Source: a phage. Taken from it: a stretch of DNA of 64,000 nucleotides. The notes beneath the pieces were generated by a model. That model did no database searches, was not told the DNA's origin, and saw only the letters and a program-made list of their open reading frames with translations. This document shows, piece by piece, positions 1-64,000 of the stretch (position 1 is the first letter of the stretch; the number at the start of each line of letters is the position of its first letter). Made by a program: the position numbers and the translations under genes. The stretch lies in NCBI GenBank assembly GCA_014161675.1, contig GCA_014161675.1_4760.1. The stretch is one strand, 5' to 3'.

Positions 1-237
1 ACCGGATTGAGTTTCAAACACTTTAAGATGGCATAGAGAGCCTAAAAACTTTTCACCCTCTTCTGGTATAAACGGAACATAGACACGAGAATATAAGATA
101 GTGCTATGCAGTTTATCACGAGGAACGGCATTAGGCAGATCGTAGAACTCCTGCAATTTTTCAATGCGGTCTAGTGTATCCTCAGTGAATTTAACCGCCG
201 CATATGTACCTTTAACGGATTCTCTAAACGGGGTCAT
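1..237 (-). CDS. Partial CDS (N-terminal part; gene continues beyond window start): 2H-phosphoesterase-like protein in the position of T4 57B
   Basis: Open frame runs off the left edge; ATG at 235-237 preceded by GGAGG; N-terminus contains an HSTIL (H-x-T/S) motif typical of LigT/2H phosphoesterases. Confidence 0.45.
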   Translation of the reverse strand, partial: MTPFRESVKGTYAAVKFTEDTLDRIEKLQEFYDLPNAVPRDKLHSTILYSRVYVPFIPEEGEKFLGSLCHLKVFETQSG

Positions 238-239
238 AA

Positions 240-497
240 TCAAGCCTCCGTGATCAGTTCTACTTCCTCTTCTGCGGCTTCGTCTTTAGGGAGAAGTGCT
301 TTCACTTCTTCGACAATAGCATCAAGGGAAACAGTGCCGTTTTCGTCTGGCTGAATACCCAGAATGCGTACCAGTTCCATCAATACACGCTCACGATCTT
401 TCAGTTGACCTTCTAAGAATGCGGCCTTTTCTTGAGTGTCAAACAGACGTACTTTCAGGACATTAATCATTTGTTCATGCTGATTGGACATATTCAC
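240..497 (-). CDS. 57A: Small acidic coiled-coil protein, positional equivalent of T4 gp57A (tail-fibre assembly chaperone)
   Basis: 85 aa ORF immediately downstream of gene 1 on the same strand, as in T4; size and charge pattern fit. Confidence 0.5.
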   Translation of the reverse strand: MNMSNQHEQMINVLKVRLFDTQEKAAFLEGQLKDRERVLMELVRILGIQPDENGTVSLDAIVEEVKALLPKDEAAEEEVELITEA

Positions 498-523
498 ATC
501 TCCTACTTGTTGATAACTTTTTA

Positions 524-1180
524 TTAAATGTTCGCGAGAATCGCGCTTTCAAATTCTTCTAATGTACCATTATTTATGATAATGGTTTCACCGTCAATAG
601 GCAAAATTCCTTTTTCGGTGGAGTGAGTCGATACAATACCAGTATCACGCTGAATATGCAACACCTTAGCACCCATAGCACGCATGAGAGCAATTTCAAT
701 AGGCTGACGCACATCAACCACTACAAAATACCCTTCTTCATTTTTGCGCTTCATAAACTCATCCACAAAGAGATTACACCAATAAAGCGGATTGATCAAG
801 TTAACCATTATATCAGTACCGAGAGTGGTTAACATGAGACGAATAGACCAGACGTTATTATGTTTTTCGCCGATCTCATTAACGACCTTGTAAATCTCAG
901 CCAGACGATCACAAGTAAAGGAACTACCGCCATACTTCGAATCTAGCATAAGCAGACACTGAATAAACCACTTATGCGCGGTATAGGTATCAATACCTAG
1001 ATCGGCTTCTCTGTCACGCCCTAACCCGTCAAAGTCAAGATAAGTCAGACCTAAGTCTGGTTGACATTCGCATAAGATTTCTTTGATCGGTGCTGCCAGT
1101 TGATAACTATGCCCATCAATTATTAACGCGGCAGTGTCTTTTCCTACTCGCTTTTTACCACAAAGTGCAATCAATTTCAT
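524..1180 (-). CDS. 1: Deoxynucleoside monophosphate kinase (gp1)
   Basis: N-terminus MKLIALCGKKRVGKDT (P-loop GxxxxGKD/T) closely resembles T4 gp1 MKLIFLSGVKRSGKDT; position next to gene 3. Confidence 0.85.
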   Translation of the reverse strand: MKLIALCGKKRVGKDTAALIIDGHSYQLAAPIKEILCECQPDLGLTYLDFDGLGRDREADLGIDTYTAHKWFIQCLLMLDSKYGGSSFTCDRLAEIYKVVNEIGEKHNNVWSIRLMLTTLGTDIMVNLINPLYWCNLFVDEFMKRKNEEGYFVVVDVRQPIEIALMRAMGAKVLHIQRDTGIVSTHSTEKGILPIDGETIIINNGTLEEFESAILANI

Positions 1181-1195
1181 TATATAAGCCTCTTA

Positions 1196-1786
1196 TTACT
1201 TTCTAAAAGCAGGGTGCATAGCTTTAATACCTTCCACCCGCTGACGATCCGCCGCCTGAATTGCTGGGCGAGGAACGATCAGTTGACCATCACGTTCAAT
1301 GCTCATTGTTTTAAAGGGAAGAATTGCAGTACACACCAGAGATTCATGCATATCATCGGTGTATGTTAACTCAAGTTCCCCCAATTGTGAACACCAACAA
1401 CCATAAAAGTTAAAAGTGCACACAATGTTACGTCGTTCGTTGTCCATCATGTGAACTTGAACGGCTTCCGGCATTGAATCCTTCCACGCAGTGGAGTTAC
1501 CGTTATTGTAGTCTACTATAGAAAGCATCCATGTGTAAAGGTTTAGATAGCTTTCCAAATGCTCATCGACAATAAACCGGACTACCAACGGGTCAAACTC
1601 CACATGACTAGACGGATAATCAGCGACCGCCAAACCATATTGACCAGCAACTTGCTTAGTAGGTGGAATGGTTATAGCAGGAAGTGTAACACCTTGAGCA
1701 TTTAAAGTAAAGCCTTTTGTTAGTTGTCCATCTGGAATATTGATCTGCCAGTTGCTAGGGTTAGCATAGTTAAAGAGATTAGACAT
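1196..1786 (-). CDS. 3: Tail completion / sheath stabilizer protein (gp3)
   Basis: 196 aa ORF between gene 1 and gene 2 as in T4; GAGGA RBS upstream. Confidence 0.7.
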   Translation of the reverse strand: MSNLFNYANPSNWQINIPDGQLTKGFTLNAQGVTLPAITIPPTKQVAGQYGLAVADYPSSHVEFDPLVVRFIVDEHLESYLNLYTWMLSIVDYNNGNSTAWKDSMPEAVQVHMMDNERRNIVCTFNFYGCWCSQLGELELTYTDDMHESLVCTAILPFKTMSIERDGQLIVPRPAIQAADRQRVEGIKAMHPAFRK

Positions 1787-1863
1787 TACTGATTCCTCAA
1801 ATGAAAATATTTATTAACAATTGTCGCTTTGCGACGTGCCGTAGGCACTGACTACTTTTTAAC

Positions 1864-1905
1864 CGAAACAAATTTTTATTATTCTAAAGATCTTTCTTCG
1901 TTTTG
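1864..1905. repeat. Intergenic repeat copy A (between gene 3 and ORF 1976)
   Basis: CGAAACAAATTTTTATTATTCTAAAGATCTTTCTTCGTTTTG; contains the palindrome AAAGATCTTT. Confidence 0.6.
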
Positions 1906-1975
1906 GTTATGTTTTAACCAATAACTATATTTTTATACAGTAATAAATAAAACGGGTACTATACGAGGACTTCTT

Positions 1976-2230
1976 ATGACAGAAGACATTTTGTTAAAAC
2001 TCTATGATCGTCTGGATAACGAATTGGCAACATTGCGGGGTGAAGTTCTCTATTTGTCTAAATGCAATACAGATCTGCTTAAGCAGATTGCAGAAAGGGA
2101 TGATCAAATAAAATCCCTTTCAGGTGCATTACGTGATCGCGACAAGGCATTAGAGATTTTACAGCGTGTTACCAATAAGGAAGAATTAAAAGACTTCTTA
2201 CATGGTTATGCTCATGCTATCGATCTATAA
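1976..2230 (+). CDS. Hypothetical small coiled-coil protein (no T4 counterpart at this position)
   Basis: 84 aa ORF on the strand opposite flanking genes 3 and 2; GAGGA RBS 7 nt upstream of ATG; heptad-like leucine pattern. Confidence 0.5.
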   Translation: MTEDILLKLYDRLDNELATLRGEVLYLSKCNTDLLKQIAERDDQIKSLSGALRDRDKALEILQRVTNKEELKDFLHGYAHAIDL

Positions 2231-2235
2231 TAAAA

Positions 2236-2254
2236 AGCCCGTCAATGACGGGCT
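2236..2254. terminator. Bidirectional stem-loop terminator between ORF 1976..2230 and gene 2
   Basis: AGCCCGT-caatg-ACGGGCT hairpin; A-run upstream gives a U-run on the minus transcript. Confidence 0.6.
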
Positions 2255-2259
2255 TAATG

Positions 2260-3081
2260 TTATGCATCCTTCCAAACTTTCCTTGCGTCGTATTTCTTGC
2301 CTTTTGACATAAACTGATATGTAGGCATATAGATAATATTGCTCCAGTCTTTCGGGCTAATCTCAACAAGTTTTGTTTTAATGTGTCCCGGTAGATATGC
2401 TTTGATCATGTGATCACTTCCACGCATACCTTTTACATCGCTCCATTTGATTTTTAAGCGTGTTTTATTGCTCAATGTAGGAGTAGATGCATATTGCTTT
2501 AAAAGTGCTTCCAGAAACTGCTGACGGGCTTTAGGCGTTACATAGTGTAAGTTAAGACCCAACATTACAGTATTACCCGCCTTTGTCTTAGAATCACCCA
2601 GACAAATGATCAGCGGGAAAACATCCCAATATGGCAAAGTGTCTTTATACTTCGCATCATACATAAATGTATAGATTCGCCCTACTTGCGGTTTTACAAT
2701 CTGGTGTCCCTTTATTCCCGCTTTTATTGTTTTAGTAAACCACTCCTGTGATTTTTCTTTAGGACGACTCTTTGATACAGCACGCATAGACGCACGAAAA
2801 TCATTAATCATCATCATTGCGCGTTGCTGCTTATTGAGACCCTTTGCACTTTTCCCTTTTAGTTTTTCAACTTCTATTGCTGTTTTAATTTCGCTGGCAT
2901 AACGAGACATACTTTTAGTGAAAGTCGCATAGGCTATTCCCTTAGAATCTGCAAATGCTTTAGCTGTCATTCCTTTGGCTTTTGCTTTCGCAAATTCTAC
3001 ACCCAATTCGACCCACTGTTTAGACTTTCGTTTTTGGGGAGACGGCTTTTCGTCTTCGGTGATTATTTCAAATACGCTCAT
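2260..3081 (-). CDS. 2: DNA end protector protein (gp2)
   Basis: 273 aa, same size and position as T4 gp2 (3-2-4 order); basic N-terminal region. Confidence 0.8.
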   Translation of the reverse strand: MSVFEIITEDEKPSPQKRKSKQWVELGVEFAKAKAKGMTAKAFADSKGIAYATFTKSMSRYASEIKTAIEVEKLKGKSAKGLNKQQRAMMMINDFRASMRAVSKSRPKEKSQEWFTKTIKAGIKGHQIVKPQVGRIYTFMYDAKYKDTLPYWDVFPLIICLGDSKTKAGNTVMLGLNLHYVTPKARQQFLEALLKQYASTPTLSNKTRLKIKWSDVKGMRGSDHMIKAYLPGHIKTKLVEISPKDWSNIIYMPTYQFMSKGKKYDARKVWKDA

Positions 3082-3092
3082 AATATTATCCT

Positions 3093-3566
3093 CTATTTGT
3101 TAAGCCCTTTAAAGCCAAACACTTTCTTTAATGCATGTTCGGTTATGATCTTAAACTCCATGTTATGCTTTTGGCATAATTTCACGGCAGCTAACCATTT
3201 TTCAGTATTTTTTGTGTACGTCCATACTTCATGCATATATCGTTGCTTTGTCTTCGCGGTCATTCTTTTTGGCTTTTCCGGTGGCCTTGTCTCTTTAGCT
3301 GGTTTAACTTCCCATAAATGCTCCTTGCCATCATCAAACTTAACGTAAAAATCCATAAAGTATCTGTGTCTTTTCCCGTCTGTTGATGACTCATAAGGAA
3401 TTACTACGGTCTCAGATCCCCATTTTGCAACTCTAGGATTGCGGTCTAGCCACTGCATGATCCATCTTTCCCAGCTTGAACGGTATGTGATCTTACGTAT
3501 ATCCCCTTTATACTTTTCCTTATTCTCAGGAACATACTTGCCCTTATAAGTGTTAGATCCTCCCAT
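3093..3566 (-). CDS. 4: Head completion protein (gp4)
   Basis: 157 aa ORF between gene 2 and divergently transcribed gene 53 as in T4. Confidence 0.8.
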   Translation of the reverse strand: MGGSNTYKGKYVPENKEKYKGDIRKITYRSSWERWIMQWLDRNPRVAKWGSETVVIPYESSTDGKRHRYFMDFYVKFDDGKEHLWEVKPAKETRPPEKPKRMTAKTKQRYMHEVWTYTKNTEKWLAAVKLCQKHNMEFKIITEHALKKVFGFKGLNK

Positions 3567-3581
3567 TTTAGCACCCTTTAT

Positions 3582-3589
3582 TATAAATA
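3582..3589 (+). promoter_or_regulatory. T4-type late promoter (TATAAATA) for gene 53 / gene 5 operon
   Basis: Exact TATAAATA ~30 nt upstream of gene 53 ATG, embedded in an inverted repeat (AGCACCCT...AGGGTGCT). Confidence 0.6.
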
Positions 3590-3621
3590 CATAATACTAT
3601 TTATCAATTGAGGGTGCTAAA

Positions 3622-4176
3622 ATGCTCTTTTCTTTCTTCCCTGCCATTGAATACAACGGCAAGATGATTACTGACATTGTGCGCAATTACCGCGCATATT
3701 TCAACGCAATAATTTCCGATTATAACATACAAACATATTACATTCAAGGTAGTCCACGACCGGAACAAGTTGCATATGAAGTATACGGAAACCAACAACT
3801 TTATTGGATCTTGCTGATGCTTAATGACGTATACGATCCGTTCCATGACTGGATCACCGATCAAGAGACAGCATATGAATCAGCCGAACAACGATATGCA
3901 AACGTAGGAGGAAATCAAGTATTATACCACGTTGATATTGACGGAAACAAGTATTGGAATCTTACCGAATATCCGAAAGGATCAAGCAATTGGTATGATA
4001 AAGGGGATATTCATCATCGTCATTTGCAGTTTCAAGGTGCACTATCGGCAGTAGACACACTGGAAGATGCGATCCTCCGCAATGAGGAACGACGCAAGAT
4101 CAAGATCATAGATCCTACACAAATTAAACAATTTATTAACGCATTCATTCGAGAAATGGAAAAGGCTGATGTGTAA
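3622..4176 (+). CDS. 53: Baseplate wedge protein gp53
   Basis: Strong similarity to T4 gp53 (MLF(S/T)FF..IEY..., YYI(Q/K)GSPRPE, QLYW(I/V)LLM.ND.YDP motifs). Confidence 0.9.
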   Translation: MLFSFFPAIEYNGKMITDIVRNYRAYFNAIISDYNIQTYYIQGSPRPEQVAYEVYGNQQLYWILLMLNDVYDPFHDWITDQETAYESAEQRYANVGGNQVLYHVDIDGNKYWNLTEYPKGSSNWYDKGDIHHRHLQFQGALSAVDTLEDAILRNEERRKIKIIDPTQIKQFINAFIREMEKADV

Positions 4177-4187
4177 GGTGATTAATT

Positions 4188-5987
4188 ATGCTAATGTTTA
4201 ATAACTCCGTTAAATGGTTTACCGGAATTGTAGAAAACAGGGAAGACCCATTAATGCTGGGGCGTGTTCAGGTTAGGATTCATGGTATACATCCCTCGCT
4301 ATCCGCGCACGGTGACATTCAAGGTCTTCCAACCGAAGATCTATTATGGATTACGCCAGTACAAGATATTACAAGCGCGGCGATCTCCGGTATCGGTCAA
4401 AGCCCTACTGGTATTGTTGAAGGTTCAATGGTATTTGGTTTGGCTTTAGATGAACGTTATTTAAACTGCGTTATTCTTGGTACTATTGCCGGACAATATA
4501 CAGAGAAACCACTCACTACAGAGGGTTTTTGTGACCCTTCTGGTGCATATCCTCGTTATATTGGTAATGATGTTAATATTCTTGCTCGTGGCGGTATTAA
4601 CCCAGAAACCGGACAAACAACAAAACCTGATAGTGTCTATATTCGAGATGAAAACACTGGAGTTGCAGTAAATCCAGACGACGAGCCATTAGACCAAATT
4701 CCGGTTGATGATAATCCTGATTTTACAATAGAAAAAATGCTGCGGGGCGATGAGGGATATCGCGAGAAATGGTATCTTGATTCAGAAGGATATCCGACAA
4801 TAGGCATCGGGCATTTGATCATTTATAAGAAAACCAGTGATCTTGGTATTATCAATAATGAACTTTCTAAGCTGGTAGGGCGTGAAGTTACAAACGGAAG
4901 ACTTACCGCCGAAGAAGTTAGTAAAGTATTTGCTGACGATATAGAAAAGACTCGTCGTGATATGCGCAAACATCCACGAATTGCACCTGTCTATAATAAA
5001 TGTAATGCCTCACGTCGTATGGCATTAGAAAATATGGCGTTTCAAATGGGTGTTGGTGGATTGGGTAAATTTAAGAATAGTCTTGCTGCGATGTTAGCGG
5101 AAGAATGGAAACAAGCCTATGATGGATTACGTCAATCGGTATGGGCTAACCAAACTCCAGGACGCTCCAGCCGTGTTTCTAAAATTATTTTAACTGGTAA
5201 CTTAGAATCATATGGCGTAATTGCTCCAAAGAAAGAGGAATCAATTTCTGATGATCCGCGAGCACGTTTAAGAAATGCCCGTATTGCGGCCTATAAGACG
5301 CAGAGAGCAGAAGAAGACCCAGAAGCACCGTTTACCCCACAAGACACACGAATCATGTTTAAAGAGCCTAAGAGTTCGTATTCTGCAAGGTATCCTTATA
5401 ACCATGTGTACGAGTCAGAGAGCGGTCATATTATCGAGATTGATGATACTCCTTCTCATGAGCGATATCATCGTAAACATCCTTCTGGTACATTTGAAGA
5501 AACCAGACCGGACGGAACGAGGGTAGAAAAGATTGAAGGCGATGATTATCTGATCGTTAAACAAGGCCGGAAAGTAAACGTTAAGGGTAATTTGCAAGTT
5601 GTTGTTGAAGGTGACGCGCAAGTTTATTATATGGGTAATGTGATGCAAACCGTTGATGGTAACGTCACGGAATTTATTCGTGGTAATGTTAATCAGACCG
5701 TTGAGGGTACAGCTAATATGCATGTTGTAGGTGATGTTACCGCTCAGCTTGACGCTAATTTAACGGCTAACGTCAAGGGTAATGCTGAATTAATGATCGA
5801 GGGTAACACTACCGAAACAATTAAAGGTAACTATGATTTAACCGTTGAGGGTAATTTTAATATGACCGTCAATGGCACGAAATCAGATCAGGTTAATGGT
5901 GACTGGTCCCGTAATTGTGGTGCAAGCGTTAAAGATATTGCATCTGGTACAGTTAAAATTGATGGTAGCCGTATTGATCTTGGGTGA
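4188..5987 (+). CDS. 5: Baseplate hub / cell-puncturing spike with lysozyme domain (gp5)
   Basis: Internal T4-lysozyme-like segment (EGYPTIGIGHLI) and C-terminal VxGxxxxx octapeptide beta-helix repeats. Confidence 0.9.
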   Translation: MLMFNNSVKWFTGIVENREDPLMLGRVQVRIHGIHPSLSAHGDIQGLPTEDLLWITPVQDITSAAISGIGQSPTGIVEGSMVFGLALDERYLNCVILGTIAGQYTEKPLTTEGFCDPSGAYPRYIGNDVNILARGGINPETGQTTKPDSVYIRDENTGVAVNPDDEPLDQIPVDDNPDFTIEKMLRGDEGYREKWYLDSEGYPTIGIGHLIIYKKTSDLGIINNELSKLVGREVTNGRLTAEEVSKVFADDIEKTRRDMRKHPRIAPVYNKCNASRRMALENMAFQMGVGGLGKFKNSLAAMLAEEWKQAYDGLRQSVWANQTPGRSSRVSKIILTGNLESYGVIAPKKEESISDDPRARLRNARIAAYKTQRAEEDPEAPFTPQDTRIMFKEPKSSYSARYPYNHVYESESGHIIEIDDTPSHERYHRKHPSGTFEETRPDGTRVEKIEGDDYLIVKQGRKVNVKGNLQVVVEGDAQVYYMGNVMQTVDGNVTEFIRGNVNQTVEGTANMHVVGDVTAQLDANLTANVKGNAELMIEGNTTETIKGNYDLTVEGNFNMTVNGTKSDQVNGDWSRNCGASVKDIASGTVKIDGSRIDLG

Positions 5988-5995
5988 GGTAACTA

Positions 5996-6562
5996 ATGGT
6001 TGAAATTCTTCCGATGAGTTCAAAATTGGAGGATATCAGCGAGCGAGAAATCTTTGAGGTGGTGTTCTCTTATAAAGCAACGCCACCGGATGCAAATACC
6101 ACATACACGATTAAAGAGTTTAAGATCAGCGAGTATCGCCCTAATAAGGGCGTTACCGTTGAAGAAACTAAAATATCTGGTGAGTATCGGGATAGTTTTT
6201 CGCTTGGCGCGGATTCTCTTAAATATATAACGAAAGATCGAATTAAAAAATCTGCCGGAAGTTTTGATGATTTACCAGATCCAACTACCGCAGATCTATA
6301 TTATTTTAACGCTCCTACACGTCTACAGGAGGTTTATACTTATAAAGTAACCCTAACCTATATCCAATCTGTTTCAGAGTCTTCTGGTGGTTCTGGTGAA
6401 GGAAATATTGGTGGTTCCAATAGCCGAGAGGGTGCTGGTGAAACTAATCCGCCTCCGGTAGTAACCGAGCACACAATAGAGAAAGTTTATACTCAAACCG
6501 TTTTTGGAAATTGGGATGTGTGGAGTAAACAGTTAAGAGATTATGTACATAGGGGTGTTTAA
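5996..6562 (+). CDS. 5.1: Hypothetical protein in gp5.1 position
   Basis: 188 aa ORF between gene 5 and the PAAR gene as in T4. Confidence 0.55.
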
Positions 6563-6855
6563 TGGCTGGATTATCCTACGATAAAGCTAAAACTACAGGG
6601 CACGGAAACTACCCACCTACGGTAATTAATGCAACTCAATCTAAGGTATTTGTTGAGGGTATCCCTGTATTAGTCGAAGGAGACCCAATTACACCACATA
6701 CAAAAACAACAAAGCCTTATGATACACACGGGGGAACTACGGTCGCCAGTACCCCGAAAGTATTTGTTACCGGAAAGAAAGCAATTCAAATGGCAGATCG
6801 TATTAGCTGTGGCGATACCGTCGCTATGGCATCACCGAAGGTATTCATAAAATGA
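6562..6855 (+). CDS. 5.4: PAAR-repeat spike tip protein (gp5.4)
   Basis: 97 aa, same size as T4 gp5.4, with repeated PKVF(V/I) motifs and conserved His/Cys. Confidence 0.8.
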
Positions 6856-8756
6856 CAAAGCAAAAGATTACACAAATTCCTGATATTTTTAATGCTGCTA
6901 CATTCGATGAAATTAAAAGCGCATTAACAGACTGGATGAGAAACCAGGAAGAATTTAAAGATTTTGATTTTAATGGTGCTGGTATTAACGTATTGATGGA
7001 CTTGCTCGCATATAACACTCTGTATATTCAGCAATTCGCTAACGCCGCGCTATATGAATCTTTTATCAGAACGGCAATTAAGCGTAGTTCAGTTGTTCAA
7101 GCCGCGCAAGATTTAGGATATTTGCCAGCAAGTAAAACTAGTGCATCGACTACAATTATGTTGCACGTAACACATCCTCGAAATCCGGCAAGTATTCGAA
7201 TCCCACGAGGAACTAAATTTATTGCAAGTGTGGATCGCCAGACTTCTTACCCGTTTGTGACTACAGAAGACGTTGTGAGCGTTTTAGGTTCAAATGGTTT
7301 ATATACGCCTATGCTTAAAGTCGCACAAGGTCGTATTGTTCGTACAGAAATGTTATTTGATCCGAAGAAACAAATTCTGATCCGCGATCCTGATATTGAC
7401 CGCGCTCAGGTTAAGTTGTGGGTAGATGGTGCTGAATGGAAAGACTGGACGCGAGAAAGTATTGTTAATGCAACTGGCGCTAGTAATATTTTCTATATGC
7501 GTGAAACCGTAGACGGACATACTGAAATTTTCTTTGGTGAGGGTGAATCAACTTTATCTGCCGCTGGCGGTGCACTGGAAGCAAATTATATTGGTGGACT
7601 TAAGCCGTCAACTGGTGCTAATATTGTTATCGAATATATCAGCACTAAAGGCGCGGAAGCAAACGGTTCAGTTAATTTCACATACGCGGATACATTGGCA
7701 TCAATTTCTATTGTTAAAATTATTGAGAATCCGACAAATGATCGTGATTATGTCGGTGCAGATGGTGGTGGTGATCCTGAATCAATCGAACGTATCCGTG
7801 AACTTGCTCCGGTAATGCGTGAATCTCAGCGTCGTTGTGTGACTGCTTCCGACTATGAGGCTTTTGTGTCTAGCCGTTTTGGTAGTATTGTTCAGGCGGT
7901 ACAATGTTTCACCGACCGAGAAAAACCGGGTTATGCTTTTGTTGCTGTTAAGCCTAAATCTGGCTTGCGCTTGACAACCGTTCAAAAAGAAGATATGCGG
8001 GATTATCTGGCAAAATATAACCTTGCCCCTATCACGCCGAGCATCATTGACCCTAACTATCTGTATATTAAACAGAATATTAAAGTTTCCTATTCAATCA
8101 ACGACTTGTCAGAATCAGAGCAGTGGTTGCGCGGTGCGGTTATTGATCAGATTGATGCATATTATACCGACGAAGTGGAAATTTTTAACCAGACATTTAG
8201 TAAGTCTAAAATGCTTGCTCGTATTGACAAAGCTGATGTATCTGTGATAGGTTCTAGTGCAGAAATCGAGATGGTGCGAGAGATCGACAACTTCTATAAA
8301 GCACCGATGGCGGGAATCAAGTTTTTAAACCAGTATAAGAGCGGAATCAAGTCTAGTTCATTCAACTTCGAAAAGGACGACAAGCAATATCCGATCCATT
8401 ATGTAAGTACAGAAATGAACAAAGAATCCGGTTTAGCTAAATTGCTGGTTGGACCTTTCCCTGTTGATTCTACAATCGCTTTACCGCACTATTCCGGCAC
8501 TGATTTTGATAAAGAGGTTATTGACGGGGCGGACCTATACTTTGAGGTTGGAGAGGTTCAGCATTATGACGACCTTATTTCATGGGATCTGGGTAAACTG
8601 AATATCAATAGCGATCGCTTTACTGGTTCATATATTGAGTTGACAGCTAAACCGATTGCTGATAACATCTTTACTAAAGACGGTTCTTTGATCGTGTTTG
8701 AAAACGATCTCCGTCCTCAGTACACAACTATTAGTCTGGAGGCAATTGCTCAATGA
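6852..8756 (+). CDS. 6: Baseplate wedge protein gp6
   Basis: 634 aa ORF in conserved position, start overlaps 5.4 stop. Confidence 0.85.
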
Positions 8757-11700
8757 TTAAAGCGCCTAGTGTAACTAGCTTGACAATAGAAAAATTGTCT
8801 GCTAATCAGGCGTATATCACATGGGATGACGTAGGCGAAAACTTCTTTTATTTTGTGGAGTTAGCCGAAACCAGAACACGAGACGGGGAGATCATCCCCG
8901 TCGATGAGTTAAGCTGGGTAAACCTGGGATATACTGCCGACCAAAACTGGTTTGAGGATAAAAACCTTTTTCCAGAATATTATTACAAGTTTCGTGTAGC
9001 AGTAGCCGCAGAAGGATTTGAACAAAGTAAATGGGTTGAAACAGAAGAGTTTCAGACATTTAAAACAAACGCATATAATTTTTCTATGATGCGAGAGTTC
9101 AACCTTGCAAACGAGTTTATAAAGGAAAAATTTACATACGATAATCGAGAGTATGTCAAGTTTAATACTGACCTGATTCAAGCATCATTAATGAAGGAAG
9201 ATTTTGTCTTTAGTCCTGAATATGCAAACATGACAAATATCTCAAACTACATTGTAGTGGATGAGAACTTTCATGAAATACAGGATCACATAGAAAAAGT
9301 TTGTACTGATATAAACCGCACTATGTTAGCGGAAATGAACGGTGTTTTGTACCTTTTCGAACGGTTCCAGCCGATCGTGAAAGTGTCAAATGATAAAGGC
9401 CAATCATGGAAAGCATACAAGGCTTTTAATGACCGTGTAGGCAATCCGGTTTCCCGTACATGCGTTTATCAGTCTAAAACCACTACTTACGTTTTAGGAT
9501 ATGACCGAATCTTTTACGGACGACAAGCGAGCGATACTCGATGGAGCGCGGACGATGTTCGATTTAGTGATGATACGATCACTTTTGCAAAGGTCGGTGA
9601 CGAAAACGATTTAGGCTTTGACGTTGAGGTCTTTGGTGTATTTTCCAGATTAACAGGTGATACCACAAAATACGCCGAAGCTATGGCGTGTAGTGATGAC
9701 TATTTGTGGGTTGGTGCTAAAGATGTTATTCGCAGGATTCGTCTTAAGAATACTCCTGTTGATACCGTACAGGGTTCGCCTACGTTTGGAGAAAAAATAT
9801 TCGATCCTGATGTTATCCGAGTAACAGGAAATGATAAAGCTGTCATTCAGAAAATGGATGTGATCGACGGTAAATTGCTTGTATTTGTTACGGGTGAAGT
9901 TAAACAGCGTTATCAAGATCCAACTAAACCAGAAAACGTTGTTCCGTCAGATGATGCGGGTGTATACTTAATAGGGAGTGATGGTCTGTCTTTTCAGAGA
10001 GTATTTGGCAACACTCCGCAGGAAAGGGAATATATTCAGCATGGGTTCAGTAATATGTCAACCAATGGTGATGAGGTGTTCATAAGCCATTATAATCATC
10101 ACTTCGAAAGCATTTTACCTGATCCAGAAACTGCCGAGAAATATGAATTGGGCGAAGCTGTAAAATATTCTCAGGAGCCAACTTATCTAACTGATAAGAA
10201 AATACATCAAACTACTTTCAGAGCAAGTTATGATGATTTGCGTATTTGGGAGTTAGGACCGCAAGCGTATTATAACGAGGCTGATTATACATGGATGCGT
10301 CGAAACGGTGTCCGTGTGTGGATCACAAATGATAATCGCCCGTTGGTTGTTTATCCAGAGGTTATCTATACTCAAGAAGTTGATACGTCTGGCATTCTTG
10401 ACCAAAATAGGGTCAACCGAGAAGTTTATGATAAAGGGACCGTGACCTGTTATCTTAACAATGTTAAATTTGAAGGATTCAAACAATATGCATCCGGTGT
10501 AATGTTCCATAAAAACACAGGAGAGATCATAGGATTCTATCAATTTAATTATCGTGTTCGTGATCAGGTTGGTGTATATTGGAAACCTACAAATGTAGCA
10601 TTTGTTGCTGAATTGCAAAATCAGGTTCGAGAGGTTCCCTGGGTTCCGGTTCACTACGATCGAGAGCAAGATCCAGATTTGCGGCCTTTACTGAATAAGA
10701 TGACCCCTGATAGCTTTTTACTTGAGAACGAAAATTTCAGAAAATTCTCTGAATATTATCTGCAATTCTTAAGCGATGGTTCAGGAACATATTATAATAA
10801 ACTAAAAAATCTGATTAAAAACAAATATCCACGCGAGAAAGATGCATATGAGTATCTTTGGTCAGAGATGAACAAACGAAACATCTATGCAGATAAAAAC
10901 AAGCGAGATGCGGTAGTAAGATTCTTTGAATCCCGCAAATCAGATTTTTATTCCACTAAGGGCGTGGAGGCTTCTTATAAGTTCTTGTTTAAGTTACTTT
11001 ATAATGAAGATGTGGAAATTGAGGTTGAATCACAAGCCGGACTAGAGTATGATATTGTTGTTAGTTCAACGAACATTGACGAGGATATCGTAGGTCGCAC
11101 GATTTATACTCCAACCGGACGGGCTAACGTGACGTATCTTGAAAGGGAATATGAAGGTGGTCGCCTACGCTGGCGAGTAACCATTCATAACCTGATCGGG
11201 CGGTTCGAAGAAGGTCAAGTGATCAAATCAGAGAAAACAGCGTTTGAAGGGATGATCCTTGTTGGTGTACGTGGTAAAGAGTTGTTGAGTAGTTCAATCG
11301 ACTATATCAACCGCTCACGAAGCCAATACACCATGAAGATTAAAAGTGCATTGCCAGTTTCGCGCTATGCAAATGATGTAATGCGATTCGTTCATCCTGT
11401 CGGCTTTGGGTTTATCGGTGTTACCCTGCTTACAATGTTCATTAACAGCGGGTTAAGCATGAAGCACACCGAGACTATAATTCAATCTCTGAAAAATTAT
11501 AAGTTTGACAGCGGATTGCCTAGCGTGTATCCTGATCGGGTGGCAGACCTTGACGTTGACGGAAACATTAAGAAAGACCCGCTTACCGGAAAAGCATTAT
11601 ATTTGACTTCACCTTTAATTGGTGAAGAATTTCCGGTTCCTCCTGAATATGATCAGGAGAACAGCGAATTGTTCCACGGACTTAAAGCAAGCGAACGAAG

Positions 11701-11839
11701 ATTTGCAATGAGTCCACTGTTTGACCAGTCGGCGGTAACATTCTCTATGTTCCGTGAACTTGTAGATAAACGGTTGAAGGATAATATAGGGAATCCACGC
11801 GATCCGAAGAATCCGACACAGAGGAAAATTAATGGCTAA
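8753..11839 (+). CDS. 7: Baseplate wedge initiator gp7
   Basis: 1028 aa (T4 gp7 ~1032 aa), overlapping start with gene 6 stop. Confidence 0.85.
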   Translation: MIKAPSVTSLTIEKLSANQAYITWDDVGENFFYFVELAETRTRDGEIIPVDELSWVNLGYTADQNWFEDKNLFPEYYYKFRVAVAAEGFEQSKWVETEEFQTFKTNAYNFSMMREFNLANEFIKEKFTYDNREYVKFNTDLIQASLMKEDFVFSPEYANMTNISNYIVVDENFHEIQDHIEKVCTDINRTMLAEMNGVLYLFERFQPIVKVSNDKGQSWKAYKAFNDRVGNPVSRTCVYQSKTTTYVLGYDRIFYGRQASDTRWSADDVRFSDDTITFAKVGDENDLGFDVEVFGVFSRLTGDTTKYAEAMACSDDYLWVGAKDVIRRIRLKNTPVDTVQGSPTFGEKIFDPDVIRVTGNDKAVIQKMDVIDGKLLVFVTGEVKQRYQDPTKPENVVPSDDAGVYLIGSDGLSFQRVFGNTPQEREYIQHGFSNMSTNGDEVFISHYNHHFESILPDPETAEKYELGEAVKYSQEPTYLTDKKIHQTTFRASYDDLRIWELGPQAYYNEADYTWMRRNGVRVWITNDNRPLVVYPEVIYTQEVDTSGILDQNRVNREVYDKGTVTCYLNNVKFEGFKQYASGVMFHKNTGEIIGFYQFNYRVRDQVGVYWKPTNVAFVAELQNQVREVPWVPVHYDREQDPDLRPLLNKMTPDSFLLENENFRKFSEYYLQFLSDGSGTYYNKLKNLIKNKYPREKDAYEYLWSEMNKRNIYADKNKRDAVVRFFESRKSDFYSTKGVEASYKFLFKLLYNEDVEIEVESQAGLEYDIVVSSTNIDEDIVGRTIYTPTGRANVTYLEREYEGGRLRWRVTIHNLIGRFEEGQVIKSEKTAFEGMILVGVRGKELLSSSIDYINRSRSQYTMKIKSALPVSRYANDVMRFVHPVGFGFIGVTLLTMFINSGLSMKHTETIIQSLKNYKFDSGLPSVYPDRVADLDVDGNIKKDPLTGKALYLTSPLIGEEFPVPPEYDQENSELFHGLKASERRFAMSPLFDQSAVTFSMFRELVDKRLKDNIGNPRDPKNPTQRKING

Positions 11840-12827
11840 TGAAAATAGTGTGATCTATCGCTCAATCATTACTAGTAAATTCAGAACGGAAAAACTTCTG
11901 AATTTCTATAATTCTGTAGGCGATGAGGCAAATCAAATTACAATTTATGGAACGTTTGGACGTTCGGAGCCGTGGTCAGAAAACGAAAAAGAGGTGGGCT
12001 TTGCCCCACCTTATCCGACCGATTCAACGGCTGGTGTTGTTGACATGTGGACCCATATGATGGGGGCGGTTAAGATTAACAAATCACTTCTTGATGCGGT
12101 TATCCCTCGTAAAGATTGGGGTGATACCGGACAGGATAACCCGCGCACATTCTTTATCAATGACATTGTTGTTGTCAACTCAGCACCATATAACAGAACT
12201 GATGTTGGTAGCGGCTGGATGGTGTATCGCGTAACCGATGTTCCTGATCGCGGTTACTGCTCGATTTCAAGCATTGACGCTAAAGTAGAGTGTTTGAAGT
12301 TGGGCGGAAAGTGGACCCCCACTCATGAATCAATTGCGCCACCTGTAGGAAAGGGCGATTCTATTGATATGGGTGATGGGTATCGTTGGGAATATCTGTA
12401 CACAATTCCACCTGATGCGGCGATCAACCGTTGCACCAATGAACATATTGTTGTACCGTTCCCCGATGAACTGCGACAAGATCCGGCGCGTTGGGGTTAT
12501 GACAATGTGATCACCTGGTATAATGACTATAATCTGCTTTATCGGCTGAAAGTAGTAACTTTGCGTTTTCAGGCTTATATGGACTCTGCGCAATTCCCAA
12601 CTACCGCGTTAGTGGGTAATACTGGTTTCCGTCAGTTAAGCATTATCCTTAACCCATTGGAAAAGAAAGCACGCCCTAGCGATCCAGACGTTAAAGCGGT
12701 CAAAGATAAGTACCGACCGCAAGACTTAGAGCCACACTCAGGCGAAATGATCTACATGGAAAACCGACAACCTATCGTTCGGTCATTAGATCAAACAGAA
12801 CTTGTTTCTGTATTGTTTGAGTTCTAA
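11832..12827 (+). CDS. 8: Baseplate wedge protein gp8
   Basis: 331 aa (T4 gp8 ~334 aa), conserved order. Confidence 0.85.
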   Translation: MANENSVIYRSIITSKFRTEKLLNFYNSVGDEANQITIYGTFGRSEPWSENEKEVGFAPPYPTDSTAGVVDMWTHMMGAVKINKSLLDAVIPRKDWGDTGQDNPRTFFINDIVVVNSAPYNRTDVGSGWMVYRVTDVPDRGYCSISSIDAKVECLKLGGKWTPTHESIAPPVGKGDSIDMGDGYRWEYLYTIPPDAAINRCTNEHIVVPFPDELRQDPARWGYDNVITWYNDYNLLYRLKVVTLRFQAYMDSAQFPTTALVGNTGFRQLSIILNPLEKKARPSDPDVKAVKDKYRPQDLEPHSGEMIYMENRQPIVRSLDQTELVSVLFEF

Positions 12828-12840
12828 GTGTATGATTTAA

Positions 12841-12869
12841 AAGCCAATTCGAGAGAGTTGGCTTTTTCT
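12841..12869 (+). terminator. Rho-independent terminator after gene 8
   Basis: AAGCCAA-loop-TTGGCTT hairpin followed by TTTTT. Confidence 0.6.
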
Positions 12870-12879
12870 ATTTTGGGTG

Positions 12880-12907
12880 TTGACAATCTTGTCTGATAAG
12901 GTATAAT
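12880..12907 (+). promoter_or_regulatory. Sigma70-type (phage early-like) promoter
   Basis: TTGACA, 16-nt spacer, TATAAT; about 30 nt upstream of ORF 12937. Confidence 0.65.
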
Positions 12908-12936
12908 GATCACATCTAAACAACGGAGGATAAATT

Positions 12937-13194
12937 ATGGCACGTCGTAAATTTACAGATAATTGTGAAGCAATTCAGGTATCCCCTTGCGGTTGGGATG
13001 TGATCGCGAACGGTGAAAAGATCGGAGAGATCATCGATCATACTCATTCATCACTAGCCGATTACACCGATGAACTATGGGAGGGTATCAACTTCATGAA
13101 TGACACTAAACGATTCAAGACTATCGACGAAGCTATCTATTTTGTGTATAATCCAACTTTCGGTATGTGGGGTAATAGAAAATGGCACGCGTAA
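12937..13194 (+). CDS. Hypothetical protein (inserted cassette between genes 8 and 9)
   Basis: 85 aa ORF with GGAGG RBS; no T4 counterpart at this site. Confidence 0.55.
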   Translation: MARRKFTDNCEAIQVSPCGWDVIANGEKIGEIIDHTHSSLADYTDELWEGINFMNDTKRFKTIDEAIYFVYNPTFGMWGNRKWHA

Positions 13195-13514
13195 ATATTA
13201 AATTGCATTACACAATGAATAAAGCTAAGTTCCCAATGCAAAAGCATTACTATGGTCTACGTGCACAAGATCCTAAACTCTATGGTACTCATTGGTTTTG
13301 TAAACATGATAACCAATGGCACACATACGAAGAAATGCACGAGATGATGAAACAGGGTATTGAATTTAGTTATTCTAATTATGACCATCGTATAACTTGC
13401 ATTCGAAAATTGAAACGATGGATTCGTAAGAATCCGCAATTTAAAAACTTTGTGTTCTTTATGTCTCATGTTTATTTGGGGCATAGCGTTACCGTCACAG
13501 CAAAGGTTAAATAA
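13182..13514 (+). CDS. Hypothetical protein (inserted cassette)
   Basis: 110 aa ORF, overlapping start/stop with neighbours. Confidence 0.5.
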   Translation: MARVNIKLHYTMNKAKFPMQKHYYGLRAQDPKLYGTHWFCKHDNQWHTYEEMHEMMKQGIEFSYSNYDHRITCIRKLKRWIRKNPQFKNFVFFMSHVYLGHSVTVTAKVK

Positions 13515-14353
13515 TGGCACGACTTTCTAAACAAGAACAAAAATTACACGATCGGGTGATGGAGTTGATTAATTCAGATCGCCCATTGACATATGAAGAA
13601 AAAGAATTTTGCTATAATAACTATCATGGCGATGGTCTAGGCGGTTCAGGTGCATTCTTTACCCCAGAAGGGCTTGCATGGGATTTTACCATCGATGCAC
13701 ATTGCACAGGAAAAGTATTAGATCTTTGTGCTGGGATCGGTCGCTTATCTTTTTGTATGTTACATCGTTGTAAGCCAGAAAAGATCGTATGCGTCGAACT
13801 CAATCCAGAATTTGCGCGGATTGGCAAGAGACTATTACCGGAGGCAGAATGGATCACCAGCGATGTATTCGAATTTGAGTCAAACGAAAAATTCGATGTG
13901 GTGATCAGCAATCCACCTTTCGGGAAAATCAATACAACCGACACAAAGGATGTATTTGAGTACACTGGCGGTGAGTTTGAATTTAAGGTTATGACATTAG
14001 GCCAGAAGTTTGCCGATGTAGGTTATTTTATTGTTCCTTCTGGTTCCGCTGGTTTTGCTTATTCCGGCAGACCTTATTATGACGGGACCATGAAGTCTAA
14101 TAAATATCTAAAATGGAGCAAACAAACTGGTTTGGTGACTTATGCCGGATGTGGGATCGATACATCAATCTATCGCGATGAATGGCATAGTACAAACGTT
14201 TTAACAGAAGTGGTTGAGGTTCGGTATTACGAGAAAGAAGCCGTAGAAGCGCCTAAAACACGTCCTAACGAACAAATAGAAGAAAGTAAGGAGATTACCT
14301 TACCGAAACAGGAAAGCGAGTCTGGGACGCTCTCAGATTTGTTTGACATTTAA
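13514..14353 (+). CDS. Putative SAM-dependent N6-adenine DNA methyltransferase (gamma-class-like)
   Basis: Motif order FFTP (motif X), VLDLCAGIGRLS (motif I), VISNPPFG (motif IV NPPF). Confidence 0.6.
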   Translation: MARLSKQEQKLHDRVMELINSDRPLTYEEKEFCYNNYHGDGLGGSGAFFTPEGLAWDFTIDAHCTGKVLDLCAGIGRLSFCMLHRCKPEKIVCVELNPEFARIGKRLLPEAEWITSDVFEFESNEKFDVVISNPPFGKINTTDTKDVFEYTGGEFEFKVMTLGQKFADVGYFIVPSGSAGFAYSGRPYYDGTMKSNKYLKWSKQTGLVTYAGCGIDTSIYRDEWHSTNVLTEVVEVRYYEKEAVEAPKTRPNEQIEESKEITLPKQESESGTLSDLFDI

Positions 14354-14358
14354 TTATA

Positions 14359-14384
14359 AGCCGTCCTTGTGGGCGGCTTTTTTG
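14359..14384 (+). terminator. Rho-independent terminator after methyltransferase cassette
   Basis: AGCCGTCC-ttgt-GGGCGGCT hairpin followed by TTTTTT. Confidence 0.65.
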
Positions 14385-14393
14385 TATGTATTT

Positions 14394-14401
14394 TATAAAT
14401 A
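14394..14401 (+). promoter_or_regulatory. T4-type late promoter (TATAAATA) for gene 9
   Basis: Exact TATAAATA 28 nt upstream of gene 9 ATG. Confidence 0.6.
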
Positions 14402-14428
14402 ATACATCATAACATGAGGAATTAAACA

Positions 14429-15283
14429 ATGGCACAAGTTCCAAAGAAAAGAATAGACACAGGTACTGTCGGCAATCCATCGACTGGCGATATCTTATAT
14501 GATGGCGGTAATAAAATTAACGATAACTTTGATTCAATATATGACGCATTTGCTGATCAGAGGTTTAAAGACGTAGACCACGGCGTGGGAAGAATGGTTA
14601 TTCATGCAACCGGATACTATCAGAAGCATCCACGTCAAAGCTACGCGGGTTCCGCTGTTGAGATTGGGAGTCTACACGATATCGATACAACTCAAGGCGC
14701 ACTTATTGCTATTCTACCTAAAGCAAAGGTCGGCGAGGGTGTTGTATTCATAAATAGTAACGGTAGCCTTTCAACGACGACACCTCTCAATATTCGAACT
14801 CAAGCAGGTGATTCTATTAGCGGTTATTCCGGTGATGCTACAATAACACAACCATTTTCAAAAGTCACTGTTTGGTGTACTGCCGTTGAAGGTAGTCGCG
14901 TAACATGGCGATTGGGTATCGAAAGTATGTTTACCGATACAACAACGCCATTAGATAAAACAGTTAACGTAACTGGAGTAGCAACAAACGTTGCTATTGC
15001 CGCAAAAACAGAATACGTTTCCATCAAATTATTAACTACCGCTAGCAATACATCCGGTTCAAAAATGCGTTCAAGTGAAACGCTACTGATGATTGATTCT
15101 AAAGCCGGAAAAGTTTATGCGACGGAATATGCAGTTTTGCAGAAGACAGAAGATGAACTATACACGGTTCGTTATTTCATCGGTTCCGGCGATAAAGTAT
15201 ATGCAGAGTATAAGGCTACTGGCGAAAATATTCGTTTAGCAGTTAAAGCCGTAGACACTATTAAAATCGGGGTTGCTACATGA
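14429..15283 (+). CDS. 9: Baseplate wedge / long tail fibre connector gp9
   Basis: 284 aa (T4 gp9 288 aa), conserved order 9-10-11-12. Confidence 0.8.
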   Translation: MAQVPKKRIDTGTVGNPSTGDILYDGGNKINDNFDSIYDAFADQRFKDVDHGVGRMVIHATGYYQKHPRQSYAGSAVEIGSLHDIDTTQGALIAILPKAKVGEGVVFINSNGSLSTTTPLNIRTQAGDSISGYSGDATITQPFSKVTVWCTAVEGSRVTWRLGIESMFTDTTTPLDKTVNVTGVATNVAIAAKTEYVSIKLLTTASNTSGSKMRSSETLLMIDSKAGKVYATEYAVLQKTEDELYTVRYFIGSGDKVYAEYKATGENIRLAVKAVDTIKIGVAT

Positions 15284-17082
15284 AACAATTAATTAATATC
15301 GGTAACGTTGTTGATGACGGTACAGGTGATTATCTAAGAAAAGGCGGTCAAAAGATTAATGACAACTTTTCTGAACTTTATACTAAGCTGGGGGATGGTG
15401 ATATCCCTCATGCATCCGGCGCGTGGAAAACTCACACACAACCAGTATTAAAACCAAATTTTGGTGATGCATGGGCGATTAATACAACGAACAACGCTGT
15501 TTCTGTTGAATTGCCTAAAGGAAGCGCGAGTGATTATAATAAAACAATTAAACTTCGTGATGTTTGGCGCTCATGGGCTGCACATAACGTAACGTTGAAG
15601 CCAGCACAAGGTGATACCATTAAGGGATCTCCAATCGACCGTGAGTTGTATAAAGATTTCATGGATGTTGAATTGGTTTATTGTGCGCCCGGACGTTGGG
15701 AATATGTCGAAAATAAACGAGTAGATACTATCACCACTTCCGATTTAAGCACAGTCGCTAAGGAAGTTTATATTGCAACCGAAGGACAAACAGACTTCCC
15801 TAATGTGTTTGGTTCCAATACTTACAATATTCGAAATGTTGAAGTGTATTATCGCGGTAACTTGCTTTATTATGGCAAGGATTTAACCGATGATTCTAAC
15901 TATGGTTCAATCGGTGAAAACGGTGATATTGTTCCTCTGGACGGTAAAAGCATTAAATTACGCTTCCCTTGTTCGGCGGGTGATACCATTCAAATCATCA
16001 CTTATATGGACGGTATCGCATCCTTCCGGTCAAGCTATATTACTCATACAATCCGCGTTTATGAAACAGGAATGACCACTTTTGAATCCATCCCTGGTGA
16101 AGTTTGGGTCGGTGAACTTGCTAATAAGAAAGAGTTTACTAATGCTGAATTAGGCGTAAGTAAGCGAGATCTTATTAATCCAAATTCATTTGAATTGCTG
16201 ATCAACGGCACACAAATGATTAAAGCGGGTGATGCGGATTTACCTTCCTTTATTTGTGAAGGTGCTGACGGTGAAACGGAAGAAACCTGCGTACTTGCTG
16301 GCGGTCAATGGGTGGAATCTGGTGAAGATTATTCATTAATGTTTGACGAAAACAGCGTGGTGACTGGTATTAAATTATCTAAAGCACTAGATAACAGAGA
16401 CACTATCACAATTCGCTGGTTTAATAATGATATCGGAACATTAATGGAATGGGACGGTGTAGGCGGTATTAAAGAAAAAGCAGATAAAATCTATCTTAAT
16501 AACGAAGATGAAGTTACTCTGACAAATCGAATTGAATATACCGATTTCCAGAATCCAAGCCAAGCAACTAAACGCCCAATGGAAGATTATACAGGTCGTG
16601 TGATGGATATATATTCCATCTTTGATATTTTCCATCCTATAGGCACAATTTATGAAAACGCGCATAACCCAGCTAACCCGGCGACATATATGGGAATTGG
16701 TACATGGGTACGTTATGCGGAAGGAGAATTTCTGGCTGGTTGGTCTTCTGACGCAAGCGATCAAAACTTCGCACTAAACAACAACGATCTTGATACACAT
16801 GGTCAACCTACACACACCGCAGGTGGTAACGGTGGTGATGTTGCATACCAGATCAAGAAAAATATGATTCCTGAATTACAGAGCAACGATCGAGTTCTTG
16901 TAAAAGATGATAACGGAAATATTATTATCGGTGGTTGTCAGGTAGACCCTGATGCAGTAGGTCCAGCGTTTACCAAATATCGAGAAGATAATGTTAAGGT
17001 TAATCAGGGAAATACCGATCCATCAATGATGGGTATTCTTCCTCCATACAGAACTGTCTATCGTTGGCTAAGGGTAGGTTAA
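15280..17082 (+). CDS. 10: Baseplate wedge / short tail fibre attachment protein gp10
   Basis: 600 aa (T4 gp10 602 aa). Confidence 0.8.
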   Translation: MKQLINIGNVVDDGTGDYLRKGGQKINDNFSELYTKLGDGDIPHASGAWKTHTQPVLKPNFGDAWAINTTNNAVSVELPKGSASDYNKTIKLRDVWRSWAAHNVTLKPAQGDTIKGSPIDRELYKDFMDVELVYCAPGRWEYVENKRVDTITTSDLSTVAKEVYIATEGQTDFPNVFGSNTYNIRNVEVYYRGNLLYYGKDLTDDSNYGSIGENGDIVPLDGKSIKLRFPCSAGDTIQIITYMDGIASFRSSYITHTIRVYETGMTTFESIPGEVWVGELANKKEFTNAELGVSKRDLINPNSFELLINGTQMIKAGDADLPSFICEGADGETEETCVLAGGQWVESGEDYSLMFDENSVVTGIKLSKALDNRDTITIRWFNNDIGTLMEWDGVGGIKEKADKIYLNNEDEVTLTNRIEYTDFQNPSQATKRPMEDYTGRVMDIYSIFDIFHPIGTIYENAHNPANPATYMGIGTWVRYAEGEFLAGWSSDASDQNFALNNNDLDTHGQPTHTAGGNGGDVAYQIKKNMIPELQSNDRVLVKDDNGNIIIGGCQVDPDAVGPAFTKYREDNVKVNQGNTDPSMMGILPPYRTVYRWLRVG

Positions 17083-17083
17083 T

Positions 17084-17728
17084 ATGATTTCTAAAACACG
17101 TTCAAAAGCTAGTGTATTTTCCAGCGATGCGGCGTTTATTTCATACGATCCAGGATCGAAAGATCCTGTTATCGGTGGTTCTCGTCCAATTGGTGGCGTT
17201 AATGTCGATCAATCAAGAAAAGGTTCCTATGTAAACAACGTTCAATCTGCAATTGATGACCTTTATTCATTGTCAATGATCCGAATTGGTGATGTGTTGG
17301 TTACAACCGACTCAACTCCACCACAAGCCGCAGGACAGATTGAAACTCTGTCATTTTCTGGTTCTGTTAACAATCAGCATAATCCAGACGCAAACAAAGT
17401 ATTAATTGATGTTTTGGGTTATCCATTTATTGTTGATGTTGGGTCTTCCGGCGTTTCTCTATGTGAGAAAGTAACGGAAAAATTTACCGAACTAATGAAT
17501 AAAAACATTATGTTCAAAGAAGTAAAAAGAAAAGGAAGTAGCAACGACCAATTAGAAATTCATTATATCGATTCTCTTGAACACCCACCAACCGATATTA
17601 ACAAGTACGGAATTACAATCACAGGAAATGTTGATTCTCCTGCTCGTGTTGGTTATGGTTCATGGTCTCGAATGGGTACAGAAGAGAAATTTGGAACTAC
17701 CCTATATTATTTCAAACGTATTGCATAA
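17084..17728 (+). CDS. 11: Baseplate wedge protein gp11
   Basis: 214 aa (T4 gp11 219 aa). Confidence 0.8.
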   Translation: MISKTRSKASVFSSDAAFISYDPGSKDPVIGGSRPIGGVNVDQSRKGSYVNNVQSAIDDLYSLSMIRIGDVLVTTDSTPPQAAGQIETLSFSGSVNNQHNPDANKVLIDVLGYPFIVDVGSSGVSLCEKVTEKFTELMNKNIMFKEVKRKGSSNDQLEIHYIDSLEHPPTDINKYGITITGNVDSPARVGYGSWSRMGTEEKFGTTLYYFKRIA

Positions 17729-17739
17729 GGTGATGTATA

Positions 17740-19140
17740 ATGGCAAACAATACTATTAACCATGTAAAAGACGATGCTCAATACGTCAAGTTTAACCCTG
17801 TAAATGATTGGCCTCAAAGCATTACCAACGTACAAGCGGCTTTAGCCGCTATTAATGGCTTTGCCGTAAATGGATTACCGGACGCTACGGAAGATACAGC
17901 CGGGATCGCTGCAATCGCAACTCAGGAAGAAGTAAACGACGGCACTGTAGACAATAAGATCGTGACTCCAAAAACACTAGCTGTTAAAATGTCACGTCCA
18001 GATGCTACAAAAGAAGTAAAAGGCATTACCCGATTTGCCACGATGGAAGAATCGCTGCAAGAGAGCAACGAGAACATGGCAATCGGTCCAGACACACTAA
18101 ACCATTACTTCACCACTAAAAAGGCGTCAGAGAGCGTTCAGGGGACTATTAAGATATGTTCTCTTGAGGCGGCAAAGATTGGCAGTGATGACACAATGGC
18201 AGTAACACCGAAAAAGATGCACACTGCCATTGCACAGATTGTGCCGGGATTAATTCCAGATCAAAACACAGCAACCGAAAGCGCACAGGGTTTAGTTCAG
18301 TTAGCAACTAATGCGCAGGTTTTACAAGGCCAGATTCGAGAAGGTTTTGCAATTAGCCCTTATGCATTTGCAAATGCTCGCGCCAATGAGAATCAGGCGG
18401 GTACTGTTAAGATCGCCAGCCAGTCACAGATGAATGCTGGTTCAGATGATACTGTAGTTGTTTCTGCTAAGAAGTTTGCAAGCACTAAGGCAACAACGTC
18501 TCAATACGGCATTGTTAAACTACGAGACACCGTAGGAAGTGAGGCTAACGCTGCACTATCAGCAAATGCTAAGGTTCTTCCTAGCACTGGCGGTACGGTA
18601 AGCGGAAACGTCTATAAAGGTTCAAACTCAGACGGCAACCAGTTTGTTACTAAAAATGAATTAGCGAATCACGCAATGCCAATTGGTGGTATTATCCTTT
18701 CTGGATTCAATGCCGATCGAGGTGACTTTCTGATCTGTAATGGTCGTTCACTGAATAAAAATCAATATCCGCAATTATTTTCTGCGATTGGTTATACCTT
18801 TGGTGGTTCAGGTGACAATTTTAATCTTCCTGATATGCGCGGTTTAGTTGCTCGTGGTTGCGATCATGGAAGAAACCTTGATCCAGGTCGTCGATTTGGT
18901 TCTTATCAAGAAGACGCAATGCAGAGAATTACTGGTAAATTCCCTGTAGCTGACCGCTGGCGCGGTTGGTATGGTGGCGCATTTACTGCACAGCGCGGTC
19001 AATGGAGCACGAACTATAAAAACGGTGGTGGTGATGATTGGGGTTCTACTGTTAACTTTGATTCAGGAAGATCCGTAAGAACGGCTAACGAGACTCGCGT
19101 CAAGAGTCTGGCATTAAACTATATCATAAGGGTGCGCTAA
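17740..19140 (+). CDS. 12: Short tail fibre protein gp12
   Basis: 466 aa fibrous protein with repeated (T/S)xx(V/A)KxA-type segments, between genes 11 and wac. Confidence 0.75.
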   Translation: MANNTINHVKDDAQYVKFNPVNDWPQSITNVQAALAAINGFAVNGLPDATEDTAGIAAIATQEEVNDGTVDNKIVTPKTLAVKMSRPDATKEVKGITRFATMEESLQESNENMAIGPDTLNHYFTTKKASESVQGTIKICSLEAAKIGSDDTMAVTPKKMHTAIAQIVPGLIPDQNTATESAQGLVQLATNAQVLQGQIREGFAISPYAFANARANENQAGTVKIASQSQMNAGSDDTVVVSAKKFASTKATTSQYGIVKLRDTVGSEANAALSANAKVLPSTGGTVSGNVYKGSNSDGNQFVTKNELANHAMPIGGIILSGFNADRGDFLICNGRSLNKNQYPQLFSAIGYTFGGSGDNFNLPDMRGLVARGCDHGRNLDPGRRFGSYQEDAMQRITGKFPVADRWRGWYGGAFTAQRGQWSTNYKNGGGDDWGSTVNFDSGRSVRTANETRVKSLALNYIIRVR

Positions 19141-20909
19141 TGATTGAACAATTAAACATCCACGAGATCCCACATGTTGACGGTGTACCAAGCGAAGGAC
19201 AGCACCGTATTAACTGGATCAAGAATGGCGAATGTTTAAGCGCAGCAACGACACAGACTGGCAATGACGGGACGCTTAACCGCGCCCCGGTTGCAATTCA
19301 AGAAAACGTTGCACGCGTAAACGAAAACGCAAAATCAACCGTCGCTAAAGTTAACGAGGTTGTAACGGCGGTTAACGATATTAAAACAACTTTAGGGGTA
19401 ATTTCTGACGGAAGTATCATTGATGTGGTTAACCAGACTGTCGCAAAAGTTGAATCCGTCGAAGATAACTTAGGAGAAACAGCAAGAACTCTACAAACAA
19501 CGGTAGACGCTGTATCAGAACTTAACATCAAGATTGGTGATCGCCCCGCTGCCGATCCTAGCACAAGAACAATCTATGATGACATTTCTTTCATCAAACA
19601 AGAAATGGGTTCTTATCCTAACTTTAATATCAATGGTTCCCCTGATGCTGGCAGTTCCGGTTCTGGCATCAAATACCGAGTTATTCAGAATACCGCAGCA
19701 TTAAATGACCACGGTCGCCGAATCATTCAGCTTGAAAACGACTGGCAAGATTCTGACGTCGGCGAGTTAACAAAACAAGTTAACAAAATGCGCAGTGAGA
19801 TCGGCGACACGTCTCTTGCAACACAAGAAAATGTGTATGTTCGTCTCCGCACCAACGCAAGAAACATTGCTAACTTATCAAACGAAGTTCTAGAAGTCAA
19901 GAAAGCAATTTTGTTTGATTCAATCCCTGATATCGGGACTAAAGTCACTACGCTGGGAACTAATTATGAACGTCTAAACAATGATGTTAATGGTGTAGAT
20001 TCCGGTATTCGTCCTCGTCTTCTGGCTGTCGAGAATAAGATCGGAACGCCTCAATCGGCTGGAAGCATTGACTATCGATTAACCAACACAGAGCGAGAAT
20101 TTTTAGATCTTAAACAGGTTGTTGGTGTAAGCGGTGCTGACGGTTTGCGCGGTGAAGTTGTTCGACTTTCCAATGAGATTGGCACTGACAGCGATCGACA
20201 TACTCTAGCCGGACGTATTAAAGTTGTAGAAAACACTCAGGGTCGGTTAGAAGCAAGCGTACAGGACATGGAACAGATTGTAGGTGATCGCGAATCAGGT
20301 TTGACCGCTGGCGTTATTAAACTATCAAGTGATATCTATGGCGATGATGGTTCAGAAGATCCATTTACTCAGAAAGGCGTGATTAAAATCGTCAAAGAGC
20401 TACAAACATCTAACGGAAACAAAGTAGATGATGTACCTGATGACGGTTTCCATTATCTGCGTAAGCGCGGAGAATGGGTGCAAGTTGCATATGCTGCTGG
20501 AGCATTTAAAAATACCGCAGATATTACGGTTGAGCTGGACGAACAGGATGTTTATAAACCGATTCCGCTTAACGACATGGCGGAAGAAGTTAATGCGCGT
20601 CAAATGGTGAAAAGTGAATCTGTTATTACCGTTCAGGACAAAGGTTTATTCCGTTGTGTATTCCGTTGTGATGTACAAGCTCAACATAATGCAACATTCA
20701 TTGTTGCGATTTTCAAAAATGGACAGATGGTACATGAAGCGAAAAATGGTCATTACGGAACAGACGAATTGATCAGCTATTCTACCAGTGCTTTCCTAAA
20801 TATTGAAACGGGAGATCAGATTAACATCCGTATTAAGGGTGTATCTGCCGAAGCAGTAGCACAGCCAGTACAAATTAAAGAGTTCCTCTTTGGGATTTCT
20901 CCGGTATAA
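19140..20909 (+). CDS. wac: Fibritin (neck whiskers, wac) with extra C-terminal domain
   Basis: Long heptad coiled-coil region; foldon-like DGFHYLRKRGEWVQV (T4 foldon DGQAYVRKDGEWV) followed by ~137 additional residues. Confidence 0.8.
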   Translation: MIEQLNIHEIPHVDGVPSEGQHRINWIKNGECLSAATTQTGNDGTLNRAPVAIQENVARVNENAKSTVAKVNEVVTAVNDIKTTLGVISDGSIIDVVNQTVAKVESVEDNLGETARTLQTTVDAVSELNIKIGDRPAADPSTRTIYDDISFIKQEMGSYPNFNINGSPDAGSSGSGIKYRVIQNTAALNDHGRRIIQLENDWQDSDVGELTKQVNKMRSEIGDTSLATQENVYVRLRTNARNIANLSNEVLEVKKAILFDSIPDIGTKVTTLGTNYERLNNDVNGVDSGIRPRLLAVENKIGTPQSAGSIDYRLTNTEREFLDLKQVVGVSGADGLRGEVVRLSNEIGTDSDRHTLAGRIKVVENTQGRLEASVQDMEQIVGDRESGLTAGVIKLSSDIYGDDGSEDPFTQKGVIKIVKELQTSNGNKVDDVPDDGFHYLRKRGEWVQVAYAAGAFKNTADITVELDEQDVYKPIPLNDMAEEVNARQMVKSESVITVQDKGLFRCVFRCDVQAQHNATFIVAIFKNGQMVHEAKNGHYGTDELISYSTSAFLNIETGDQINIRIKGVSAEAVAQPVQIKEFLFGISPV

Positions 20910-20917
20910 GAAATTAA

Positions 20918-20938
20918 AGGGGCGTTAAGCCCCTTTTT
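20918..20938 (+). terminator. Rho-independent terminator after wac
   Basis: AGGGGC-gttaa-GCCCCT hairpin followed by TTTTT. Confidence 0.65.
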
Positions 20939-20955
20939 CGTTTATAGGTGATATT

Positions 20956-21888
20956 ATGTCAGGATATGTAACCAATAACCCAAGAGAATTAAAAGACGCT
21001 ATTCTGCGTCGTTTAGGCGCACCAGTAATTAACGTAGAAGTAACAGAAGACCAGATTTACGATTGTATTCAGAGAGCATTAGAACTCTATGGGGAATATC
21101 ATTTCGATGGTGTGAATAAAGGATATAAAGTATTTCGTGTTAGTGCCGAGCAAGCGCAACACGGGGTATTTGATTTAAGCGATTCTGGAGTATTCGCAGT
21201 AACTAAAATAATTCGAACAAACGTAGGTAGCGCGGCTACGATGGATGGTACTGCCGTTTATCCGTGGTTTACTGACTTTCTGTTGGGTTTAGCTGGTGTA
21301 AATGGCGGTTTAGGATCTGGCTGTAGTAAATTTTATGGTCCAAATGCAATGGGTGGTGATCTAGGATATTTCGAACAGCTTATGAGCTATCGAGCCACTA
21401 TGCAAAATATGCTCAATCCGCTGCCAGATTATTGGTATAACAGCGCAAACGGACAACTTAAGATAACAGGAAACTTCCGAGAAGGTGATCTCATTGTTGT
21501 TGAATTATATGTTAAAAGCTATGTAGACGTTCCTGATATGATCGGCGCGGTTGCTGGTTATGCTCATGCTGGAGGATGTTCTACCGCTGGAGGGATTAGC
21601 GCCGTTTATGATAATCCAACTGCTGGTTTAAGCGGGATTGTTGCTGGCATGGGACCGATCAGTGAGAACAAGCAGGGCGCATATAATAACCGTTGGGTTA
21701 AAGACATGGCAACCGCTTTCACTAAGGAGGTGTGGGGGTCTATCATGGCTAAACATCAAGGTCTGCAATTACCCGGCGGTGTCACTGTTGATGGTATCCG
21801 AATCATTGAAGAAGCACGCGCCGACATTGAGAAATTGCGACAAGAACTAGAATTATTAGATCCTCCGTTCGGCATCCTCATGATTTGA
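20956..21888 (+). CDS. 13: Neck protein gp13
   Basis: 310 aa (T4 gp13 309 aa). Confidence 0.8.
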
Positions 21889-21924
21889 TTTATTGGGGGA
21901 GTATTCCCCCATTTGGAGTAACAT

Positions 21925-22665
21925 ATGTTTAACAACACTCTTTTTGCTCGCCTTGAATCGCAAAAGGATTATGAGAATACACGACAAACAGAGATTCTTA
22001 ATCCTTATGTGAACTTTCACAAATATACAAATACTCAGACGTTAGCCGACGTTATGGTCGCCGAAGCTATTCAGATGCGAGGTGTAGAATTATATTACAT
22101 CCCTCGTGAATTTGTCAAACCAGATATGATCTTTGGTGAGGATGTTCAAAGCAAATTTACTAAAGCATGGAAATTTGCGGCGTATATTAACTCATTTGAT
22201 GGGTATGAAGGAGCGGGTAATTTCTTCTCTAGTTTCGGGTATCAAGCTAATGATGAATTAACTTTTACGGTTAACCCCAACCTATTCAAACATCAAGTAG
22301 ATGATCAAGAGCCAAAATCAGGTGACTTAATTTATATTCCGATGAGTAATGATTTATTTGAAATTAATTACGTTGAGCCATATCAGCCGTTTTTTCAGGC
22401 TGGCAAAAATGCCATGCGTAAAATTATTGCAGAGAAATTCGTGTATAGCGGTGAGGAATTGCGACCAGAATTACAACGCAATGAGGGAATTAATGTTGAT
22501 GAGTTTGCGGATCTGGATCTTGCACCGATCACTAATCTGGACGGGTTAACAGATATCAACCTAGATCAGTACAAAGAAGATAAGCAATTCAGAAGCGAAG
22601 GACAAGATTTTATTGATCCGTTTGATCCTATTAATGGCAAGGGTTCACCTTTCGCCGATTTTTGA
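21925..22665 (+). CDS. 14: Neck protein gp14
   Basis: 246 aa, conserved order 13-14-15. Confidence 0.8.
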
Positions 22666-23525
22666 TAAATACTCATAAACAAGGGGGTCAAATGTTCGGT
22701 TGGCACTATAATTCGTCAATTAGACGGTATATTGTATTGCTGGGTAATTTATTCTCCGGTGTACAAATTAAAAGGGTGCGTAGCGACGGTGAGCGTTTTA
22801 TTAAAGTTCCTATCACCTACGCAAAGAAAGAAAAATTCATGATGAGTCTGGACAAATATAACAATATCTCAAGTGAGGAAGACGTAGCAAAGGTAGAAAC
22901 TATTTTACCGCGTATGTGTCTTTCTTTGATTGATATGACATACGCCCAGAACTTTAAAACAAATATTGCAAATAAGACAGTACCAAAATATACGGCTGAT
23001 GGAATCAGGAGCGTAACACAATATAATCCTGTACCATATAAGTTTACTTTCGAGTTAGGGATTTATACGCGTAACGAAGATGATATGTTTCAGATAATTG
23101 AACAGATTCTTCCTTACTTCCAGCCTCATTTTAACTGTAAGATTAAAGAACTACACGGTAATGATGTATGGATTGATCGAGATATTCAGGTCACAATTAG
23201 TTCTATTACTCCAGATGAACAGGTAGGAGAAGATAAGTTTTCTCGTCGTCGTCTTGAGTGGACCATTATGTTCGAATTTATCGGGTTTATATATCCTCCA
23301 GCTACCGACGTTAAGGGGGAAATTAGAACGATTTATCTTGATTTTCATGCCAATTCTCGTGAATTGAATCCTAGCGGTAATTTTGAATCCGTGGATCACG
23401 AGGTCGTTAAACGTGACGTCGAGCAAGATGATTGGGACGGAACTATCAAAGAATCATATTCTAGTGATATTCCAATACCAGTTGCACCGACCCCACCGGG
23501 TCCACGTATTGTAAGAGAATTTTAA
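22662..23525 (+). CDS. 15: Tail sheath stabilizer / tail terminator gp15
   Basis: 287 aa, overlapping start with gene 14 stop. Confidence 0.8.
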
Positions 23526-23538
23526 GAGGTAATTTATT

Positions 23539-27141
<3,603 letters not shown>

Positions 27142-27172
27142 CGATAATGCATAAAAAGATGAGGAAATTCTA

Positions 27173-29176
27173 ATGACTCTATTATCACCGGGTTTCGAAA
27201 CGAAAGAAACTACTCTCTCCACTACCATTGTGCAATCTGCGACTGGTCGCGCGGCACTGGTGGGTAAATTCCAATGGGGTCCAGCTTTCCAAATTGTTCA
27301 AGTAACTAATGAAGTTGAATTAGTTAATAAATTTGGTCAGCCGGATAATAACACCGCAGACTATTTCATTAGCGGGGCTAACTTCCTCCAGTACGGTAAT
27401 GATCTGCGTGTTGTTCGCGTATTGAATAAAGAAAAAGCGAAAAACGCAACTGCCCTAGCTGGTAACATCGAGTTTGAAATCACAAACGAAGGTTCAAACT
27501 ATGAAGTAGGTGATACCATCAAGATTAAACATAACCGTCAAGATATTGAAACGGCTGGTAAAGTAACTAAAGTTGATGGTGATGGTAAAGTTAAGGGCGT
27601 ATTTATCCCAACTGGTAAAATTATCGCTCACGCTAAAGCAATCGGTGTATATCCAGAACTTGATGGCGGTTGGACGGCAGAGTTCACTTCTTCGTCAGGT
27701 AACGGTAGTGCGGCGCTGTCAGTGACTAAAATTGTTACTGATTCCGGTCTTCTGTTAACGGATCTGGAAACTTCCCGCGCCAATATCACAAATCAAACTT
27801 TCTTGACTAAACTCCAGAAGTATGATATGCCAGCGGTAAGTGCAATCTATGCTGGTGAGATCGGCAACTCTCTGGAAGTTGAAATTCTGGCACGTAGCGC
27901 GTTCAGTGGCGCGGTAGCACCTGAATTAACCATGTATCCGTTCGGCGGAACTCGTGCCGCAGCACGCAACCTGATTCCATATGCACCGCAGAATGATAAT
28001 CAATATGCATTTATTGTTCGTCGCGATGGTGTTGTGGTAGAATCCTATGTACTGTCTACTCTGAAAGGGGATAAAGACGTATACGGCAATTCTATCTACA
28101 TGGACGACTTCTTTGCTCGTGGTTCTAGCCAGTACATCTATGCAACCGCTCAAGGATGGGTAGATGGTTTCAGTGGTATTATCTCTCTTGCTGGTGGTGT
28201 TTCTGCTAACGAAGCAACGACTGCTGGTGTTGGTGCTGATCCGTTCATCGGTGCGATGATGCAAGGTTGGGATCTGTTTGCTGAACGAGAATCTATTCAC
28301 GTAAACCTGTTGATCGCTGGTGCATGTGCTGGCGAAGGCGATGCGTTCTCTACCGTACAGAAACATGCTGTTTCCATCGGTGATGAGCGTCAGGATTGCT
28401 TAGTAATGGTTTCTCCGCCGCGTAGCACTGTTGTTAATATTCCGGTGACTACCGCAATTGATAACCTGATTGCATGGCGCGAAGGTTCAGGAAACTATAA
28501 TGAAAACAACATGAACATTAATACCACTTACGCTGTTATTGATGGTAACTACAAATATCAGTATGACAAATACAACGACGTAAACCGTTGGGTTCCGTTG
28601 GCTGCTGATATTGCTGGTCTGTGCGCTCGTACTGATGCTGTATCCCAGCCGTGGATGAGTCCGGCAGGTTATAACCGTGGTCAGATCATGAACGTGGTTA
28701 AACTGGCAATTGAGCCTCGCAAAGCGCACCGCGATCGTCTGTATCAGGCCGCAATTAACCCGGTGATCGGTGCTGGTGGTGAAGGGTTTATCTTGATGGG
28801 TGATAAAACCGCTACGACTGTTCCTAGCCCGTTTGACCGCATTAACGTTCGTCGTCTGTTTAACATGCTGAAAAAGAATATCGGCGATTCAAGCAAATAC
28901 AAACTGTTTGAAAACAATGATAACTTTACTCGCGCTTCCTTCCGTATGGAGGTTTCGCAATATCTCAGCACGATTCGCTCTCTGGGTGGAATTTATGACT
29001 TCCGAGTACAATGCGACACCACGAATAACACGCCGGATGTAATTGATCGTAACGAATTTGTTGCTAGTATGTTCATCAAACCAGCAAAATCGATCAACTA
29101 TATCATGCTCAATTTCACTGCTGTTGCAACTGGTTCTGATTTTGACGAAATTATCGGTCCAGCTAACCAGGCATAA
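27173..29176 (+). CDS. 18: Tail sheath protein gp18
   Basis: 667 aa (T4 gp18 659 aa), follows terminase as in T4. Confidence 0.9.
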   Translation: MTLLSPGFETKETTLSTTIVQSATGRAALVGKFQWGPAFQIVQVTNEVELVNKFGQPDNNTADYFISGANFLQYGNDLRVVRVLNKEKAKNATALAGNIEFEITNEGSNYEVGDTIKIKHNRQDIETAGKVTKVDGDGKVKGVFIPTGKIIAHAKAIGVYPELDGGWTAEFTSSSGNGSAALSVTKIVTDSGLLLTDLETSRANITNQTFLTKLQKYDMPAVSAIYAGEIGNSLEVEILARSAFSGAVAPELTMYPFGGTRAAARNLIPYAPQNDNQYAFIVRRDGVVVESYVLSTLKGDKDVYGNSIYMDDFFARGSSQYIYATAQGWVDGFSGIISLAGGVSANEATTAGVGADPFIGAMMQGWDLFAERESIHVNLLIAGACAGEGDAFSTVQKHAVSIGDERQDCLVMVSPPRSTVVNIPVTTAIDNLIAWREGSGNYNENNMNINTTYAVIDGNYKYQYDKYNDVNRWVPLAADIAGLCARTDAVSQPWMSPAGYNRGQIMNVVKLAIEPRKAHRDRLYQAAINPVIGAGGEGFILMGDKTATTVPSPFDRINVRRLFNMLKKNIGDSSKYKLFENNDNFTRASFRMEVSQYLSTIRSLGGIYDFRVQCDTTNNTPDVIDRNEFVASMFIKPAKSINYIMLNFTAVATGSDFDEIIGPANQA

Positions 29177-29209
29177 TCAGTAAATTAGCATAGATTAAAA
29201 GTTAAATCA

Positions 29210-29230
29210 AGCGGGGAGAAAATCCCCGCT
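29210..29230 (+). terminator. Stem-loop (attenuator/terminator-like) between genes 18 and 19
   Basis: AGCGGGGA-gaaaa-TCCCCGCT, 8-bp GC-rich stem. Confidence 0.5.
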
Positions 29231-29249
29231 CTATTAAGGAATATCAATT

Positions 29250-29744
29250 ATGGCACTCGATTTGAATGATATTACACGCGGTTTCGAGTCTGGCGATTTT
29301 GCTCGTCCTAACCTGTTTGAAGTTGAGATCCCGTATCTGGGGCAAAACTTTAAGCTGATGTGTAAGGCTGCGACTGTCCCGGCTGCTACCGTAGAAAAAA
29401 TTGCTATAGGCTATCAAAACCGTAAAATTAACATCGCTGGCGACCGTGTATACGACGACTGGACCATCACTGTATTCAACGATGACGCACACAAGATCCG
29501 TGATGCTATCGTTGCATGGAGCGATCAGACACACGGCACTGGTTCGGCGATCACGGGTGCAACTCCTGCACAATATAAGAAACAAGCTATTGTTCGTCAA
29601 CTTAACCGTAACACCGAATCAACTAGCGAAAAAACATTGTACGGTATTTTCCCGACCAACGTTGGTGAAGTAACCCTCGATTGGGAACAAAACAACGAAG
29701 TTGAAACGTTTGAAGTTACTTTTGCTATCGATTGGGTAGAATAA
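29250..29744 (+). CDS. 19: Tail tube protein gp19
   Basis: 164 aa (T4 gp19 163 aa). Confidence 0.9.
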   Translation: MALDLNDITRGFESGDFARPNLFEVEIPYLGQNFKLMCKAATVPAATVEKIAIGYQNRKINIAGDRVYDDWTITVFNDDAHKIRDAIVAWSDQTHGTGSAITGATPAQYKKQAIVRQLNRNTESTSEKTLYGIFPTNVGEVTLDWEQNNEVETFEVTFAIDWVE

Positions 29745-29756
29745 ATATATTATCAT

Positions 29757-29775
29757 GCGGGGAGAAGTTCCCCGC
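29757..29775 (+). terminator. Stem-loop between genes 19 and 20, near-copy of the one upstream of gene 19
   Basis: GCGGGGA-gaag-TTCCCCGC. Confidence 0.5.
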
Positions 29776-29802
29776 CTAATTTCTCCCAATTCGAGGTGAA
29801 TA

Positions 29803-31368
29803 ATGTTTAGTAGATTAAAAATGCTTGCGCGTTGGGCTGATTTTGACAACGACAAATACGAAGAACAAATTAAAGATAAAGCAGAGTCTATCGCCGCACC
29901 TAAAAACAATGATGGTGCTACGGAAGTAGAAATTAACGATAATTCACCTGCTAGCTCGTGGAACTCTCTTACCCAGCAATTTTACAGCACCGACCAGAAA
30001 ATCAGCACAACTAAGCAATTAGTTAACACATATCGCGGTTTGATGAATAACCATGAAGTCGAAAACGCTGTACAAAATATCGTTAACGATGCGATTGTAT
30101 TTGAAGAAGGTCATGAAGTTGTTTCATTAAATCTTGAGGCGACTGGCTTTAGTGAATCTGTAAAAGAGCGCATTCATGAAGAATTTAAAGATCTTTTAAA
30201 CACTATCCAGTTTGATAAGCGTGGTCAGGATATGTTCCGTCGCTGGTATGTCGATTCTCGTATTTTCTTCCATAAAATCATCGGCAAAAATCCAAAAGAT
30301 GGTATCGTAGAATTACGCCAGCTTGACCCACGAAATCTTGAATATGTTCGCGAGATCATTACAGAAGACACACCGGAAGGTAAAATTTATAAAGCAACGA
30401 AAGAATATTTCATTTACACTGTAGGCAATAGCTCTTATTGCGCGGGTGGTCAAGTATTCTCTCCCAATAGTCGCGTTAAAATCCCGCGTAGTGCTATTAC
30501 ATACGCTCACAGCGGCTTGATGGATTGCGATGATAAATATATCATTGGTTATTTGCATCGGGCTGTTAAGCCAGCAAACCAGCTTAAATTGTTGGAAGAC
30601 GCAATGGTCGTTTATCGTATCACGCGTGCACCGGAACGCCGAGTGTTCTTTATTGATACCGGAAACATGAACAACCGCAAGGCTGCACAGCACATGAACT
30701 CAGTGGCACAGTCTTTTAAAAACCGCGTTGTTTATGATGCATCGACTGGTAAACTTAAAAACCAGCAAGCAAATCTATCAATGACAGAGGACTACTGGTT
30801 ACAGCGTCGAGATGGTAAAGCAATCACCGACGTTACTACTTTACCCGGTGCATCCGGTATGAGTGATATCGATGATATTCGCTACTTTAACCGTAAATTG
30901 TATGAAGCGTTGCGTGTACCATTGTCACGCAGTAATCTCTCCGATGCTAATATGGTGATCGGTGGTGACGGTTCAGAAATTACTCGCGATGAGTTGGAAT
31001 TTTCGAAATTCATTAGAACTCTGCAATCACAGTTTTCGGAAGTATTGCGCGATCCTCTGAAATATAATCTGATTCTCAAAAATGTAATTACGGAAGACGA
31101 TTGGGATCGTGAAATAAATAATATCAAGGTGGTTTTCCATCGGGACTCTTATTATACAGAAGTTAAAGACGCGGAAATTTTAGAACGTCGAATCGGTCTA
31201 ATCGAACGTATTACACCTTACATTGGTAAATATTTCTCTAACCAGACAGTGATGCGTGACATTCTGAAATATACCGATGACCAGATGGACACCGAGAAGA
31301 AACAGATCGAAGAAGAAGCGAACGATCCGCGCTTTAAACAAACTCCCGATGAAATAGAGGATTTTTAA
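29803..31368 (+). CDS. 20: Portal vertex protein gp20
   Basis: 521 aa; long identical stretches with T4 gp20 (e.g. HFRRWYVDSRIFFHKII, IIGYLHRAVKPANQLKLLEDA, MTEDYWLQRRDGKA). Confidence 0.95.
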   Translation: MFSRLKMLARWADFDNDKYEEQIKDKAESIAAPKNNDGATEVEINDNSPASSWNSLTQQFYSTDQKISTTKQLVNTYRGLMNNHEVENAVQNIVNDAIVFEEGHEVVSLNLEATGFSESVKERIHEEFKDLLNTIQFDKRGQDMFRRWYVDSRIFFHKIIGKNPKDGIVELRQLDPRNLEYVREIITEDTPEGKIYKATKEYFIYTVGNSSYCAGGQVFSPNSRVKIPRSAITYAHSGLMDCDDKYIIGYLHRAVKPANQLKLLEDAMVVYRITRAPERRVFFIDTGNMNNRKAAQHMNSVAQSFKNRVVYDASTGKLKNQQANLSMTEDYWLQRRDGKAITDVTTLPGASGMSDIDDIRYFNRKLYEALRVPLSRSNLSDANMVIGGDGSEITRDELEFSKFIRTLQSQFSEVLRDPLKYNLILKNVITEDDWDREINNIKVVFHRDSYYTEVKDAEILERRIGLIERITPYIGKYFSNQTVMRDILKYTDDQMDTEKKQIEEEANDPRFKQTPDEIEDF

Positions 31369-31608
31369 ATGAAACAATTTATCGAAGCAATTAAAACTCG
31401 CGATCTAACGCTGATCGAAAAAGAATTTGATAAGATCATGGAGGCTAAAAAAGCCCAGATCATCGAATCCCAGCGTGTCGAAATCGCATCCAGTATCATG
31501 ATCGAAGGTGAAGAAGAAAAAGACCGCGATGATGAAGATATGGAAGATGAGGACGACGAAGACGAAGAACACAAAGACGATAAAAAAGACAAAGAAGACG
31601 ACGAATAA
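31369..31608 (+). CDS. 67: Prohead core protein gp67
   Basis: 79 aa with highly acidic C-terminal tail, position after gene 20. Confidence 0.75.
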   Translation: MKQFIEAIKTRDLTLIEKEFDKIMEAKKAQIIESQRVEIASSIMIEGEEEKDRDDEDMEDEDDEDEEHKDDKKDKEDDE

Positions 31609-31620
31609 TAGGAAGCCAAC

Positions 31621-32028
31621 ATGATTAAAGATTTTACTCCTAAAGCTGACTTAGAAACTTTTCTGCCGGAAGCACAGGAAAAATTGGACATGTTGGCTAT
31701 GTTTGAGTCAGAAGAACTATTGAAAATCGTTGAAGGTATCTCCGAGGATGAGCCGGAACTGGCGGTAGCAATGCTGTCTATCATCGACGGAATTACTGTA
31801 AATGAAGCAATGGTTAAACATGTAAACGCACGCGGGGAAGTTGCACGTAAGAAAGATCGCAAAACCCGTGAGCGCAATGCTTACATGACTACTGGCCTAA
31901 GCAAAGCTAAACGCCGTCAAATTGCCCGTCGTGCTGCAAAAACCAAACGTGCAAATCCATCTATCGAACGTCATGCGGAACGTAAGCGCAAAAAAGCAAT
32001 GCGTAAACGTAAGGCGTTAGGATTATAA
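31621..32028 (+). CDS. 68: Prohead core protein gp68
   Basis: 135 aa, basic C-terminus, conserved position. Confidence 0.75.
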   Translation: MIKDFTPKADLETFLPEAQEKLDMLAMFESEELLKIVEGISEDEPELAVAMLSIIDGITVNEAMVKHVNARGEVARKKDRKTRERNAYMTTGLSKAKRRQIARRAAKTKRANPSIERHAERKRKKAMRKRKALGL

Positions 32029-32039
32029 CAGGAAACAAC

Positions 32040-32735
32040 ATGGAAAAGAACGAATTACTGATCGAACAATGGGGCGTTCCTTGTGCTCGCGGTAGTTCGT
32101 CATTGCTTGAATCATTTGATGATAAGGCTACAGGAAATCTCTATATTCAAGGGATTTTCCTGCAAGCCGAAACAGTAAACCGCAATAAACGCTGGTATCC
32201 TCGCAGTGTTCTAGAAAATGCGGTTACTAAATACATACATGAACAAGTTGAGACACATCAAGCTCTAGGCGAACTTAATCACCCAGCAAGAGCAATGCCA
32301 GATCCATCTAATGCTTGCATCATAATTGAAAAATTATGGTGGGAAGGTAATAACGTGATGGGTAAAGCCCGTGTTATTGAAGGGGATAAAGGCGCAGGTG
32401 ATAAACTTGCTGCACTGATTCGCGCTGGCTGGATTCCTGGCGTTTCCTCCCGTGGGTTGGGTCGGTTGAAAGACTCTGGTCGCGGATACAATATTGTACA
32501 GGAAGGTTTTGTGTTGACGGTTGGTGTTGATGTTGTATGGGGTCCGAGCGCACCAGATGCGTGGGTAACTCCTGTGGTTGAGTCAACGGATAGCGATTCT
32601 AGCGCGTCAGACGCACCAGAAAGCGATAAAACCGAAAAAGTGACTAACCCTACAGCCTCACAACAAAACATCGTAGAATCGAATAATAGCGCGTTTATGG
32701 CGCTCGCAGAAGCGTTATCTAAACGCTATAAATAA
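32040..32735 (+). CDS. 21: Prohead core protease gp21
   Basis: 231 aa, conserved position between 68 and 22. Confidence 0.8.
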   Translation: MEKNELLIEQWGVPCARGSSSLLESFDDKATGNLYIQGIFLQAETVNRNKRWYPRSVLENAVTKYIHEQVETHQALGELNHPARAMPDPSNACIIIEKLWWEGNNVMGKARVIEGDKGAGDKLAALIRAGWIPGVSSRGLGRLKDSGRGYNIVQEGFVLTVGVDVVWGPSAPDAWVTPVVESTDSDSSASDAPESDKTEKVTNPTASQQNIVESNNSAFMALAEALSKRYK

Positions 32736-32766
32736 TAACGTCGTTATCAACAAGAAGGTTATAACC

Positions 32767-33561
32767 ATGCTTAAAGAAATGCTGCTCGAAGAAGCAAAAC
32801 AGATCACCGTAGACGTTGCTCTCGATGACCTGTTTGAATCCGTCGAACTGTCGCCGGAAGTAAAAGAAAATTTTGGTACTATCTACGCTCAGGCGGTAAA
32901 AGCTAATGCTGTTGCTCTGGCAGAAAGCCACATTGAAAAAATCGCCGCTAAAGCCGATGAACTGGTAGAATCAAAGGTCGAAGAAGCACGCACCGAGATT
33001 GAAACCAAACTGTACGAAGATGCAGATAAATTCCTGAATCACTTAGGCGCTAAATGGCTGGCAGAAAATAAAGAAGCCGTCACCCGTAATATTAAAGCGG
33101 ATCTGTGCGAATCCCTGATTGGTTCTCTGAAAGATGTTTTCGTTACTCACAATGTTGTAGTACCGGAAGAATCTGTAGACGTTGTTGCTGAACTTGACGA
33201 AGCACTCAAAGAAGAAAAAGAAAAAACCTCTGAACTCTTTGATGCCAAACTGCAACTTGAAAGCGAAATTCGTGGCATGAAGCGCGAACAAGCGATCAAT
33301 GAAAGCACTCGTGATCTTTCCGATACTCAGAAAGAAAAAGTAACCGCGCTGATTGAAGGTCTGGAATATAGCGAAACTTTCGATAAGAAATTAACTGCAA
33401 TTGTCGAAATGGTTGCTAAGAAAGAAGACAAACCAGCGAAGATTGAAGAATCACTAAATACTGATGCCGACAAGCTGAATGTTATTGCAGAAGCTGTCGA
33501 AGAATCAGAGAAAAAAGCAACTGTAGATTCCGGCGTATCTCGCTACCTGAATTTCATCTAA
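32767..33561 (+). CDS. 22: Prohead core scaffold protein gp22
   Basis: 264 aa, Glu/Lys-rich coiled-coil protein (T4 gp22 269 aa). Confidence 0.8.
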   Translation: MLKEMLLEEAKQITVDVALDDLFESVELSPEVKENFGTIYAQAVKANAVALAESHIEKIAAKADELVESKVEEARTEIETKLYEDADKFLNHLGAKWLAENKEAVTRNIKADLCESLIGSLKDVFVTHNVVVPEESVDVVAELDEALKEEKEKTSELFDAKLQLESEIRGMKREQAINESTRDLSDTQKEKVTALIEGLEYSETFDKKLTAIVEMVAKKEDKPAKIEESLNTDADKLNVIAEAVEESEKKATVDSGVSRYLNFI

Positions 33562-33619
33562 TGCAATTCAAATCTACTAATAAATACTTTAGGTTAACAA
33601 CAAACAAGGTTTAAAGAAC

Positions 33620-35206
33620 ATGAAAACTACCAAAGAACTGATGGAAAAATGGTCCCCGCTGCTGGAGAACGAAAAACTGCCGGAAATCGCAACTGCGTCT
33701 AAGCAGAAACTGGTTGCTAAAATTCTGGAATCTCAGGAAGCGGATTTTGCTGTAGACCCGATCTATAAGGATGAAAAAGTTGTTGAAGCATTCGGTGGCT
33801 TTATCGCAGAAGCCGAAGTTGCTGGCGACCACGGTTATGACGCATCTCAGATCGCGGCTGGTCAGACCACTGGTGCAATCACTAACGTAGGTCCGGCTGT
33901 TATCGGTATGGTTCGCCGTGCTATTCCTAACCTGATCGCATTTGATATTTGTGGCGTTCAGCCGATGAGCACTCCGACTAGCCAGATCTTTGCAATCCGT
34001 TCTGTATACGGTGGCGATCCGCTGAAATCCGGTGCTCGCGAAGCATTCCATCCGATGTATGCACCTGATGCGTTCCATAGCTCTCTTGCTGCTAAAGAGG
34101 CAACTGTAGGTTCACCAACTGGTACTGCATTCGCTAAACTAACTCTCAATAATCAGATTGAAGCAGGTGATATTGTACACCACACCTTCGCAGAAACTGG
34201 TATTGCATATCTGCAAAACGTTACCTCAGATGCAGTAACCCCAGCCAAAGCTGGCAGCGAGTCAGAAGATGAAGTTGTCATGAAGCTGATGGAAGAAGGT
34301 AAACTGGCTGAAATCGCTTTCGGTATGGCTACTTCCATTGCCGAAATTCAGGAAGGCTTTAACGGTTCCAGCAATAACCCGTGGGCTGAAATGTCAATGC
34401 GTATTGACAAACAGGTTGTTGAAGCGAAATCTCGCCAACTGAAAGCTCGTTATTCTATCGAAGTTGCGCAGGATCTGCGTGCTGTACACGGTATGGATGC
34501 TGACGCCGAACTGAATGCTATCCTGGCTAACGAAGTTCTGCTTGAAATCAACCGCGAAATCGTTGATGTGATCAACTTTACCGCTCAGGTTGGTAAGACT
34601 GGTATGACTCAGACCGTTGGTTCTAAAGCTGGTGTATTTGACCTGCAAGACCCGATCGATACTCGCGGTGCTCGTTGGGCTGGTGAATCCTTCAAATCTC
34701 TGATCTACCAGATCGACAAAGAAGCTGCTGAAATCGCTCGTCAGACTGGTCGCGGTGCTGGTAACTTTGTTATCGCTTCCCGTAACGTTGTAAACATTCT
34801 GGCTTCTGCTGATCAGGGTATCAGTCTTGCTATGCAGGGTGCTGCAAAAGGTCTGAATACCGACACCACTAAAGCTGTTTTCGCTGGTGTTCTGGCTGGT
34901 AAGTACAAAGTATTCATCGACCAGTATGCTCGTCAGGACTACTTCACCGTAGGTTACAAAGGCGACAACGAAATGGATGCTGGTATCTACTATGCTCCGT
35001 ATGTTGCTCTGACTCCGCTGCGTGCAACTGATCCGCAGTCTTTCCACCCGGTTCTGGGCTTCAAGACTCGCTACGGCATCGGTATTAACCCGTTTGCAGA
35101 CAGCAAATCCCAGGCACCGTCCGCTCGCATCACCTCCGGTATGTTGAGCAAAGACAGCGTAGGTAAAAACGCATACTTCCGTCGTGTATGGGTTAAAGGT
35201 TGCTAA
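33620..35206 (+). CDS. 23: Major capsid protein gp23
   Basis: 528 aa; long identical blocks with T4 gp23 (VRRAIPNLIAFDICGVQPM, EAKSRQLKA.YSIE.AQDLRAVHGMDADAEL, DAGIYYAPYVALTPLR). Confidence 0.95.
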   Translation: MKTTKELMEKWSPLLENEKLPEIATASKQKLVAKILESQEADFAVDPIYKDEKVVEAFGGFIAEAEVAGDHGYDASQIAAGQTTGAITNVGPAVIGMVRRAIPNLIAFDICGVQPMSTPTSQIFAIRSVYGGDPLKSGAREAFHPMYAPDAFHSSLAAKEATVGSPTGTAFAKLTLNNQIEAGDIVHHTFAETGIAYLQNVTSDAVTPAKAGSESEDEVVMKLMEEGKLAEIAFGMATSIAEIQEGFNGSSNNPWAEMSMRIDKQVVEAKSRQLKARYSIEVAQDLRAVHGMDADAELNAILANEVLLEINREIVDVINFTAQVGKTGMTQTVGSKAGVFDLQDPIDTRGARWAGESFKSLIYQIDKEAAEIARQTGRGAGNFVIASRNVVNILASADQGISLAMQGAAKGLNTDTTKAVFAGVLAGKYKVFIDQYARQDYFTVGYKGDNEMDAGIYYAPYVALTPLRATDPQSFHPVLGFKTRYGIGINPFADSKSQAPSARITSGMLSKDSVGKNAYFRRVWVKGC

Positions 35207-35290
35207 TATAAGCCATTCCTGAAAACTCCTGTCGGGTGCAATGCCCGACTTATCATAAACCTTATGACAGTGTAAAGTGTTAATTCCAAA

Positions 35291-35320
35291 GGGAAGACTC
35301 GAAAGGGTCTTCCCTTTTTG
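35291..35320 (+). terminator. Rho-independent terminator after gene 23 (second of two tandem hairpins)
   Basis: GGGAAGAC-tcgaaag-GGTCTTCCC followed by TTTTTG; a weaker hairpin GTCGGG-tgcaat-GCCCGAC lies at 35231-35249. Confidence 0.7.
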
Positions 35321-35705
35321 CGTATTATAACCCGTTATAAATAAGGTTGCAAGCCTATATTCTATTGGGAGCGAAAATAGATACACACAACAAAGACAGG
35401 AAGATGCAGAACATCGGTGGGTTGCGATCCTAAATCCGGTGGCTATGATATGTGATTGATTTTGATGCTGGATTTATTAAAACACAACAAACAATTCCAC
35501 CAATTTTCGTAGTAACTGCATGGCAAAGGGACCAATGAATGAAATGAGCGTTCATGTTGATATTGGGTCGGATCTATTTGATAGATATACAAGATCTGGT
35601 GTATGCCGACCTTGTTATGACATTCCATTGTGACGCTAGCGGTAATTTTTGGTTTTGGTACGCTGTTCCCCGAATTAACCCAAAATTCTCCATAAGGAGG
35701 AATGC

Positions 35706-35858
35706 ATGAGTAAGAAAGAAAACAGCTATGTTATGACTCGTAAGGAATACAACGAATTGATGTTAGCATTAGCTTATGCAATTATTCGTTCTGATCATGC
35801 AATTAATCTGGTAAACAAAGTTAACCGTAGCGTTGATAATGTTTCTAGGAAGAAGTAA
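35706..35858 (+). CDS. Hypothetical small protein (50 aa) between genes 23 and 24
   Basis: ATG preceded by strong AAGGAGG RBS at 35693-35699; below the 60-aa ORF-track cutoff. Confidence 0.4.
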   Translation: MSKKENSYVMTRKEYNELMLALAYAIIRSDHAINLVNKVNRSVDNVSRKK

Positions 35859-35897
35859 GTTTATTTTTGGAATCCTTTGGATTCCTTTTTCTTTTTG

Positions 35898-35905
35898 TAT
35901 AAATA
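35898..35905 (+). promoter_or_regulatory. T4-type late promoter (TATAAATA) for gene 24
   Basis: Exact TATAAATA ~38 nt upstream of the preferred gene 24 ATG at 35943. Confidence 0.55.
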
Positions 35906-35942
35906 TGATATATCCATTAAGGCAAATACAGGATTCATAAAC

Positions 35943-37184
35943 ATGACTCATATTTTTACTGAACTGTTGCGGGAATCTACTTCCTCAGTAGCTAACCAGA
36001 CAGCGCGACCGCAACTATTATCATTAACTCGCGCGGTAAACAACCTGATTTTCTCTGATCTGGTAGCAATCCAGCCAACGGATCAACCAGTATCTGCATT
36101 GTACGGCCTACGTTATCTTAATCGTGATGGTCAGATGACTTTCCGAACTGCTGCGACCTACGGTGGCGCGGCTGGTGATCGCACAGAGATTGAAGAGTTT
36201 TCAAAAGAAAAATCTTATGACGAAGGCGCACTGTTCAAATCAGACGATGTTGTATACGAAGTTGTGACCGCTGGTACAGTCGGTGAAGATGCCGAAACTC
36301 CAGAAGCTGCAATCTTTAAAGGCGTAATGACAAACAAAATTCGTTTCTATAGCGATTGTGCATCGGTAGAATACTTTGAAGATAAAAACACCGAAATTTC
36401 GTCTACCTCTATGCAGTTTGACAAGTGGCAAGTTAATGTAGGTTCTCGTAAACTGAAAACCTCGTTCACGACCGAATTGATGCAGGATCTTGAGGCAAGC
36501 CAAATCAACTCTGAAAACTCTGTAATTGATCTTCTGGCTACTGTTGCTTCCGAAGAGATCAACAAAGATATTATTCAGAAGTTGATCACTGTATCATCTC
36601 GCTATAAAATTAAAGGGATCACCCCTGATGGCGTACTTTCTCTCGTTAGCGTTCAGGATGCACCAACACAAGCGCGTGAACTTTACCGCTATGCTTGCGA
36701 AATGAGCAATCAAATGTTGCGGACTTCCTCCTTTGCTGGTACATACGTTTTGGCGTCTTCTCGCGTGGTTGGCCTCCTGCAATCTACCGGATGGATGGAA
36801 GAAACCGACAATGCTCTAAGCGAAGGTCGTCTACGTTGCGGTCTGGAAGTGTACGCAGACACGACGACACCTTTCGATTATATGCTCGTTGGTTGTAAGC
36901 ACATGATCGGTGATATGGAGAGTGTAGGTTCTCTGTTCTACTCCCCATATACAGAAGCCGACGGCGCTGGCGCGTATAAGAGCGTAATTGACCCTAATAG
37001 CTTCCAGCATCATGTAGCTATTATGAATCGTTATTCACTATCTGTCAACCCATACACATCAAAAGTTGATCAGGAAGAACACCAGGTCATCAAGGGTGAC
37101 GATTGGGGTAAAATGGCTGGACGTTCAGAAATGTCCTACATTTTAGGAATCGAACTGCCACCGCTTGAGATTGACAACGCTTAA
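35943..37184 (+). CDS. 24: Capsid vertex protein gp24
   Basis: gp23-paralogous vertex protein in conserved position; start placed at MTHIFTELL (35943) downstream of the late promoter rather than the ORF-track start 35877. Confidence 0.85.
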   Translation: MTHIFTELLRESTSSVANQTARPQLLSLTRAVNNLIFSDLVAIQPTDQPVSALYGLRYLNRDGQMTFRTAATYGGAAGDRTEIEEFSKEKSYDEGALFKSDDVVYEVVTAGTVGEDAETPEAAIFKGVMTNKIRFYSDCASVEYFEDKNTEISSTSMQFDKWQVNVGSRKLKTSFTTELMQDLEASQINSENSVIDLLATVASEEINKDIIQKLITVSSRYKIKGITPDGVLSLVSVQDAPTQARELYRYACEMSNQMLRTSSFAGTYVLASSRVVGLLQSTGWMEETDNALSEGRLRCGLEVYADTTTPFDYMLVGCKHMIGDMESVGSLFYSPYTEADGAGAYKSVIDPNSFQHHVAIMNRYSLSVNPYTSKVDQEEHQVIKGDDWGKMAGRSEMSYILGIELPPLEIDNA

Positions 37185-37772
37185 CTAAATATCTAACCAA
37201 GACAAGTCAGATCCGCCCAAGATTTTTTCGACGGCGGATCTATTTTCTTGATGATATAAGTTAAAACATGGTATCCCATGTCTACGGGCAACATAAACAG
37301 CAATTCGAGTTCCTCCCGAAACGATTCCATTAACTTCTTTCGCCCAAAATAACACACAATCTACAGGATCATCAAGTGTCTCACCTAAAACTTGAGCAAC
37401 ATTTCTAGAAAACAGATTTTGCATGTATAACGGTATAGAACGAGGATTATCATAAACTTGTTCTAATTCATCCATCGCCAGATTTTTTTGTTCTAAGGTT
37501 TGCCATGCAATCACATCATGACCGTTATGCTTGTGGTCATAAAACTTCCAATTTGGAATGAAAATTTTTCTATAATCTGGATCGTAATATTTCATGAAAG
37601 CATTGTCCATACCGTAAGCCCCTCCAGAATGCGCTACAACGCGATTTTCTGACAATACCCTCCCAATGGTACTAGCCATTATCAAAATGTCGCTAGGCGC
37701 TTTTCTAGAGCCTATTAAAGCACATCTACGAAGTGGTTTTACTCCAAATAGATCTTGTAACTGGTCAAACAT
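37185..37772 (-). CDS. DprA/Smf-like Rossmann-fold (SLOG-type) protein; occupies the position of T4 rnlB but is unrelated to RNA ligase
   Basis: ALIGSR...VVAHSGGAYGMDNAF and SRN...IVSGGTRIAVYVARRHGIPCFNL resemble DprA motifs (GxR, SGxAxGID, RNR, SGS..TA..A...G.PV). Confidence 0.5.
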   Translation of the reverse strand: MFDQLQDLFGVKPLRRCALIGSRKAPSDILIMASTIGRVLSENRVVAHSGGAYGMDNAFMKYYDPDYRKIFIPNWKFYDHKHNGHDVIAWQTLEQKNLAMDELEQVYDNPRSIPLYMQNLFSRNVAQVLGETLDDPVDCVLFWAKEVNGIVSGGTRIAVYVARRHGIPCFNLYHQENRSAVEKILGGSDLSWLDI

Positions 37773-37892
37773 AATATTTCCTCCATAGAAAGCAATATCA
37801 TACTACAAGTTAATAACAAATACAAGTATCCGCGTAGCGGAAGCGAGCACAGCGAGCAATAAAACACTTCCAGTAATTGATTAATAAATGTT

Positions 37893-37950
37893 CGAAACAA
37901 ATTTTTATTATTCTATAAGATAAGTCTTCGTTTTGATCATAATTTAATCA
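37893..37950. repeat. Intergenic repeat copy B (shares both ends with copy A at 1864..1905)
   Basis: CGAAACAAATTTTTATTATTCTA...CTTCGTTTTG; see also copy C. Confidence 0.6.
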
Positions 37951-38060
37951 TACATGTAAAAACTACACAAAAGGATATCGCTTCGCGAACTCCTACGGAG
38001 TATAACATTTGTGTTACAATATGTAGTGATTAATAATTAACCAAAGATACATTTTCTATG

Positions 38061-38100
38061 TTCTAAAGATCTTTCTTCGTTTTGATCATAATTTAATCAA
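38061..38100. repeat. Intergenic repeat copy C
   Basis: TTCTAAAGATCTTTCTTCGTTTTG identical to copy A core (1883..1905), followed by ATCATAATTTAATCA as in copy B. Confidence 0.6.
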
Positions 38101-38151
38101 ACAGTATTAATATTGTGCACATGTAAACTAAAATTATGTCAATAATAGATA

Positions 38152-38178
38152 CAAAAAAGCCGCCCCGAAGGACGGCTA
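38152..38178 (-). terminator. Rho-independent terminator (minus strand) downstream of ORF 38186..38623
   Basis: Minus-strand AGCCGTCC-uucg-GGGCGGCU followed by U-run. Confidence 0.6.
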
Positions 38179-38185
38179 ATGTTAA

Positions 38186-38623
38186 TTATTTGTTGATAAC
38201 GATCTGATTTCGGCGAATGGTAACATTACTCTTAGAGATGATCAGATCATCCGGCACTACGTTAGTTTTGTATGGTTGGAAGCGAACAAGCATCTGATTG
38301 CGTTTAGACCCTTCCTTAATCTTGATTTCCATCTGGATATTGTTGCCTACGTGAGCAACCGCAATTTCACCTTTATTCTCATAGACCCACTTGCTGGTAA
38401 CGTCTCCAGCAAAAGCCTTAATAACTTGCAATGCTTCGTCGTATGCGGTAGAGCTGTGAACTTTCAGAAGGCCAGCCGTAGCAAGACGGGAGCAGGTGAT
38501 CGCCGGAGATTGCCAAACATCAACATTAATTTGCTCAATCAGAGTAACACCGCCCTGATCAACTGCTTTGAATGCTTCGAACATTGCCTTTTTCATTGCT
38601 ACGTGGTTTTTACGGAATTTCAT
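38186..38623 (-). CDS. Hypothetical protein
   Basis: 145 aa ORF, no recognisable motif. Confidence 0.5.
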   Translation of the reverse strand: MKFRKNHVAMKKAMFEAFKAVDQGGVTLIEQINVDVWQSPAITCSRLATAGLLKVHSSTAYDEALQVIKAFAGDVTSKWVYENKGEIAVAHVGNNIQMEIKIKEGSKRNQMLVRFQPYKTNVVPDDLIISKSNVTIRRNQIVINK

Positions 38624-38669
38624 AATTATTCACCTCTATTGATTAGTTATTCAGAATATTAATTACAAA

Positions 38670-38945
38670 TCAGGACATTGCCCGTTTGAATGCGTCCATT
38701 ATAACAGTGTTATTTGGCATGTCAACACGTTTTTGAACTTTATTTTTAAATTTTTTGTTGATGTGGTGTTTACGATAAACAACCTTTTCACGATTGGCGT
38801 AAGACTCTCGTGCATCTTTTACCATCAACCATGCCTTAGCCGCATCTTGTCCGCTGATCCCGCCAATCTTCTTAGCAATATCAACAAAATTAAGACCGTG
38901 GTCTTCGCGTAGCATGTAAACCATTAACGCTGTTTTCTTGTCCAT
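38670..38945 (-). CDS. Hypothetical small protein, possible helix-turn-helix
   Basis: 91 aa, basic C-terminus; segment LNFVDIAKKIGGISGQDAAKAW is HTH-like. Confidence 0.45.
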   Translation of the reverse strand: MDKKTALMVYMLREDHGLNFVDIAKKIGGISGQDAAKAWLMVKDARESYANREKVVYRKHHINKKFKNKVQKRVDMPNNTVIMDAFKRAMS

Positions 38946-39142
38946 TACTTCGCCTCATTGACGATTAACAGGATAGTGATCAGTACCGGAAACTGGATCA
39001 TGACAGTACCAAAAAACCGGATAAACGCATTTTCTGACTTCCACACATGACATGCGACTAGCTGATAGACCATTGTTGCAACCAAAGCCAGAAAATACAT
39101 CTCGATTGGTGCTTCTTTGATCAATCGTACAATCTCATTCAT
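38945..39142 (-). CDS. Small predicted membrane protein
   Basis: 65 aa with two hydrophobic helices. Confidence 0.45.
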   Translation of the reverse strand: MNEIVRLIKEAPIEMYFLALVATMVYQLVACHVWKSENAFIRFFGTVMIQFPVLITILLIVNEAK

Positions 39143-39262
39143 ACTTCACCTCATACATTCATAAACACAACAACGAATAGGACAGTAACAGTTATTAAAG
39201 CCATTTTCAACCCCATATTCATAATATTTTCCTCATAAGGTAACGCCCTGTTGATGTGTGCC

Positions 39263-39290
39263 ATTATAAGCCACTAAATCACACTGTCAA
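39263..39290 (-). promoter_or_regulatory. Sigma70-type promoter (minus strand) downstream of hoc terminator
   Basis: Minus-strand TTGACA, 16-nt spacer, TATAAT. Confidence 0.55.
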
Positions 39291-39300
39291 GCACTAAAAA

Positions 39301-39327
39301 CAAAAAAGCCACCCCGAAGGATGGCTG
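39301..39327 (-). terminator. Rho-independent terminator (minus strand) after hoc
   Basis: Minus-strand AGCCATCC-uucg-GGGUGGCU followed by U-run; near-copy of the terminators at 38152 and 14359. Confidence 0.65.
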
Positions 39328-39337
39328 ATAGATTTCA

Positions 39338-40552
39338 TTAAGCAGGATGCGTTTCACGAATGCGTAGAACTCGATCTAACGTCTCTCGGTCCAGTTTATG
39401 TAACTCTTTGGACTGATACATGAAACCATTGCGAGATTCCATGCAAGTGCAATCACTATATTTTTCTTCCGCTGCCGCGATTGTCTCCAGATCTTTGGCG
39501 TACTTGCTGGTTGAATAAACTTCTCGGTTACGCCACTCTAACCCAGCCTCATTGAATTTAACAATCTCGTCAAATACCCACCATCCAATGTAGATAAATG
39601 AAGTTTTGCGCCACGGGATCGGGTGTACGTAACGAAACATTTTAACAACTTCCATTGAACATTTTCTACTTGTACTTGTTGCAACTTCTACTGTTTCATC
39701 TTCGATCTGTTGATATAGTTTAGCAACACACCAGAATTTGGCTGTGTCATCGTAAGTAGCACTCTCTTTGAACAGATGACCGTCTGGAGTGATAGAAAAT
39801 CCTTCCAGTGCTTCGCCAACCTCACTACCGATCAGAGTCGGTGACGGTTGCCCTTCGCGCTGCAAATACCAGTTATGTTTGATCGTCAATTCAGGCATAC
39901 CGCTAGAATCGCCTACAATGTTCTCTGACACAACATAATTAAGTAAGATCTCATTACCTAGTGCCACGGTCTTTGATTCCACCACATCCTGATCTACGTT
40001 CATTGTTGCCAGCATGATTTTAGTCGATGCGCTAGCGGCTGAATCTTCCGACTCACCCCACACTTTTACAGTATACACGCCGTTTTTATCTGCTGTAAAT
40101 TCTTGGATCGTAATATCCTTTTTTGTGTCTATAACGTCATCGCCCTTACTCCAACTATAATGTAGTTCATAGTTGTCTGATGGAGTCTTCCCACCCGAAA
40201 ATTTTACTGTTGCATGTAATTCTACGTTTGTTTGTGATGATACGTAGAAATGCTGCGGTTCGGTGATATTTACGATTAATTCAGCTTCTTCCATGAGGAA
40301 AACTTCAGATTCTACTGATGTCATCGTATCGGTATCCTGTACCGTTACTTTATAGCTACCCGCATTTTCACTTGTTGCGTCTGCTACAGTTAGCGTAGCT
40401 GTGCTATTTTCATGCGGTTGGTCGTCTTTTGTCCATGTATATGTCAAATTGCTGGGTAATGGTTCGTCACCCGCTACAGTCGCCGTTAAGGTGAAACCAT
40501 CTCCAGCAAGAAAACATCTTTTGTCAGATTTAATTGATACTGTGAAAGTCAT
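39338..40552 (-). CDS. hoc: Outer capsid decoration protein Hoc (Ig-like domains + capsid-binding C-terminus)
   Basis: Starts MTFTV as T4 Hoc; repeated Ig-like segments (TYTWTKDD...AGSYKVTV); C-terminal YVHPIPWR...IYIGWWV.DEI...ESRNG matches T4 Hoc capsid-binding region. Confidence 0.85.
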   Translation of the reverse strand: MTFTVSIKSDKRCFLAGDGFTLTATVAGDEPLPSNLTYTWTKDDQPHENSTATLTVADATSENAGSYKVTVQDTDTMTSVESEVFLMEEAELIVNITEPQHFYVSSQTNVELHATVKFSGGKTPSDNYELHYSWSKGDDVIDTKKDITIQEFTADKNGVYTVKVWGESEDSAASASTKIMLATMNVDQDVVESKTVALGNEILLNYVVSENIVGDSSGMPELTIKHNWYLQREGQPSPTLIGSEVGEALEGFSITPDGHLFKESATYDDTAKFWCVAKLYQQIEDETVEVATSTSRKCSMEVVKMFRYVHPIPWRKTSFIYIGWWVFDEIVKFNEAGLEWRNREVYSTSKYAKDLETIAAAEEKYSDCTCMESRNGFMYQSKELHKLDRETLDRVLRIRETHPA

Positions 40553-40721
40553 ATAAAGCCACTCCCATAGAAAATCCGAATTTAATTAATTGAAATAGTT
40601 GATTGCCATCAACCAGATAACCATTGCGAGATTCCAATACATGAGTATTAGAATAGTGATGCAACGAGGCCGAAATAGTATCGATCTCGTCTGGGTATTT
40701 GTTCTGTTTGATGTAATACAT
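40530..40721 (-). CDS. Small ORF resembling the Hoc C-terminal segment (partial duplication)
   Basis: KYPDEIDTISASLHHYSNTHVLESRNGYL parallels Hoc KYAKDLETIAAAEEKYSDCTCMESRNGFM; shares an exact 18-nt DNA match AACCATTGCGAGATTCCA with the hoc 3' end. Confidence 0.35.
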   Translation of the reverse strand: MYYIKQNKYPDEIDTISASLHHYSNTHVLESRNGYLVDGNQLFQLIKFGFSMGVALYDFHSIN

Positions 40722-40817
40722 TGATTTTGTTAGACATGTAGTATCCTCTTTTTAATTGCATAACGGAACTACAATTAAAATTATAACAAATATTTCACAA
40801 CTTTTATCACCCAAAAA

Positions 40818-41543
40818 TTACTTGAGTGTGTGGAATTGGCTGTGTTTAGTCTCTCGCACCTTGACAGACCCATCGCGTTTGATATAATAGATCAGTGACT
40901 TGAGGGTGTCGTGTACATACGCGTGCGGGAAACGCTCTGGATACTTCTTCCAATCTGGAGTATTAACGATCCAGTCGAAAATCCACCACGGGCAGGAGTA
41001 GTAACCACGACCGCCACCGATCAAGCAAATGGTCGGACGGAAGCCAGTAAGATCGCAAAATGAATCAGTGTCATGTGCTGGGGAACGATGCTCTGCTTCG
41101 TTAGAGAAAATGTTGGCTACCGGAGATTCCACTTTAACTTCCGGTGCTTCTTCAACATCTGACTTAACTTCTTCGACCACTGGTTCAACTGCCGGAGATT
41201 CTTCTTTTGTTTCTTCAATGACGATCTCAGGTTCTTTCATTGCTTCAACCAGAGACGGATCAACTTCGTCGAATACCACTTTATCATCTGCGGTGTCTGC
41301 TGCCAGAATAAGATCGTTAATACTGGTTCCTTCTGCCGGAGTTTCTTCTTCCATTTCGGAAGCCAGTTTAGTTAATTCTGTTTCTACGAACTCGATCATG
41401 TTCTCTAGCGAGAGCGTCTTTTTGACCTTTATATCAAATTGTTTTGCGTAGTCCGCTAATTCTGTTTTAGCGGCTTTCTGTGATTCTTTGTCGTCGGACG
41501 CCGCAATAGCGCGGAGTTCTTCGAAATATTCTTTATCAAACAT
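40818..41543 (-). CDS. inh: Putative inhibitor of prohead protease (Inh-like), acidic internal protein
   Basis: 241 aa acidic protein immediately upstream of hoc on the same strand, as in T4. Confidence 0.55.
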   Translation of the reverse strand: MFDKEYFEELRAIAASDDKESQKAAKTELADYAKQFDIKVKKTLSLENMIEFVETELTKLASEMEEETPAEGTSINDLILAADTADDKVVFDEVDPSLVEAMKEPEIVIEETKEESPAVEPVVEEVKSDVEEAPEVKVESPVANIFSNEAEHRSPAHDTDSFCDLTGFRPTICLIGGGRGYYSCPWWIFDWIVNTPDWKKYPERFPHAYVHDTLKSLIYYIKRDGSVKVRETKHSQFHTLK

Positions 41544-41570
41544 GTTATTCTCCTGATTGGGGGGTGTTTG

Positions 41571-41578
41571 TATAAATA
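41571..41578 (+). promoter_or_regulatory. T4-type late promoter (TATAAATA) for uvsW
   Basis: Exact TATAAATA ~37 nt upstream of uvsW ATG. Confidence 0.55.
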
Positions 41579-41614
41579 TTTGTATACTGTATTTATTGAG
41601 TGAGGCTATTCGCT

Positions 41615-43117
41615 ATGCAAGATATTAAAATTCACTTTCTGAACTACTCCCATGTTCAAATTGAATGTAGCGATTCAATTTTATTAGAAATGCGAGATTA
41701 TTTTAGTTTTGAAGTCGAGGGAGCGCGGTTTCAAAAAAGATTTAAGTATGGTGGATGGGATGGGCGTATTCGTCTTTTAGATTACAACGGAAAGCTGCCA
41801 ATCGGCCTAACTAAAACCGTGGGAATCTTCGCTAAAAATATGGGCTATAGCGTATGGGTAGATCCTCGCTTATTCGAAAAAGAACAAGTTACAGAAGAAG
41901 AAATTACAAAATGGTGTAATGACTTAGAATTATATTCCGGTGCTAACAGGATCACCCCGCATTGGTATCAATCAAAGGCCGTCTTTGAAGGTATTCATCA
42001 TAAACGCCGTATGTTAGTTTTGCCTACGTCCGCTGGTAAATCTGCGATTGCTTGTATGTTGTCTCGTTGGTACTTAGAGAACTACGAAGGGAAAGTGTTG
42101 ATCATCGTTCCTACCACGTCGCTAGTGCTGCAAATGCGTGATGACTTTGTTGATTATCGCCAGTTTCCTTATGAAGCAATTCATACTATCATGAGCGGTA
42201 CTAGTAAACACGTAGGTGATCGCCTGATCGTTGTTAGTACGTGGCAATCTGCATGTAAACAACCTCGTGAGTGGTTCCAACAATTCGGGATGGTTATTGT
42301 TGACGAATGTCATAAAGCCACTGCTAAAAACCTGCTAAACATCGTTACTGATATGGATCATTGCCAATTTAAGATCGGCATGACTGGTTCCCCTCGTGAC
42401 GGGAAAGCTAACATGATGCAGTATGTCGGGCTTTTCGGTGATATTTCTAAGATCGTGAGTATTGACCGCCTGATGGAAGAAGGCCAGGTGACAAAACTGA
42501 AAATTAACTGTCTTTTCCTTCGTTATACCGATGAGGAATGTAGCGCGGTTAAGGGGCGAGAATATGCGGAAGAGATCAAGTATATTACGTCTAACCCACG
42601 ACGAAATAAGTTTGCTTGTAATTTGGCGCTAAAACTCGCTAAGAAGGGCGAAAACGTATTCCTGATGTTCCGCAATACTAAGCACGGAAAACTTATGTAT
42701 GACGCGTTACAGAAGGTACACGACAAGGTTTATTATATTGACGGTGGAGTTAAGACAGAAGAACGTGATGAATTTAAGAAAATGGCGGAGGGTGACACCG
42801 GGATCATTTGTGTTGCGTCTTATGGTGTGTTCTCTACTGGTGTTTCAATTAAGAATTTGCACCATGTTATTTTCGGTCATCCAGTGAAGGAATCAACTAT
42901 CGTTCGTCAGAGTATCGGTCGTGCATTGCGCAAACATGGTTCTAAGGATATTGCAACGGTCTGGGATCTTATAGATCATCTGGCGGTGAAGACAAAGAGC
43001 AAGAATGCTAAGAAACAGTTTAGTCACCTTAATTATGCTCTTAAACATGCCCTTGAAAGAATAAAAATTTACAACACCGACCGATTTGAATATGTCACGA
43101 AAACCATCGAGATTTAA
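41615..43117 (+). CDS. uvsW: UvsW DNA/RNA helicase (SF2)
   Basis: Strong similarity to T4 UvsW N-terminus (IK(I/V)HF..(Y/F)SHV.I.C..S...E(M/L)RD(Y/F)FSFE); PTSAGKS Walker A, VDECH Walker B; ATG 41615 preferred over GTG 41600. Confidence 0.9.
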   Translation: MQDIKIHFLNYSHVQIECSDSILLEMRDYFSFEVEGARFQKRFKYGGWDGRIRLLDYNGKLPIGLTKTVGIFAKNMGYSVWVDPRLFEKEQVTEEEITKWCNDLELYSGANRITPHWYQSKAVFEGIHHKRRMLVLPTSAGKSAIACMLSRWYLENYEGKVLIIVPTTSLVLQMRDDFVDYRQFPYEAIHTIMSGTSKHVGDRLIVVSTWQSACKQPREWFQQFGMVIVDECHKATAKNLLNIVTDMDHCQFKIGMTGSPRDGKANMMQYVGLFGDISKIVSIDRLMEEGQVTKLKINCLFLRYTDEECSAVKGREYAEEIKYITSNPRRNKFACNLALKLAKKGENVFLMFRNTKHGKLMYDALQKVHDKVYYIDGGVKTEERDEFKKMAEGDTGIICVASYGVFSTGVSIKNLHHVIFGHPVKESTIVRQSIGRALRKHGSKDIATVWDLIDHLAVKTKSKNAKKQFSHLNYALKHALERIKIYNTDRFEYVTKTIEI

Positions 43118-43122
43118 TAAAT

Positions 43123-43147
43123 AGGGGCTTTAATGCCCCTTTATTCT
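43123..43147 (+). terminator. Rho-independent terminator after uvsW
   Basis: AGGGGC-tttaat-GCCCCT followed by TTATTCT. Confidence 0.55.
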
Positions 43148-43160
43148 ACGGAGATTAAAA

Positions 43161-43397
43161 ATGATTAGCTTTAAACGTTTTTTGGTTGAGGCCGCTATTG
43201 ACGGTTTCATGCGTAAGATTTATTCTTGTAATACTATCGAGGGATTAAATGAACTTGAGGCATATTATGAGAAGCGCAAGAAAGAAACAGAATTGAAACC
43301 TGCTGATGATATTTCGATCCGTGATGCCATCGCTGGACGCCGTAAGCAACTGGAAGCGGACAACGAGCCGGAAGAGGAGCCGGAAGAGGATTTTTAA
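43161..43397 (+). CDS. uvsW.1: UvsW.1-like small acidic protein
   Basis: 78 aa ORF directly downstream of uvsW (T4 UvsW.1 ~76 aa). Confidence 0.7.
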   Translation: MISFKRFLVEAAIDGFMRKIYSCNTIEGLNELEAYYEKRKKETELKPADDISIRDAIAGRRKQLEADNEPEEEPEEDF

Positions 43398-43408
43398 GAT
43401 ATAAAAAA

Positions 43409-43427
43409 GCCCCATCATTGATGGGGC
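43409..43427 (-). terminator. Stem-loop terminator (mainly minus strand, end of uvsY transcription unit)
   Basis: GCCCCATCA-t-TGATGGGGC palindrome with A-run upstream (U-run on minus transcript). Confidence 0.55.
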
Positions 43428-43460
43428 AAAATAAACCAATTAAAATCGGTTATCAACAAA

Positions 43461-43637
43461 TTACATTAACAGCATTGTTTGCTCTACGAGTTGTTCTTGT
43501 TCTTCGCCGTTCGCATCTTCACTAATCGAACGTTCTGTTACTAGCTGTAAGCAGTAGCCAGTGTGAACAACGCCGTTTTCTGTCTGGACGGATAACGCAT
43601 CCTCGACAGGTTGTTTACAACAAATACAGATTTTCAT
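43461..43637 (-). CDS. Small Cys-rich protein (58 aa), positional equivalent of T4 uvsY.-2
   Basis: ATG 43635-43637 (minus) preceded by AGGAGG; MKICICCKQP... ; below ORF-track cutoff. Confidence 0.45.
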   Translation of the reverse strand: MKICICCKQPVEDALSVQTENGVVHTGYCLQLVTERSISEDANGEEQEQLVEQTMLLM

Positions 43638-43658
43638 AAAAATTCCTCCTGCATGTAT

Positions 43659-44066
43659 TTAGCGACCAGATTCCAGCATACGCAATTCTATAGCATTCTT
43701 GATCGCAAAGCCACGAGATTTAACGATATCAAGTGCGCGACCAGCAAAATCCATTACCATCTGGTAATATGCAATTTTCGTATCAAGCGGTAAGATCTCG
43801 TCGTCTGCTGCCATGACAACTTTCAATTCTGATTTCTCATATTCAGCACGACACCAGTCATCACTACGGTTAGTGTAAAAATCAAGACGATTTTTCATAG
43901 CCTTTTTCTTTTTAGCCTCAAGAGCAATCGTCTCTCTTTTCGCCTCGCTGTAAATCCTTAACCACTTTGAGTATACTACCGGATTATTCAGCGCCTCCCA
44001 TTGCAACTTAGTCGCATCGATCTTCATGTCAGCTTCTAATTGTTCTTTCAAATCGTTTAGGTCCAT
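43659..44066 (-). CDS. uvsY: UvsY recombination mediator protein
   Basis: 135 aa; KLQ(W/Y)EA.NN, YSKWL, SEL/MK...AD, KSRGFAIK motifs shared with T4 UvsY. Confidence 0.9.
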   Translation of the reverse strand: MDLNDLKEQLEADMKIDATKLQWEALNNPVVYSKWLRIYSEAKRETIALEAKKKKAMKNRLDFYTNRSDDWCRAEYEKSELKVVMAADDEILPLDTKIAYYQMVMDFAGRALDIVKSRGFAIKNAIELRMLESGR

Positions 44067-44113
44067 AATATCCCCTTATTCACACTAAGACCTATATCAT
44101 ATCACACACAAAA

Positions 44114-44500
44114 TCACTTTGCAAGTCTTATGCGTAGTTGTTCAAGATCATCTGGGTTATCTATTACTGAAAAGTAGATTGATACTATGATTGAGTTATC
44201 GTCGTACTGCGGAGTTACTTCTACTGTCAGGTTTCGGACCCGTGGTTCATAGTTTCGGATCGCCTCATTGATGTTTTTTGATAAGGTATCCACCGTCAGT
44301 GGGTTCATGTTCTCAAACAAAGATTTATTGAGATCGCATCCAAACAGTGGATCAAATGGACGAGATCCCTTGCGAGTAGTCACGATCAGTAGAATAGAAT
44401 CCTTAACCGCTTTAATCCCTATGTTCTTTTTAACGTCGTTATTCCACGATCTGGATATATTGAGATCCAAATCAGTATACATCTGATTAATAGTTGCCAT
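44114..44500 (-). CDS. 25: Baseplate wedge protein gp25
   Basis: TTRKGSRPFDP.FGCDL, RNYEPR and FSVIDNPDD.EQ blocks shared with T4 gp25; start taken at internal Met (MATINQ...) by analogy with T4 MANINK. Confidence 0.9.
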   Translation of the reverse strand: MATINQMYTDLDLNISRSWNNDVKKNIGIKAVKDSILLIVTTRKGSRPFDPLFGCDLNKSLFENMNPLTVDTLSKNINEAIRNYEPRVRNLTVEVTPQYDDNSIIVSIYFSVIDNPDDLEQLRIRLAK

Positions 44501-44508
44501 GTTATACC

Positions 44509-45138
44509 TCAAAGAATTTTAAGGAAACTGGATAGACCTGATAATGAATATACACCAGATTCCCCGCATTCGCACTTGATCGGTACTGCCAGCGTGATTT
44601 GATTTCTTGTTAGCTCGTCGATCACTTCTTCCACTTTATCCGTGGTAAGCATATCCAGCACGCGGTCAAAGTCCTGTGCGTTCAGGTCGTCTATATTGAA
44701 TTGCTGATCGCCGATCACGATATATTCGATACATGCAATTACCATCTGCATAATATCAACATCTTCTGTAAACTTAGGTTGACGAAACTTGATTTTTACT
44801 TGTCCTAAGTCTAGAATATATGGTTCAACTTCTGGTATCTGTGTGCGTGAAACATCAAGAGAGTATACTTTCTCTTTATTGCATACACCACACACCCAAG
44901 TAGCATCAATTTTCATCTTATTGAGGCTGTGACACCATAAGAGAAGAAAAATATATTCTGCTTCGCATTTCTCTAGCTCTAATGCATTGATCCCCGTACA
45001 TTCATGTATGATCTCTATAACAACCTCTGACAGCTTGCCAGTCTCTTTTGCTGCTACCAGTTTTTGAAATTCGCCGAAGGTGAAAGCACGGGCGTGTATC
45101 AACTTTTCGCCTAATTGGATCTTGAAAAAGTATTGCAT
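44509..45138 (-). CDS. 26: Baseplate hub protein gp26
   Basis: 209 aa (T4 gp26 208 aa), conserved position upstream of gene 25. Confidence 0.75.
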   Translation of the reverse strand: MQYFFKIQLGEKLIHARAFTFGEFQKLVAAKETGKLSEVVIEIIHECTGINALELEKCEAEYIFLLLWCHSLNKMKIDATWVCGVCNKEKVYSLDVSRTQIPEVEPYILDLGQVKIKFRQPKFTEDVDIMQMVIACIEYIVIGDQQFNIDDLNAQDFDRVLDMLTTDKVEEVIDELTRNQITLAVPIKCECGESGVYSLSGLSSFLKIL

Positions 45139-45180
45139 AATAAAACACCCTTTATAAACACATAGAATTATTTAGTATTT

Positions 45181-45188
45181 TATAAATA
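45181..45188 (+). promoter_or_regulatory. T4-type late promoter (TATAAATA) for gene 51
   Basis: Exact TATAAATA 21 nt upstream of gene 51 ATG in the divergent 26/51 region. Confidence 0.6.
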
Positions 45189-45208
45189 CCCGAAAGGGGG
45201 ATTATACC

Positions 45209-45979
45209 ATGAATATTATCCGAATAAAACTACCGGAAGGTGTGCAGAGATTTAAACCATTCACGGTAAAAGATTATAGAGATTTCCTTCTGGTGTCAAC
45301 TGAAATTAAGATGAATCCAGAAGAAGAACAAACGATTCTTGATGAGCTATTAGAAGAAATATATCCAGACGTAGATCCGGCATTTCGTGAATATATTTTC
45401 CTGAATGTCTTTACTAGTTCAATTGGTAAAACTAAGATACCGCTTTGTTTTACTTGCCCGACTTGCAACAAAGAAAGAAGAATGTTGCTTAACTTACAGG
45501 TTGAAGCACTAAAACCAATCGTTCTAGAGGCCGCAGGGCTTAAAATAACTTTCCGGTATGTTAAACCATCAACCGACTATGCAAAAACGTTTCTGGATGC
45601 GATAGAGCGTGTATCTGATGGTATTAATGACTATCTATGGACTGAATTGCCGGAAGAAGTTAGAGAACAGGTTATCGATTCAATCTCATTTTCTGAATTT
45701 GAAGAAGTTGTTAAGCAGATGCACACAATCAAGATCGAACAAAAGATATCTTGTTGTGAGAGTCATGACCTGAAATACATAGGTCTTCTTCCATTATTCA
45801 AATTGTTGTTGAATCCAGATGAGTTATTCATCTTTTATCGAATAAACCATCTATTGGCAAAATCAAATTATTCTATCAGTGATCTTATGGACATGTTACC
45901 CGTCGAGAGAAACATTGCACTGACACTGGTCGAGAAAGACGTAAAAGAGGCAAACAATGCAAAGAACGGGGTTTCCTAA
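45209..45979 (+). CDS. 51: Baseplate hub assembly catalyst gp51
   Basis: 256 aa with CxxC...C pairs, conserved position. Confidence 0.75.
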   Translation: MNIIRIKLPEGVQRFKPFTVKDYRDFLLVSTEIKMNPEEEQTILDELLEEIYPDVDPAFREYIFLNVFTSSIGKTKIPLCFTCPTCNKERRMLLNLQVEALKPIVLEAAGLKITFRYVKPSTDYAKTFLDAIERVSDGINDYLWTELPEEVREQVIDSISFSEFEEVVKQMHTIKIEQKISCCESHDLKYIGLLPLFKLLLNPDELFIFYRINHLLAKSNYSISDLMDMLPVERNIALTLVEKDVKEANNAKNGVS

Positions 45980-47066
45980 TGTCTCAATAAAACTTTATCA
46001 GGATTATGAGGCATTTCTAAATCATCGCTTTATAGAATTGGGTGCTACCTTTGTTACAATGACTCTGCGTGATTCGATTCGTGGGGTGAACGAAGGATTG
46101 TTGCAATTCTATGATAATAAGGCGATGCATACAAAATTAAACGGGAGAGAGATCATTCAGATTTCGCTATCCACTGCTAATACAGATGAAGTGTTTAACC
46201 GAATCTATGGGATCTCTCATAGTAATGTAACAATTGACCAAAAATCCGACAACATTTTAACATTCCAGTTAAAGAGCTATCACGAATCATTAAACCTTAA
46301 ATTTTCTCGCTCATTGACAAATAACGCGGTTAATAACGTAACTAGCATGATTGATGCCATCTATAAGGAAGTTCCTTTATGGAAACCTACTATAAAGGGT
46401 GATAACGTTGTTATTCCTCGTTGTCCGTGGGTTAGTACCATAAATGACTATATGGATTTTGTGAGGGCATACGGGCAAAGCGTAGAAACCGAGTCTTTCG
46501 TGTATTGCTGGGAAGATTTTGATGGTATAACGATCGCTGGACACGATACAATATTAAAAAATGAGCCAATACCAGCTATAATCTGTGAGCCTAGACTCAT
46601 GGGGCAGTTTATTGATATGTCGCCTAATCTGATGGTTTTTAATTTCGAGTGGCAGACTAAGAGCAATGCTAAAGTTAAAAATTCATTTAGCAATGTGACA
46701 TACACAACTATTGATTTTGTTACTAAGCAGTATAATAAAATTATTGTTGGTAATGGGGATAACATTGCACACTTTGCTCATGGTGGCGCTTATGGCGATT
46801 TAACTTATAAGAATGCGTTTTTGGAAGGTTCTAAACTTGCCACAATAGAACAATATGATTCATATGCTACCGCCGTGTGTCACGGTAATTTTTCGTTGCG
46901 CCCCGGTATGGTTATTCGATTCTTTGATGAGAAGCAACAAGCACGCAATGATTTTATTGTTGACGAAGTTGTGCATGAAATTAGCCGAGAGCAATCATTA
47001 ACTCACCTGTATATGATCGGTAACAGCGAAGAATTGCAGGAAGTCAAATTTGAAGGTAAGATATAA
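45957..47066 (+). CDS. 27: Baseplate hub protein gp27
   Basis: 369 aa, conserved order 51-27-28-29. Confidence 0.8.
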   Translation: MQRTGFPNVSIKLYQDYEAFLNHRFIELGATFVTMTLRDSIRGVNEGLLQFYDNKAMHTKLNGREIIQISLSTANTDEVFNRIYGISHSNVTIDQKSDNILTFQLKSYHESLNLKFSRSLTNNAVNNVTSMIDAIYKEVPLWKPTIKGDNVVIPRCPWVSTINDYMDFVRAYGQSVETESFVYCWEDFDGITIAGHDTILKNEPIPAIICEPRLMGQFIDMSPNLMVFNFEWQTKSNAKVKNSFSNVTYTTIDFVTKQYNKIIVGNGDNIAHFAHGGAYGDLTYKNAFLEGSKLATIEQYDSYATAVCHGNFSLRPGMVIRFFDEKQQARNDFIVDEVVHEISREQSLTHLYMIGNSEELQEVKFEGKI

Positions 47067-47584
47067 TGACAGAAACTAAACCTATGTTAAAATTTGTTGT
47101 TCCTGTAAAAAAATTAGAGATAAACGGGAAACATATCAAGATCCCAAAAATGGGGATTAAGCAACATCGATTATTAAAAGATGTTCGTAGCTGTGATGAA
47201 ACATTAAAGATTCTTCTTGATTCAATCTGTCCTGGGTTAAACGCTGCCGAGTCTGAATTGGTTATGCTTAACCTTTGTGCGTTTAATGGTAAGTGTCTGG
47301 AAGAAAAAGATGGTCTTAAGCTGTCTGATGTGTATATTTGTACAGAGACTGAATTTACTTTAAATGGTAAAGTCTTTAAATTTAAAAATCCAATGTATAC
47401 TTCTGACCCCATTATCGATGACGCTGATTTCTTGAGTCATCATTATCACGATCCTAGTGTAGACTTCCATGATTTCCCAGCTTTTATTATGGATTGGGCT
47501 ACAGGATTAAGAAAAACTATTGCACTGGATACACCGGAAGGTACTATCTATGGTGGAATTAACATATTGGATCGCCTATCATGA
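47066..47584 (+). CDS. 28: Baseplate hub distal protein gp28
   Basis: 172 aa (T4 gp28 177 aa). Confidence 0.75.
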   Translation: MTETKPMLKFVVPVKKLEINGKHIKIPKMGIKQHRLLKDVRSCDETLKILLDSICPGLNAAESELVMLNLCAFNGKCLEEKDGLKLSDVYICTETEFTLNGKVFKFKNPMYTSDPIIDDADFLSHHYHDPSVDFHDFPAFIMDWATGLRKTIALDTPEGTIYGGINILDRLS

Positions 47585-49314
47585 ATGACGCATTAACATC
47601 ATTTCGCGGGATGCGCAAGGAAGCGGAAGAAACCCCGATTGATAAACTTAACAAATTAGATAAACTTGATTCTATTGATAATTTGCAAGCCGCTACCGAA
47701 TTGGTGGCGGAGACAGTAGAACAAAAATCTAATGAAGTTGTTGGTGCGGTAGAGGATAACACCGCAGCCAATGAATTGACGGCAGAAAATACACAATCTA
47801 CCGCTGGCAATACCCAAAAAACTTATGAAGAATTGCAAAAACTCAATAATTTCTCTTCTCAGATGAATGAGAAATTACGTGGTTTTGGTGTTATGATGGA
47901 ACGTAGATTTGGTGTTGTCAGTAAAATGGCTAGCGGTATTGGTGCGATTGAAGAAGCACTGAAAAAACCGGAACAACCGCAAACAATGCCATCACCTCAG
48001 CCAGTTTTGCCTACTGTACCGGAACAGCCTAATAATGACAACTATCAAGGTCTTCCAAAGAAAAAACCAGATGTTGAGGAACGGAAGAAAAAGAACGCCG
48101 CAGATAAGCGCAATGCGGATTCTATGGAAAATCTTCTTAAAGTTGTTCGTGGAGGATTTAAAGAAACCATAGGTATCTCTAATAAGGTCTTAGGGATGTT
48201 ATTTAAGATCACCTTGACCGCTATGGCAGAAGCCGCAAAATGGGGCGCTATTTTGATGGGTATTGTTTTTGCCATTGATACCCTTATGATTCATTTCAGA
48301 TATTGGAGTGATTTATTCGAAACAAAATTTGATGAATTTATGGATAAGGCCGGAGAATGGGCTGGACCAATTAGCGATATCTTAACCACGATTCGTCAAG
48401 TTCGAGATTATTGGTCTAAAGGCGAATATGGAGAATTAATTAAATCTCTTGTTATGGGTATTGGTGATGCATTCTATAAAACCTTTATCCAACTTGATCG
48501 AATTATCACTACTGGTATTGCTAAAATTCTTCGCATGATCCCCGGTATGGGTGATTATGCCGATAAGTTAGAATACGGTGCTTTAAAGTCTGCTGTTGCT
48601 AAAGGCTATAAGCCAAATGAAAGAGAACTCGAATTAATGGATAAGGTCGAGTCTGAACACGAAGAAGACAAATATGGAGAGCGCACAGGATGGACAGGAA
48701 AAGCCCGTGATATTGGCGAAGCTATTGGGGATTCTATTAAGGATAAAGTTAACGAAGGTCTTGTTAGTCTGGGCTGGAGAGATCAAAAGGATGTTGACGC
48801 AGAGAAACGACAAGAAGAATTAAAACGCGGGGAATACAAGTCTGTTTCTGCTGAACAACGATCTGCTAGTCGTAAACTTAAAATTAAAAGCGAGGGAGCG
48901 ATCAATAATATTAATGAAGTTATGGAGAATTTGAGCGGTGACTATGACAAAGAAAGAATGGAAGAGTTGAAAAAGGATATTGATGTTTACCGTGAGCAAG
49001 TTCAAGATCCTACATTAGTTGAAAGTGATCGTTCTCAGTTAGAGCGTCTTATTGAAAAATTTGATGAGATGTATGCTGATAAAACTAAGGGTGTGGTTCC
49101 AACCAAACCTGTTCCTGCAACTGAAACGGAAACAGCAAAACAAGCGGAACGTACTGAACAAATGCAGAAACAAGCTGCAATCCAGCAACAAACGACAAAT
49201 CAGACCTCAAACGTAAATAATACACAAATTGTAACAAACAATAGAACTATTAAACAGGGTGCACCAACAACTAGAATTGATGCCCCCGGTACAATTAATA
49301 TGGGGAACTTTTAA
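47581..49314 (+). CDS. 29: Tail tube length determinant / tape measure gp29
   Basis: 577 aa (T4 gp29 590 aa), internal hydrophobic segment and Gln-rich C-terminus. Confidence 0.8.
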   Translation: MNDALTSFRGMRKEAEETPIDKLNKLDKLDSIDNLQAATELVAETVEQKSNEVVGAVEDNTAANELTAENTQSTAGNTQKTYEELQKLNNFSSQMNEKLRGFGVMMERRFGVVSKMASGIGAIEEALKKPEQPQTMPSPQPVLPTVPEQPNNDNYQGLPKKKPDVEERKKKNAADKRNADSMENLLKVVRGGFKETIGISNKVLGMLFKITLTAMAEAAKWGAILMGIVFAIDTLMIHFRYWSDLFETKFDEFMDKAGEWAGPISDILTTIRQVRDYWSKGEYGELIKSLVMGIGDAFYKTFIQLDRIITTGIAKILRMIPGMGDYADKLEYGALKSAVAKGYKPNERELELMDKVESEHEEDKYGERTGWTGKARDIGEAIGDSIKDKVNEGLVSLGWRDQKDVDAEKRQEELKRGEYKSVSAEQRSASRKLKIKSEGAINNINEVMENLSGDYDKERMEELKKDIDVYREQVQDPTLVESDRSQLERLIEKFDEMYADKTKGVVPTKPVPATETETAKQAERTEQMQKQAAIQQQTTNQTSNVNNTQIVTNNRTIKQGAPTTRIDAPGTINMGNF

Positions 49315-50372
49315 TGAAAATTAGTGTTATCAATGATGCCGTTGATAGCTTTAAAGCGGGGGTTAAAACCTCCGCTGGTTTTACCTCAAAAAATAAAGGG
49401 AAAACATTAACCGCTCAATTCCCCGCTGAACGTGCTAGCGGTAATGATGCTAGCGGTTATTATATCAACGACTTATATAATAATGGTCTGTTATTCACTG
49501 CATACGATTATACATCTCGTACTACTGGATCGTTGCGTGATTTCAGGAAAAAGAAAAATGTTGCTAGCGGTTTTGGCGGTAGCGTTAATATCGCTGGTTT
49601 TGATTTAAATTTGGGTGGGAGAAATGCTGCATTTGACCGAGAGGCAATTGCTAATATTCTTCTTCCTCGTAGTCAATCTGACGTTGACGCTGCCAGCCAT
49701 AAGTTTAATGATGTTGGTGAATCTGTTATTTCTCGCGGCGGTGGTACTTTAGGCGGTGCTCTTTCTAATATGGCATCTACTGCCGTTTTTGGTGGTATCG
49801 AAAGTATTACTGGTGGATACCTTGCCGATCACGGTGAACAGATTTATAATACTGCGCGAAGCATGTATGCGGGTGCTGACGCACGAACGAAAAACTACGT
49901 ATGGCATCTAACCCCACGTAGTATTGAAGACCTTCGCAATATTCTGATCATATACGAAACGTTTTTAGAATTGTCTTATGGTTCTAGTGGTATTTCCAGC
50001 ACCGCAAAAGAATTAAAAGCGGAAGTTGATGCGTGGTATAAAAATACACTATTGAGAAAATCCACTCCAGAGGAAGCGAAGAGAAATGATACTCTGTTTG
50101 AAGGGATCACCGATTTTCTATCAAACGTAATTACTGTATCTAACCCGACAATATGGATGATCTCTAACTTCGGCAAGCGTACATCGTTTGAAGGGCGTAG
50201 CGATGCATTTGGTCCCGCTCAGATCTCAAGTGTGCGTCTGGACAAGTCGCCTGATGGTAAGTTTAATGGCCTTGCTATTTCTCCTAACTTGCCGAGTACC
50301 TTTGTTCTGGAAGTAACATTTAGAGAGATCTTGACACTTTCCCGTGGTACTATATTTGGGAGTGCGGCATAA
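49314..50372 (+). CDS. 48: Baseplate-tail tube junction protein gp48
   Basis: 352 aa (T4 gp48 364 aa). Confidence 0.8.
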   Translation: MKISVINDAVDSFKAGVKTSAGFTSKNKGKTLTAQFPAERASGNDASGYYINDLYNNGLLFTAYDYTSRTTGSLRDFRKKKNVASGFGGSVNIAGFDLNLGGRNAAFDREAIANILLPRSQSDVDAASHKFNDVGESVISRGGGTLGGALSNMASTAVFGGIESITGGYLADHGEQIYNTARSMYAGADARTKNYVWHLTPRSIEDLRNILIIYETFLELSYGSSGISSTAKELKAEVDAWYKNTLLRKSTPEEAKRNDTLFEGITDFLSNVITVSNPTIWMISNFGKRTSFEGRSDAFGPAQISSVRLDKSPDGKFNGLAISPNLPSTFVLEVTFREILTLSRGTIFGSAA

Positions 50373-51304
50373 TGTTTGATTTAAATGACTTTAACGAACA
50401 AGCCGCTAACCTTGACTTTCAGCGATCTAACTTATTCAGCGTGGCATTTGCCACCACTCCAAGTAATAAGACACAAGCGATCCTAGAAAGTATGGGTGGT
50501 GCGGTATATGATATTATACCAAATGCATTAAATGACTATTTCGGGATTACTCGTGGTGATTATACTGACGCATTAACAAATCTTGCTGTACAGGGTGTTA
50601 GGCGTGCTGTTGATTCATCTGGTGTCAAAAAGTATCTTTTAGGTGCAATGTCATCCCGCGTAGTTCAATCTCTTCTGGGGCAATTTGATGTTGGTACGTA
50701 TGCTCTTGACTGGTTCAATATGGCATATAAGACAAGCGGTCTTCTGGTGTATGCTGTTAAGGTTCCAGAAAACAGATTGAATTATGAAATGGACCGTAAC
50801 CACAATGCGCCAAACATTCGAATTACCGGACGTGATTTTGATCCGCTTGTATTGAGCTTTAGAATGGACTCTAGCGCATCAAACTATAGAGCAATGCAGG
50901 ATTGGGTTAACTCAGTAGAAGACCCCGTTACAGGGCTTCGTGCGCTTCCTGTTGACGTTGAAGCAGATATTCAGGTCAACTTACATAACCGAATGGGAGT
51001 TCCTCACACGATCATGATGTTTAATGGTTGTGTTCCTGTTGGTGTGAGTGCACCGGAATTAAACTATGAAAACAACAACGAAATCACAACATTCGATGTT
51101 ACTTTCGCATATCGTTCTATGCAAACTGGTGCTGTAGGAGAGCAAGCCGCGCGAGAATGGATTGAGGATAAGGCAATAAACGCAATAACAAACACTTTCG
51201 GCAATAATTTACTTGATAGTGGGTTATCTGCTGCTGGTAATGCTTTATCGCGTCTAAATGGCGTTGGTGGGCGTGTGGTGAATACTGTCACTAACTGGTT
51301 CTGA
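50372..51304 (+). CDS. 54: Baseplate-tail tube initiator gp54
   Basis: 310 aa (T4 gp54 320 aa); gp19-like C-terminal FDVTFAYRS. Confidence 0.8.
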   Translation: MFDLNDFNEQAANLDFQRSNLFSVAFATTPSNKTQAILESMGGAVYDIIPNALNDYFGITRGDYTDALTNLAVQGVRRAVDSSGVKKYLLGAMSSRVVQSLLGQFDVGTYALDWFNMAYKTSGLLVYAVKVPENRLNYEMDRNHNAPNIRITGRDFDPLVLSFRMDSSASNYRAMQDWVNSVEDPVTGLRALPVDVEADIQVNLHNRMGVPHTIMMFNGCVPVGVSAPELNYENNNEITTFDVTFAYRSMQTGAVGEQAAREWIEDKAINAITNTFGNNLLDSGLSAAGNALSRLNGVGGRVVNTVTNWF

Positions 51305-51312
51305 TAAGCGAA

Positions 51313-51340
51313 AGGCGGGGATTATCCCCGCCTTTTTATT
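51313..51340. terminator. Bidirectional rho-independent terminator between gene 54 and minus-strand lipoprotein gene
   Basis: AGGCGGGGA-tta-TCCCCGCCT followed by TTTTTATTTT. Confidence 0.7.
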
Positions 51341-51821
51341 TTGCTAAATCATTGCAATATTTTAGTGCCTTAGTTTGAAATTCTGCGCTGTTAAGTTCTT
51401 CATAACGGTCATAATCACCGTTTAATGCTGCCTTTCTTGCTTCTTGCTCTATCTGCATGTCAGACATGATAATACAGCGATCCCGTGCTTTCATCTTCTC
51501 AAGTTGTATAGACTCTTCTTTCTGCTTGCGCAATTCTTCTTGACGCTTCTTTTCTTCTTGTGCTTTCTCTTCCCGCGCTTCTTTGATTGCATCCTTGAAC
51601 ATCTGCGTTTGTGGTTCTAAACCAACTTTAACGCGATCCACGTCTCGACGTTCCATTTTAGAAATAAAGCACGATTCGATCTGATCATCACTTGCATATG
51701 CTGCTTTACATTCACGAAGCAAGAAAACCGGATCTGATTTAGCATTCATCATAGCTTCCATGTTGGCACAACCAGTAAGCATGAATGCAGCCGCAAGACC
51801 AATCAGTTTAATCATTTTCAT
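51336..51821 (-). CDS. Predicted lipoprotein with coiled-coil region
   Basis: Signal peptide with lipobox LTGC; Glu/Lys-rich helical middle; start overlaps upstream ART gene stop (ATGA). Confidence 0.6.
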   Translation of the reverse strand: MKMIKLIGLAAAFMLTGCANMEAMMNAKSDPVFLLRECKAAYASDDQIESCFISKMERRDVDRVKVGLEPQTQMFKDAIKEAREEKAQEEKKRQEELRKQKEESIQLEKMKARDRCIIMSDMQIEQEARKAALNGDYDRYEELNSAEFQTKALKYCNDLAK

Positions 51822-52642
51822 TTAGTCACCTCACCGAAAATTGTAAATTGTCTACGATTCTCATCACCGAAAGATTCTACTACGTCGTTTACCTTGACGC
51901 AAGTCCCGCGCGGTAAAATTACTTCACATTCGCAAGGATTCCATGCAATTGACCCAACAACAAAACCTTTATGATCTTTTACGTCAATTACCCATGATAC
52001 ATTACAAGAATGTTGCATCTTTCCGGTCATTGATTCATATCGATTCTCACAATAAAGGCTAGTGCTGTTTGATAACCATCCTCCAAAGATGATCGGTGTC
52101 ATGCTGGTAGATACAAAGTTTTTAAAGGTAAACTCCTTATCTTCAATGATACGCTCTATTGTCTGAATGTCAAGATGTTGACCGCGATAAAGAGTACCGT
52201 TTAACTTTTCGGTTTTATCCATGACGCAATCCATCAAATCGACAATCTCTGATATCTCATCGGTCATGTCTTCTTCCCCTAAGAGAGCACCATTTACCCA
52301 TTCGTATTGCTCAGACACATAATCACAGATTGCATTATATTCTGCTGGGGTTATGTTGTTATGTTTGTAATGTTTGAATACATTATCTCCAAAGTCTTCG
52401 GAGTGTACTTCATACATCACATTAATGATTTTCTTGACAAATCCATAATCTTGTGTCTCACGCTCAAGGAAGCGGATAACCTTCACATAATCATCAAAGT
52501 TAATCTGATCGCTGATCATCTCAGTGATCATGTAACCATTAATACCCTCAATGTCATATGTTTCGATGTAATTATCCATACGTTCCATCATTGATTCGCG
52601 TGATTCTTCCGAAAGACGAAAATCCTGTAATTTCTTGAACAT
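51818..52642 (-). CDS. Putative mono-ADP-ribosyltransferase (Alt/Mod-like R-S-E type)
   Basis: LYRGQ (Arg), FVSTSMTP (STS) and ECEVILPRG (catalytic Glu) in the same order and spacing as the alt catalytic domain. Confidence 0.65.
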   Translation of the reverse strand: MFKKLQDFRLSEESRESMMERMDNYIETYDIEGINGYMITEMISDQINFDDYVKVIRFLERETQDYGFVKKIINVMYEVHSEDFGDNVFKHYKHNNITPAEYNAICDYVSEQYEWVNGALLGEEDMTDEISEIVDLMDCVMDKTEKLNGTLYRGQHLDIQTIERIIEDKEFTFKNFVSTSMTPIIFGGWLSNSTSLYCENRYESMTGKMQHSCNVSWVIDVKDHKGFVVGSIAWNPCECEVILPRGTCVKVNDVVESFGDENRRQFTIFGEVTK

Positions 52643-52721
52643 TTTAAACCTCCCATATAACAGAAAACGGGGGCTAGTATAAAACTAGTCCCCGTTTGAG
52701 TCAACCATTATTTCTTAAAAA

Positions 52722-54773
52722 TTACATTTTAAATTTATCTGGCATTGCGTCTACAGATACCAGATCAGCGATAAGCTGACGTAGAGTTGCCTTATCTGCT
52801 TTCTTACGTTCGGTTTTAGCTTCGCTAATGAAGCTGGAGAAAGACAGGTCAGAAGCAGGTTTAATAACACCTTCACGGATGAATGCATCACCGTCCGCGA
52901 TCATCTCGCCAGATTCTTGTAATGCTGCCAGTTCATTTTTGTTCATAATATGTGCCTCAATGTAATAAGTTTCTTGTGAATCCGTCGATGCCGTAGCACG
53001 AGTTACCGTATCAAAGGATAACACAACACCGCGAGGAAGTAAAATCTCGCATTCTTTGTAAGCAAATGCTTTGTTACCTACTGGCAATACAGGGATGTTT
53101 TCCGCGCCAGCAATGGAGAAAGCAACATTAGCGCCACCTTCACCGCGAGAGCCAGCCATAGAGTCAACACCAGCAACGGCACTAGCCACGTTTGCATTCC
53201 AGCCGCCAAAAATGTTAGGTGCAAGGGAAGTGCTCACATAGTTTTTAAAGTAAAACGCTTTTTGCTTACGTGCAGTTTCCCACATTTGCGACCGGAAGTC
53301 CATACCACGATACAGAATAGTACCCGGATCAAGTTTAACGCCATAGTTGGAGAAGGCATTATCCAGTGCATCGCACATCTTGACCAATTCTTCTGGATCT
53401 GCGATGCCTTCAAACTCTTCCAGCTTACGGTCGGTTAGGAAGTTGTTCATATTGATGTATGCTGCATCGGCATATTCGCTCAACACAAAACCTTCCGCGC
53501 CTGGCAGATCAAGATCAATATCTGCCATCATTTCACCCATGTTGCTAGCAATTGCTTCAAACATACCGGAGGCAACATTACGTAGGGCATCGGTTTTAAT
53601 CTGGGTGATATGACTACGCAGCATTTCAGCTTTTACATCTGCTGGCATAGACTGGTCTACTCGATCCATTGCCAGGGCGGTGATCTTGTTTTCGAATACT
53701 TCCTCGCTCATGATTTCTTTTAAGCGTTTGACCGAGGCTGCGATAACTTCCGCAGACAATGGATCATATTGATCCTGAACTTTTACCAGTTCGCTTACTG
53801 CGTATTTTGCATCGGCTTCGCTTTCAAAAATAGTACGCATGAAACCATAGCGAGTGATAATATCACTTGTCCAGTCATTCAGAGAACGAGCGGTTGAACG
53901 TTCTAAGGCTTGACGGTCAATCAGAGTATTAAACTGTTTCTTAGGTTCTGCTTCGGTGATATCTTCTTCCGGTTTAAGATTAATTTTTTCTGGATGATTC
54001 ACATAGTCGCTGTTATAGGTCGCTTGAGTTTTCAGCATTTCTTCTTTAGTCAAACGAGATTTAGCCGCTACGCGTTGTTCTGCTTCCGCGTTTCGTTCTT
54101 CTTCTGACACAAGACTAGCCGCATATGCCTCATCTTTAGTCAGAGATTCACCAGTAGCCTTAGATACCCAGCGATCACCTAAATCACTTTCTACTTTAGT
54201 GAACAAGGATTCATCAAGTTTAATCCCTTTAATCTTATCAATCGCCATCCCGCGACGCTTGACAACAACTAAAGCGATCTTTTTGCTGGTCATTACTTCC
54301 TGCTGGAATACTTCAAACTTCGGTGTACGACGCACCAAACGCTCTATAACGCGCTTAACCAGTTCGGTCTTACCTTTCATGCGGGATACGTTAAAACGGA
54401 ACATAACAGCGTCTAATTGCGCTTTACGGGCTGTTTCCATAACCACATCAAAAGCACTTGACATAACTGCAATCGGGTTATCGCCTAGACCATTTTTAAG
54501 CTGTACAATACGACCGCTTTTGTTCATTTCGCACAGTACAACATGTGCGGTCTTGTCACCCATACGAATGATTTTAGGTGTTTTGTTGGTGAAGTTACAA
54601 AGACGGACAATCACATCTTTATCGCGTGTCTGTACTGCAAAAAGCTGTTTAGGATTCTGCTTAGGCTTTAAGCACTGTACCGGAGCAATCCTGCCAAAGT
54701 TTTCTTCCTCTTCCGTCAACAGCCATTTCTCGAAAGATTCAATCATTAGATCGTCGATTTCTAAGTTAAACAT
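52722..54773 (-). CDS. alt: ADP-ribosyltransferase Alt (packaged RNAP-modifying enzyme)
   Basis: 683 aa (T4 Alt 682 aa); catalytic LYRGMDF, YVSTSLAP, ECEILLPRG motifs; position next to gene 54. Confidence 0.8.
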   Translation of the reverse strand: MFNLEIDDLMIESFEKWLLTEEEENFGRIAPVQCLKPKQNPKQLFAVQTRDKDVIVRLCNFTNKTPKIIRMGDKTAHVVLCEMNKSGRIVQLKNGLGDNPIAVMSSAFDVVMETARKAQLDAVMFRFNVSRMKGKTELVKRVIERLVRRTPKFEVFQQEVMTSKKIALVVVKRRGMAIDKIKGIKLDESLFTKVESDLGDRWVSKATGESLTKDEAYAASLVSEEERNAEAEQRVAAKSRLTKEEMLKTQATYNSDYVNHPEKINLKPEEDITEAEPKKQFNTLIDRQALERSTARSLNDWTSDIITRYGFMRTIFESEADAKYAVSELVKVQDQYDPLSAEVIAASVKRLKEIMSEEVFENKITALAMDRVDQSMPADVKAEMLRSHITQIKTDALRNVASGMFEAIASNMGEMMADIDLDLPGAEGFVLSEYADAAYINMNNFLTDRKLEEFEGIADPEELVKMCDALDNAFSNYGVKLDPGTILYRGMDFRSQMWETARKQKAFYFKNYVSTSLAPNIFGGWNANVASAVAGVDSMAGSRGEGGANVAFSIAGAENIPVLPVGNKAFAYKECEILLPRGVVLSFDTVTRATASTDSQETYYIEAHIMNKNELAALQESGEMIADGDAFIREGVIKPASDLSFSSFISEAKTERKKADKATLRQLIADLVSVDAMPDKFKM

Positions 54774-54812
54774 TTTATATCCTCTAGTTGATAACCTATA
54801 AACCTATATTTA

Positions 54813-54838
54813 TGAAAAAGGGGCTTAACGCCCCCCCC
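54813..54838 (-). terminator. Rho-independent terminator (minus strand) after ORF 54844..55056
   Basis: Minus-strand GGGGCG-uuaag-CCCC followed by UUUUUC; same module as 20918 (+) and 58840 (-). Confidence 0.6.
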
Positions 54839-54843
54839 ATTTA

Positions 54844-55056
54844 TTATAATGCACCATCGAGCAATTGCTCTAAGGTGTATCCTGAATAGTCTTTTTCAAT
54901 CAGGGTATATTTTCCTACTCGTTTAATCCAGCCACGCATTTCAACGTATTCTGCGTAGTTGATGGTGCGCGTTGTTCCATCTTCCAGTAATGCAGTACCG
55001 ATTTCGTTAATGCGGTCATAAGTTACGTCGGTAATGATGATTTCGATGTTAGCCAT
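54844..55056 (-). CDS. Hypothetical small protein
   Basis: 70 aa ORF with promoter cassette upstream. Confidence 0.5.
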   Translation of the reverse strand: MANIEIIITDVTYDRINEIGTALLEDGTTRTINYAEYVEMRGWIKRVGKYTLIEKDYSGYTLEQLLDGAL

Positions 55057-55092
55057 TTGATACTCCTTAGTAGTTCGTTTCGGTATGGGTGT

Positions 55093-55121
55093 ATTATGAT
55101 ATACACCATCTGTTATGTCAA
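55093..55121 (-). promoter_or_regulatory. Sigma70-type promoter cassette (minus strand)
   Basis: Minus-strand TTGACA-17-CATAAT, followed by ...CCGAAACGAACT..AGGAGTATCAAATG. Confidence 0.6.
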
Positions 55122-55127
55122 CAACTT

Positions 55128-55307
55128 TTAGAACATTTTTGAAATTAATTCTGCTTTGATTTCGCAGAGAACATCTAAAGATTTCTCGTCACCCGCTTTT
55201 GCTGCTTCTGCTTGCATTTTTGAAATGGCTTCAATGTCAGTGCAATTATAAGCCGCTTGAACTTTAGCGATTGCGATGATTGCCGATTCGATGGTTAAGT
55301 GTTTCAT
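55128..55307 (-). CDS. Hypothetical small protein (59 aa)
   Basis: ATG preceded by AGGAGAATCAAAC; below ORF-track cutoff. Confidence 0.45.
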   Translation of the reverse strand: MKHLTIESAIIAIAKVQAAYNCTDIEAISKMQAEAAKAGDEKSLDVLCEIKAELISKMF

Positions 55308-55339
55308 GTTTGATTCTCCTTTCGTTTCGGTATGTGTGT

Positions 55340-55368
55340 AGTATAGGGGATCACCGATCCCCTGTCAA
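55340..55368 (-). promoter_or_regulatory. Sigma70-type promoter cassette with palindromic spacer (minus strand)
   Basis: Minus-strand TTGACA-GGGGATCGGTGATCCCC-TATACT. Confidence 0.65.
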
Positions 55369-55376
55369 CAACTTTT

Positions 55377-55895
55377 TTAGTTATTTTTTAATTGCTCATC
55401 TTGCAATAGGGCAATCACATGCTGGCGATGTTCTTCCGATTGAGGCACACCGAAAAAGTTTGTTTTGTAGAAATACTCTAATCGGTCTTCTCGTGTGCTC
55501 TCTTCCATCATGATCGCGGGTAGTCCGAGATTTCGGAAACGTCGCTTTTCTGCTGGCGTAAAATCACTGTAATACAACATAGAATCATCATTACCAGCAA
55601 TGCTAAACTCATCCTTCATAAAGGAGAATATTGCGTTTAAACGCTGTTTACCGTCCACGATTTCGATCTCATAGCGAGAGCCATCATCAATCTTAGCCAT
55701 TGCGATAGCACCAACCGGAAAATCATTAATCAGGTTTTCGATAAACATACGTTTGTTTTCTGTGTCCCATACTAAAGGACGCTGATAATCTGGGTTCATG
55801 TTGATATAGCCATCTTCTAACCACGCCTCATAAACAGAGATTACAAAGTTTTTAGTATTGGTATAGTAACGGCGTTTAGGTGTTAAACGGTTCAT
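55377..55895 (-). CDS. DUF262/ParB-like (GmrSD N-terminal-type) domain protein
   Basis: DYQRPLVWD ... FPVGAIAM ... DGKQRL match the DUF262 signatures ((D/E)YQR..VW and DGQQR); start placed at MNRLTPKRR (RBS AGGAGA) rather than ORF-track start 55931. Confidence 0.55.
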   Translation of the reverse strand: MNRLTPKRRYYTNTKNFVISVYEAWLEDGYINMNPDYQRPLVWDTENKRMFIENLINDFPVGAIAMAKIDDGSRYEIEIVDGKQRLNAIFSFMKDEFSIAGNDDSMLYYSDFTPAEKRRFRNLGLPAIMMEESTREDRLEYFYKTNFFGVPQSEEHRQHVIALLQDEQLKNN

Positions 55896-55896
55896 G

Positions 55897-56229
55897 TTAT
55901 AGTCTCCTGAATGGATCATCACGTAAATCAATATCTTTTAAGAACTCATCCCATGAATGGCGGATATTGTTCTTAATTCTCCAGATAAGAGCAGGGATTG
56001 AACGCTCTCCCATCTGGAAGTATGGATCATATGATCCGTATGCCCAATATGCTACTACAATTCCACAATCAGCGCAATAGTATTCTATTTCACTTGCTGG
56101 CGACCAAAGTCCATCAATATGATCGGTGATCTTGCTTTCGATGTTATGGCTATGACAATCAGGGCAACGGATGCAATGACCTTGTTTATCGTAATTTGAC
56201 GTTAGCGAATACTTAAACAATCTCATCAT
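55897..56229 (-). CDS. Zinc-ribbon protein
   Basis: 110 aa with CIRCPDC ... CADC (two CxxC pairs); start overlaps upstream gene stop. Confidence 0.5.
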   Translation of the reverse strand: MMRLFKYSLTSNYDKQGHCIRCPDCHSHNIESKITDHIDGLWSPASEIEYYCADCGIVVAYWAYGSYDPYFQMGERSIPALIWRIKNNIRHSWDEFLKDIDLRDDPFRRL

Positions 56230-56942
56230 AGATCCTTATTTGCTTCAAATACTGCCTTTGCGAATCCTCGCGGGGTAAGTGACCTGATAGTCTTTGTTTT
56301 CGTTCCTTTCCCGCCTAGCTTAGAATGCTGTTTACTGTACCCTTTATTAATCTGCAACGGTTTCTTTTCTGGCATTATAAAGCCTTGTCCGGTCCATAAG
56401 CAAGTCTTTTTCGGGTACATATCACGGGCGGCGATATACTCAGGAAAAGTAGGATGTTTATCATCTTCCGGCAAATAACCGCCATATTCCCACGGGTGGA
56501 ACATGTAATCAGGCTTACGCCACATGCTAGAGATAACGCTTACAGGATTCTCTATCATGTAGGGAACTCCTAGCCATTCACCCAAATAAGCGGTTATTTT
56601 AGCTGCCCTTACATCATGAACTTGAATCAATGGTCCTTGTTCTCGTTTCTTTCGTTCAAAGTGTGCAGCGCCACTAACAGCTAAATTGGTGCACGGTGGG
56701 AATGCAAAGATAATATCCGGTTTCCCCCATTCAAGGTCCATTGCTCTTTCCAGCCAATTCAAATCAATCCAGGTGTTTACATAGGTAATGTTTGGATGTT
56801 CAAATCTGGTATTATACTTTTTGTATGTGCCGTGGTCGCCATCATCAGCATTAAAGCAGATCACCTTATGACCTGCTTTAGCCCATTCTAGCCCCATTAT
56901 CCCCGATCCGTCAAAGTTACAGAATATTAATTTTTGTTTCAT
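56226..56942 (-). CDS. Compact C5-cytosine methyltransferase-like protein
   Basis: Motif I-like FCNFDGSGIMG, motif IV-like FPPC(T), motif VI-like MIENP, C-terminal RSLTPRGFAKA resembling motif IX; only 238 aa with almost no target-recognition region. Confidence 0.5.
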   Translation of the reverse strand: MKQKLIFCNFDGSGIMGLEWAKAGHKVICFNADDGDHGTYKKYNTRFEHPNITYVNTWIDLNWLERAMDLEWGKPDIIFAFPPCTNLAVSGAAHFERKKREQGPLIQVHDVRAAKITAYLGEWLGVPYMIENPVSVISSMWRKPDYMFHPWEYGGYLPEDDKHPTFPEYIAARDMYPKKTCLWTGQGFIMPEKKPLQINKGYSKQHSKLGGKGTKTKTIRSLTPRGFAKAVFEANKDL

Positions 56943-57184
56943 ATACGCCCCTTTAATCCAACACAGATTTTAGAAGGTTCTTTGCCGTGCCACATTAAGT
57001 AAAGTCCGTTAATGCGGCCTTGTTTTGTATATGATTCTTTTCTGATCTTCTTATAGTGTCGTGTTTCCTCAACTGATTGTTTAGAATACCAATCATAAAG
57101 GAAGAGGCACAAAGGCCAACCATTAGCGGCCTTAATGCAGTTATTAAGAAATTCCTTATTGCGTTTAATTAATTTTCTTTTCAC
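56939..57184 (-). CDS. Hypothetical small basic protein
   Basis: 81 aa, start/stop overlap with neighbours (operon). Confidence 0.45.
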   Translation of the reverse strand: MKRKLIKRNKEFLNNCIKAANGWPLCLFLYDWYSKQSVEETRHYKKIRKESYTKQGRINGLYLMWHGKEPSKICVGLKGRI

Positions 57185-57432
57185 GCTGCCCCCATTGGTT
57201 TGATAGTAACAGAATCTAAAAGACCTTTGTTAGCCAGTTCGCGGCAAGTTTTCAGATCCGCAACTTCCCAGCCAGCCGCAATCAGGTTATCAATCAGGCT
57301 GTTAGCAACTTCTTCGCTCATGAAAGAGCACTGTTTGCCGATGGTGTAGCGTACACGCTGTAATTTCAGTTTACGGAAGCCTTTAACGTTCAGGTCTTTA
57401 GCGATTTTCTTTGCGGTTTCGATGTTAGCCAT
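57181..57432 (-). CDS. Hypothetical small protein (first gene of 5-gene operon)
   Basis: 83 aa, promoter cassette immediately upstream. Confidence 0.5.
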   Translation of the reverse strand: MANIETAKKIAKDLNVKGFRKLKLQRVRYTIGKQCSFMSEEVANSLIDNLIAAGWEVADLKTCRELANKGLLDSVTIKPMGAA

Positions 57433-57472
57433 TGTTTGATTCTCCTAAGTGGTATCTCGTCTTGATGGTTGT

Positions 57473-57501
57473 ATTGTAGGGGAGTTATCCTCCCCTGTCA
57501 A
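57473..57501 (-). promoter_or_regulatory. Sigma70-type promoter cassette with palindromic spacer (minus strand)
   Basis: Minus-strand TTGACA-GGGGAGGATAACTCCCC-TACAAT then AGGAGAATCAAACAATG. Confidence 0.6.
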
Positions 57502-57515
57502 CACTTTTTATAAAA

Positions 57516-57683
57516 TTATTTGTTAATTTCTGGTGCGTTGCTAGGATAGTAACCTTCTTTAACTCCGAGGTATTTCGCAACCATCCCTACAATCTTCTGT
57601 GCTACTACAATGTCAAATTTCAGATAATCTTCGCCGTGGGTTTCAATGATATATGCTTCACATGCTGCTTTAGTCTCGAACAT
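57516..57683 (-). CDS. Hypothetical small protein (55 aa), paralog of 60774..60941
   Basis: MFETKAACEAYIIETHGEDYLKFDIVVAQKIVGMVAKYLGVKEGYYPSNAPEINK; ~85% DNA identity to the second copy. Confidence 0.5.
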   Translation of the reverse strand: MFETKAACEAYIIETHGEDYLKFDIVVAQKIVGMVAKYLGVKEGYYPSNAPEINK

Positions 57684-57716
57684 TTTGATTCTCCTATTTC
57701 GTTTCGGTATGTGTGT

Positions 57717-57745
57717 ATTATAGGGGATCTCCTGATCCCCGTCAA
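57717..57745 (-). promoter_or_regulatory. Sigma70-type promoter cassette (minus strand)
   Basis: Minus-strand TTGACG-17-TATAAT with palindromic GGGGATC...GATCCCC spacer. Confidence 0.6.
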
Positions 57746-57759
57746 CAACTTTTTTAAAA

Positions 57760-58041
57760 TTATTCGTGATTAGTTTCGATGTTGTGCATTTTGCACCAGT
57801 TCAGCCAATCACCCAGATCCTGATAGCTAATGCTTTTATCTGCTGCCATCGTTTTTGTCTTGATACCCATATGTGCGTTATGAGTAAGCATTTTTACAGT
57901 GAACTCAATTTTATCACCTTTAGCTTTAACATCAACCAGTTTGGTCCACTGGCTACCAGCGCCGCGAATGTTCATACCAACGATGTTTCCGATGTATGCT
58001 TCTTTGTTTTTCAGGATTTCGGTTGCTTTGATGAATTTCAT
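57760..58041 (-). CDS. Hypothetical small protein
   Basis: 93 aa ORF with own promoter cassette. Confidence 0.5.
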   Translation of the reverse strand: MKFIKATEILKNKEAYIGNIVGMNIRGAGSQWTKLVDVKAKGDKIEFTVKMLTHNAHMGIKTKTMAADKSISYQDLGDWLNWCKMHNIETNHE

Positions 58042-58074
58042 TTTTGATTCTCCAGTTCGTTTCGGTATGTGTGT

Positions 58075-58103
58075 ATTATGCTATGTTCTTACTTTGGTGT
58101 CAA
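58075..58103 (-). promoter_or_regulatory. Sigma70-type promoter cassette (minus strand)
   Basis: Minus-strand TTGACA-17-CATAAT. Confidence 0.55.
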
Positions 58104-58111
58104 CAACTTTT

Positions 58112-58381
58112 TTAGATATTTTCAGAAATAAATTTTAAAACTTGACGTAAATGTTTCTCATCTTTGATGGTAGCCGGAAGTTCTTCTTTTACTTCCTGTG
58201 CAAGATAGATATTTCCGTTCCAAGTGAAAGATCCGTCTTCGTTTACGCGATAGCTGAACATCCACTCGCAATCATTTTCGATTTCATATACACACAGAAG
58301 GGTGTAATCGTTAAAGCTATTGATTTCAAGGTCGAAGCCGTGACGTTTTGCAAAGTTGGTAGTGGTTTTAGTCAGTGTCAT
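58112..58381 (-). CDS. Hypothetical small protein
   Basis: 89 aa ORF with own promoter cassette. Confidence 0.5.
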   Translation of the reverse strand: MTLTKTTTNFAKRHGFDLEINSFNDYTLLCVYEIENDCEWMFSYRVNEDGSFTWNGNIYLAQEVKEELPATIKDEKHLRQVLKFISENI

Positions 58382-58421
58382 TGTTTGATTCTCCTAAGTG
58401 GTATCTCGTTTCGATGTGTGT

Positions 58422-58450
58422 ATTATGCTATAGGCCGGATCTGGTGTCAA
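58422..58450 (-). promoter_or_regulatory. Sigma70-type promoter cassette (minus strand)
   Basis: Minus-strand TTGACA-17-CATAAT. Confidence 0.55.
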
Positions 58451-58467
58451 CAACTTTTTTAAAAATT

Positions 58468-58492
58468 TGGGCAATAAAAAGCCGACACTAAG
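58468..58492 (-). terminator. Rho-independent terminator (minus strand) after ORF 58507..58815
   Basis: Minus-strand AGCCGACC-uuag-UGUCGGCU followed by UUUUAUUG. Confidence 0.55.
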
Positions 58493-58506
58493 GTCGGCTA
58501 ATAAAA

Positions 58507-58815
58507 TCATTTAGACAAATAATCATTCTGTGCAATCCGGTCAGCATGTTCCGGCGTTACGTCAATCGCAATCACTTTAACGCGTGCTTTCTTGCGACCT
58601 GGGTTTTCTCGTAACCAGTGCTCATGACCGTGAACATTTTTATACTGCGATGCTTCTTCGAAGGTACGGATCGGACCTGGGTAATCAGCGTAAAGGATCT
58701 CTAGATCTTCGGTGATGTAAAAATATACATCGTAATTGCTGTTCTCTAGCTTAAGCAGAGACTTTCGGAACATTGGGAGATTTTCGCGGGTAAATTCAAA
58801 GATATTATCTTTCAT
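58507..58815 (-). CDS. HxHW-family small protein, paralog A1
   Basis: 102 aa; YFYITEDLEI ... HGHEHW ... VIAIDV shared with five paralogs. Confidence 0.55.
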   Translation of the reverse strand: MKDNIFEFTRENLPMFRKSLLKLENSNYDVYFYITEDLEILYADYPGPIRTFEEASQYKNVHGHEHWLRENPGRKKARVKVIAIDVTPEHADRIAQNDYLSK

Positions 58816-58839
58816 AGTATTATCCTCAATAGTTGGATG

Positions 58840-58860
58840 AAAAGGGGGCTTAACGCCCCC
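58840..58860 (-). terminator. Rho-independent terminator (minus strand) after ORF 58866..59153
   Basis: Minus-strand GGGGGCG-uuaag-CCCCC followed by UUUUCA. Confidence 0.55.
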
Positions 58861-58865
58861 ATATA

Positions 58866-59153
58866 TTAAAACAGCCCTTCCTGTACACCGTAGTAGAGTT
58901 CGTCACTGATAATTTCATTAATGCGACGGTGTGCATATTCCTGATTTGCGAAGTTGTCAGCAAGTTCTACTTTAGTTTCGCCGTCATGAGTCCATTTAGT
59001 GATAACTTTACCATCTGCAAATTTGAAGTTGAACTCTTTAGCTACTGCATCGCGTACCAGACGTGCGAACTTGTTGTTACGGATTGCATTGTCTGTTTCG
59101 TTTGCAGCGTGAGCAAATTTGTTAACTTTCAGAGTGATAGTAATGTATGCCAT
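58866..59153 (-). CDS. Hypothetical small protein
   Basis: 95 aa ORF with own promoter cassette. Confidence 0.5.
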   Translation of the reverse strand: MAYITITLKVNKFAHAANETDNAIRNNKFARLVRDAVAKEFNFKFADGKVITKWTHDGETKVELADNFANQEYAHRRINEIISDELYYGVQEGLF

Positions 59154-59199
59154 AATTTGATTCTCCTAGTTAGAAAGTGTATATCGTTTCGATGGGGAT

Positions 59200-59228
59200 A
59201 TTATGCTATATCCCCGATCCGGTGTCAA
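59200..59228 (-). promoter_or_regulatory. Sigma70-type promoter cassette (minus strand)
   Basis: Minus-strand TTGACA-17-CATAAT with CCGGATCGGGGA...TCCCC palindromic spacer. Confidence 0.55.
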
Positions 59229-59234
59229 CACTTT

Positions 59235-59528
59235 TTATAAAATAATTTTTTGATATTTTTCTATGATGTTCGTGTAAGTCACATCAACCGCTAGCACCGT
59301 TGCTTCGAATCCACCGTTTAGCCAATGGCTATGATCATGATCGTGAAAGAAACCTAGACCAGTACGAAGACCTTCTTTATATTCTGCGCGTACATTCAGT
59401 TTGTCGTCGATAAACAGATAAAACCATGAATTTTTACTAGGATTGATGATACAACCTTTCAGATTAGGGAGAATATCACGACTAAGAATAAACTTATCAC
59501 CTACTTTGAACATAATATTAGTCCTCAC
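59235..59528 (-). CDS. HxHW-family small protein, paralog A2
   Basis: FYLFIDDKLNV ... HDHDHSHW ... VLAVDV. Confidence 0.55.
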   Translation of the reverse strand: MRTNIMFKVGDKFILSRDILPNLKGCIINPSKNSWFYLFIDDKLNVRAEYKEGLRTGLGFFHDHDHSHWLNGGFEATVLAVDVTYTNIIEKYQKIIL

Positions 59529-59838
59529 TTATAAGGTCAAACCAATTGTTTTTCGCATAATGCTTAATGCGTGCTTGATCTGCTTCCGCTGGTGATAGAT
59601 TCCATGCAACCACTACAACTTCTGACGCATCGTCATCCGTTTCTGATACCCAATGATTGTGATTCATACAGTTATTTGCTATCGAGTGAGCAAATGATTT
59701 CATCACTGGAGACGTATAATCATAGTAACGGATTTTCAGATTTTCATCAACGTACAAATAGATCGTATAAGGTTTATATTCAGTAACCAGTAACAGACAG
59801 TTACGCAATTCTGGGAAAATATTTTTAGTTAATTTCAT
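59518..59838 (-). CDS. HxHW-family small protein, paralog A3
   Basis: IYLYVDENLKI ... NHNHW ... VVVVAWNL. Confidence 0.5.
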   Translation of the reverse strand: MKLTKNIFPELRNCLLLVTEYKPYTIYLYVDENLKIRYYDYTSPVMKSFAHSIANNCMNHNHWVSETDDDASEVVVVAWNLSPAEADQARIKHYAKNNWFDLISED

Positions 59839-60052
59839 ATTCTAGTTCTCCGTAATACACGGTAATCCATTTTTCTTCATACTTTGTATCTTTCCAACAC
59901 ACAATCCCGTTTACTGTGCAATCTTTGGAATTGACGAATGATTCATATTGTTCTGCATCTTCCATCATTGCATGAGCGGTCTTTTCATCGAATATATCGC
60001 AGATCGCTTTATATGCTCGATAATCTTTAAATTTGCTCATAATTAAGACCAC
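59825..60052 (-). CDS. Hypothetical small protein, paralog B1
   Basis: MSKFKDYRAYKAI...MMEDAEQ...GIVCWK shared with B2. Confidence 0.5.
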   Translation of the reverse strand: MVLIMSKFKDYRAYKAICDIFDEKTAHAMMEDAEQYESFVNSKDCTVNGIVCWKDTKYEEKWITVYYGELEYEIN

Positions 60053-60258
60053 TCAAGAGTTTTTGAAAACACATCTATCCATTGTTGAGTATATGCGGTT
60101 TCTTTCCATGATACAATACCAGTCGAATAATGGTTTTTGTTTCCAGAAAAGGACGGGCATTTTGAGGCATCTTCCATCATCTTTTCGGCGAACTCTGGTG
60201 CGTATACTCGCAGGATCTGTTGATATGCTTTGTATTCTTTAAATTTGCTCATAATCAT
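60043..60258 (-). CDS. Hypothetical small protein, paralog B2 (tandem duplicate of B1)
   Basis: MSKFKEYKAYQQI...MMEDASK...GIVSWK. Confidence 0.5.
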   Translation of the reverse strand: MIMSKFKEYKAYQQILRVYAPEFAEKMMEDASKCPSFSGNKNHYSTGIVSWKETAYTQQWIDVFSKTLEWS

Positions 60259-60517
60259 TCACTACCTTATCAGCTTCTTTTGTTGTTTTTACATCAACTG
60301 CGATAACTCGTAAAGGTTCGTCATGGTTCCACCAGTGGTCATGAATATCAGCTTGTGATTTATCACCAAAGGAATCACGAATATCATTTTTACATTTATA
60401 GCTAATGTGACCTTCATAGTCAACATAAAGGTAATTATCGAAAATCGGCGTTTTTAAGATCATACCGAAAAATCTTTCTTTGTGTGTCTTATCCAGCGTT
60501 GCAGTAATTCGCATCAT
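60239..60517 (-). CDS. HxHW-family small protein, paralog A4
   Basis: YLYVDYEGHI ... IHDHW ... VIAVDV. Confidence 0.55.
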   Translation of the reverse strand: MMRITATLDKTHKERFFGMILKTPIFDNYLYVDYEGHISYKCKNDIRDSFGDKSQADIHDHWWNHDEPLRVIAVDVKTTKEADKVVNDYEQI

Positions 60518-60529
60518 AATATATTCCTC

Positions 60530-60709
60530 TTAGAAAGGGATGGTCATTTCTTGAGCTTGTACGTTCTCGTTAGGATTAAACTTCATCCAGCCGATATTGT
60601 CTACCAGCATATGCACATTTTTATCATATCCTACGTGGGTAGTCAATACTGTATGTGCTTTACCTTCAATGATGAGTTCCATGTACTTCTGAACTTCGAT
60701 AGCTTTCAT
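60530..60709 (-). CDS. Hypothetical small protein (59 aa)
   Basis: ATG preceded by AGGAGAATCAAA and a promoter cassette; below ORF-track cutoff. Confidence 0.4.
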   Translation of the reverse strand: MKAIEVQKYMELIIEGKAHTVLTTHVGYDKNVHMLVDNIGWMKFNPNENVQAQEMTIPF

Positions 60710-60741
60710 TTTGATTCTCCGTTTGTTGTCTTGATGGGAGT

Positions 60742-60770
60742 ATCTTACTACTCCCTTTAATCATTGTCAA
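60742..60770 (-). promoter_or_regulatory. Sigma70-type promoter cassette (weaker -10)
   Basis: Minus-strand TTGACA-17-TAAGAT with GGGAG...CTCCC palindromic spacer. Confidence 0.45.
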
Positions 60771-60773
60771 CTA

Positions 60774-60941
60774 TTATTTGTTAATTTCTGGTGCGTTGCT
60801 CGGATAGTAACCTTCTTTAACACCCAGATATTTTGCGACCATTCCGGTGATCTTCTGTGCTACTACGATATCGAATTTCAGGTAATCTTCACCGTGGTTT
60901 GCTACAATGTATGCTTCGCATTCTGCTTTAGTCTGGAACAT
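60774..60941 (-). CDS. Hypothetical small protein (55 aa), paralog of 57516..57683
   Basis: MFQTKAECEAYIVANHGEDYLKFDIVVAQKITGMVAKYLGVKEGYYPSNAPEINK; start taken at internal Met supported by RBS and by the paralog. Confidence 0.5.
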   Translation of the reverse strand: MFQTKAECEAYIVANHGEDYLKFDIVVAQKITGMVAKYLGVKEGYYPSNAPEINK

Positions 60942-60974
60942 TTTTATTCTCCCATATCTCGTTGGTATGTGTGC

Positions 60975-61003
60975 ATTATAGGGGATCACCGATCCCCTGT
61001 CAA
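60975..61003 (-). promoter_or_regulatory. Sigma70-type promoter cassette with palindromic spacer
   Basis: Minus-strand TTGACA-GGGGATCGGTGATCCCC-TATAAT. Confidence 0.65.
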
Positions 61004-61008
61004 CAACT

Positions 61009-61302
61009 TTATAATGCTTTATATGCGTATTTCATAAATTTGTCTGCCACTTCATTGGCATGTTCAGATTCTACGCCTGATTCGAGAACAATAGCTAGGT
61101 CGGTTTCGTCATTCCCGCCGTACCAATGATTTGATGTTCGATTTTTTTCAATTGGAAATTGGTCACTTTTATCTGTGCGACAAAATACATCTAAATGCTC
61201 GTCGATGTAAAAGATCCAATCTTCATAAAGAATAACGGTATTAGCCAGATTTTTATTGCCTTCAACGAAAGGTTCGGCTACAAACAAATTAGTATGTTCC
61301 AT
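61009..61302 (-). CDS. HxHW-family small protein, paralog A5 (divergent)
   Basis: WIFYIDEHLDV ... SNHW ... AIVLES. Confidence 0.45.
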   Translation of the reverse strand: MEHTNLFVAEPFVEGNKNLANTVILYEDWIFYIDEHLDVFCRTDKSDQFPIEKNRTSNHWYGGNDETDLAIVLESGVESEHANEVADKFMKYAYKAL

Positions 61303-61359
61303 AGTATTTTCCTCAATTTGTGGGAGAGTATTGCCCCTCCCGATGTCTGTTATATTACA

Positions 61360-61680
61360 TTACACAAAATGGCGTTTCAATGCTTCTTTTGCGGTTCCGC
61401 TAAGACTTTCGATCTCGCCTGGCATAACATCAACTGCCAGAACTTCTACAACATCCTCTGACCCCAACCAGTGAGTATGACCTTTGTAGAACTTGATAAC
61501 CAGACTACCTTCCTCATCCCATTTAACGCTATCGCTAGCCCACCACACATCACCGTCGATAAAGTTGATGTAAAGCACACTACGCCACATTGAATTAATT
61601 ACTTTCAATACTGCGCCTTTCATATCTTCCACGGTGTGGTCTTCCATTTTGAAGACCTCGCCTACCTGAACTTTTGCCAT
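61360..61680 (-). CDS. HxHW-family small protein, paralog A6
   Basis: LYINFIDGDV ... GHTHW ... VLAVDV. Confidence 0.55.
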   Translation of the reverse strand: MAKVQVGEVFKMEDHTVEDMKGAVLKVINSMWRSVLYINFIDGDVWWASDSVKWDEEGSLVIKFYKGHTHWLGSEDVVEVLAVDVMPGEIESLSGTAKEALKRHFV

Positions 61681-61697
61681 TTAGTCACCTCTCTTTA

Positions 61698-61877
61698 TTA
61701 CATAACAATCACGCCAGCCGTTGAAAGTTGATGTTTCAACTGAGCATTTTCTGCTACTGTCAAATCAATGATTTCTTGTGACGCTGCAATCATATAGCCA
61801 TTGGTGATATTGTTTTGCATCAGTTCAATGGTTTCTTCGTTGTAGCGGATTTTAGCGATGATTTCGTTGAAGTTCAT
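61698..61877 (-). CDS. Hypothetical small protein (59 aa)
   Basis: ATG preceded by AGGAGAATCAAAC and promoter cassette; below ORF-track cutoff. Confidence 0.4.
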   Translation of the reverse strand: MNFNEIIAKIRYNEETIELMQNNITNGYMIAASQEIIDLTVAENAQLKHQLSTAGVIVM

Positions 61878-61911
61878 GTTTGATTCTCCTAGTTCGTTTC
61901 GGTATGTGTGT

Positions 61912-61940
61912 AGTATAGGGGATCACCGATCCCCTGTCAA
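61912..61940 (-). promoter_or_regulatory. Sigma70-type promoter cassette with palindromic spacer
   Basis: Minus-strand TTGACA-GGGGATCGGTGATCCCC-TATACT; identical to the cassette at 55340..55368. Confidence 0.65.
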
Positions 61941-61952
61941 CAACTTTTTGAA

Positions 61953-62429
61953 TTATTTTTCTTGATGCTCGCGATCGTACTTTTCGAAATAAAATTCTAC
62001 TGGCTGGTCGTGGATTGACAGCAAGCCAAAGCGTTTAGCCGCTCGCAATCCCATATTGCGCTGAATGTACTTCTGGAAGTTCTCGCGTATACACTTACGC
62101 CAGGATTCTAAGCCCATGCAGCTTTTATAAAGATTGCATTGCACACACGCCGGATTCATGTTATCAAGTATATCATGCTCCGGTTTATGCATTCCTACAA
62201 CCTTATACTTCCACGATCCATCATCATTACGGGCAATTCGTCCATTTTCATCATAGACTACCTTTGAGCGTCGCAATACTGGTTTGATGTGGTCTGCGTG
62301 CCAGCGATCCCCTAGTTCCTCGCCACAATAGGCACAACGTCCACCATATTTCATTTTCAGGATCTGGCGTTGATCTTTCTTTGACAATTTTTTAGGTTTA
62401 GGGGCTTTCGCCCCTTCATTATCACACAT
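61953..62429 (-). CDS. HNH endonuclease (free-standing, putative homing endonuclease)
   Basis: CAYCGEEL...WHADHIKPV...NMNPACVQCNLYK (Cys pairs flanking H-x-D-H and Asn); start overlaps the ligase stop. Confidence 0.7.
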   Translation of the reverse strand: MCDNEGAKAPKPKKLSKKDQRQILKMKYGGRCAYCGEELGDRWHADHIKPVLRRSKVVYDENGRIARNDDGSWKYKVVGMHKPEHDILDNMNPACVQCNLYKSCMGLESWRKCIRENFQKYIQRNMGLRAAKRFGLLSIHDQPVEFYFEKYDREHQEK

Positions 62430-63924
62430 CGAATACCTCTTTTACTGTATTTGCAGTGGTCTTGTCGTAGCGAATACGTTTGATGATTGGGAGAAATAAA
62501 GAGAACTCCGGTTCATCTTCTTTACGTGATTTGCTGCGGATATACCCGTTGCATGTCATCTCAATGACTTTGCCAACCAGGTTATGACGGTCAGCCCATA
62601 ACATTTCTCGGTCGAGTTCATTTCGACGAACGAACGGAATTACACGTTCAGTACCATCATCACCTTTTTCGGTTGTAGTGTCGGTTAATCCCGATCCGGT
62701 GTTAGTCATCATTCGTCCGCACGCACTACGGACAGTAAAACCGCCTACCTTATTGGGGTCTTTACTATGCGGATATACGTCAACAATTTCCGCGTCGAAG
62801 TCAATCACTTCTTTAAATTTAACCTGATCTTTACTACGGCGATCTTCAAATACACCATGTAAATTTTTAAGGATAATACCTTCTAAGCCCATGTTGACAT
62901 AACGATGATATACTTCGCGAGCTTCATCGATATTGTTAACTACAGTATTTTCGATTATCTGAACACGAGGATCGTTAAGTTCTTCAACAATCTGTTTTAG
63001 TTCTTCGAATCGATCTTTATATTGCTTCGTTGCTTTCTCGTTTCCATAATACACATCACGGTCGATAACATCCCAGACAGTGTAAACAATACATTGGGCT
63101 TCTTCTTTTGGAATAGTTCCTTTAAGTGATTTGTTGAGGATACCATTTCCGGTCTGACGATCTGCAACAACGGATTCTTTCACTGCTTCCGCTACTGGCG
63201 TTAATGGCATTTCCTCTTCTTCAAATATCCATGACAGAGTACCATCATAAACGCTCTCAACGAAGTTCTGCGCTGGTGTTTGCGAAAGGGTAGGCATATA
63301 TACCAATTCGCCATCTAGAACAATTCCACGGCCTCGTAGACGCTCTAAAACCGCAAACAAATCATCAAGCCCTTGATAGGTATTACCTGAGCGGGTATAG
63401 ATTGCTAATGTTTCCCCGTCAATATCAGCCATACCACGAGCGCCATCGCTTTTAAGTTGTGCATACGCCGGATACTTGATATTAGCAATAGTCTTATCAG
63501 AACATGACGATGCAAGGTGGCACGGCTGCTGGGGGATCAGTTTCTTCCATACCTTGTTTGCAGTGGTAGCTGAACAGCCGCATTCCAGATCACGATTCAG
63601 GACCATCATTGCAACTTTAGCATCATCCTCTGACAAGCAAGTCAGAGTATCGGTAACTAGCTGTAATGCTGCATTACCAGTTACTTGACGCGTGGCAAGT
63701 TTATTTTTAAAGACCTGTAATGCACCGGATAAAGATAATACAGACGAATAGCGAGATGGTTTATCGTATTTCTTTACGCCAAACGTAACCTGTTTGCAAT
63801 ATGCCAGATAAAAGCATTCTTTCAGCGTTTCATTGCTCGCGGATTCTTTCAGAATCTTTTCTTTCAGCGATGTTTTGTCTGTTGCTGCAAGCTGATTAAT
63901 GATATTAAGAATTGACATTTTCAC
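62422..63924 (-). CDS. 30: ATP-dependent DNA ligase (gp30)
   Basis: Adenylation motif KSDGAR (T4 KADGAR); further identical blocks with T4 ligase (LVYH/M, GIANKSLKGTI..EAQC, GLEGIILKN, KFKEVIDVD). Confidence 0.9.
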   Translation of the reverse strand: MKMSILNIINQLAATDKTSLKEKILKESASNETLKECFYLAYCKQVTFGVKKYDKPSRYSSVLSLSGALQVFKNKLATRQVTGNAALQLVTDTLTCLSEDDAKVAMMVLNRDLECGCSATTANKVWKKLIPQQPCHLASSCSDKTIANIKYPAYAQLKSDGARGMADIDGETLAIYTRSGNTYQGLDDLFAVLERLRGRGIVLDGELVYMPTLSQTPAQNFVESVYDGTLSWIFEEEEMPLTPVAEAVKESVVADRQTGNGILNKSLKGTIPKEEAQCIVYTVWDVIDRDVYYGNEKATKQYKDRFEELKQIVEELNDPRVQIIENTVVNNIDEAREVYHRYVNMGLEGIILKNLHGVFEDRRSKDQVKFKEVIDFDAEIVDVYPHSKDPNKVGGFTVRSACGRMMTNTGSGLTDTTTEKGDDGTERVIPFVRRNELDREMLWADRHNLVGKVIEMTCNGYIRSKSRKEDEPEFSLFLPIIKRIRYDKTTANTVKEVFDV

Positions 63925-64000
63925 CTCGTTTTGTTAAACGTTCACGAATATCATTGAGGATACTACAAAATTCCGATTCAGTCAATATAGTCTTTAACGG
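63905..64000 (-). CDS. Partial CDS (C-terminal 31 codons; gene starts beyond window end), unknown product
   Basis: Open frame entering from the right edge, stop at 63905-63907, overlapping the ligase start by ~20 nt. Confidence 0.3.
   Translation of the reverse strand, partial: PLKTILTESEFCSILNDIRERLTKRGENVNS

Follow-up and report, generated by a model that had tools for sequence, protein, structure and literature searches.

An early-type cassette between baseplate genes 8 and 9 of a Krischvirus phage encodes a predicted methyltransferase with a putative clamp-binding tail

Why does a predicted methyltransferase gene lie among the late baseplate genes of a T4-like phage, and on which substrate might its product act? 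The window, the whole stretch of 64,000 nucleotides that was analysed, comes from a Krischvirus (RB49-like coliphage) and matches phage kaaroe at 99.4%. Gene 8 (baseplate wedge subunit, 11832..12827, plus strand; Pfam Phage-Gp8, E 8e-144; PHROG 977) and gene 9 (baseplate wedge / tail-fibre connector, 14429..15283, plus strand; Pfam T4_gp9_10_N, E 1.4e-40) flank a cassette, and the Pfam matches on both flanks, together with a spacing of 63 bp between the same genes in T4, bear out the claim of a preliminary description that a gene pair adjacent in T4 is split here. The cassette contains, in order, a terminator, a sigma-70 promoter, three coupled ORFs, a second terminator and the late promoter box TATAAATA. 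All of the elements listed in that description were recovered, with coordinates that agree to 1-2 bases, and the cassette was found in 58 of the 59 matching phage records, all of them Krischvirus.

The intrinsic terminator 3' of gene 8 (12839..12870, plus strand) has a 12-bp stem, a 4-nt loop and a U-run, and its hairpin (12839-12866) folds at -15.6 kcal/mol (z -4.7), a stability reached by none of 200 shuffled sequences. This hairpin ends 14 nt before the -35 box of a TTGACA-16-TATAAT promoter of the sigma-70 (phage early) type (12880..12907, plus strand), which agrees with the consensus at 12 of 12 positions and is preceded by a T-rich stretch, an AT-rich upstream region as in PeSL elements. 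Perfect TTGACA-N15-18-TATAAT sites were seen seven times in the window, compared with 0.13 expected. The cassette is closed by a second intrinsic terminator (14358..14384, plus strand) with a 9-bp GC-rich stem followed by T6, whose hairpin (14358-14379) and U-run fold at -15.9 kcal/mol (z -4.3). Gene 9 has a late promoter box of the T4 kind, TATAAATA, at 14394..14401 (plus strand), 28 nt before its ATG at 14429; this octamer occurs eight times in the window against 5.7 expected, which is not above chance, and all eight copies are on the plus (late-gene) strand. Another TTGACA within the last codons of the methyltransferase gene (14343-14348) was considered as an extra promoter and rejected, since it is without a -10 box at a workable distance. 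With a consensus sigma-70 promoter and two strong hairpin terminators as borders, the cassette has the anatomy of the self-contained transcription unit within the late baseplate block that had been proposed, and we infer from its promoter sequence that it is transcribed early.

This architecture is already public. Both terminators and the promoter with its -35 and -10 boxes are annotated in the GEC-3S record, the third gene carries a methyltransferase label in more than 50 public records, and the arrangement fits the PeSL class, whose members were shown to promote and to terminate transcription strongly in RB49/phi1 (PMC2839356). One of the five PeSL subclasses given there has its stem-loop upstream of the promoter (PMC2839356), and the terminator at 12839..12870 doubles as the stem-loop half of an element of PeSL type. 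A few PeSL are reported from the virion module, next to genes without an assigned function (PMC2839356); there they protect the late genes against read-through of early transcription (PMC2839356, PMC4122927). The cassette is real as first described, but its type was already known and deposited in GenBank, which had been missed; in that form it is ordinary for RB49-like phages, and the added value lies in the tail of its third gene product.

The first two ORFs form a separate module, a point that had not been noticed earlier. ORF1 (85 aa, 12937..13194, plus strand; PHROG 16603) follows a GGAGG ribosome-binding site at 12925-12929 and has homologues only in Krischvirus and, at ~71% identity, in the Vequintavirus phages FV3 and HMD-6. 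ORF2 (110 aa, 13182..13514, plus strand; PHROG 12630) overlaps ORF1 by 13 nt, and in FV3 its homologue adjoins the ORF1 homologue and the methyltransferase is absent. Two ORF2 alleles occur in Krischvirus (100% and ~72% identity), and the gene has a mosaic divergent patch at 13199-13440, indicating exchange within the cassette. Neither ORF had a match in Pfam, NCBIfam or PADLOC, and a full database search with ORF2 returned only five proteins, which were near-identical; both ORFs are orphans restricted to two phage groups.

The third gene (13514..14353, plus strand), whose start codon has 1 nt in common with the stop codon of ORF2, encodes a predicted SAM-dependent amino-methyltransferase of 279 aa. 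Its motifs follow the X-I-IV order noted in the preliminary description and are all encoded on the plus strand: motif X, FFTP (13655..13666, residues 48-51); motif I with the SAM-binding loop VLDLCAGIGRLS (13715..13750, residues 68-79; core DLCAGIG, residues 70-76); and the predicted catalytic motif IV, VISNPPFG (13901..13924, residues 130-137; NPPF, residues 133-136). In an alignment of 27 diverse homologues FFTP, LCAGIG, N133, P134, F136 and G137 are invariant and P135 is conserved in at least 90%. The catalytic and SAM-binding motifs are also invariant over hundreds of homologue clusters, which argues for a working enzyme. The protein belongs to the class I SAM methyltransferases, and its AF2 model has a pLDDT of 83.5.

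The subclass is less clear-cut. An N6_Mtase profile search, suggested earlier as a check, gave a divided outcome: PF02384 scored 16.7 bits, under its cut-off of 20.4, and the Pfam families MTS (a generic model; 38.5 bits, cut-off 23) and Eco57I (29.0 bits, cut-off 25.3) scored above theirs. A target-recognition domain was not found: the core stops near residue 238, and beyond it there are only a disordered linker and a tail of 8-10 residues; M.TaqI, M.BseCI and CamA align over only ~165-175 of their 380-550 residues. The proposed gamma-class N6-adenine assignment is upheld by the motif order and not by a separate target-recognition domain, and the family profiles are split over it, with Eco57I above and N6_Mtase below its cut-off. 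The enzyme is distinct from Dam, as had been stated, and the phage also carries a Dam homologue with DPPY at residue 179. The protein matches PHROG 3820 'DNA methyltransferase' at 1e-117 and, in PADLOC, a DNA MTase (mad2) at 4e-17, along with numerous DNA MTases of Type II. Searches of the PDB with the single sequence and with a profile returned only generic SAM-core matches (E about 1e-3), from which a substrate is not assignable. We regard as unlikely the alternative of an RNA adenine-N6 methyltransferase of the METTL5/PH1948 or Erm/KsgA kind, which would act on rRNA or tRNA of the host or the phage, with purposes such as translation tuning or evasion of RNA-targeting defence.

Residues 247-269 (14252..14320, plus strand) form a disordered, acidic and Pro-rich linker that shows substitutions among close relatives in which the tail is invariant. 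In the AF2 model residues 247-273 have pLDDT values below 50 and a 4-residue helix is seen at 273-276, and the flexible segment between the enzyme core and the tail peptide is 25-30 residues long. The C-terminal peptide KQESESGTLSDLFDI is a candidate gp45 ligand, and SGTLSDLFDI (14321..14350, plus strand), a putative gp45 sliding-clamp-binding motif, resembles the tail of the polymerase gp43; the gp45 gene itself lies outside the window. The gp43 of Phi1 ends in ASLTDLFDI, so that TLSDLFDI of the methyltransferase and SLTDLFDI of gp43 are the same at six of eight positions and differ by two S/T swaps. The Phi1 gp43 end ...YEKVASLTDLFDI aligns position for position with T4 ...YEEKASLDFLFG, and the T4 gp43 C-terminal tail mediates gp45 binding (PMC6212786, PMC3012046). 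When 611 ORF tails were searched with the gp43 tail, that of the methyltransferase was the top non-self match (BLOSUM 32; self 39), followed by the C-terminus of ligase gp30 (...TVKEVFDV, 19) and the known clamp partner gp33 (12), and six-frame translation of 163 kb gave DLFDI at the C-termini of the methyltransferase and gp43 and nowhere else. In addition, the loop DGTLSWIFEE of the window's ligase aligns to the gp45-binding loop EG-LDFLF of T4 ligase and has the pattern GTLSxΦF in common with the tail; the T4 loop LDFLF was found by a similarity argument of the same kind and then proven to bind gp45 (PMC6212786, PMC3012046). The resemblance of the tail to the polymerase clamp-binding peptide is an addition beyond the existing annotation and was missed in the preliminary description. 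In the literature searched, no methyltransferase was among the named gp45 partners, and clamp-binding tails on such methyltransferases were not reported.

The nucleotide sequence offers a different origin for this resemblance. The methyltransferase gene and g43 have the same last 14 nt, and in 163 kb TTGACATTTAA is confined to these two sites; the g43 copy also serves a PeSL promoter as its -35 box, and sequences of PeSL type were shown to mediate recombination in RB49/phi1-type phages (PMC2839356). The Krischvirus tail could therefore come from recombination with the g43 3' end and not from selection, in which case the tail match would be a functionless by-product and the enzyme a freely diffusing orphan DNA MTase. 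We rate this explanation as improbable on four grounds. First, the five residues [ST]L[ST]DL upstream of the common 14 nt are also common to both tails and are encoded by different, synonymous codons, which points to protein-level constraint on the tail. Second, relatives at 65-69% identity retain TLTDLFDI and SLSMFDI behind quite different linkers. Third, the GTLSxΦF pattern is present in the ligase loop too. Finally, beta-clamp motifs have been gained many times and independently in the wider family.

The relatives of the methyltransferase fall into roughly 330 clusters, and the type of tail switches across this family. The homologues from temperate phages carry at their C-terminus the beta-clamp motif of bacteria, QL[SD]LF: the pattern Q-x-[SD]-[LI]-F was present in the last 14 residues of the homologue at 29 of 36 viral loci of temperate size (23 distinct tails), and in none of 1812 control ORFs of the same loci. 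This pattern is also found in prophages of Pseudomonas, Brucella, Rhizobium, Burkholderiales, Rhodospirillales, Planctomycetes and Streptomyces, and it persists among representatives of 50%-identity clusters. Copies from enterobacterial prophages, Flavobacteriia, Aeromonas phages and jumbo phages had no tail. T4-type gp43/gp45 genes were found at RB43-like loci only, and the tails there are of an LF type instead. Strict covariation of the methyltransferase and gp43 tails was sought in RB43, GAP161, Miro and IMG/VR loci, and the methyltransferase tails (in RB43-like phages QNLFTFTIE, SDLFTFTIE) had only the LF core in common with the local gp43 tails (SLNTLFGDDW, SLNDLFGDW). The residues in common were D-L-F in both proteins of Miro and FDF at a further locus (L044); covariation in RB43-like phages is weak, and we do not claim it outside Krischvirus. 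As for genomic position, the homologue of RB43, Miro and GAP161 is part of the replication cluster, with genes 61/61.1 on one side and gene 41 on the other, and that of one temperate locus (L089) lies between MT-A70 and a C5 DNA methylase, adjoining a primase-polymerase. Papers on Kp15virus that sought modification genes passed over the homologues of the 279-aa methyltransferase.

Here, we need to consider published data on TB34, a Krischvirus whose enzyme is 97.8% identical to the 279-aa methyltransferase. No modified nucleoside was detected in this phage by HPLC/MS (PMC13390438), and BREX systems, which recognise adenine motifs that are unmethylated, do restrict it (PMC11341690). These data argue against bulk methylation by the enzyme, and an anti-restriction role of the candidate methyltransferase sits uneasily with them; together they would mean that methylation is sparse, or off those motifs, or that the gene is poorly active under the conditions used. 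Non-specific hypermethylation of the Hia5/M.EcoGII kind was considered separately and is unlikely given the same nucleoside analysis and BREX sensitivity. The literature searched held nothing relevant on adenine methylation of RB49-like DNA or on clamp-binding methyltransferases, and the BASEL restriction panels included no Krischvirus.

The best reading of the locus, in which we place moderate confidence, is an early DNA adenine methyltransferase tethered to the replication clamp. The sigma-70 RNA polymerase of the host would start at 12880-12907 right after infection, and a single mRNA would carry ORF1, ORF2 and the methyltransferase gene, whose overlapping stop and start codons would couple their translation. 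The upstream hairpin would block gene 8 transcripts from entering the cassette, and the downstream hairpin would keep early transcripts out of gene 9, which is served by its own late promoter. SGTLSDLFDI would then dock in the gp45 pocket that also takes the polymerase tail and the ligase loop, and the enzyme, carried on gp45 clamps loaded on replicating phage DNA, would methylate newly made phage DNA, presumably at adenine N6. A protective role against restriction would be the presumed benefit, and the relatives in temperate phages may use the host beta-clamp likewise through their QL[SD]LF tails. The missing target-recognition domain, the N6_Mtase score below cut-off and the tail-less copies count against this model, as do the TB34 data, the weak covariation in RB43-like phages and the 14 nt common to the two gene ends. 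Whether it extends to a widespread and so far undescribed class of clamp-riding phage DNA MTases, with a tail fitted in each lineage to its clamp (gp43-like for gp45 in T4-likes, QL[SD]LF for the beta-clamp in temperate phages of many phyla), we consider evenly balanced.

The same tail would also suit a protein whose main job is to occupy the clamp, modulating the access of polymerase, ligase or late transcription or blocking host beta-clamp partners, with methylation secondary or lost. Similar tails are found on gp43, gp33 and gp55, competitors for gp45 (PMC9690074), but catalytic and SAM-binding motifs kept invariant in the 27 homologues and hundreds of clusters make this idea very improbable. 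A protein glutamine-N5 methyltransferase of the PrmC/HemK kind, which would modify release factors or, by way of the clamp, a protein of the replisome, is hardly credible: glutamine methylases are among the NPPF/NPPY enzymes, the best NCBIfam match is RF_mod_PrmC and the kaaroe, kvi, ECD7 and 011D4 records name the enzyme 'release factor glutamine methyltransferase', but TIGR03534 reaches 37.5 bits against a cut-off of 199.1 and over residues 64-137 only. The present analysis corrects this name, which has spread over several GenBank records.

If the tail of the clamp-tethered methyltransferase does bind gp45, the enzyme would join polymerase, ligase, gp33 and gp55 in the T4-type clamp 'tool-belt', and the roughly 330 clusters would show that borrowed clamp-binding peptides have repeatedly served phages to link DNA methylation with replication. 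This would answer how phage DNA, synthesised at a rate of hundreds of nucleotides per second, could be methylated before packaging, and would explain how a minimal enzyme that lacks a recognition domain marks such fast-replicating DNA in time. It would also help to predict which of the orphan methyltransferases of phages target DNA, and would provide short peptides that could report on, or compete for, the gp45 and beta-clamp pockets.

Several known systems resemble parts of this locus. The PeSL cassettes of RB49/phi1 (PMC2839356, PMC4122927) belong to the same phage group and likewise have a near-perfect TTGACA-N-TATAAT with an adjacent stem-loop terminator directly 5' of non-core ORFs; here, however, the stem-loop precedes the -35 box and is a terminator flanked by A/U rather than the typical polyG/polyC stem, and the 3' border is a plain terminator with no second PeSL. 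Compared with gamma-type N6-adenine MTases (M.TaqI, Eco57I-like enzymes, type I HsdM), the present enzyme is without the C-terminal target-recognition domain, has no specificity subunit nearby, shows an identity of only 13-20% and falls in its own PHROG (3820). T4 Dam and Hia5/Hin1523, the latter non-specific (PMC3299994), are likewise phage orphan adenine MTases thought to counter restriction, but they are alpha-type DPPY enzymes, and a separate Dam homologue lies elsewhere in the phage. Like the T4 gp45 partners, i.e. the gp43 tail and the ligase loop, the tail is a short peptide of hydrophobic/acidic character that sits on a flexible segment. The closest parallel in mechanism would be DNMT1, the eukaryotic maintenance methyltransferase that is recruited to PCNA by a PIP box (PMC9690074): in both cases a DNA methyltransferase would be tethered, putatively here, to the replication clamp and new DNA methylated as it is made, although DNMT1 is an unrelated C5-cytosine enzyme, uses another clamp and motif, and is cellular. 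A class of clamp-riding phage DNA MTases, if it exists, would match DNMT1-PCNA on the viral, prokaryotic side.

Over 12600-14600, the window shares 99.4% identity with Escherichia phage kaaroe, and 59 phage records match this region, all RB49-like (genus Krischvirus), the whole stretch being covered in 58 of the 59. The genes for gp8 (11832-12827, Pfam E 8e-144) and gp9 (14429-15283, Pfam E 1.4e-40), which are adjacent in T4 with a spacing of 63 bp, are separated here by a 1.6-kb module, and every element that the preliminary description had listed for it is present. The module comprises a 12-bp hairpin with a U-run (12839-12870, -15.6 kcal/mol, z -4.7), a perfect sigma-70 promoter TTGACA-16-TATAAT (12880-12907), three ORFs of 85, 110 and 279 amino acids (ORF1, ORF2 and the methyltransferase gene; starts at 12937, 13182 and 13514, overlaps of 13 nt and 1 nt), a GC-rich hairpin with T6 (14358-14384, -15.9 kcal/mol, z -4.3), and a TATAAATA octamer before gene 9 (14394-14401). 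All three ORFs open with ATGGCACG (Met-Ala-Arg), and gene 9 opens with ATGGCACA (Met-Ala-Gln) in a similar start context. Perfect sigma-70 consensus sites are in strong excess in the window (7 versus 0.13 expected), and the six others, TTGACA-N15-18-TATAAT, lie at 22089-22118, 38698-38725, 39263-39290, 40861-40888, 45273-45299 and 60975-61003. The total of TATAAATA is not above chance; nevertheless, all eight copies (3582, 14394, 27134, 32727, 35336, 35898, 41571 and 45181) are on the + (late-gene) strand, mostly 28-40 nt upstream of a + strand ORF start, and this bias and spacing are consistent with T4-type late promoters.

The motif order of a gamma-class enzyme, proposed earlier for the 279-aa protein, was borne out by motifs X (FFTP), I (DLCAGIG) and IV (NPPF), whose core residues show no variation or at least 90% conservation across 27 homologues. 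The suggested N6_Mtase profile scored only 16.7 bits, below its cut-off, and the Pfam matches above cut-off were MTS (38.5 bits) and Eco57I (29.0 bits). The protein also matched PHROG 3820 'DNA methyltransferase' (1e-117), and its top PADLOC match was the MADS DNA methyltransferase mad2 (4e-17), followed by several Type II methyltransferases; since that library holds defence-system models only, the match is biased as evidence for a DNA substrate. The name PrmC in several records corresponds to a 37.5-bit match against a cut-off of 199. In the AlphaFold model (pLDDT 83.5), a Rossmann core with N-terminal helices ends near residue 238, residues 247-273 are disordered, and a four-residue helix stands at the extreme C-terminus. 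Besides this enzyme the phage encodes a Dam homologue with the DPPY motif and a further, C5-like methyltransferase of 238 aa (56226-56942, - strand; Phi1 ORF189; PHROG 757 'DNA methyltransferase'). The latter had no Pfam match, and its motifs resemble those of C5-cytosine methylases (FPPC, ENP and, close to the N-terminus, FDGSG). Krischvirus SAP has been described as carrying glucosylated methyl-cytosines, for which no pathway is known (2026 paper, PMC13390438); the gene for the 238-aa protein is a possible candidate.

Homologues of the 279-aa protein are of two kinds, one of about 238 aa encoded by the terminal gene of enterobacterial prophages, and a longer one in lytic myoviruses, in which a variable acidic/proline-rich linker is followed by a conserved terminal peptide. 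The window's version of this peptide reads SGTLSDLFDI. In Phi1, a close relative, the DNA polymerase gp43 has the C-terminus YEKVASLTDLFDI, the positional homologue of the T4 gp43 end YEEKASLDFLFG, through which T4 polymerase binds the sliding clamp gp45 (PMC6212786; see also the RB69 peptide-clamp structure, PMC3012046). When 611 ORF tails from 163 kb of Krischvirus DNA were scored with BLOSUM against the gp43 tail in an unbiased scan, the best non-self match was the methyltransferase tail (32, versus 39 for self), followed by the DNA ligase C-terminus ...TVKEVFDV (19), which is not known to bind the clamp, and by the known clamp partner gp33 (12). In six-frame translations of the same DNA, DLFDI was confined to the C-termini of gp43 and the methyltransferase.

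The ligase serves as an internal control. In T4 it binds gp45 via the loop EPEGLDFLFD, which was first spotted because it resembles the gp43 tail and was later proven with ITC and crystallography (PMC6212786). When the window ligase (gp30, 62422-63924, - strand) was aligned to T4 ligase, the loop position read DGTLSWIFEE, with DGTLSWIFEEEE aligned to EG-LDFLF. The gp43 tail (ASLTDLFDI), the ligase loop and the methyltransferase tail have in common the pattern [ST]-L-[ST]-x-[LI]-F and an acidic residue directly after it. Judging from the loop alignment and the tail scan, the ligase may carry two clamp-contact peptides, the loop and the C-terminus.

A recombinational origin of the methyltransferase tail is possible, because the 11-mer TTGACATTTAA occurs in the 163 kb only at the 3' ends of g43 and the methyltransferase gene, whose last 14 nt are identical, and doubles as a -35 box in g43. 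In Phi1 (locus L011, 15950-15990), the early promoter that comes next (TTGACA-16-TATAAT, then a GC stem-loop) has its -35 hexamer within the last g43 codons, CTG TTT GAC ATT TAA (LFDI*), and thus the clamp-binding tail and the promoter-early stem-loop (PeSL) element overlap. The [ST]L[ST]DL codons show synonymous differences between the two genes. The persistence of TLTDLFDI and SLSMFDI behind unrelated linkers in relatives at 65-69% identity argues that the tail is kept by selection.

Tails were read at 80 viral and 80 bacterial-genome loci. On temperate-phage-size contigs, where no T4-type replication genes lie within 10 kb, Q-x-[SD]-[LI]-F was found within the last 14 residues in 29 of 36 cases (23 distinct tails; for example SQLDLFGMAA, QLSLFDAA and QADLFGVAA), versus 0 of 1812 control ORFs of the same loci. 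These tails match QL[SD]LF, which we take to be the canonical bacterial beta-clamp-binding pentapeptide. Tails of this type also occur in prophages of Pseudomonas, Brucella, Rhizobium, Agrobacterium, Burkholderiales, Rhodospirillales, Planctomycetes, Chitinophaga and Streptomyces, and Labrys has hexapeptide-like variants such as QLVLL. A profile without the tail columns gave 332 clusters at E <= 1e-30 (50% identity); 98 of the 145 full-length representatives have a tail of at least 8 residues, of which, by conservative regular expressions, 25 carry the strict beta-clamp-type motif and a further 27 an [LIM][FW] pair near the end, many of the rest being QLxLxL-type variants by eye. In the gp45-encoding RB43-like phages the methyltransferase ends in ...QNLFTFTIE or ...SDLFTFTIE, with only the LF core in common with their gp43 tails. 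The enterobacterial prophage, Flavobacteriia, Aeromonas phage and jumbo-phage copies have no tail. Since most temperate loci have beta-clamp-type tails and gp45 phages LF-type tails, the tail type switches with the clamp available to the phage, a family pattern otherwise hard to explain, and the tail is probably a clamp-binding peptide. The genomic context agrees with this reading, because in RB43, Miro and GAP161 the gene is flanked by those for primase (61/61.1) and helicase (41), and at temperate locus L089 it sits between MT-A70 and C5 DNA methylase genes, adjoining a primase-polymerase. At L002-L009 and L021-L042 (Citrobacter, Enterobacter and related), the tail-less homologue closes the prophage and borders on chromosomal genes, a placement that is moron-like by gene order, and many IMG/VR prophage contigs stop 0-50 bp after its stop codon. 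An RB43-type copy ending in ...QNLFTFTIE in a Flagellimonas marina assembly (L111, NZ_JBHSCL010000010.1) lies on a contig of 178 kb, like RB43-like phage genomes, which is probably a coliphage-like contaminant of this Bacteroidota assembly.

ORF1 and ORF2 have homologues (71% and 60% identity, respectively) that are adjacent, without the methyltransferase, in rV5-like phages (Vequintavirus FV3, L010, JQ031132, 2510-3330); the cassette is therefore a composite of at least two modules. ORF2 contains a mosaic patch (13199-13440) of 65-87% identity to the relative GEC-3S with flanks of 97-100%, and two alleles (100% and about 72% amino-acid identity) occur among otherwise near-identical Krischvirus cassettes, which suggests recombinational replacement or diversifying selection. 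Pfam, NCBIfam and PADLOC searches assigned neither ORF1 nor ORF2 to a family.

The 279-aa protein is probably an orphan, clamp-tethered phage DNA methyltransferase. The cassette's anatomy, the enzyme's fold class, the tail statistics and the change of tail type over the family are established, and the mechanism built on them is inferred. The sigma-70 promoter would drive early transcription of the cassette as a single insulated mRNA, the tail would attach the enzyme to gp45 clamps that ride on phage DNA during replication, and the tethered enzyme would methylate adenine N6 in new DNA, possibly protecting it from restriction; we hold this full mechanism, from early cassette to adenine methylation, to be moderately probable. 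Krischvirus TB34, whose methyltransferase is 97.8% identical, yielded no modified nucleoside by HPLC/MS (PMC13390438) and is restricted by BREX (PMC11341690), and bulk or non-specific adenine methylation is thus ruled out. These data may still be compatible with site-specific marking at the per-cent level; the assay reported no such mark although TB34 also carries a Dam homologue.

The cassette type itself has been described before. In the GenBank record of GEC-3S, the same two terminators, the promoter and its -35 and -10 boxes are annotated, and Arbiol et al. described about 50 composite PeSL elements per RB49/phi1 genome, each a near-perfect sigma-70 promoter with an adjoining stem-loop, placed mostly before orphan ORFs and now and then within the virion module, where late genes are shielded against early read-through; promoter and terminator activity was demonstrated experimentally for other PeSL elements (PMC2839356). 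The cassette has the layout of one of the five PeSL subclasses, with the stem-loop upstream of the -35 box. The preliminary reading of a self-contained early module with a possibly protective methyltransferase is partly supported, and as stated it was already in the public annotation and the PeSL literature. A search of a limited library found no described phage or bacterial clamp-binding methyltransferase, which does not by itself prove novelty. What is new and testable is the polymerase-like tail of the methyltransferase and the family-wide beta-clamp tails.

Follow-up and report, generated by a model that had tools for sequence, protein, structure and literature searches.

A small ORF between inh and hoc of an RB49-like phage is very probably the relic of a deleted second hoc gene

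Results

A 63-aa ORF between inh and hoc resembles the C-terminal end of Hoc

The DNA analysed here, referred to as the window, is a stretch of 64 kb from an RB49-like T4 relative of the genus Krischvirus, and 59 phage records match its positions 39200-41600 at 90-99% identity. On the minus strand of this region, inh is followed by an ORF of 63 aa and then by hoc, as listed below.

From 41600, plus strand: uvsW.
40818..41543, minus strand: inh, the upstream neighbour.
40530..40721, minus strand: the 63-aa ORF, homologue of RB49p168.2, phrog_32100 (translation, relatives, PHROGs).
40619..40636, plus strand: an 18-nt exact repeat with its partner at 39424-39441, covering codons of (L/M)ESRNG(Y/F).
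39338..40552, minus strand: the resident hoc gene (ORF translation, record matches, Pfam, PHROGs).

The ORF, placed between inh and hoc on the same strand as both, was found in the window with the translation quoted for it in the preliminary description. As hoc starts at 40552 and the ORF ends at 40530, the two overlap by 23 nt in different frames, in agreement with the overlap of about 20 nt given earlier. The proposed parallel between the ORF and the C-terminal capsid-binding segment of Hoc also held, with a similarity above that expected by chance: residues 7-45 of the ORF aligned with residues 349-387 of the resident Hoc with 14 of 39 positions identical (36% amino-acid identity) and 26 of 39 similar (E 2e-8, BLASTP, single comparison), and the ORF also aligned with positions 1107-1145 of the 1150 of phrog_1149.

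In T4 Hoc, the C-terminal domain that binds the capsid comprises residues 281-376 (Fokine et al. 2023, PMC10385173). The ORF holds the final 36 of the approximately 96 residues of this domain, with the ESRNG loop among them. Pfam detected Ig and PKD matches in the resident Hoc, in which the YVHPIPWRR motif is also present, and no match in the 63-aa ORF, from which the string of Ig-like domains is absent. In a search of 5.8 billion proteins only two clusters were recovered, one with the RB49-type ORF and one with part of a long Hoc that is intact, and both belong to this group of phages.

An intact long hoc gene lies at the same locus in relatives

The comparison with related genomes that had been suggested in the preliminary description revealed an intact second hoc gene at the same locus. 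When the 63-aa ORF was used as a tblastn query, near-identical copies were found in the RB49 group, and a large gene of Shigella phage JK32 contained a match of 75% identity. In this phage, two hoc genes lie in tandem between inh and gene 24.3, the first of 846 aa directly after inh (accession QEG05481.1, annotated as head outer capsid protein) and the second of 408 aa. Intact second hoc genes of 846-847 aa between inh and hoc were identified in JK32, Brandy, SSG23, SFHK24, UPWr_E1 and G2248 and in the IMG/VR contig L006, which was one of two useful loci from a scan of IMG/VR with Inh and has the closest intact long hoc. The ordinary hoc of Krischviruses (404-408 aa) is located downstream of the long gene.

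The long Hoc has six Ig_3 stretches in Pfam and room for about eight Ig-like domains, with Ig and PKD matches in the JK32 protein, and its C-terminus is a complete Hoc capsid-binding domain (YVHPIPWRR...ESRNGYLVDGTQLF). The intact long Hoc proteins are only 63-71% identical to each other overall. In the intact genomes a terminator-like hairpin (GCCGNCCTTCGGGNCGGC then TTTT; positions 3631-3648 of L004) separates the two hoc genes.

The window retains both ends of the long gene

When the intact 847-aa long Hoc of L006 was aligned to the window by tblastn, its residues 1-12 matched positions 40737-40702 (12/12 identical) and its residues 812-847 matched positions 40700-40593 (33/36 identical). 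The 63-aa ORF itself aligned with the JK32 long Hoc with 33 of 39 residues identical (E 4e-22, BLASTP). At the nucleotide level, 7 of 111 positions of the 3' piece differ from the 3' end of the intact long hoc of the nearest relatives (Brandy, L006), giving four codon changes, of which three alter an amino acid and one is the lost stop. The following features of the interval, all on the minus strand, can be recognized from these alignments.

40744..40750, minus strand: AAGAGGA, the Shine-Dalgarno sequence belonging to the former long hoc, whose ATG it precedes by 6 nt (read directly; same sequence and position in the intact genes).
40702..40737, minus strand: probable 5' relic, the first 12 codons of long hoc (MSNKINVLHQTE) (tblastn, alignments).
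40648..40737, minus strand: native-start ORF of 29 aa, consisting of MSNKINVLHQTE and then the out-of-frame EQIPRRDRYYFGLVASLF, with its stop at 40650-40648 (translation; phrog_19377 match).
40590..40701, minus strand: probable 3' relic, consisting of a stray base, the last 36 codons of long hoc (KYPDEIDTISASLHHYSNTHVLESRNGYLVDGNQLF) and the former stop, now CAA, at 40592-40590 (tblastn, BLASTP, alignment).
40553..40589, minus strand: leftover spacer between long hoc and hoc, with the hoc Shine-Dalgarno sequence GGGAG at 40566-40562 (spacer alignment).

The two relic pieces are offset by 37 nt, which corresponds to a +1 frame, and reading from the native start is disrupted, ending in an unrelated tail after 29 aa (54 aa in the Phi1 type described below); like the 63-aa ORF, the 29-aa ORF had no match in Pfam. 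The window lacks about 2.4 kb of the long gene, with no Ig-like domain left and the capsid-binding domain cut back by its first 60%. The arginine of the HPIPWR motif, equivalent to T4 R300 in the loop between strands 1 and 2, falls in this deleted part and is absent from the ORF. The region is 2408 nt shorter than in L006, a shortfall that the alignment would account for by 2312 + 9 + 75 nt in the gene and 12 nt in the downstream hairpin. The former stop codon of long hoc is TAA in all the intact genes and CAA in all deletion types. The spacer that follows is 12 nt shorter than in the intact genomes and has lost the terminator-like hairpin, none being found on the minus strand of the window spacer.

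The 63-aa ORF is thus a chance ORF, which reads the 3' relic in its old frame from an ATG inside the 5' relic: it exists only because this ATG, in another frame, gives access to that old frame and reading continues into hoc past the lost stop. The ATG, at 40721, is located 22 nt past the sole Shine-Dalgarno sequence, in a context that reads AAT GTA in the window vs AAT ATT, with no ATG, in JK32. As a consequence of the read-through, the last 20 residues of the ORF are spacer plus out-of-frame hoc sequence, and its length follows the 5' sequence of hoc, being 63 aa in the window and 65 aa in RB49.

Taken as a whole, these alignments argue strongly for the region of the 63-aa ORF being the relic of a second, long hoc gene that was deleted, a pseudogene which would have no role on the capsid and would now form the inh-hoc spacer; we consider this reading very probable.

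Two successive deletions would account for the relic types

The deletion is carried by 53 records, all with the same 3' junction, which was covered at an identity of at least 97.3%. Thirteen of the 53 keep 75 nt more and aligned in two pieces; this Phi1 type comprises Phi1, GEC-3S, ECD7, MIZ4, MIZ5, Makalu 1-3 and G37-3, RefSeq duplicates being included in the count. The extra 75 nt are further 5' codons of long hoc (MSNKINVLHQTEDPVYGSVGHPLLLKIVVSTADFIAE); compared with L006, the Phi1 5' relic has 3 differences in 93 nt, and Phi1 ORF168.1 is identical to residues 1-34 of the UPWr_E1 long Hoc at 32 of 34 positions. The 3' junction, in which CAGAA is joined to CAAATACCC, is common to both deletion types, and CAGAA flanks the 75 nt on both sides.

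The simplest history, which rests on parsimony as to the order of events, would place the Phi1 type first and the short type second. A first internal deletion of around 2.3 kb would have joined codon 40 to the last 36 codons, one base out of frame, to give the Phi1 type. From this form, the loss of a further 75 nt between the two CAGAA repeats would then have produced the short type (12 + 36 codons) present in the window. Later, the stop TAA would have changed to CAA and the downstream terminator-like hairpin would have lost 12 nt.

Base-by-base reading was carried out on 20 deletion-type genomes, the window included, out of the 53 deletion-bearing records, and the change of TAA to CAA and the loss of the hairpin were found in 20 out of 20. 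The shared junction, the TAA to CAA change and the hairpin loss together indicate a single origin of the deletion group. A neighbour-joining tree of resident hoc places G2248 and UPWr_E1 on its two deepest branches and JK32, SSG23, Brandy and L006 in the sister clade of the deletion group, and all six have the long gene. Therefore, the presence of two hoc genes is ancestral and the deletion is derived. The inh tree was mosaic, which is to be expected of these recombining phages.

The opposite polarity, an insertion in JK32-type phages instead of a deletion in the others, was rejected: the two relic ends are parts of a single coherent protein with several domains, they are out of frame with each other, the long gene is present in the outgroups, and the relic retains only the final 40% of a domain which the long gene has in full.

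The relic shows a neutral substitution pattern

Where the ORF does not overlap hoc, the 20 deletion-type genomes gave 11 non-synonymous changes, including a nonsense change, and three synonymous ones. The non-synonymous fraction, 0.786, compares with 0.794 expected without selection, although 14 polymorphisms give little power against weak constraint. The pattern of the relic's capsid-binding segment is thus apparently that of neutral change and not that of purifying selection. When changes were sorted by codon position, the 3' relic gave 2:7:3 vs 1:0:8 for the 39 homologous codons of resident hoc across these genomes (Fisher p = 0.0075). Over the last 36 codons, the long hoc genes that are intact vary at up to 21 of 111 nt without a single amino-acid change.

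Damage to the 63-aa frame was found in several lineages. In the Phi1 type, TAA and TAG are present in this frame just upstream of QNKYPDE, so that the ATG start of the ORF is unusable there (13 records). In MIZ6, codon 6 is changed from CAG to TAG (Q6 to stop). The ESRNG sequence is altered in two of the 20 genomes, to EYRNG in JSE and to ESRND in ELT4, and intact in the other 18. A programmed frameshift from the native start into the ESRNG frame was considered and rejected, with no slippery motif, a Phi1-type frame that is closed until 6 nt before the junction and no selective signature.

Possible expression of the relic and alternative roles

The relic would be transcribed within an inh-hoc messenger, because the minus strand of the inh-hoc interval has no T4-type late promoter motif (TATAAATA) and no remaining terminator. 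On this messenger, translation would begin at the strong ribosome-binding site that is retained and yield the 29-aa out-of-frame peptide, which would have no function; this native-start ORF is most likely the product that is translated. The 63-aa ORF would be translated poorly or not at all, and it would have no action on the capsid. No known RNA element was detected in the spacer by Rfam at an E of 1 or less.

A different role for the same DNA would be that of a leader serving the expression of hoc, in which coding is dead and the relic is kept upstream of hoc with an upstream ORF translated from the retained strong ribosome-binding site, the loss of the hairpin and the gain of an extended -10 element (TGTTATAAT at 40788-40780) having followed the loss of the long gene. 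The Shine-Dalgarno sequence and its ATG are kept, and the hairpin is absent, in 20 of 20 deletion-type genomes; all 20 have TATAAT where JK32, Brandy, SSG23, UPWr_E1 and L006 have TATGTT and G2248 has TATGAT. The lack of the late-promoter motif from the inh-hoc interval on this strand and the four synonymous changes among the eight polymorphisms of the native-start ORF are also consistent with a leader. However, four of eight is not significant, the Shine-Dalgarno region varies in ECD7 and G37-3 and has 1-nt indels in Makalu2 and Skers, and the shared features are equally well explained by descent from one deletion event. This role is considered unlikely.

The preliminary description had also put forward a free-standing capsid-binding peptide, that is, a mini-Hoc whose ESRNG loop binds the centre of the gp23 hexamer and competes with Hoc or modulates its decoration. 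In T4, the ESRNG loop occupies the centre of the capsomer, where it touches all six gp23 subunits, and binding is affected by mutations in it (PMC10385173). The loop and both its flanking strands are retained in the ORF, whose frame is open in most of the short-type genomes examined, with ESRNG itself intact in 18 of 20. The AlphaFold model, of modest confidence (pLDDT 67.8, pTM 0.39), has a helix, a beta-hairpin around ESRNG and a second, long helix; the latter is made of the read-through tail, and the model is uninformative on binding. Against such a peptide, only 36 of about 96 domain residues are left, with strands 1 and 2, two of the three helices and the conserved arginine (T4 R300) missing, and the last 20 residues are read-through that varies with the hoc sequence. 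The ORF has no Shine-Dalgarno sequence of its own and is out of frame with the native start, which is the start that has one; its own start is unusable in the 13 Phi1-type records, a nonsense codon interrupts it in MIZ6, ESRNG is mutated in JSE and ELT4 and the substitutions are at a neutral ratio. The proposal of a free-standing peptide was thus left without support, and we regard it as very improbable.

The ESRNG loop of the ORF may have some residual capsid binding. A variant limited to the short-type lineage, to which the window, RB49 and others belong, and in which the chance ATG at 40721 and the lost stop would have made a new small gene, its ESRNG-hairpin product filling some hexamer centres and tuning the decoration by full-length Hoc, appears remoter still.

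The 18-nt repeat reflects conserved codons

The exact 18-nt stretch reported to be common to the ORF and the hoc 3' end was confirmed. Exactly two copies of the 18-mer AACCATTGCGAGATTCCA are present in the 64-kb window (39424-39441 and 40619-40636), and no match to it appeared in any of 100 dinucleotide-preserving shuffles. The codons it spans, (T)TG GAA TCT CGC AAT GGT T, are those of the conserved ESRNG loop with flanking bases. In all intact long hoc genes the ESRNG codons are GAA TCT CGT AAT/AAC GGT, and in nearly all resident hoc genes GAA TCT CGC AAT GGT; in the intact two-gene phages the stretch is 17/18 identical between long and resident hoc, with one synonymous base (CGT vs CGC) different. 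The 18-nt identity is weaker evidence than it appears, because the repeat covers conserved ESRNG codons that are near-identical in the two-gene relatives. On the codon alignment, the exact 18-mer amounts to a conserved motif for which both genes use the same codons, together with a single synonymous change from T to C in the lineage of the relic, although a very short gene conversion may lie behind the identity.

The footprint of a rearrangement that had been recognized at this site stands, whereas an origin by partial duplication of the resident gene's 3' end does not. A recent duplication of this kind, inserted upstream of hoc, would explain the exact repeat and the 36% amino-acid identity to the resident C-terminus, but it is refuted by the nucleotide distances (49 of 111 nt, in 24 of 37 codons, from the resident 3' segment vs 7 of 111 from the long hoc of relatives), by the restriction of the 18-mer to ESRNG codons that are 17/18 identical in intact two-gene phages as well, and by the 5' relic, which matches the N-terminus of long Hoc and is not explained by a 3'-end copy, so that its probability is close to nil. 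With 49 of 111 nt different, recent copying from the resident hoc does not account for the relic.

Discussion

The relic of a deleted long hoc gene, as the locus is most probably to be read, shares with the long Hoc of other Krischviruses its location between inh and hoc, the ribosome-binding site and the first 12 codons, and the last 36 codons are identical at 33 of 36 positions. It differs in the lack of about 2.4 kb, in the pieces being out of frame and in the absence of the stop codon. Compared with the capsid-binding domain of T4 Hoc, the relic encodes the counterpart of the last helix, strand 3, the ESRNG loop and strand 4, but lacks strands 1 and 2, two helices, the conserved arginine, the Ig-like fibre and a signal of selection.

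Two Hoc-like proteins are known in Serratia phage Muldoon and in Enterobacter phage PG7 (PMC10385173). The ancestral state deduced here likewise has two decoration proteins, with a shared capsid-binding domain and different display parts, whereas in the window a single gene of the two survives. The ancestor of the RB49 group would accordingly have had two tandem Hoc proteins, a three-Ig form and an about-eight-Ig form, and the capsid-binding domain common to both forms implies one binding site for them. JK32-type phages could serve as a natural system for how two decoration proteins share capsid sites. The crystal structure of RB49 Hoc is the reference for this protein, and the long Hoc appears to have been lost in 53 of the 59 sequenced records, RB49 among them. 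The known picture of Hoc action is unaltered by the relic, the value of which lies in annotation and in the history of Hoc in the RB49 group.

Both small ORFs have been described before (Arbiol et al. 2010, PMC2839356): ORF168.2 as a newly added ORF of RB49, and ORFan168.1, close to hoc, as an ORFan unique to Phi1. They are the same DNA as described here, read in two frames, and were there of unknown function or an ORFan; we found no statement in the literature that the small ORFs of RB49 and Phi1 are remains of a long hoc. The PHROG families phrog_32100 and phrog_19377, both of unknown function, also match the C- and N-terminal ends, respectively, of the JK32 long Hoc. RB49 ORF168.2, Phi1 ORFan168.1, JSE gp174, phrog_32100 and phrog_19377 would thus be the two ends of one deleted hoc gene, for which a pseudogene label is due.

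Existing ORF calls at the relic vary between genomes, in line with an ORF that is not preserved as one unit. The ESRNG-frame ORF is called in RB49, TB34, Sf20 and ELT4, the 29-aa native-start ORF in JSE (EpJSE_00174), a 54-aa native-start ORF in Phi1, ECD7 and Makalu and a 76-aa hybrid in Skers, and the others have no call.

Putative transcription signals around the hoc genes

A hairpin resembling a terminator was found between the two hoc genes of JK32 (locus L004), an intact phage that carries both the long and the short paralogue:

L004 3631-3648: terminator-like hairpin, 7 bp (6 of them GC) followed by TTTT, between long hoc and short hoc

The same structure was present in the intact loci L013, L014, L016 and L006, the last being an IMG/VR contig. 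As the hairpin stands between them, the long and short paralogues of intact genomes may differ in expression level. In every deletion type examined, where only the relic of the long gene is left, a 12-nt loss destroys this hairpin.

In the window, two promoter-like sequences were located close to the inh end of the relic:

40780-40788, minus strand: extended -10 element (TGTTATAAT), in the spacer between inh and the relic
40861-40888, plus strand: perfect sigma-70 consensus (TTGACA, 16 nt, TATAAT, with TG preceding the -10), within the 3' end of inh

The extended -10 element was present in all deletion-type genomes examined (20/20), and the same position reads TGTTATGTT in 5 intact two-hoc genomes and TGTTATGAT in G2248. 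It could be a promoter gained once the long gene was gone, or merely a shared polymorphism. The sigma-70 consensus is oriented antisense to inh, toward uvsW, and is kept in JK32 (L004 958-931).

Downstream of the resident hoc gene, a second hairpin was followed by another promoter sequence:

39326-39307, minus strand: GC-rich hairpin and T run, immediately 3' of hoc
39290-39263, minus strand: perfect promoter sequence (TTGACA, 16 nt, TATAAT), downstream of this hairpin

An equivalent pair is found in JK32 (L004 4908-4971). Promoter-early stem-loop (PeSL) cassettes have been linked to hoc and to modular shuffling (Arbiol et al. 2010, PMC2839356), and the whole 39263-39326 segment on the minus strand looks like one such cassette.

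Apparent gene splits and a putative endonuclease ORF in relatives

The resident hoc of G37-3 (L021 2004-3214) is broken into two ORFs, a first one of 109 aa and a second part, and both inh and uvsW are split in TB34 (L002 3120-3844). Such splits reflect either genuine gene disruption or errors in sequencing; were the hoc split genuine, G37-3 would lack a functional Hoc. In G5211, an ORF adjoining or within uvsW (L024 131-862) putatively encodes a group I intron homing endonuclease; it was not found in the window or in the other relatives examined.

Small reading frames

The 29-aa ORF read from the native start of the long hoc gene (40648-40737, minus strand) showed an excess of synonymous polymorphisms, 4/8 against about 21% expected, with too few sites for a test (p about 0.1). 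Its frame would be the one actually read by ribosomes.

Another family of very short proteins, phrog_21694 (PHROGs; 66-aa profile, 'Hoc-like head decoration'), matches the Hoc C-terminal segment, with E values of 0.024 for the 63-aa ORF of the relic and 0.0014 for the resident Hoc. Among other T4-like phages, small ORFs called from C-terminal fragments of Hoc may likewise recur as an artefact of annotation.

Follow-up and report, generated by a model that had tools for sequence, protein, structure and literature searches.

A predicted Alt-like ADP-ribosyltransferase and a cassette-exchanged candidate envelope lipoprotein downstream of alt in a Krischvirus genome

The ADP-ribosyltransferase (ART) Alt of phage T4 has many host protein targets besides RpoA, and gene order is generally conserved across the T4-like phages. 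At the T-even internal-protein (IP) locus, a conserved capsid-targeting leader is combined with a variable mature part. Duplications of alt have also been described. Nolan et al. (2006) grouped T4 alt.-1/alt.-2, 44RR ORF187c/188c and RB49 ORF183c together and gave ORF183c as an alt paralogue; its GenBank annotation reads "similar to C-terminal part of T4 Alt". Another well-described element of these genomes is the PeSL, in which an AT-rich tract, sigma-70 -35 and -10 boxes, a stem-loop between or overlapping the boxes, a Shine-Dalgarno (SD) sequence and a start codon are combined (PMC2839356). Experimentally, PeSLs are strong early promoters and terminators (Arbiol et al. 2010, PMC2839356).

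The window analysed here, a stretch of 64,000 nucleotides, is DNA of a Krischvirus (RB49-like, T4-like) genome. Directly downstream of alt it contains two ORFs, one for a second Alt-like protein (referred to below as ART2) and one for a putative lipoprotein. The account preferred for this locus, with a probability of roughly 55%, is that an early transcription unit encodes ART2 as an Alt-type catalytic domain together with a functionally independent lipoprotein that would take part in an arms race at the cell envelope. Judged from their sequences, the enzyme appears ordinary and the lipoprotein a candidate factor in competition between phages.

Gene layout and transcription signals

The features of the locus are as follows.

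51310..51336, both strands: bidirectional intrinsic terminator between gene 54 (plus) and the lipoprotein gene (minus); 12-bp stem with 7 GC pairs
51336..51821, minus strand: lipoprotein gene (= RB49 ORF182c), 161 aa; ORF list, signal peptide and lipobox, PHROG 16112
51818..51821, minus strand: ATGA, shared by the stop of ART2 and the start of the lipoprotein gene; letters checked
51818..52642, minus strand: ART2 gene (= RB49 ORF183c), 274 aa, predicted R-S-ExE ADP-ribosyltransferase and Alt catalytic-domain paralogue; ORF list, PF03496, PHROG 15144, hhalign
52649..52710, minus strand: PeSL-type composite element in the alt/ART2 spacer (AT-rich tract, promoter boxes, hairpin, T-run, SD)
52649-52653, minus strand: SD GGAGG for ART2, within that element
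52665-52697, minus strand: hairpin overlapping the -10 box, followed by a T-run, within that element
52676-52681, minus strand: -10 box TATACT, 17-nt spacing to TTGACT, within that element
52699-52704, minus strand: -35 box TTGACT, within that element
52722..54773, minus strand: alt, 683 aa, N-terminal domain and C-terminal tail present; PHROG 802, E 2e-179

Both ORFs are real and equal RB49 ORF183c (274 aa) and ORF182c (161 aa). A preliminary description made from the sequence had reported two ORFs directly downstream of alt, joined by an ATGA stop/start overlap, without giving their strand; the coordinates (51818..52642 and 51336..51821) and the overlap (51818-51821) agree with it, and the lipoprotein gene has a Shine-Dalgarno GAGG at 51829-51832. 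Taken as a whole, that description was partly confirmed in what it observed and partly supported in how it interpreted the locus. The product of the adjoining alt gene is 27% identical to T4 Alt over its full length (E 2e-61). The pair formed by ART2 and the lipoprotein gene is syntenic in all relatives found, and in divergent relatives the junction stays tight, with the two genes overlapping by 1 or 8 nt or separated by 1 nt.

The layout of the alt/ART2 spacer agrees with the PeSL definition. Its parts are those of the PeSLs of RB49 and phi1 (Arbiol et al. 2010): an AT-rich tract, sigma-70 boxes, a G/C-rich stem-loop over the -10 box, an SD and a start codon. The element corresponds to the early promoter Pe:112388 predicted by Nolan et al. 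(2006), which has a low HMM score (9.3). Six divergent loci, where ART2 is 42-63% identical, also have the element, and the substitutions in its stem are compensatory. Given this conserved element in front of ART2, the two genes probably constitute one early operon, separate from alt. A sigma-70 promoter inside the post-alt terminator hairpin would drive this unit, which would end at the bidirectional terminator common with gene 54; the Nolan 2006 supplement already lists this terminator as a prediction, "54-><-RB49ORF182c", and a late promoter upstream of alt was looked for there and not found. The co-expression proposed earlier for ART2 and the lipoprotein is thus supported by conserved tight linkage and by a single upstream promoter element.

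ART2 and its relation to Alt

Three sets of codons in ART2 correspond to the catalytic motifs.

52184..52186, minus strand: codon of catalytic Arg153 (LYRG motif), invariant in a 9-sequence alignment that includes Alt
52103..52111, minus strand: codons of the S178-T179-S180 motif, invariant
51923..51931, minus strand: codons of E238-C239-E240 (ExE, arginine-specific signature), both Glu invariant

The motifs quoted previously were all found (TLYRGQ, FVSTSMTP and PCECEVILPRG in ART2; LYRGMDF, YVSTSLAP and ECEILLPRG in Alt). The catalytic Arg and Glu, whose loss on careful alignment had been named as grounds for refutation, are both kept: R153, S178-T179-S180 and E238-x-E240 are ordered and invariant across ART2 homologues and Alt, leaving the R-S-ExE set intact, and the middle residue of ExE varies (C/N/A). 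The Pfam family PF03496 (ADPrib_exo_Tox) matches ART2 residues 82-266 with 59.3 bits (cutoff 23.4, E 4e-16), and ART2 has its own PHROG, 15144 (E 3e-198). An AF2 model (pLDDT 83, pTM 0.81) returned Vis, C3bot, C3lim, Certhrax, CDTa, iota Ia and C2-I as top Foldseek matches in the PDB, with E values of 1e-10 to 1e-9 and a probability of 1.00. ART2 is under strong purifying selection, with dN/dS of 0.04-0.10 at dS of 0.15-0.31; it is at least 99% conserved within Krischvirus (46 records) and 42-63% identical in distant relatives. The proposal of an extra R-S-E ART beside alt is in line with the motifs, the PF03496 match, the fold prediction and the purifying selection, which together support a predicted activity of ART2 as an R-S-E ADP-ribosyltransferase of the C2/C3/VIP2/Alt clade. 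ART2 as a second Alt-like ART is already known, having been published in 2006.

The similarity to Alt extends further than had been assumed. BLASTP gave E 1e-16 against the adjoining Alt and E 1e-23 against T4 Alt, with residues 98-257 aligned in the latter case; hhalign equated ART2 residues 66-273 with Alt 396-610 (probability 99.9%, E 2e-32), and with the PHROG Alt profile residues 8-268 were colinear with Alt positions 330-602. The N-terminal half, previously described as unrelated to Alt, therefore aligns down to residue 66 by hhalign and residue 8 by the PHROG profile, and the stretch with no detectable Alt similarity comprises at most the first ~65 residues. Conversely, in one alignment the first ~300 and last ~70 residues of Alt have no ART2 counterpart, and ART2 does not show the full-length Alt architecture (PHROG 802). 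The catalytic domains of ART2 and T4 Alt are homologous (31-37% identical, E 1e-16 to 1e-23); the two proteins have the R-STS-ExE motifs and a C2/C3-toxin-like fold in common and share the genomic locus between gene 54 and alt. They differ in length (274 versus ~683 aa); ART2 has neither the first ~395 residues of Alt nor its last ~70, a tail that ends in PDKFKM, and it has an early-type promoter of its own. Since the N-terminal ~395 residues and the tail are missing, ART2 is most likely made early in the infected cell and is probably not a packaged, injected protein.

The position immediately downstream of alt is shared with the tandem duplications T4 alt.-1/alt.-2 and 44RR ORF187c/188c. However, T4 alt.-1/alt.-2 derive from the N-terminal part of Alt, of which they are short remnants, and show no similarity to ART2, whereas ART2 retains an intact catalytic part. 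Orthology with T4 ModA or ModB was ruled out, as BLASTP found no significant similarity (E 0.41 and 1.2, respectively). In the RB49-like genome, ModB is present and no ModA was detectable; RB49, like T4, has three ARTs, with ModB and without a detectable ModA. ART2 shares with ModA and ModB a small, stand-alone form and presumably early expression from a sigma-70 promoter, but it lies at another genomic location (RB49 modB is placed elsewhere in the genome) and belongs to the Alt/VIP2 lineage rather than the Mod family. ART2 resembles T4 ModA in size and in predicted expression. Functional equivalence with ModA is only an analogy, because two Alt-like loci are a frequent arrangement among T4-like phages (1634 places in 1140 records).

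Accordingly placed among its relatives, ART2 may be regarded as a stand-alone Alt catalytic domain (Alt ~396-610) that keeps the Arg / Ser-Thr-Ser / Glu-x-Glu set and would most likely mono-ADP-ribosylate arginine residues of host proteins; the arginine specificity, early timing and absence from the capsid are the most likely properties on present sequence grounds. A different emphasis is possible, though less probable: rather than modifying RNA polymerase or translation factors in a ModA-like manner, ART2 might serve chiefly in counter-defence by ADP-ribosylating host toxins or defence proteins. The many targets of T4 Alt besides RpoA are compatible with such a role, as are the recurrence of Alt-like duplications in T4-like phages and the divergent ARTT-loop (AWNPCECE in ART2 versus AFAYKECE in Alt), and viral ARTs have been portrayed as fast-evolving conflict enzymes (PMC9503650). 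However, the high conservation of ART2 (at least 99% in the 46 Krischvirus records, omega 0.04-0.10) is more easily explained by a conserved host target than by a variable defence protein. That ART2 is a functionless, decaying duplication remnant like T4 alt.-1/alt.-2, which are fragments of an alt duplication at the same locus in T4, has a negligible probability and is effectively refuted by the selection analysis (dN/dS 0.04-0.10), the intact 274-codon frame with all catalytic residues invariant, the 42-63% identity kept in distant relatives, and the presence of its own promoter and SD. As an annotated Alt paralogue in a group where second Alt-like genes are common, ART2 adds little; its main value is that of a naturally "minimal" version of the Alt catalytic domain, encoded separately from the packaged enzyme, with which targets could be compared.

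The lipoprotein and its allelic cassette

Both the signal peptide with lipobox and the charged helix noted earlier are present in the lipoprotein. The signal peptide, MKMIKLIGLAAAFMLTG followed by Cys, has an n-region MKMIK, an h-region LIGLAAAFM and a lipobox LTG before C18. A lipobox is found in all homologues, including those that are only ~30% identical (LTGC, LNGC, INGC, LVGC, LFGC, MTGC). The sequence agrees with the criteria for Lgt/LspA substrates of the bacterial type, a positively charged n-region, a hydrophobic h-region and a lipobox [LVI][ASTVI][GAS]C within the first ~15-30 residues, and the protein is expected to be exported and lipidated at Cys18. The +2 residue is Ala in the window and Ala or Ser in all the sequences inspected; as no Asp occurs there in the 12 distinct mature N-termini inspected, the sequence rule for E. 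coli predicts sorting to the outer membrane. The mature part consists of 143 residues and contains four further Cys (38, 51, 116 and 156), all invariant. It is predicted to be all-helical, with one 62-residue helix (pLDDT 87.5), and may form a disulfide-stapled helical rod. Similarity of the charged helix to the tape-measure protein gp29, scored against residue shuffles, gave z 5.3 for the window allele and z 0.15-1.6 for five other alleles; mimicry of gp29 was rejected, and the window-allele signal is treated as composition or chance.

The family is tiny and confined to phages. An exhaustive HMM search (1.84 billion entries) recovered 10 representatives, all of the same kind, and worldwide the family amounts to about ten sequence clusters. 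PHROG 16112, of unknown function, matches the lipoprotein; Pfam, NCBIfam and PADLOC gave sub-threshold or signal-peptide matches only, and a fold search of BFVD returned its own family with no informative match.

Comparison with phage G37-3 revealed a sharply bounded region of divergence.

51340..51790, minus strand: hypervariable allelic cassette, the coding part of the mature lipoprotein (30-nt sliding identity versus G37-3)

Sliding identity falls from ~99% to ~40% exactly at 51340..51790, with one edge inside the signal-peptide codons and the other at the stop codon and terminator. Between the window and G37-3, ART2 is 100% identical and the lipoprotein 33%; phages that agree to 99-100% in Alt, ORF183c and gp54 have mature lipoproteins with an identity of about 30%. 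Three lipoprotein alleles accompany nearly the same ART2 (97.8-100% identical). Inside the cassette dS is ~2 (saturated), versus 0.04-0.07 in the flanking genes. Accelerated positive selection in situ was rejected as the cause of the divergence since dS is saturated too; this saturation points instead to alleles that diverged long ago and were moved by recombination. Among sequences of one allele class, omega is 0.10, indicating that the lipoprotein is constrained. The swapped-cassette nature of the mature lipoprotein is a new observation. It suggests that at least three ancient alleles, ~30-50% identical, recombine as a cassette between phages that are otherwise 99% identical, and it singles out the lipoprotein gene as the only one of the region with radical differences among therapeutic-type coliphages that are otherwise identical.

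The arrangement can be compared with the T-even IP locus and with PeSLs. By analogy with the T-even IP locus, a conserved N-terminal targeting signal would anchor the exchange of diverged mature domains; the difference is that a Sec/lipoprotein signal peptide takes the place of the capsid-targeting leader, with another compartment and function. The crossovers of the allele swap are not located at PeSLs, and the boundaries lie in the conserved signal-peptide codons and the downstream terminator.

Possible roles of the lipoprotein

Ancient alleles exchanged as a cassette are the signature expected of a protein engaged in an arms race at the envelope. Although probably transcribed together with ART2, the lipoprotein would function independently and most likely exclude superinfecting or competing phages or mask a surface structure, superinfection exclusion being the most plausible function. 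With Llp of T5 and Cor of phi80/N15/T1-like phages it would share the character of a small, early, phage-encoded outer-membrane lipoprotein of a lytic phage with a plausible surface role. However, it is about twice as long, is predicted to be an all-helical rod, has no homology to either, and its alleles do not follow adhesin type. The Cor profile (PHROG 1119) reached E 0.006 over residues 1-45 only, a signal-peptide similarity in which no stretch passes alone; homology to Cor or Llp was not found, and the fold searches gave no match. Across PHROG, NCBIfam, PADLOC and the fold searches, no homology or fold match ties the lipoprotein to any known exclusion protein. Allele class and gp38 adhesin identity class show no association (roughly 11:3 versus 10:4), which weakens the simplest model of a lipoprotein that blocks its own receptor. 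Tracking of receptor specificity by the alleles is likewise unsupported by this cross-tabulation.

A more specific proposal, tentative and rather doubtful, is that the lipoprotein represents a new class of exclusion factor in T4-like phages without recognisable Imm or Spackle, with its alleles setting "exclusion types". Neither T4 Imm nor Sp has a tblastn homologue in the RB49-like genome, tblastn being insensitive for small, fast-evolving proteins. If the proposal is true, exclusion types would decide which co-circulating Krischviruses can superinfect a cell, and a balanced polymorphism like the immunity groups of temperate phages would exist in a strictly lytic phage. Should the lipoprotein control superinfection or envelope properties, the behaviour of Krischvirus in cocktails would be affected, and at least three natural alleles in isogenic backgrounds would provide a tractable system for studying exclusion specificity.

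An unlikely reading is that the action of the lipoprotein is directed at the host envelope and not at other phages. During infection it could tether or stabilise the outer membrane and peptidoglycan in the manner of Lpp, inhibit a host defence located in the envelope, or modulate vesiculation or the timing of lysis. The 62-residue helix would suit such a role, and allele type is independent of adhesin type. A C-terminal Lys like that of Braun's lipoprotein occurs in nine of the 12 distinct full-length C-termini inspected, but Asn is the last residue in the JK32/Whisky allele and in P0056. The JK32 allele also has a weak match to the NCBIfam Lpp/OprI model (E 2.5e-4, 21.5 bits); this lies below the cutoff of 43 and includes the signal peptide. 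Moreover, a housekeeping role in the envelope would not obviously preserve ancient, ~30%-identical alleles.

The preliminary description had also suggested that the lipoprotein might be a partner or immunity factor of ART2. This possibility, which would include a chaperone and would resemble toxin-immunity pairs, is now disfavoured and considered very unlikely. The stop/start overlap and the invariably tight linkage in every relative found would be in keeping with it, but synteny is weak evidence since gene order in T4-like phages is generally conserved. ART2 has no signal peptide, and in the lipoprotein both the export signal and the lipobox are conserved, a difference that would place the two in different compartments. 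Nor do they co-vary: G37-3 combines a 100% identical ART2 with a 33% identical lipoprotein, and the three alleles occur with ART2 sequences that are 97.8-100% identical. Separately, the invariable synteny of ART2 and the lipoprotein gene leaves some room for a functional link.

A role as an outer-membrane spanin (Rz1-like) or other lysis component, suggested by the coiled-coil character of a phage outer-membrane lipoprotein, is more improbable still and was rejected: there is no adjoining inner-membrane partner and no C-terminal transmembrane segment, the 143 mature residues are large and helical, unlike o-spanins, the gene lies behind a predicted early rather than late promoter, and RB49 has a separate pair, pseT.2/pseT.3, orthologous to the T4 spanin pair, in which pseT.2 carries a lipobox (ALSSC) and a proline-rich segment. 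Besides this spanin candidate, no strict-pattern lipobox protein other than the ORF182c lipoprotein was found in the genome.

Gene order and the second ADP-ribosyltransferase

Over its 1.6 kb, the region shares 99.7% identity with Krischvirus RB49; dozens of RB49-like coliphages match it at 98.5-99.2%. Both open reading frames (ORFs) of the pair are real:

51336-51821, minus strand: lipoprotein, 161 aa (RB49 ORF182c)
51818-52642, minus strand: ART2, the Alt-like ADP-ribosyltransferase (ART), 274 aa (RB49 ORF183c)
51818-51821: ATGA overlap of ART2 and the lipoprotein
52722-54773: alt, 683 aa, directly upstream of the two ORFs

The preliminary description of this pair was largely correct. Its motifs, the ATGA overlap and the lipobox (LTG/C18) were all verified in the sequence. 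The two ORFs are convergent with gene 54, and a GAGG Shine-Dalgarno lies 7 nt 5' of the lipoprotein start. The order alt, ART2, lipoprotein, gene 54 is kept even where the Alt and ART2 of a relative have diverged to 42-63% identity. In T4, the syntenic slot between alt and gene 54 (comparison locus L005, 5743-6451: alt.-3, alt.-2, alt.-1) is occupied by fragments from the N-terminal portion of alt, with alt.-1 and alt.-2 matching residues 27-126 of the window Alt, and contains no lipoprotein; the slot is thus filled differently by alt duplications across lineages.

ART2 matches Pfam PF03496 over residues 82-266 (59 bits; cutoff 23). Its best PHROGs family is 15144 ('ADP-ribosyltransferase'), followed by the Alt family 802, in whose alignment residues 8-268 are colinear with Alt profile positions 330-602. 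By BLASTP, ART2 is 37% identical to the neighbouring Alt (E 1e-16); its residues 98-257 share 31.5% identity with T4 Alt (E 1e-23). In a profile-profile comparison, residues 66-273 pair with Alt 396-610 (probability 99.9%, E 2e-32). These alignments contradict the earlier claim of an unrelated N-terminal half, since it is only in roughly the first 65 residues that no similarity is detectable. The catalytic Arg and Glu are retained: R153, S178-T-S180 and E238-x-E240 are invariant in all ART2 homologues and in Alt. The proposed structure prediction yielded an AF2 model (pLDDT 83, pTM 0.81) that matches Vis, C3, Certhrax, CDTa, iota Ia and C2-I; similarity of ART2 to T4 ModA and ModB was not significant. 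Homologues at 42-63% identity occur in uncultured relatives, dN/dS is 0.04-0.10 at dS 0.15-0.31 against three related lineages, and ART2 is a maintained gene.

The ART part of the pair is ordinary and has been described before. In GenBank AY343333, ORF183c carries the annotation 'similar to C-terminal part of T4 Alt protein', and Nolan et al. 2006 (PMC1524935) treated RB49ORF183c, 44RRORF188c and T4 alt.-1/alt.-2 as paralogous alt duplications; a literature search found no mention of ORF182c or ORF183c beyond these two sources. A second Alt-like gene is common, given that tblastn placed Alt-like matches at 1634 sites across 1140 phage records, and many Tequatroviruses have two such sites. RB49 encodes ModB (AY343333 8917-9420), and tblastn with T4 ModA found no homologue in the window or the RB49 genome outside it, giving the phage three ARTs, the same number as T4. 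By analogy with the T4 enzymes, not homology, ART2 may fill the 'early, small, non-packaged' ART niche.

Transcription signals

The alt-ART2 spacer (79 nt) has an AT-rich tract, followed by a -35 box (TTGACT) and, after a gap of 17 nt, a -10 box (TATACT); next come a hairpin, a T-run and the GGAGG Shine-Dalgarno, then the ATG. The G/C-rich hairpin (52665-52697) contains the -10 box within its loop and 3' arm. This layout matches the promoter-early stem-loop (PeSL) architecture defined in RB49 and phi1. PeSLs are experimentally strong early promoters and also terminators (PMC2839356). Six divergent loci carry this element, with its boxes kept and with compensatory stem changes (e.g., GACTAG/CTAGCC, GTTCAG/CTGACC, GAACAG/CTGTCC). 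The Nolan 2006 supplement predicts an early promoter exactly there (Pe:112388, with a low score of 9.3), together with terminators downstream of ORF182c and in front of alt. We infer an early unit made up of ART2 and the lipoprotein, and a late alt whose product is packaged.

Upstream of alt (54807-54846, minus strand), a terminator-like hairpin GGGGGGGGCGTTAAGCCCC and T-run are followed by CATAAATA (54807-54814, minus strand), 33 nt before the alt start; with one mismatch to TATAAATA, this CATAAATA site is tentatively regarded as a candidate late promoter. In the window, perfect TATAAATA is found eight times on the plus strand but not once on the minus strand, and the CATAAATA site is absent from published RB49 promoter lists. 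About 470 nt into the ART2 coding sequence, a near-consensus sigma-70 motif (TTGACA-16-TATCAT, 11/12; 52146-52173, minus strand) could produce a lipoprotein-only transcript or be due to chance; promoter-like sites in this region are no commoner than in shuffled sequence.

Elsewhere on the minus strand, repeated elements of the form TTGACA-GGGGATCGGTGATCCCC-TATA(A/C)T (and variants of it), whose promoter spacer is taken up by a G/C hairpin, sit 5' of small early ORFs (-35 hexamers at 61940, 61003, 57745, 57501 and 55368) and represent the PeSL cassettes known from RB49/phi1. A 184-aa ORF two genes upstream of alt (55377-55931, minus strand; RB49 ORF187c region) has a homologue in related contigs with a precomputed Pfam match to GmrSD_N (PF03235, DUF262), which would make it a ParB/GmrSD-like nuclease domain encoded by the phage.

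An allelic lipoprotein cassette

The lipoprotein is an orphan whose population genetics is informative.

Protein identity of two related phages to the window
Alt: G37-3 99.3%; JK32 99.3%
ART2: G37-3 100%; JK32 97.8%
gp54: G37-3 99.4%; JK32 86.5%
Lipoprotein: G37-3 32.6%; JK32 29%

The RB49-type allele (class A, at least 95% identity) occurs in 51 of 59 Krischvirus records and alleles of ~30% identity in 8; the JK32 allele (class C), which shares 48.6% identity with that of G37-3 (class B), is a third type. Against G37-3, DNA identity of ~99% gives way to ~40% in the interval from about 51790 to 51340, with the cassette limits lying within the signal-peptide codons (~51790) and at the stop codon/terminator (51340). 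Because dS is saturated within the cassette (~2) versus 0.04-0.07 in flanking genes, the alleles are old and were moved by recombination, not the product of rapid in-situ change. Within an allele class, omega is 0.10.

Possible roles of the lipoprotein

An exported protein with deeply diverged, recombining alleles points to an arms-race function at the envelope, and the best guess is that the lipoprotein excludes competing phages. In the window and the RB49 genome outside it, tblastn detected no homologue of the T4 exclusion proteins Imm and Sp, and a strict lipobox scan of all ORFs returned the studied lipoprotein only; a further lipobox is present in pseT.2, following an internal Met. Alternatively, the protein may have an Lpp-like or other envelope role: like Braun's lipoprotein, most alleles end in Lys (window 51339-51341, minus strand, and homologues: …DLAK, …DLIK, …GIK, …SKK, …KLK, …CSK), for which a link to peptidoglycan cross-linking is possible by analogy, and one allele has a sub-threshold Lpp/OprI match; Asn is the last residue of the JK32/Whisky allele and of P0056. 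The previously suggested role as ART partner or immunity factor is unlikely, as the two proteins occupy different compartments and three alleles are paired with essentially the same ART2. A simple model in which the phage masks its own receptor is unsupported, since allele class does not track the class of the gp38 adhesin (A versus B or C: about 11 to 3 phages with RB49-like gp38, about 10 to 4 with the ~82%-identity type).

The charged helix of the window allele (residues 75-143) is similar to a charged stretch of the tape-measure protein gp29 (residues ~386-463; 48736-48969, plus strand; tblastn E 0.018; z 5.3 against shuffles); as five other alleles show no such similarity, the likeness is probably compositional.

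Follow-up and report, generated by a model that had tools for sequence, protein, structure and literature searches.

The stretch of DNA that we analysed (the window, 64,000 nucleotides) belongs to a Krischvirus, the genus of the RB49/Phi1/JSE group, and deposited genomes of this group are 95–98% identical to it. Between alt and the HNH/gp30 ligase genes lies a region of ~7.1 kb that holds 23 accessory genes, aligns to Krischvirus genomes at 94–98% identity and has its gene-by-gene counterparts in ORF185–ORF212 of Phi1 and ORF185c–212c of RB49. Most of the cargo proteins encoded here have no Pfam match, and the related records examined annotate them as hypothetical. ORF210, ORF192 and ORF195/196 are missing from the window genome. 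So is ORF207, which is absent from this genome alone among those compared: it sits at the orthologous junction in 14 of 16 relatives, and the other two, FL04 and PTE-Eco09, are without the surrounding segment.

Ten minus-strand cassettes of ~75 bp precede small open reading frames in this region. Each consists of an AT-rich tract, TTGACA, 17 nt, a -10 box, a conserved leader, a Shine-Dalgarno sequence and an ATG. Agreement with the sigma-70 consensus is 11–12 of 12 positions in nine of them and 10 of 12 in one, all with the 17-nt spacer. The A/T-rich tract (for example, TAAAAAAGTTG) lies immediately 5' of the -35 box in all ten, with the stop codon of the upstream reading frame within or just before it, and at its other end every cassette has GGAGAATCAAA(N0-3)ATG or a near variant. 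The leader consensus proposed in an earlier note on this DNA describes about six copies; the others carry the variant leader ATCGAAACGAGATACCACTT-AGGAGAATCAAACA-ATG. Cassettes 1, 2 and 9, previously reported as identical over about 30 nt, in fact have 34 nt in common (AAAGTTGTTGACAGGGGATCGGTGATCCCCTATA), and the copies at 61893–61960 and 55321–55388 are 97% identical across 68 nt.

Strong sites (at least 11 of 12 consensus positions with a 17-nt spacer) number 9 in the region, whereas Markov-1 simulations of it averaged 0.12 and never exceeded 1, and on this basis we rejected chance promoter-like matches. Only 10 such sites occur in the whole window, 9 of them inside the 7.1-kb region. The ten best sites that a neutral promoter scan returned for the region are exactly the ten cassettes, and a repeat finder picked up nine as families D1 and D2. 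The ten cassettes claimed earlier were all recovered. An assembly or repeat artefact was also rejected, because the cassettes occur at orthologous sites in 16 independently sequenced relatives, except where the flanking segment is missing. Having a cassette of one's own is less general than the 'most small genes' of the earlier note: this holds for 10 of the 23 genes. The six genes ORF204–199 stand under one promoter, and another serves the five genes of the run behind cassette 8 (ORF190, 189.1, 189, which is methyltransferase-like, 188, and 187, which has a GmrSD_N domain).

Table 1 Cassettes, terminators and deletion scar of the accessory region. All features are on the minus strand; ATG is the start codon directly 3' of the cassette. 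PeSL, promoter-early stem-loop.
Feature	Position	Strand	-35 start	ATG	Remarks and evidence
PeSL cassette 1, before ORF209 homologue	61878..61952	-	61940	61877	-35 61940-61935; palindrome GGGGATCGGTGATCCCC; -10 TATACT 61917-61912
ORF207-deletion scar	61300..61316	-			17-bp microhomology; junction comparison with relatives
PeSL cassette 2, before ORF205 homologue	60942..61015	-	61003	60941	spacer palindrome; promoter 12/12 consensus
PeSL cassette 3 (degenerate), before ORF204	60710..60783	-	60770	60709	TTGACA, -10 TAAGAT; hairpin GGGAGTA-GTAAGA-TACTCCC over -10; heads ORF204-199; promoter annotated at orthologous site in GEC-3S
PeSL cassette 4, before ORF198	59154..59240	-	59228	59153	hairpin GGGGATAT-AGCATA-ATATCCCC over -10
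Canonical intrinsic terminator after ORF198	58844..58860	-			GGGGGC-GTTAA-GCCCCC then TTTT; terminator scan and GEC-3S annotation
Canonical intrinsic terminator after ORF197	58480..58499	-			just upstream of cassette 5; terminator scan and GEC-3S annotation
PeSL cassette 5, before ORF194	58382..58462	-	58450	58381	no hairpin; canonical terminator just upstream
PeSL-type cassette 6, before ORF193	58042..58115	-	58103	58041	no hairpin
PeSL cassette 7, before ORF191	57684..57757	-	57745	57683	spacer palindrome GGGGATC-AGGA-GATCCCC
PeSL cassette 8, before ORF190	57433..57513	-	57501	57432	spacer palindrome GGGGAG-GATAA-CTCCCC
PeSL cassette 9, before ORF186	55308..55380	-	55368	55307	spacer palindrome identical to cassettes 1 and 2
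PeSL cassette 10, before ORF185	55057..55133	-	55121	55056	AT-richer hairpin GGTGTAT-ATCATA-ATACACC over -10
Terminator-like hairpin between ORF185 and alt	54815..54835	-			GGGGC-GTTAA-GCCCC then TTTTT; GEC-3S annotation at orthologous site; not listed by terminator scan

Eight of the ten cassettes contain a hairpin (dG -7.3 to -12.8 kcal/mol). Five have it as a palindrome within the spacer (cassettes 1, 2, 7, 8 and 9; stems of 7–8 bp, RNA dG -11.7 to -12.8) and three have it overlapping the -10 box; at the other two of the ten promoters, those of cassettes 5 and 6, we found none. The earlier description of most spacers as GC-rich palindromes was therefore overstated.

We conclude that the cassettes are the published promoter-early stem-loops (PeSLs) of hyperplastic regions (HPRs) in RB49/Phi1-type T4-like phages, a reading to which we assign a probability of about 0.9. 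They are already known, since this is the phage group and the locus in which PeSLs were first described and tested: Arbiol, Comeau, Kutateladze, Adamia and Krisch (2010, Genome Biol Evol 2:140; PMC2839356) defined them at the orthologous locus as motifs in which AT-rich DNA precedes a sigma-70 consensus promoter, the 3' end holds the Shine-Dalgarno sequence and start codon, and a polyG/polyC stem-loop takes one of five possible positions, most commonly between -35 and -10 or over -10. The same work counted ~50 PeSLs in each genome, the majority within HPRs, and assayed promoter and terminator function of Phi1 and RB49 elements with lacZ reporters (PMC2839356). Every window cassette has a Phi1 intergenic element of the same architecture at the same gene boundary, with 66–118 identical positions over 76–132 nt, and the GEC-3S record annotates promoters at sites orthologous to cassettes. 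Among the window cassettes are positional orthologues of PeSL211/210, 206/205 and 193/192, all of them elements that had been put to experiment. Phi1 PeSL206/205, with ~13,000 Miller units in the lacZ assay (PMC2839356), corresponds to cassette 2, and PeSL193/192(191), where ORFan192 inserts in RB49, to cassette 7. Cassette 1 is a chimera, its 5' half matching Phi1 PeSL212/210 and its 3' half Phi1 PeSL210/209, and is the predicted scar of an ORFan210 excision. Promoter, AT tract, stem-loop, Shine-Dalgarno sequence with start codon, HPR location with a preference for sites ahead of ORFans, orthology and a role at recombination junctions were all found for the window cassettes. The earlier note was right to call them PeSL-type elements of a hyperplastic region, as the work on the Phi1 and RB49 orthologues shows (PMC2839356). 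Its suggestion that a palindrome inside the spacer marks a distinct variant did not survive comparison: the spacers of the Phi1 orthologues contain these palindromes as well, and the position falls within the published definition (PMC2839356).

For the window genome, our reading rests on cassette anatomy, orthology to tested elements, stem conservation and the junctions between cassettes seen in relatives; for promoter strength, the terminator effect and mini-circles it draws on the literature on Phi1 and RB49 orthologues. Each cassette joins a near-consensus sigma-70 promoter to a conserved leader that is rich in A and C and carries a strong Shine-Dalgarno sequence, so that host RNA polymerase would begin transcription at the predicted start sites as soon as infection starts and take in the one or more accessory genes that follow. 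The A/T-rich upstream tract doubles as the place of the preceding gene's stop codon. A stem-loop placed within the spacer or across the -10 box would lie upstream of the cassette's own transcription start and should therefore appear only in RNA reading through from the previous unit, in which it may insulate neighbouring units as a terminator, an attenuator or a structure of the 3' end. In a consensus terminator scan of the coding strand (stem plus T-tract) no spacer hairpin passed, as the downstream T-tract is absent, and we rejected them as canonical intrinsic terminators. If they terminate, they would do so non-canonically, as terminator or attenuator, by analogy with the published reporter assay on an orthologue. 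That terminator test was made in a plasmid context with one stem-loop, that of PeSL211/210 (PMC2839356); the Phi1 spacer at the corresponding position is GGGGATCGGTGATCCCC, identical to the three window copies.

How the stems vary bears on what they do. Across the window and 16 relatives we found 22 spacer-hairpin variants with 10 distinct stems. Their loops vary freely in sequence and length (3–6 nt), and the stems stay paired through compensatory combinations (GGGGATC/GATCCCC, GGGGAG/CTCCCC and GGGGAT/ATCCCC) and G-T wobbles. The outer GGGG...CCCC is invariant in 22 of 22 variants, which would also suit a DNA operator, with a dimeric phage or host protein binding inverted GGGGATC half-sites between -35 and -10; a protein bound there would occlude RNA polymerase and, with no RNA hairpin involved, could shut off the early promoter or recruit a recombinase. 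We consider this unlikely: a half-site spacing of 3–6 nt and a compensated inner stem (ATC/GAT, AG/CT, AT/AT) are unlike a dimer site of fixed geometry, three cassettes have a different hairpin sequence shifted over the -10 box and two have no hairpin, and no candidate regulator was identified.

Similarly improbable is that the palindrome works as a hairpin or cruciform in supercoiled or single-stranded replicating DNA, throttling the promoter or stimulating recombination by offering a target for nicking or resolution. In engineered Escherichia coli promoters, an extruded spacer palindrome can reportedly switch the promoter off. Of the two commonest spacers, GGGGATC-GGT-GATCCCC is the exact reverse complement of GGGGATC-ACC-GATCCCC, the pattern expected from inversion or template switching across a DNA hairpin; this loop flip is, however, a single inferred event. 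For a cruciform to extrude at physiological superhelicity, stems of 7–8 bp closed by 3-nt loops would be short, and G-T wobble variants (GGGGGTC/GATCCCC) are better tolerated in RNA than in DNA. The Phi1 crossover, moreover, lies outside the stem-loop (PMC2839356). A link to GATC sites and Dam was dropped: the stems hold two GATC, but the genome-wide count is 402 against 354 expected, with 10 of the 402 in cassettes.

The palindromes might, finally, be functionless, inherited from one ancestral palindrome-bearing promoter by duplication and gene conversion. The identical spacer in three window copies and the 97% identity of two of them mean that recent copying or conversion clearly occurs, and the two cassettes without a hairpin function, by annotation. 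Even so, we hold this to be very improbable, as pairing is kept across 10 distinct stems despite loop divergence, three cassettes have different hairpins at another position, over the -10 box, the same design recurs with other stems in unrelated phages, and a stem-loop effect was seen in the published reporter assay (PMC2839356). A stem-loop that acts in read-through RNA is the reading we retain.

To follow gene flux, we curated 15 unique structural events between the window and 16 relatives, with the ends of high-scoring pairs (HSPs) that run through a cassette defining the overlap; an automatic call that required the two HSP ends to fall no more than 15 bp from a cassette (6 of 20) was rejected because overlapping HSP ends overshoot the cassette and single events had been counted repeatedly. 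Eight events are cassette-by-cassette, two have one cassette end and five fall at cassette-free gene boundaries. Homology overlaps of 42–105 bp mark five of the eight cassette-by-cassette events, and the other three have 0–5 bp and abut the cassette edge; the cassette-free events have 0–17 bp at gene boundaries. ORF210 insertion in seven relatives overlaps cassette 1 (61862–61966), and ORF195/196 insertion in five overlaps cassette 5 (58403–58498). At cassette 7 the junctions lie at 57760/57764 (RB49), 57759/57753 (JSE) and 57684 (JK32, Brandy and MIZ4), and ORF186 deletions in five relatives have junctions at cassette 9 (55309/55097 and 55309/55129). Junctions coincide with cassettes more often than random positions do (P = 6e-4); relative to gene boundaries there was no significant enrichment (8 of 15 events versus 10 of 23 boundaries, P = 0.3; P = 0.06 with half events counted).

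By sequence comparison, these junctions support the published shuffling model, which in Phi1 and RB49 was accompanied by the detection of ORFan192 and ORFan210 mini-circles by inverse PCR (PMC2839356). Because a cassette of 70–100 bp is repeated in direct orientation and phage homologous recombination is efficient, flanked genes would be deleted, duplicated or, through mini-circles, inserted. The earlier proposal that cassettes confer autonomous early expression and supply homology for gene gain and loss agrees with the published Phi1 and RB49 experiments (PMC2839356) and with our breakpoint mapping. Since five events took place at boundaries without cassettes, these are a major route of gene flux and not the sole one. 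The loss of ORF207 in the window genome is one that was not cassette-mediated.

An exact-pattern scan for TTGACA-GGGG(N9)CCCC-TATAAT brought up such promoters in a number of unrelated viral contigs and in jumbo phages of ~360 kb; one of these phages is Salmonella phage 7t3, a cultured member of the unclassified Caudoviricetes. AT-rich DNA precedes these promoters, and one case has a similar ACACACAT leader as well. For a viral contig of 174 kb that carries a jumbo-like cassette, megablast against the phage collection gave no match. Promoters with a spacer hairpin may thus extend beyond T4-like phages, a suggestion that we regard as tentative and rather doubtful. If these are functional equivalents, the spacer stem-loop could be a general means by which large enterobacterial phages insulate early genes that are densely packed, arisen by convergence or horizontal exchange, and genes could even pass from one phage family to another by way of the cassettes. 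A literature search, which was not thorough, found no paper that applies the PeSL concept to those phages.

PeSLs offer large lytic phages a mechanism to gain, lose and shuffle small accessory genes with core genes undisturbed, as was established in 2010 and 2014 for this phage group and locus (PMC2839356, PMC4122927). The window adds a strain-level example only, with a chimeric cassette that lacks ORFan210 and a cassette-independent ORF207 deletion found in this genome alone. It raises no new question; its value is in annotation, to which it brings ten predicted early promoters, three predicted terminators and the grouping of 23 accessory genes into operons. Integron gene cassettes resemble PeSL units in that single small genes travel as units, by way of small circular intermediates, and insert at repeated sites of an array. 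Integrons differ in having a dedicated integrase and attC/attI sites, and their cassettes are usually promoterless, whereas PeSL units carry their own promoter. For PeSL units no dedicated recombinase is known, and general homologous recombination is presumed (PMC2839356). Further related systems are the PeSLs of T4/PST and KVP40/nt-1 (Comeau, Arbiol and Krisch 2014, Genome Biol Evol 6:1611; PMC4122927) and the elements at the T-even internal-protein locus, for which a role in modular shuffling has been proposed. Here too an early promoter with a stem-loop flanks variable HPR genes, but these elements follow the early-promoter consensus of their own phages, whereas those of the window are of the RB49 type, with a sigma-70 consensus and G4/C4 stems. 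T-even stem-loops are weaker, more AT-rich and without polyG/polyC stems, and were termed analogues, not homologues, by the authors (PMC2839356). With the PeSLs of Phi1 and RB49, the window cassettes share genus, locus (ORF185–212), anatomy, GGGGATC...GATCCCC stems, leader, Shine-Dalgarno sequence and role at recombination junctions, and they differ at strain level only, in gene absences and in single-base changes in loops and -10 boxes.

Read on the minus strand, the stretch 54500-62300 holds 23 small, tightly packed genes between an HNH-endonuclease gene and alt. Megablast of the region returned 64 phage records with identities of 94-98%. All belong to the RB49/Phi1/JSE group, in the genus Krischvirus of the Straboviridae, and ELT4 and ELT3 are the top matches (97% across the full region length). 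The locus is present in at least 59 Krischvirus genomes and corresponds, gene by gene, to ORF185-ORF212 of Phi1 and ORF185c-ORF212c of RB49.

Ten intergenic cassettes in this region share one plan: an A/T-rich tract that contains the stop codon of the upstream gene, (G)TTG-TTGACA, a 17-nt spacer, a -10 box (TATACT, TATAAT, CATAAT, TACAAT or TAAGAT), an A/C-rich leader, GGAGAATCAAA and ATG. In nine of them, 11-12 of the 12 promoter positions agree with the sigma-70 consensus at a spacing of 17 nt. Sites of this quality number 0.12 on average, and at most one, in first-order Markov simulations of the region; the 64-kb window as a whole contains only ten, nine of which lie in the region. A neutral consensus scan returned exactly the ten cassettes as the region's ten top promoter-like sites, and a repeat finder grouped nine of them into two families (64-68 nt) that overlap (the copies at 61893-61960 and 55321-55388 are 97% identical across 68 nt). 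For every cassette, the GEC-3S record lists a promoter, with its -35 and -10 signals, at the orthologous site. The ten cassettes reported in the earlier note are real and far above chance (9 strong sites versus 0.12 simulated), and the three copies that it called identical have 34 nt in common. Its statement that most small genes own a cassette was too broad, as a cassette directly precedes only 10 of the 23; a single promoter stands ahead of ORF204-199 (six genes) and likewise of ORF190-187 (five genes). ORF205, 194, 193, 191 and 186 form monocistronic units. We note a further composite of cassette type outside the region at 52704-52676 (-), between alt and the next ADP-ribosyltransferase gene. 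It reads TTGACT-N17-TATACT, with a hairpin (CGGGGACTAGT...ACTAGCCCCCG) over the -10 and TTTTC after the hairpin, so that the promoter hairpin resembles a canonical terminator for alt as well.

Palindromic spacers, which the same note had attributed to most copies, occur in five of the ten; in three the hairpin lies over the -10, and two are without one. The window and the loci of 16 relatives together yielded 22 different spacer hairpins. All of them keep the outer GGGG/CCCC, and stem pairing is maintained by alternative inner pairs (ATC/GAT, AG/CT, AT/AT) and now and then by a G-T wobble; the tolerance of G-T pairs leans towards a role at the RNA level. That the palindromes are inherited without function seems improbable to us. 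Loops vary in length and sequence (GGT, ACC, ATC, GCC, ACA, GGGA, AGGA, TGGA, GATAA, GTTAAA, ACACC, CACGT and CACAT), and the resulting variable spacing of the half-sites argues against a fixed dimeric operator; we give little credence to the palindrome as a DNA operator for a protein. Each hairpin lies upstream of its own promoter's start site and would for that reason appear only in read-through RNA from the preceding unit, which fits the published terminator/attenuator role. A stem-plus-T-tract scan found no T-tract at any of the spacer hairpins, so that any termination at them in this genome would be non-canonical. The two commonest spacer variants, GGGGATC-GGT-GATCCCC and GGGGATC-ACC-GATCCCC, occur in 14 copies each in the window and 16 relatives and are exact reverse complements of one another. 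This loop flip at orthologous cassettes suggests inversion or template switching across the hairpin in DNA, with later spread from copy to copy. We consider it unlikely that the palindrome works as a DNA hairpin or cruciform, whether to throttle the promoter or to stimulate recombination.

To test the recombination interpretation, we chained collinear blastn HSPs from the 16 relatives against the window, listed structural junctions and curated them to 15 unique events: eight run cassette-by-cassette, two have one cassette end and five are without cassettes. Cassettes +/- 15 bp make up 15% of the region, and against random positions a count of 8 in 15 has P = 6e-4. A fairer null places viable events at gene boundaries, 10 of 23 of which have a cassette; it gives P = 0.3, or 0.06 with half events counted, and 15 events are too few to judge enrichment over gene boundaries. 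The long homology overlaps are the clearer signature of cassette-mediated homologous exchange; homology at the five cassette-independent events is only 0-17 bp. By alignment, the 61940 cassette combines the two Phi1 cassettes on either side of ORF210 into a chimera, as predicted if the published ORFan210 mini-circle had been excised. The proposal that cassettes supply homology for gene gain and loss is supported in the window and 16 relatives, but about a third of events bypass cassettes. Among these, the window has no ORF207 (192 nt), which 14 of the 16 relatives carry at the same junction; the other two, FL04 and PTE-Eco09, miss the segment around this junction. Its deletion lies between 17-bp repeats (GAGGAAAATACTATG...) around the ribosome-binding site and start codon, not at a cassette. 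At the 3' end of the HNH gene (61953-61969), homology ends 16 nt before the stop (query 1-461 of 477) in about 40% of 59 Krischvirus records, making this 3' end itself a recurrent junction; in the relatives examined, the shortened homology coincides with ORF211 directly downstream.

Several genes of the region merit mention. ORF187 (55895-55377, 172 aa) has a stand-alone GmrSD_N (DUF262) domain only (Pfam E = 4e-20). Two genes upstream, ORF189 (56942-56226) is methyltransferase-like, labelled DNA methyltransferase/Dcm in other records and without a Pfam match here, and the zinc-ribbon-like ORF188 (110 aa) sits between them. The paralogues ORF205 and ORF191 (60941-60774 and 57683-57516; protein 89% identical, 238-nt DNA repeat at 84%) are each cassette-flanked; ORF202 and ORF201 (60258-60043 and 60040-59825) share 44% identity, and a family of five, ORF208/203/200/199/197, has the motif H-x-HW...V(I/L)A(V/I)DV. 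In the whole window GGCC is strongly rare (31 observed, 78 expected from trinucleotide frequencies), with low values for AGCT (0.63) and GTAC (0.74) as well; GATC shows no avoidance (402 versus 354). The scarcity of GGCC, AGCT and GTAC may reflect restriction-site avoidance by a phage with unmodified cytosine.

Features of the locus, structural events among relatives and similar promoters elsewhere; cassettes are placed by the start of the -35 box
Feature	Position	Strand	Detail
HNH-endonuclease gene	62429-61953	-	Pfam HNH
alt	54773-52722	-	
Cassettes, spacer hairpin GGGGATC-GGT-GATCCCC	61940, 61003, 55368	-	stem 7-8 bp, about -12 kcal/mol as RNA
Cassette 7, spacer hairpin GGGGATC-AGGA-GATCCCC	57745	-	stem 7-8 bp, about -12 kcal/mol as RNA
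Cassette, spacer hairpin GGGGAG-GATAA-CTCCCC	57501	-	stem 7-8 bp, about -12 kcal/mol as RNA
Cassettes, hairpin overlapping -10	60770, 59228, 55121	-	stem 7-8 bp, -7.3 to -10.9 kcal/mol
Cassettes, no hairpin	58450, 58103	-	
Cassette stem-loop, wild-type form			GGGGATCGGTGATCCCC
Loop-flip comparison	61934-61918, 60997-60981, 55362-55346		versus Phi1 locus (L002) 1824-1896 and other relatives
Terminators, hairpin and T-tract	58860-58844, 58499-58480, about 54835-54815		orthologous sites annotated in GEC-3S
ORF208/203/200/199/197 family	61680-61360, 60517-60239, 59838-59518, 59513-59235, 58815-58507		
ORF210 in/del	61862/61966		cassette-by-cassette, overlap 88-105 bp
ORF195/196 in/del	58403/58498		cassette-by-cassette, overlap 96 bp
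RB49 ORF192 insertion	57760/57764		cassette-by-cassette, upstream edge of cassette 7, overlap 5 bp
JSE 367-bp insertion	57759/57753		cassette-by-cassette, upstream edge of cassette 7, no overlap
ORF191 deletion (JK32, Brandy)	57684-57523		cassette-by-cassette, overlap 90 bp
2.5-kb deletion (MIZ4)	57684-55140		cassette-by-cassette, overlap 85 bp
ORF186 deletion (five phages)	55309-55097/55129		cassette-by-cassette, overlap 42 or 74 bp
ORF209-206 deletion (PTE-Eco09)	61862-61010		cassette-by-cassette, no overlap
ORF211 and ORF210 event			one end in cassette
FL04 3.5-kb replacement			one end in cassette
ORF207 in/del	61300/61316		without cassette
ORF189.1 in/del			without cassette
172-bp insertion	55892		without cassette
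265-bp insertion	61678		without cassette
JSE replacement	60034-59270		without cassette
Jumbo-type promoter sites	L026:1468, L026:2200, L028:632, L025:3983, L045:5531, L045:3969		
Jumbo-type promoter site	L035:10168	-	

We also scanned viral contigs for the exact pattern TTGACA-GGGG(N9)CCCC-TATAMT. Beyond Krischvirus contigs, the 28 stretches found include several that are unrelated and three of jumbo size (about 360 kb). One jumbo contig (L026) matches Salmonella phages 7t3 and Munch at about 80% identity over a 0.6-kb segment. The spacer-hairpin design recurs in jumbo contigs, including 'TTGACA TGGGGAGGAAACTCCCC TATAAT ACACACATCAAC', and at an intergenic site of the cultured Salmonella phage 7t3 (MK773491; L045:5531). 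These enterobacterial jumbo phages (~350-360 kb) are not T4-like; they have consensus sigma-70 promoters in which a GGGG...CCCC hairpin occupies the 17-nt spacer, overlaps the -10 or follows shortly after it, and an AT-rich upstream tract, in one case with the Krischvirus-cassette-like leader ACACACAT. With other stems, the spacer-hairpin design is also seen in a number of small, unrelated viral contigs (L017-L022, L029). These promoters outside Krischvirus are the only lead beyond the literature consulted on promoter-early stem-loops (PeSLs), and a thin one because their density is one or two per 12 kb.

PeSLs were discovered and named in Phi1 and RB49 by Arbiol et al. 2010 (PMC2839356), at about 50 per genome and mainly in hyperplastic regions. 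In that study the PeSL211/210 stem-loop lowered lacZ expression about as strongly as the rrnB T1 terminator, and the PeSL206/205 promoter yielded about 13,000 Miller units. PeSL-by-PeSL recombination was proposed as the shuffling mechanism, with ORF192 as the example, and mini-circles of ORFan192 and ORFan210 were demonstrated by inverse PCR (PMC2839356). Comeau et al. 2014 (PMC4122927) applied the PeSL concept to T4/PST and KVP40/nt-1 as well, and Nolan et al. 2006 report agreement of the predicted RB49 early-promoter consensus with the 5'-end mapping of Desplats et al. 2002. The PeSL211/210, PeSL206/205, ORF192 and ORF210 elements named in PMC2839356 all fall within the locus studied here. 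In alignments, every one of the ten window cassettes has its counterpart in the Phi1 intergenic element of the corresponding gene boundary, and three window copies have the same spacer as Phi1 has at the PeSL211/210 position. The single claim of novelty in the earlier note, that palindromes located in the spacer may form a distinct variant, is contradicted by the original PeSL description. The cassettes are genuine and functionally important for the phage, and they are already known: a textbook instance of the PeSL at the locus where the PeSL was defined.
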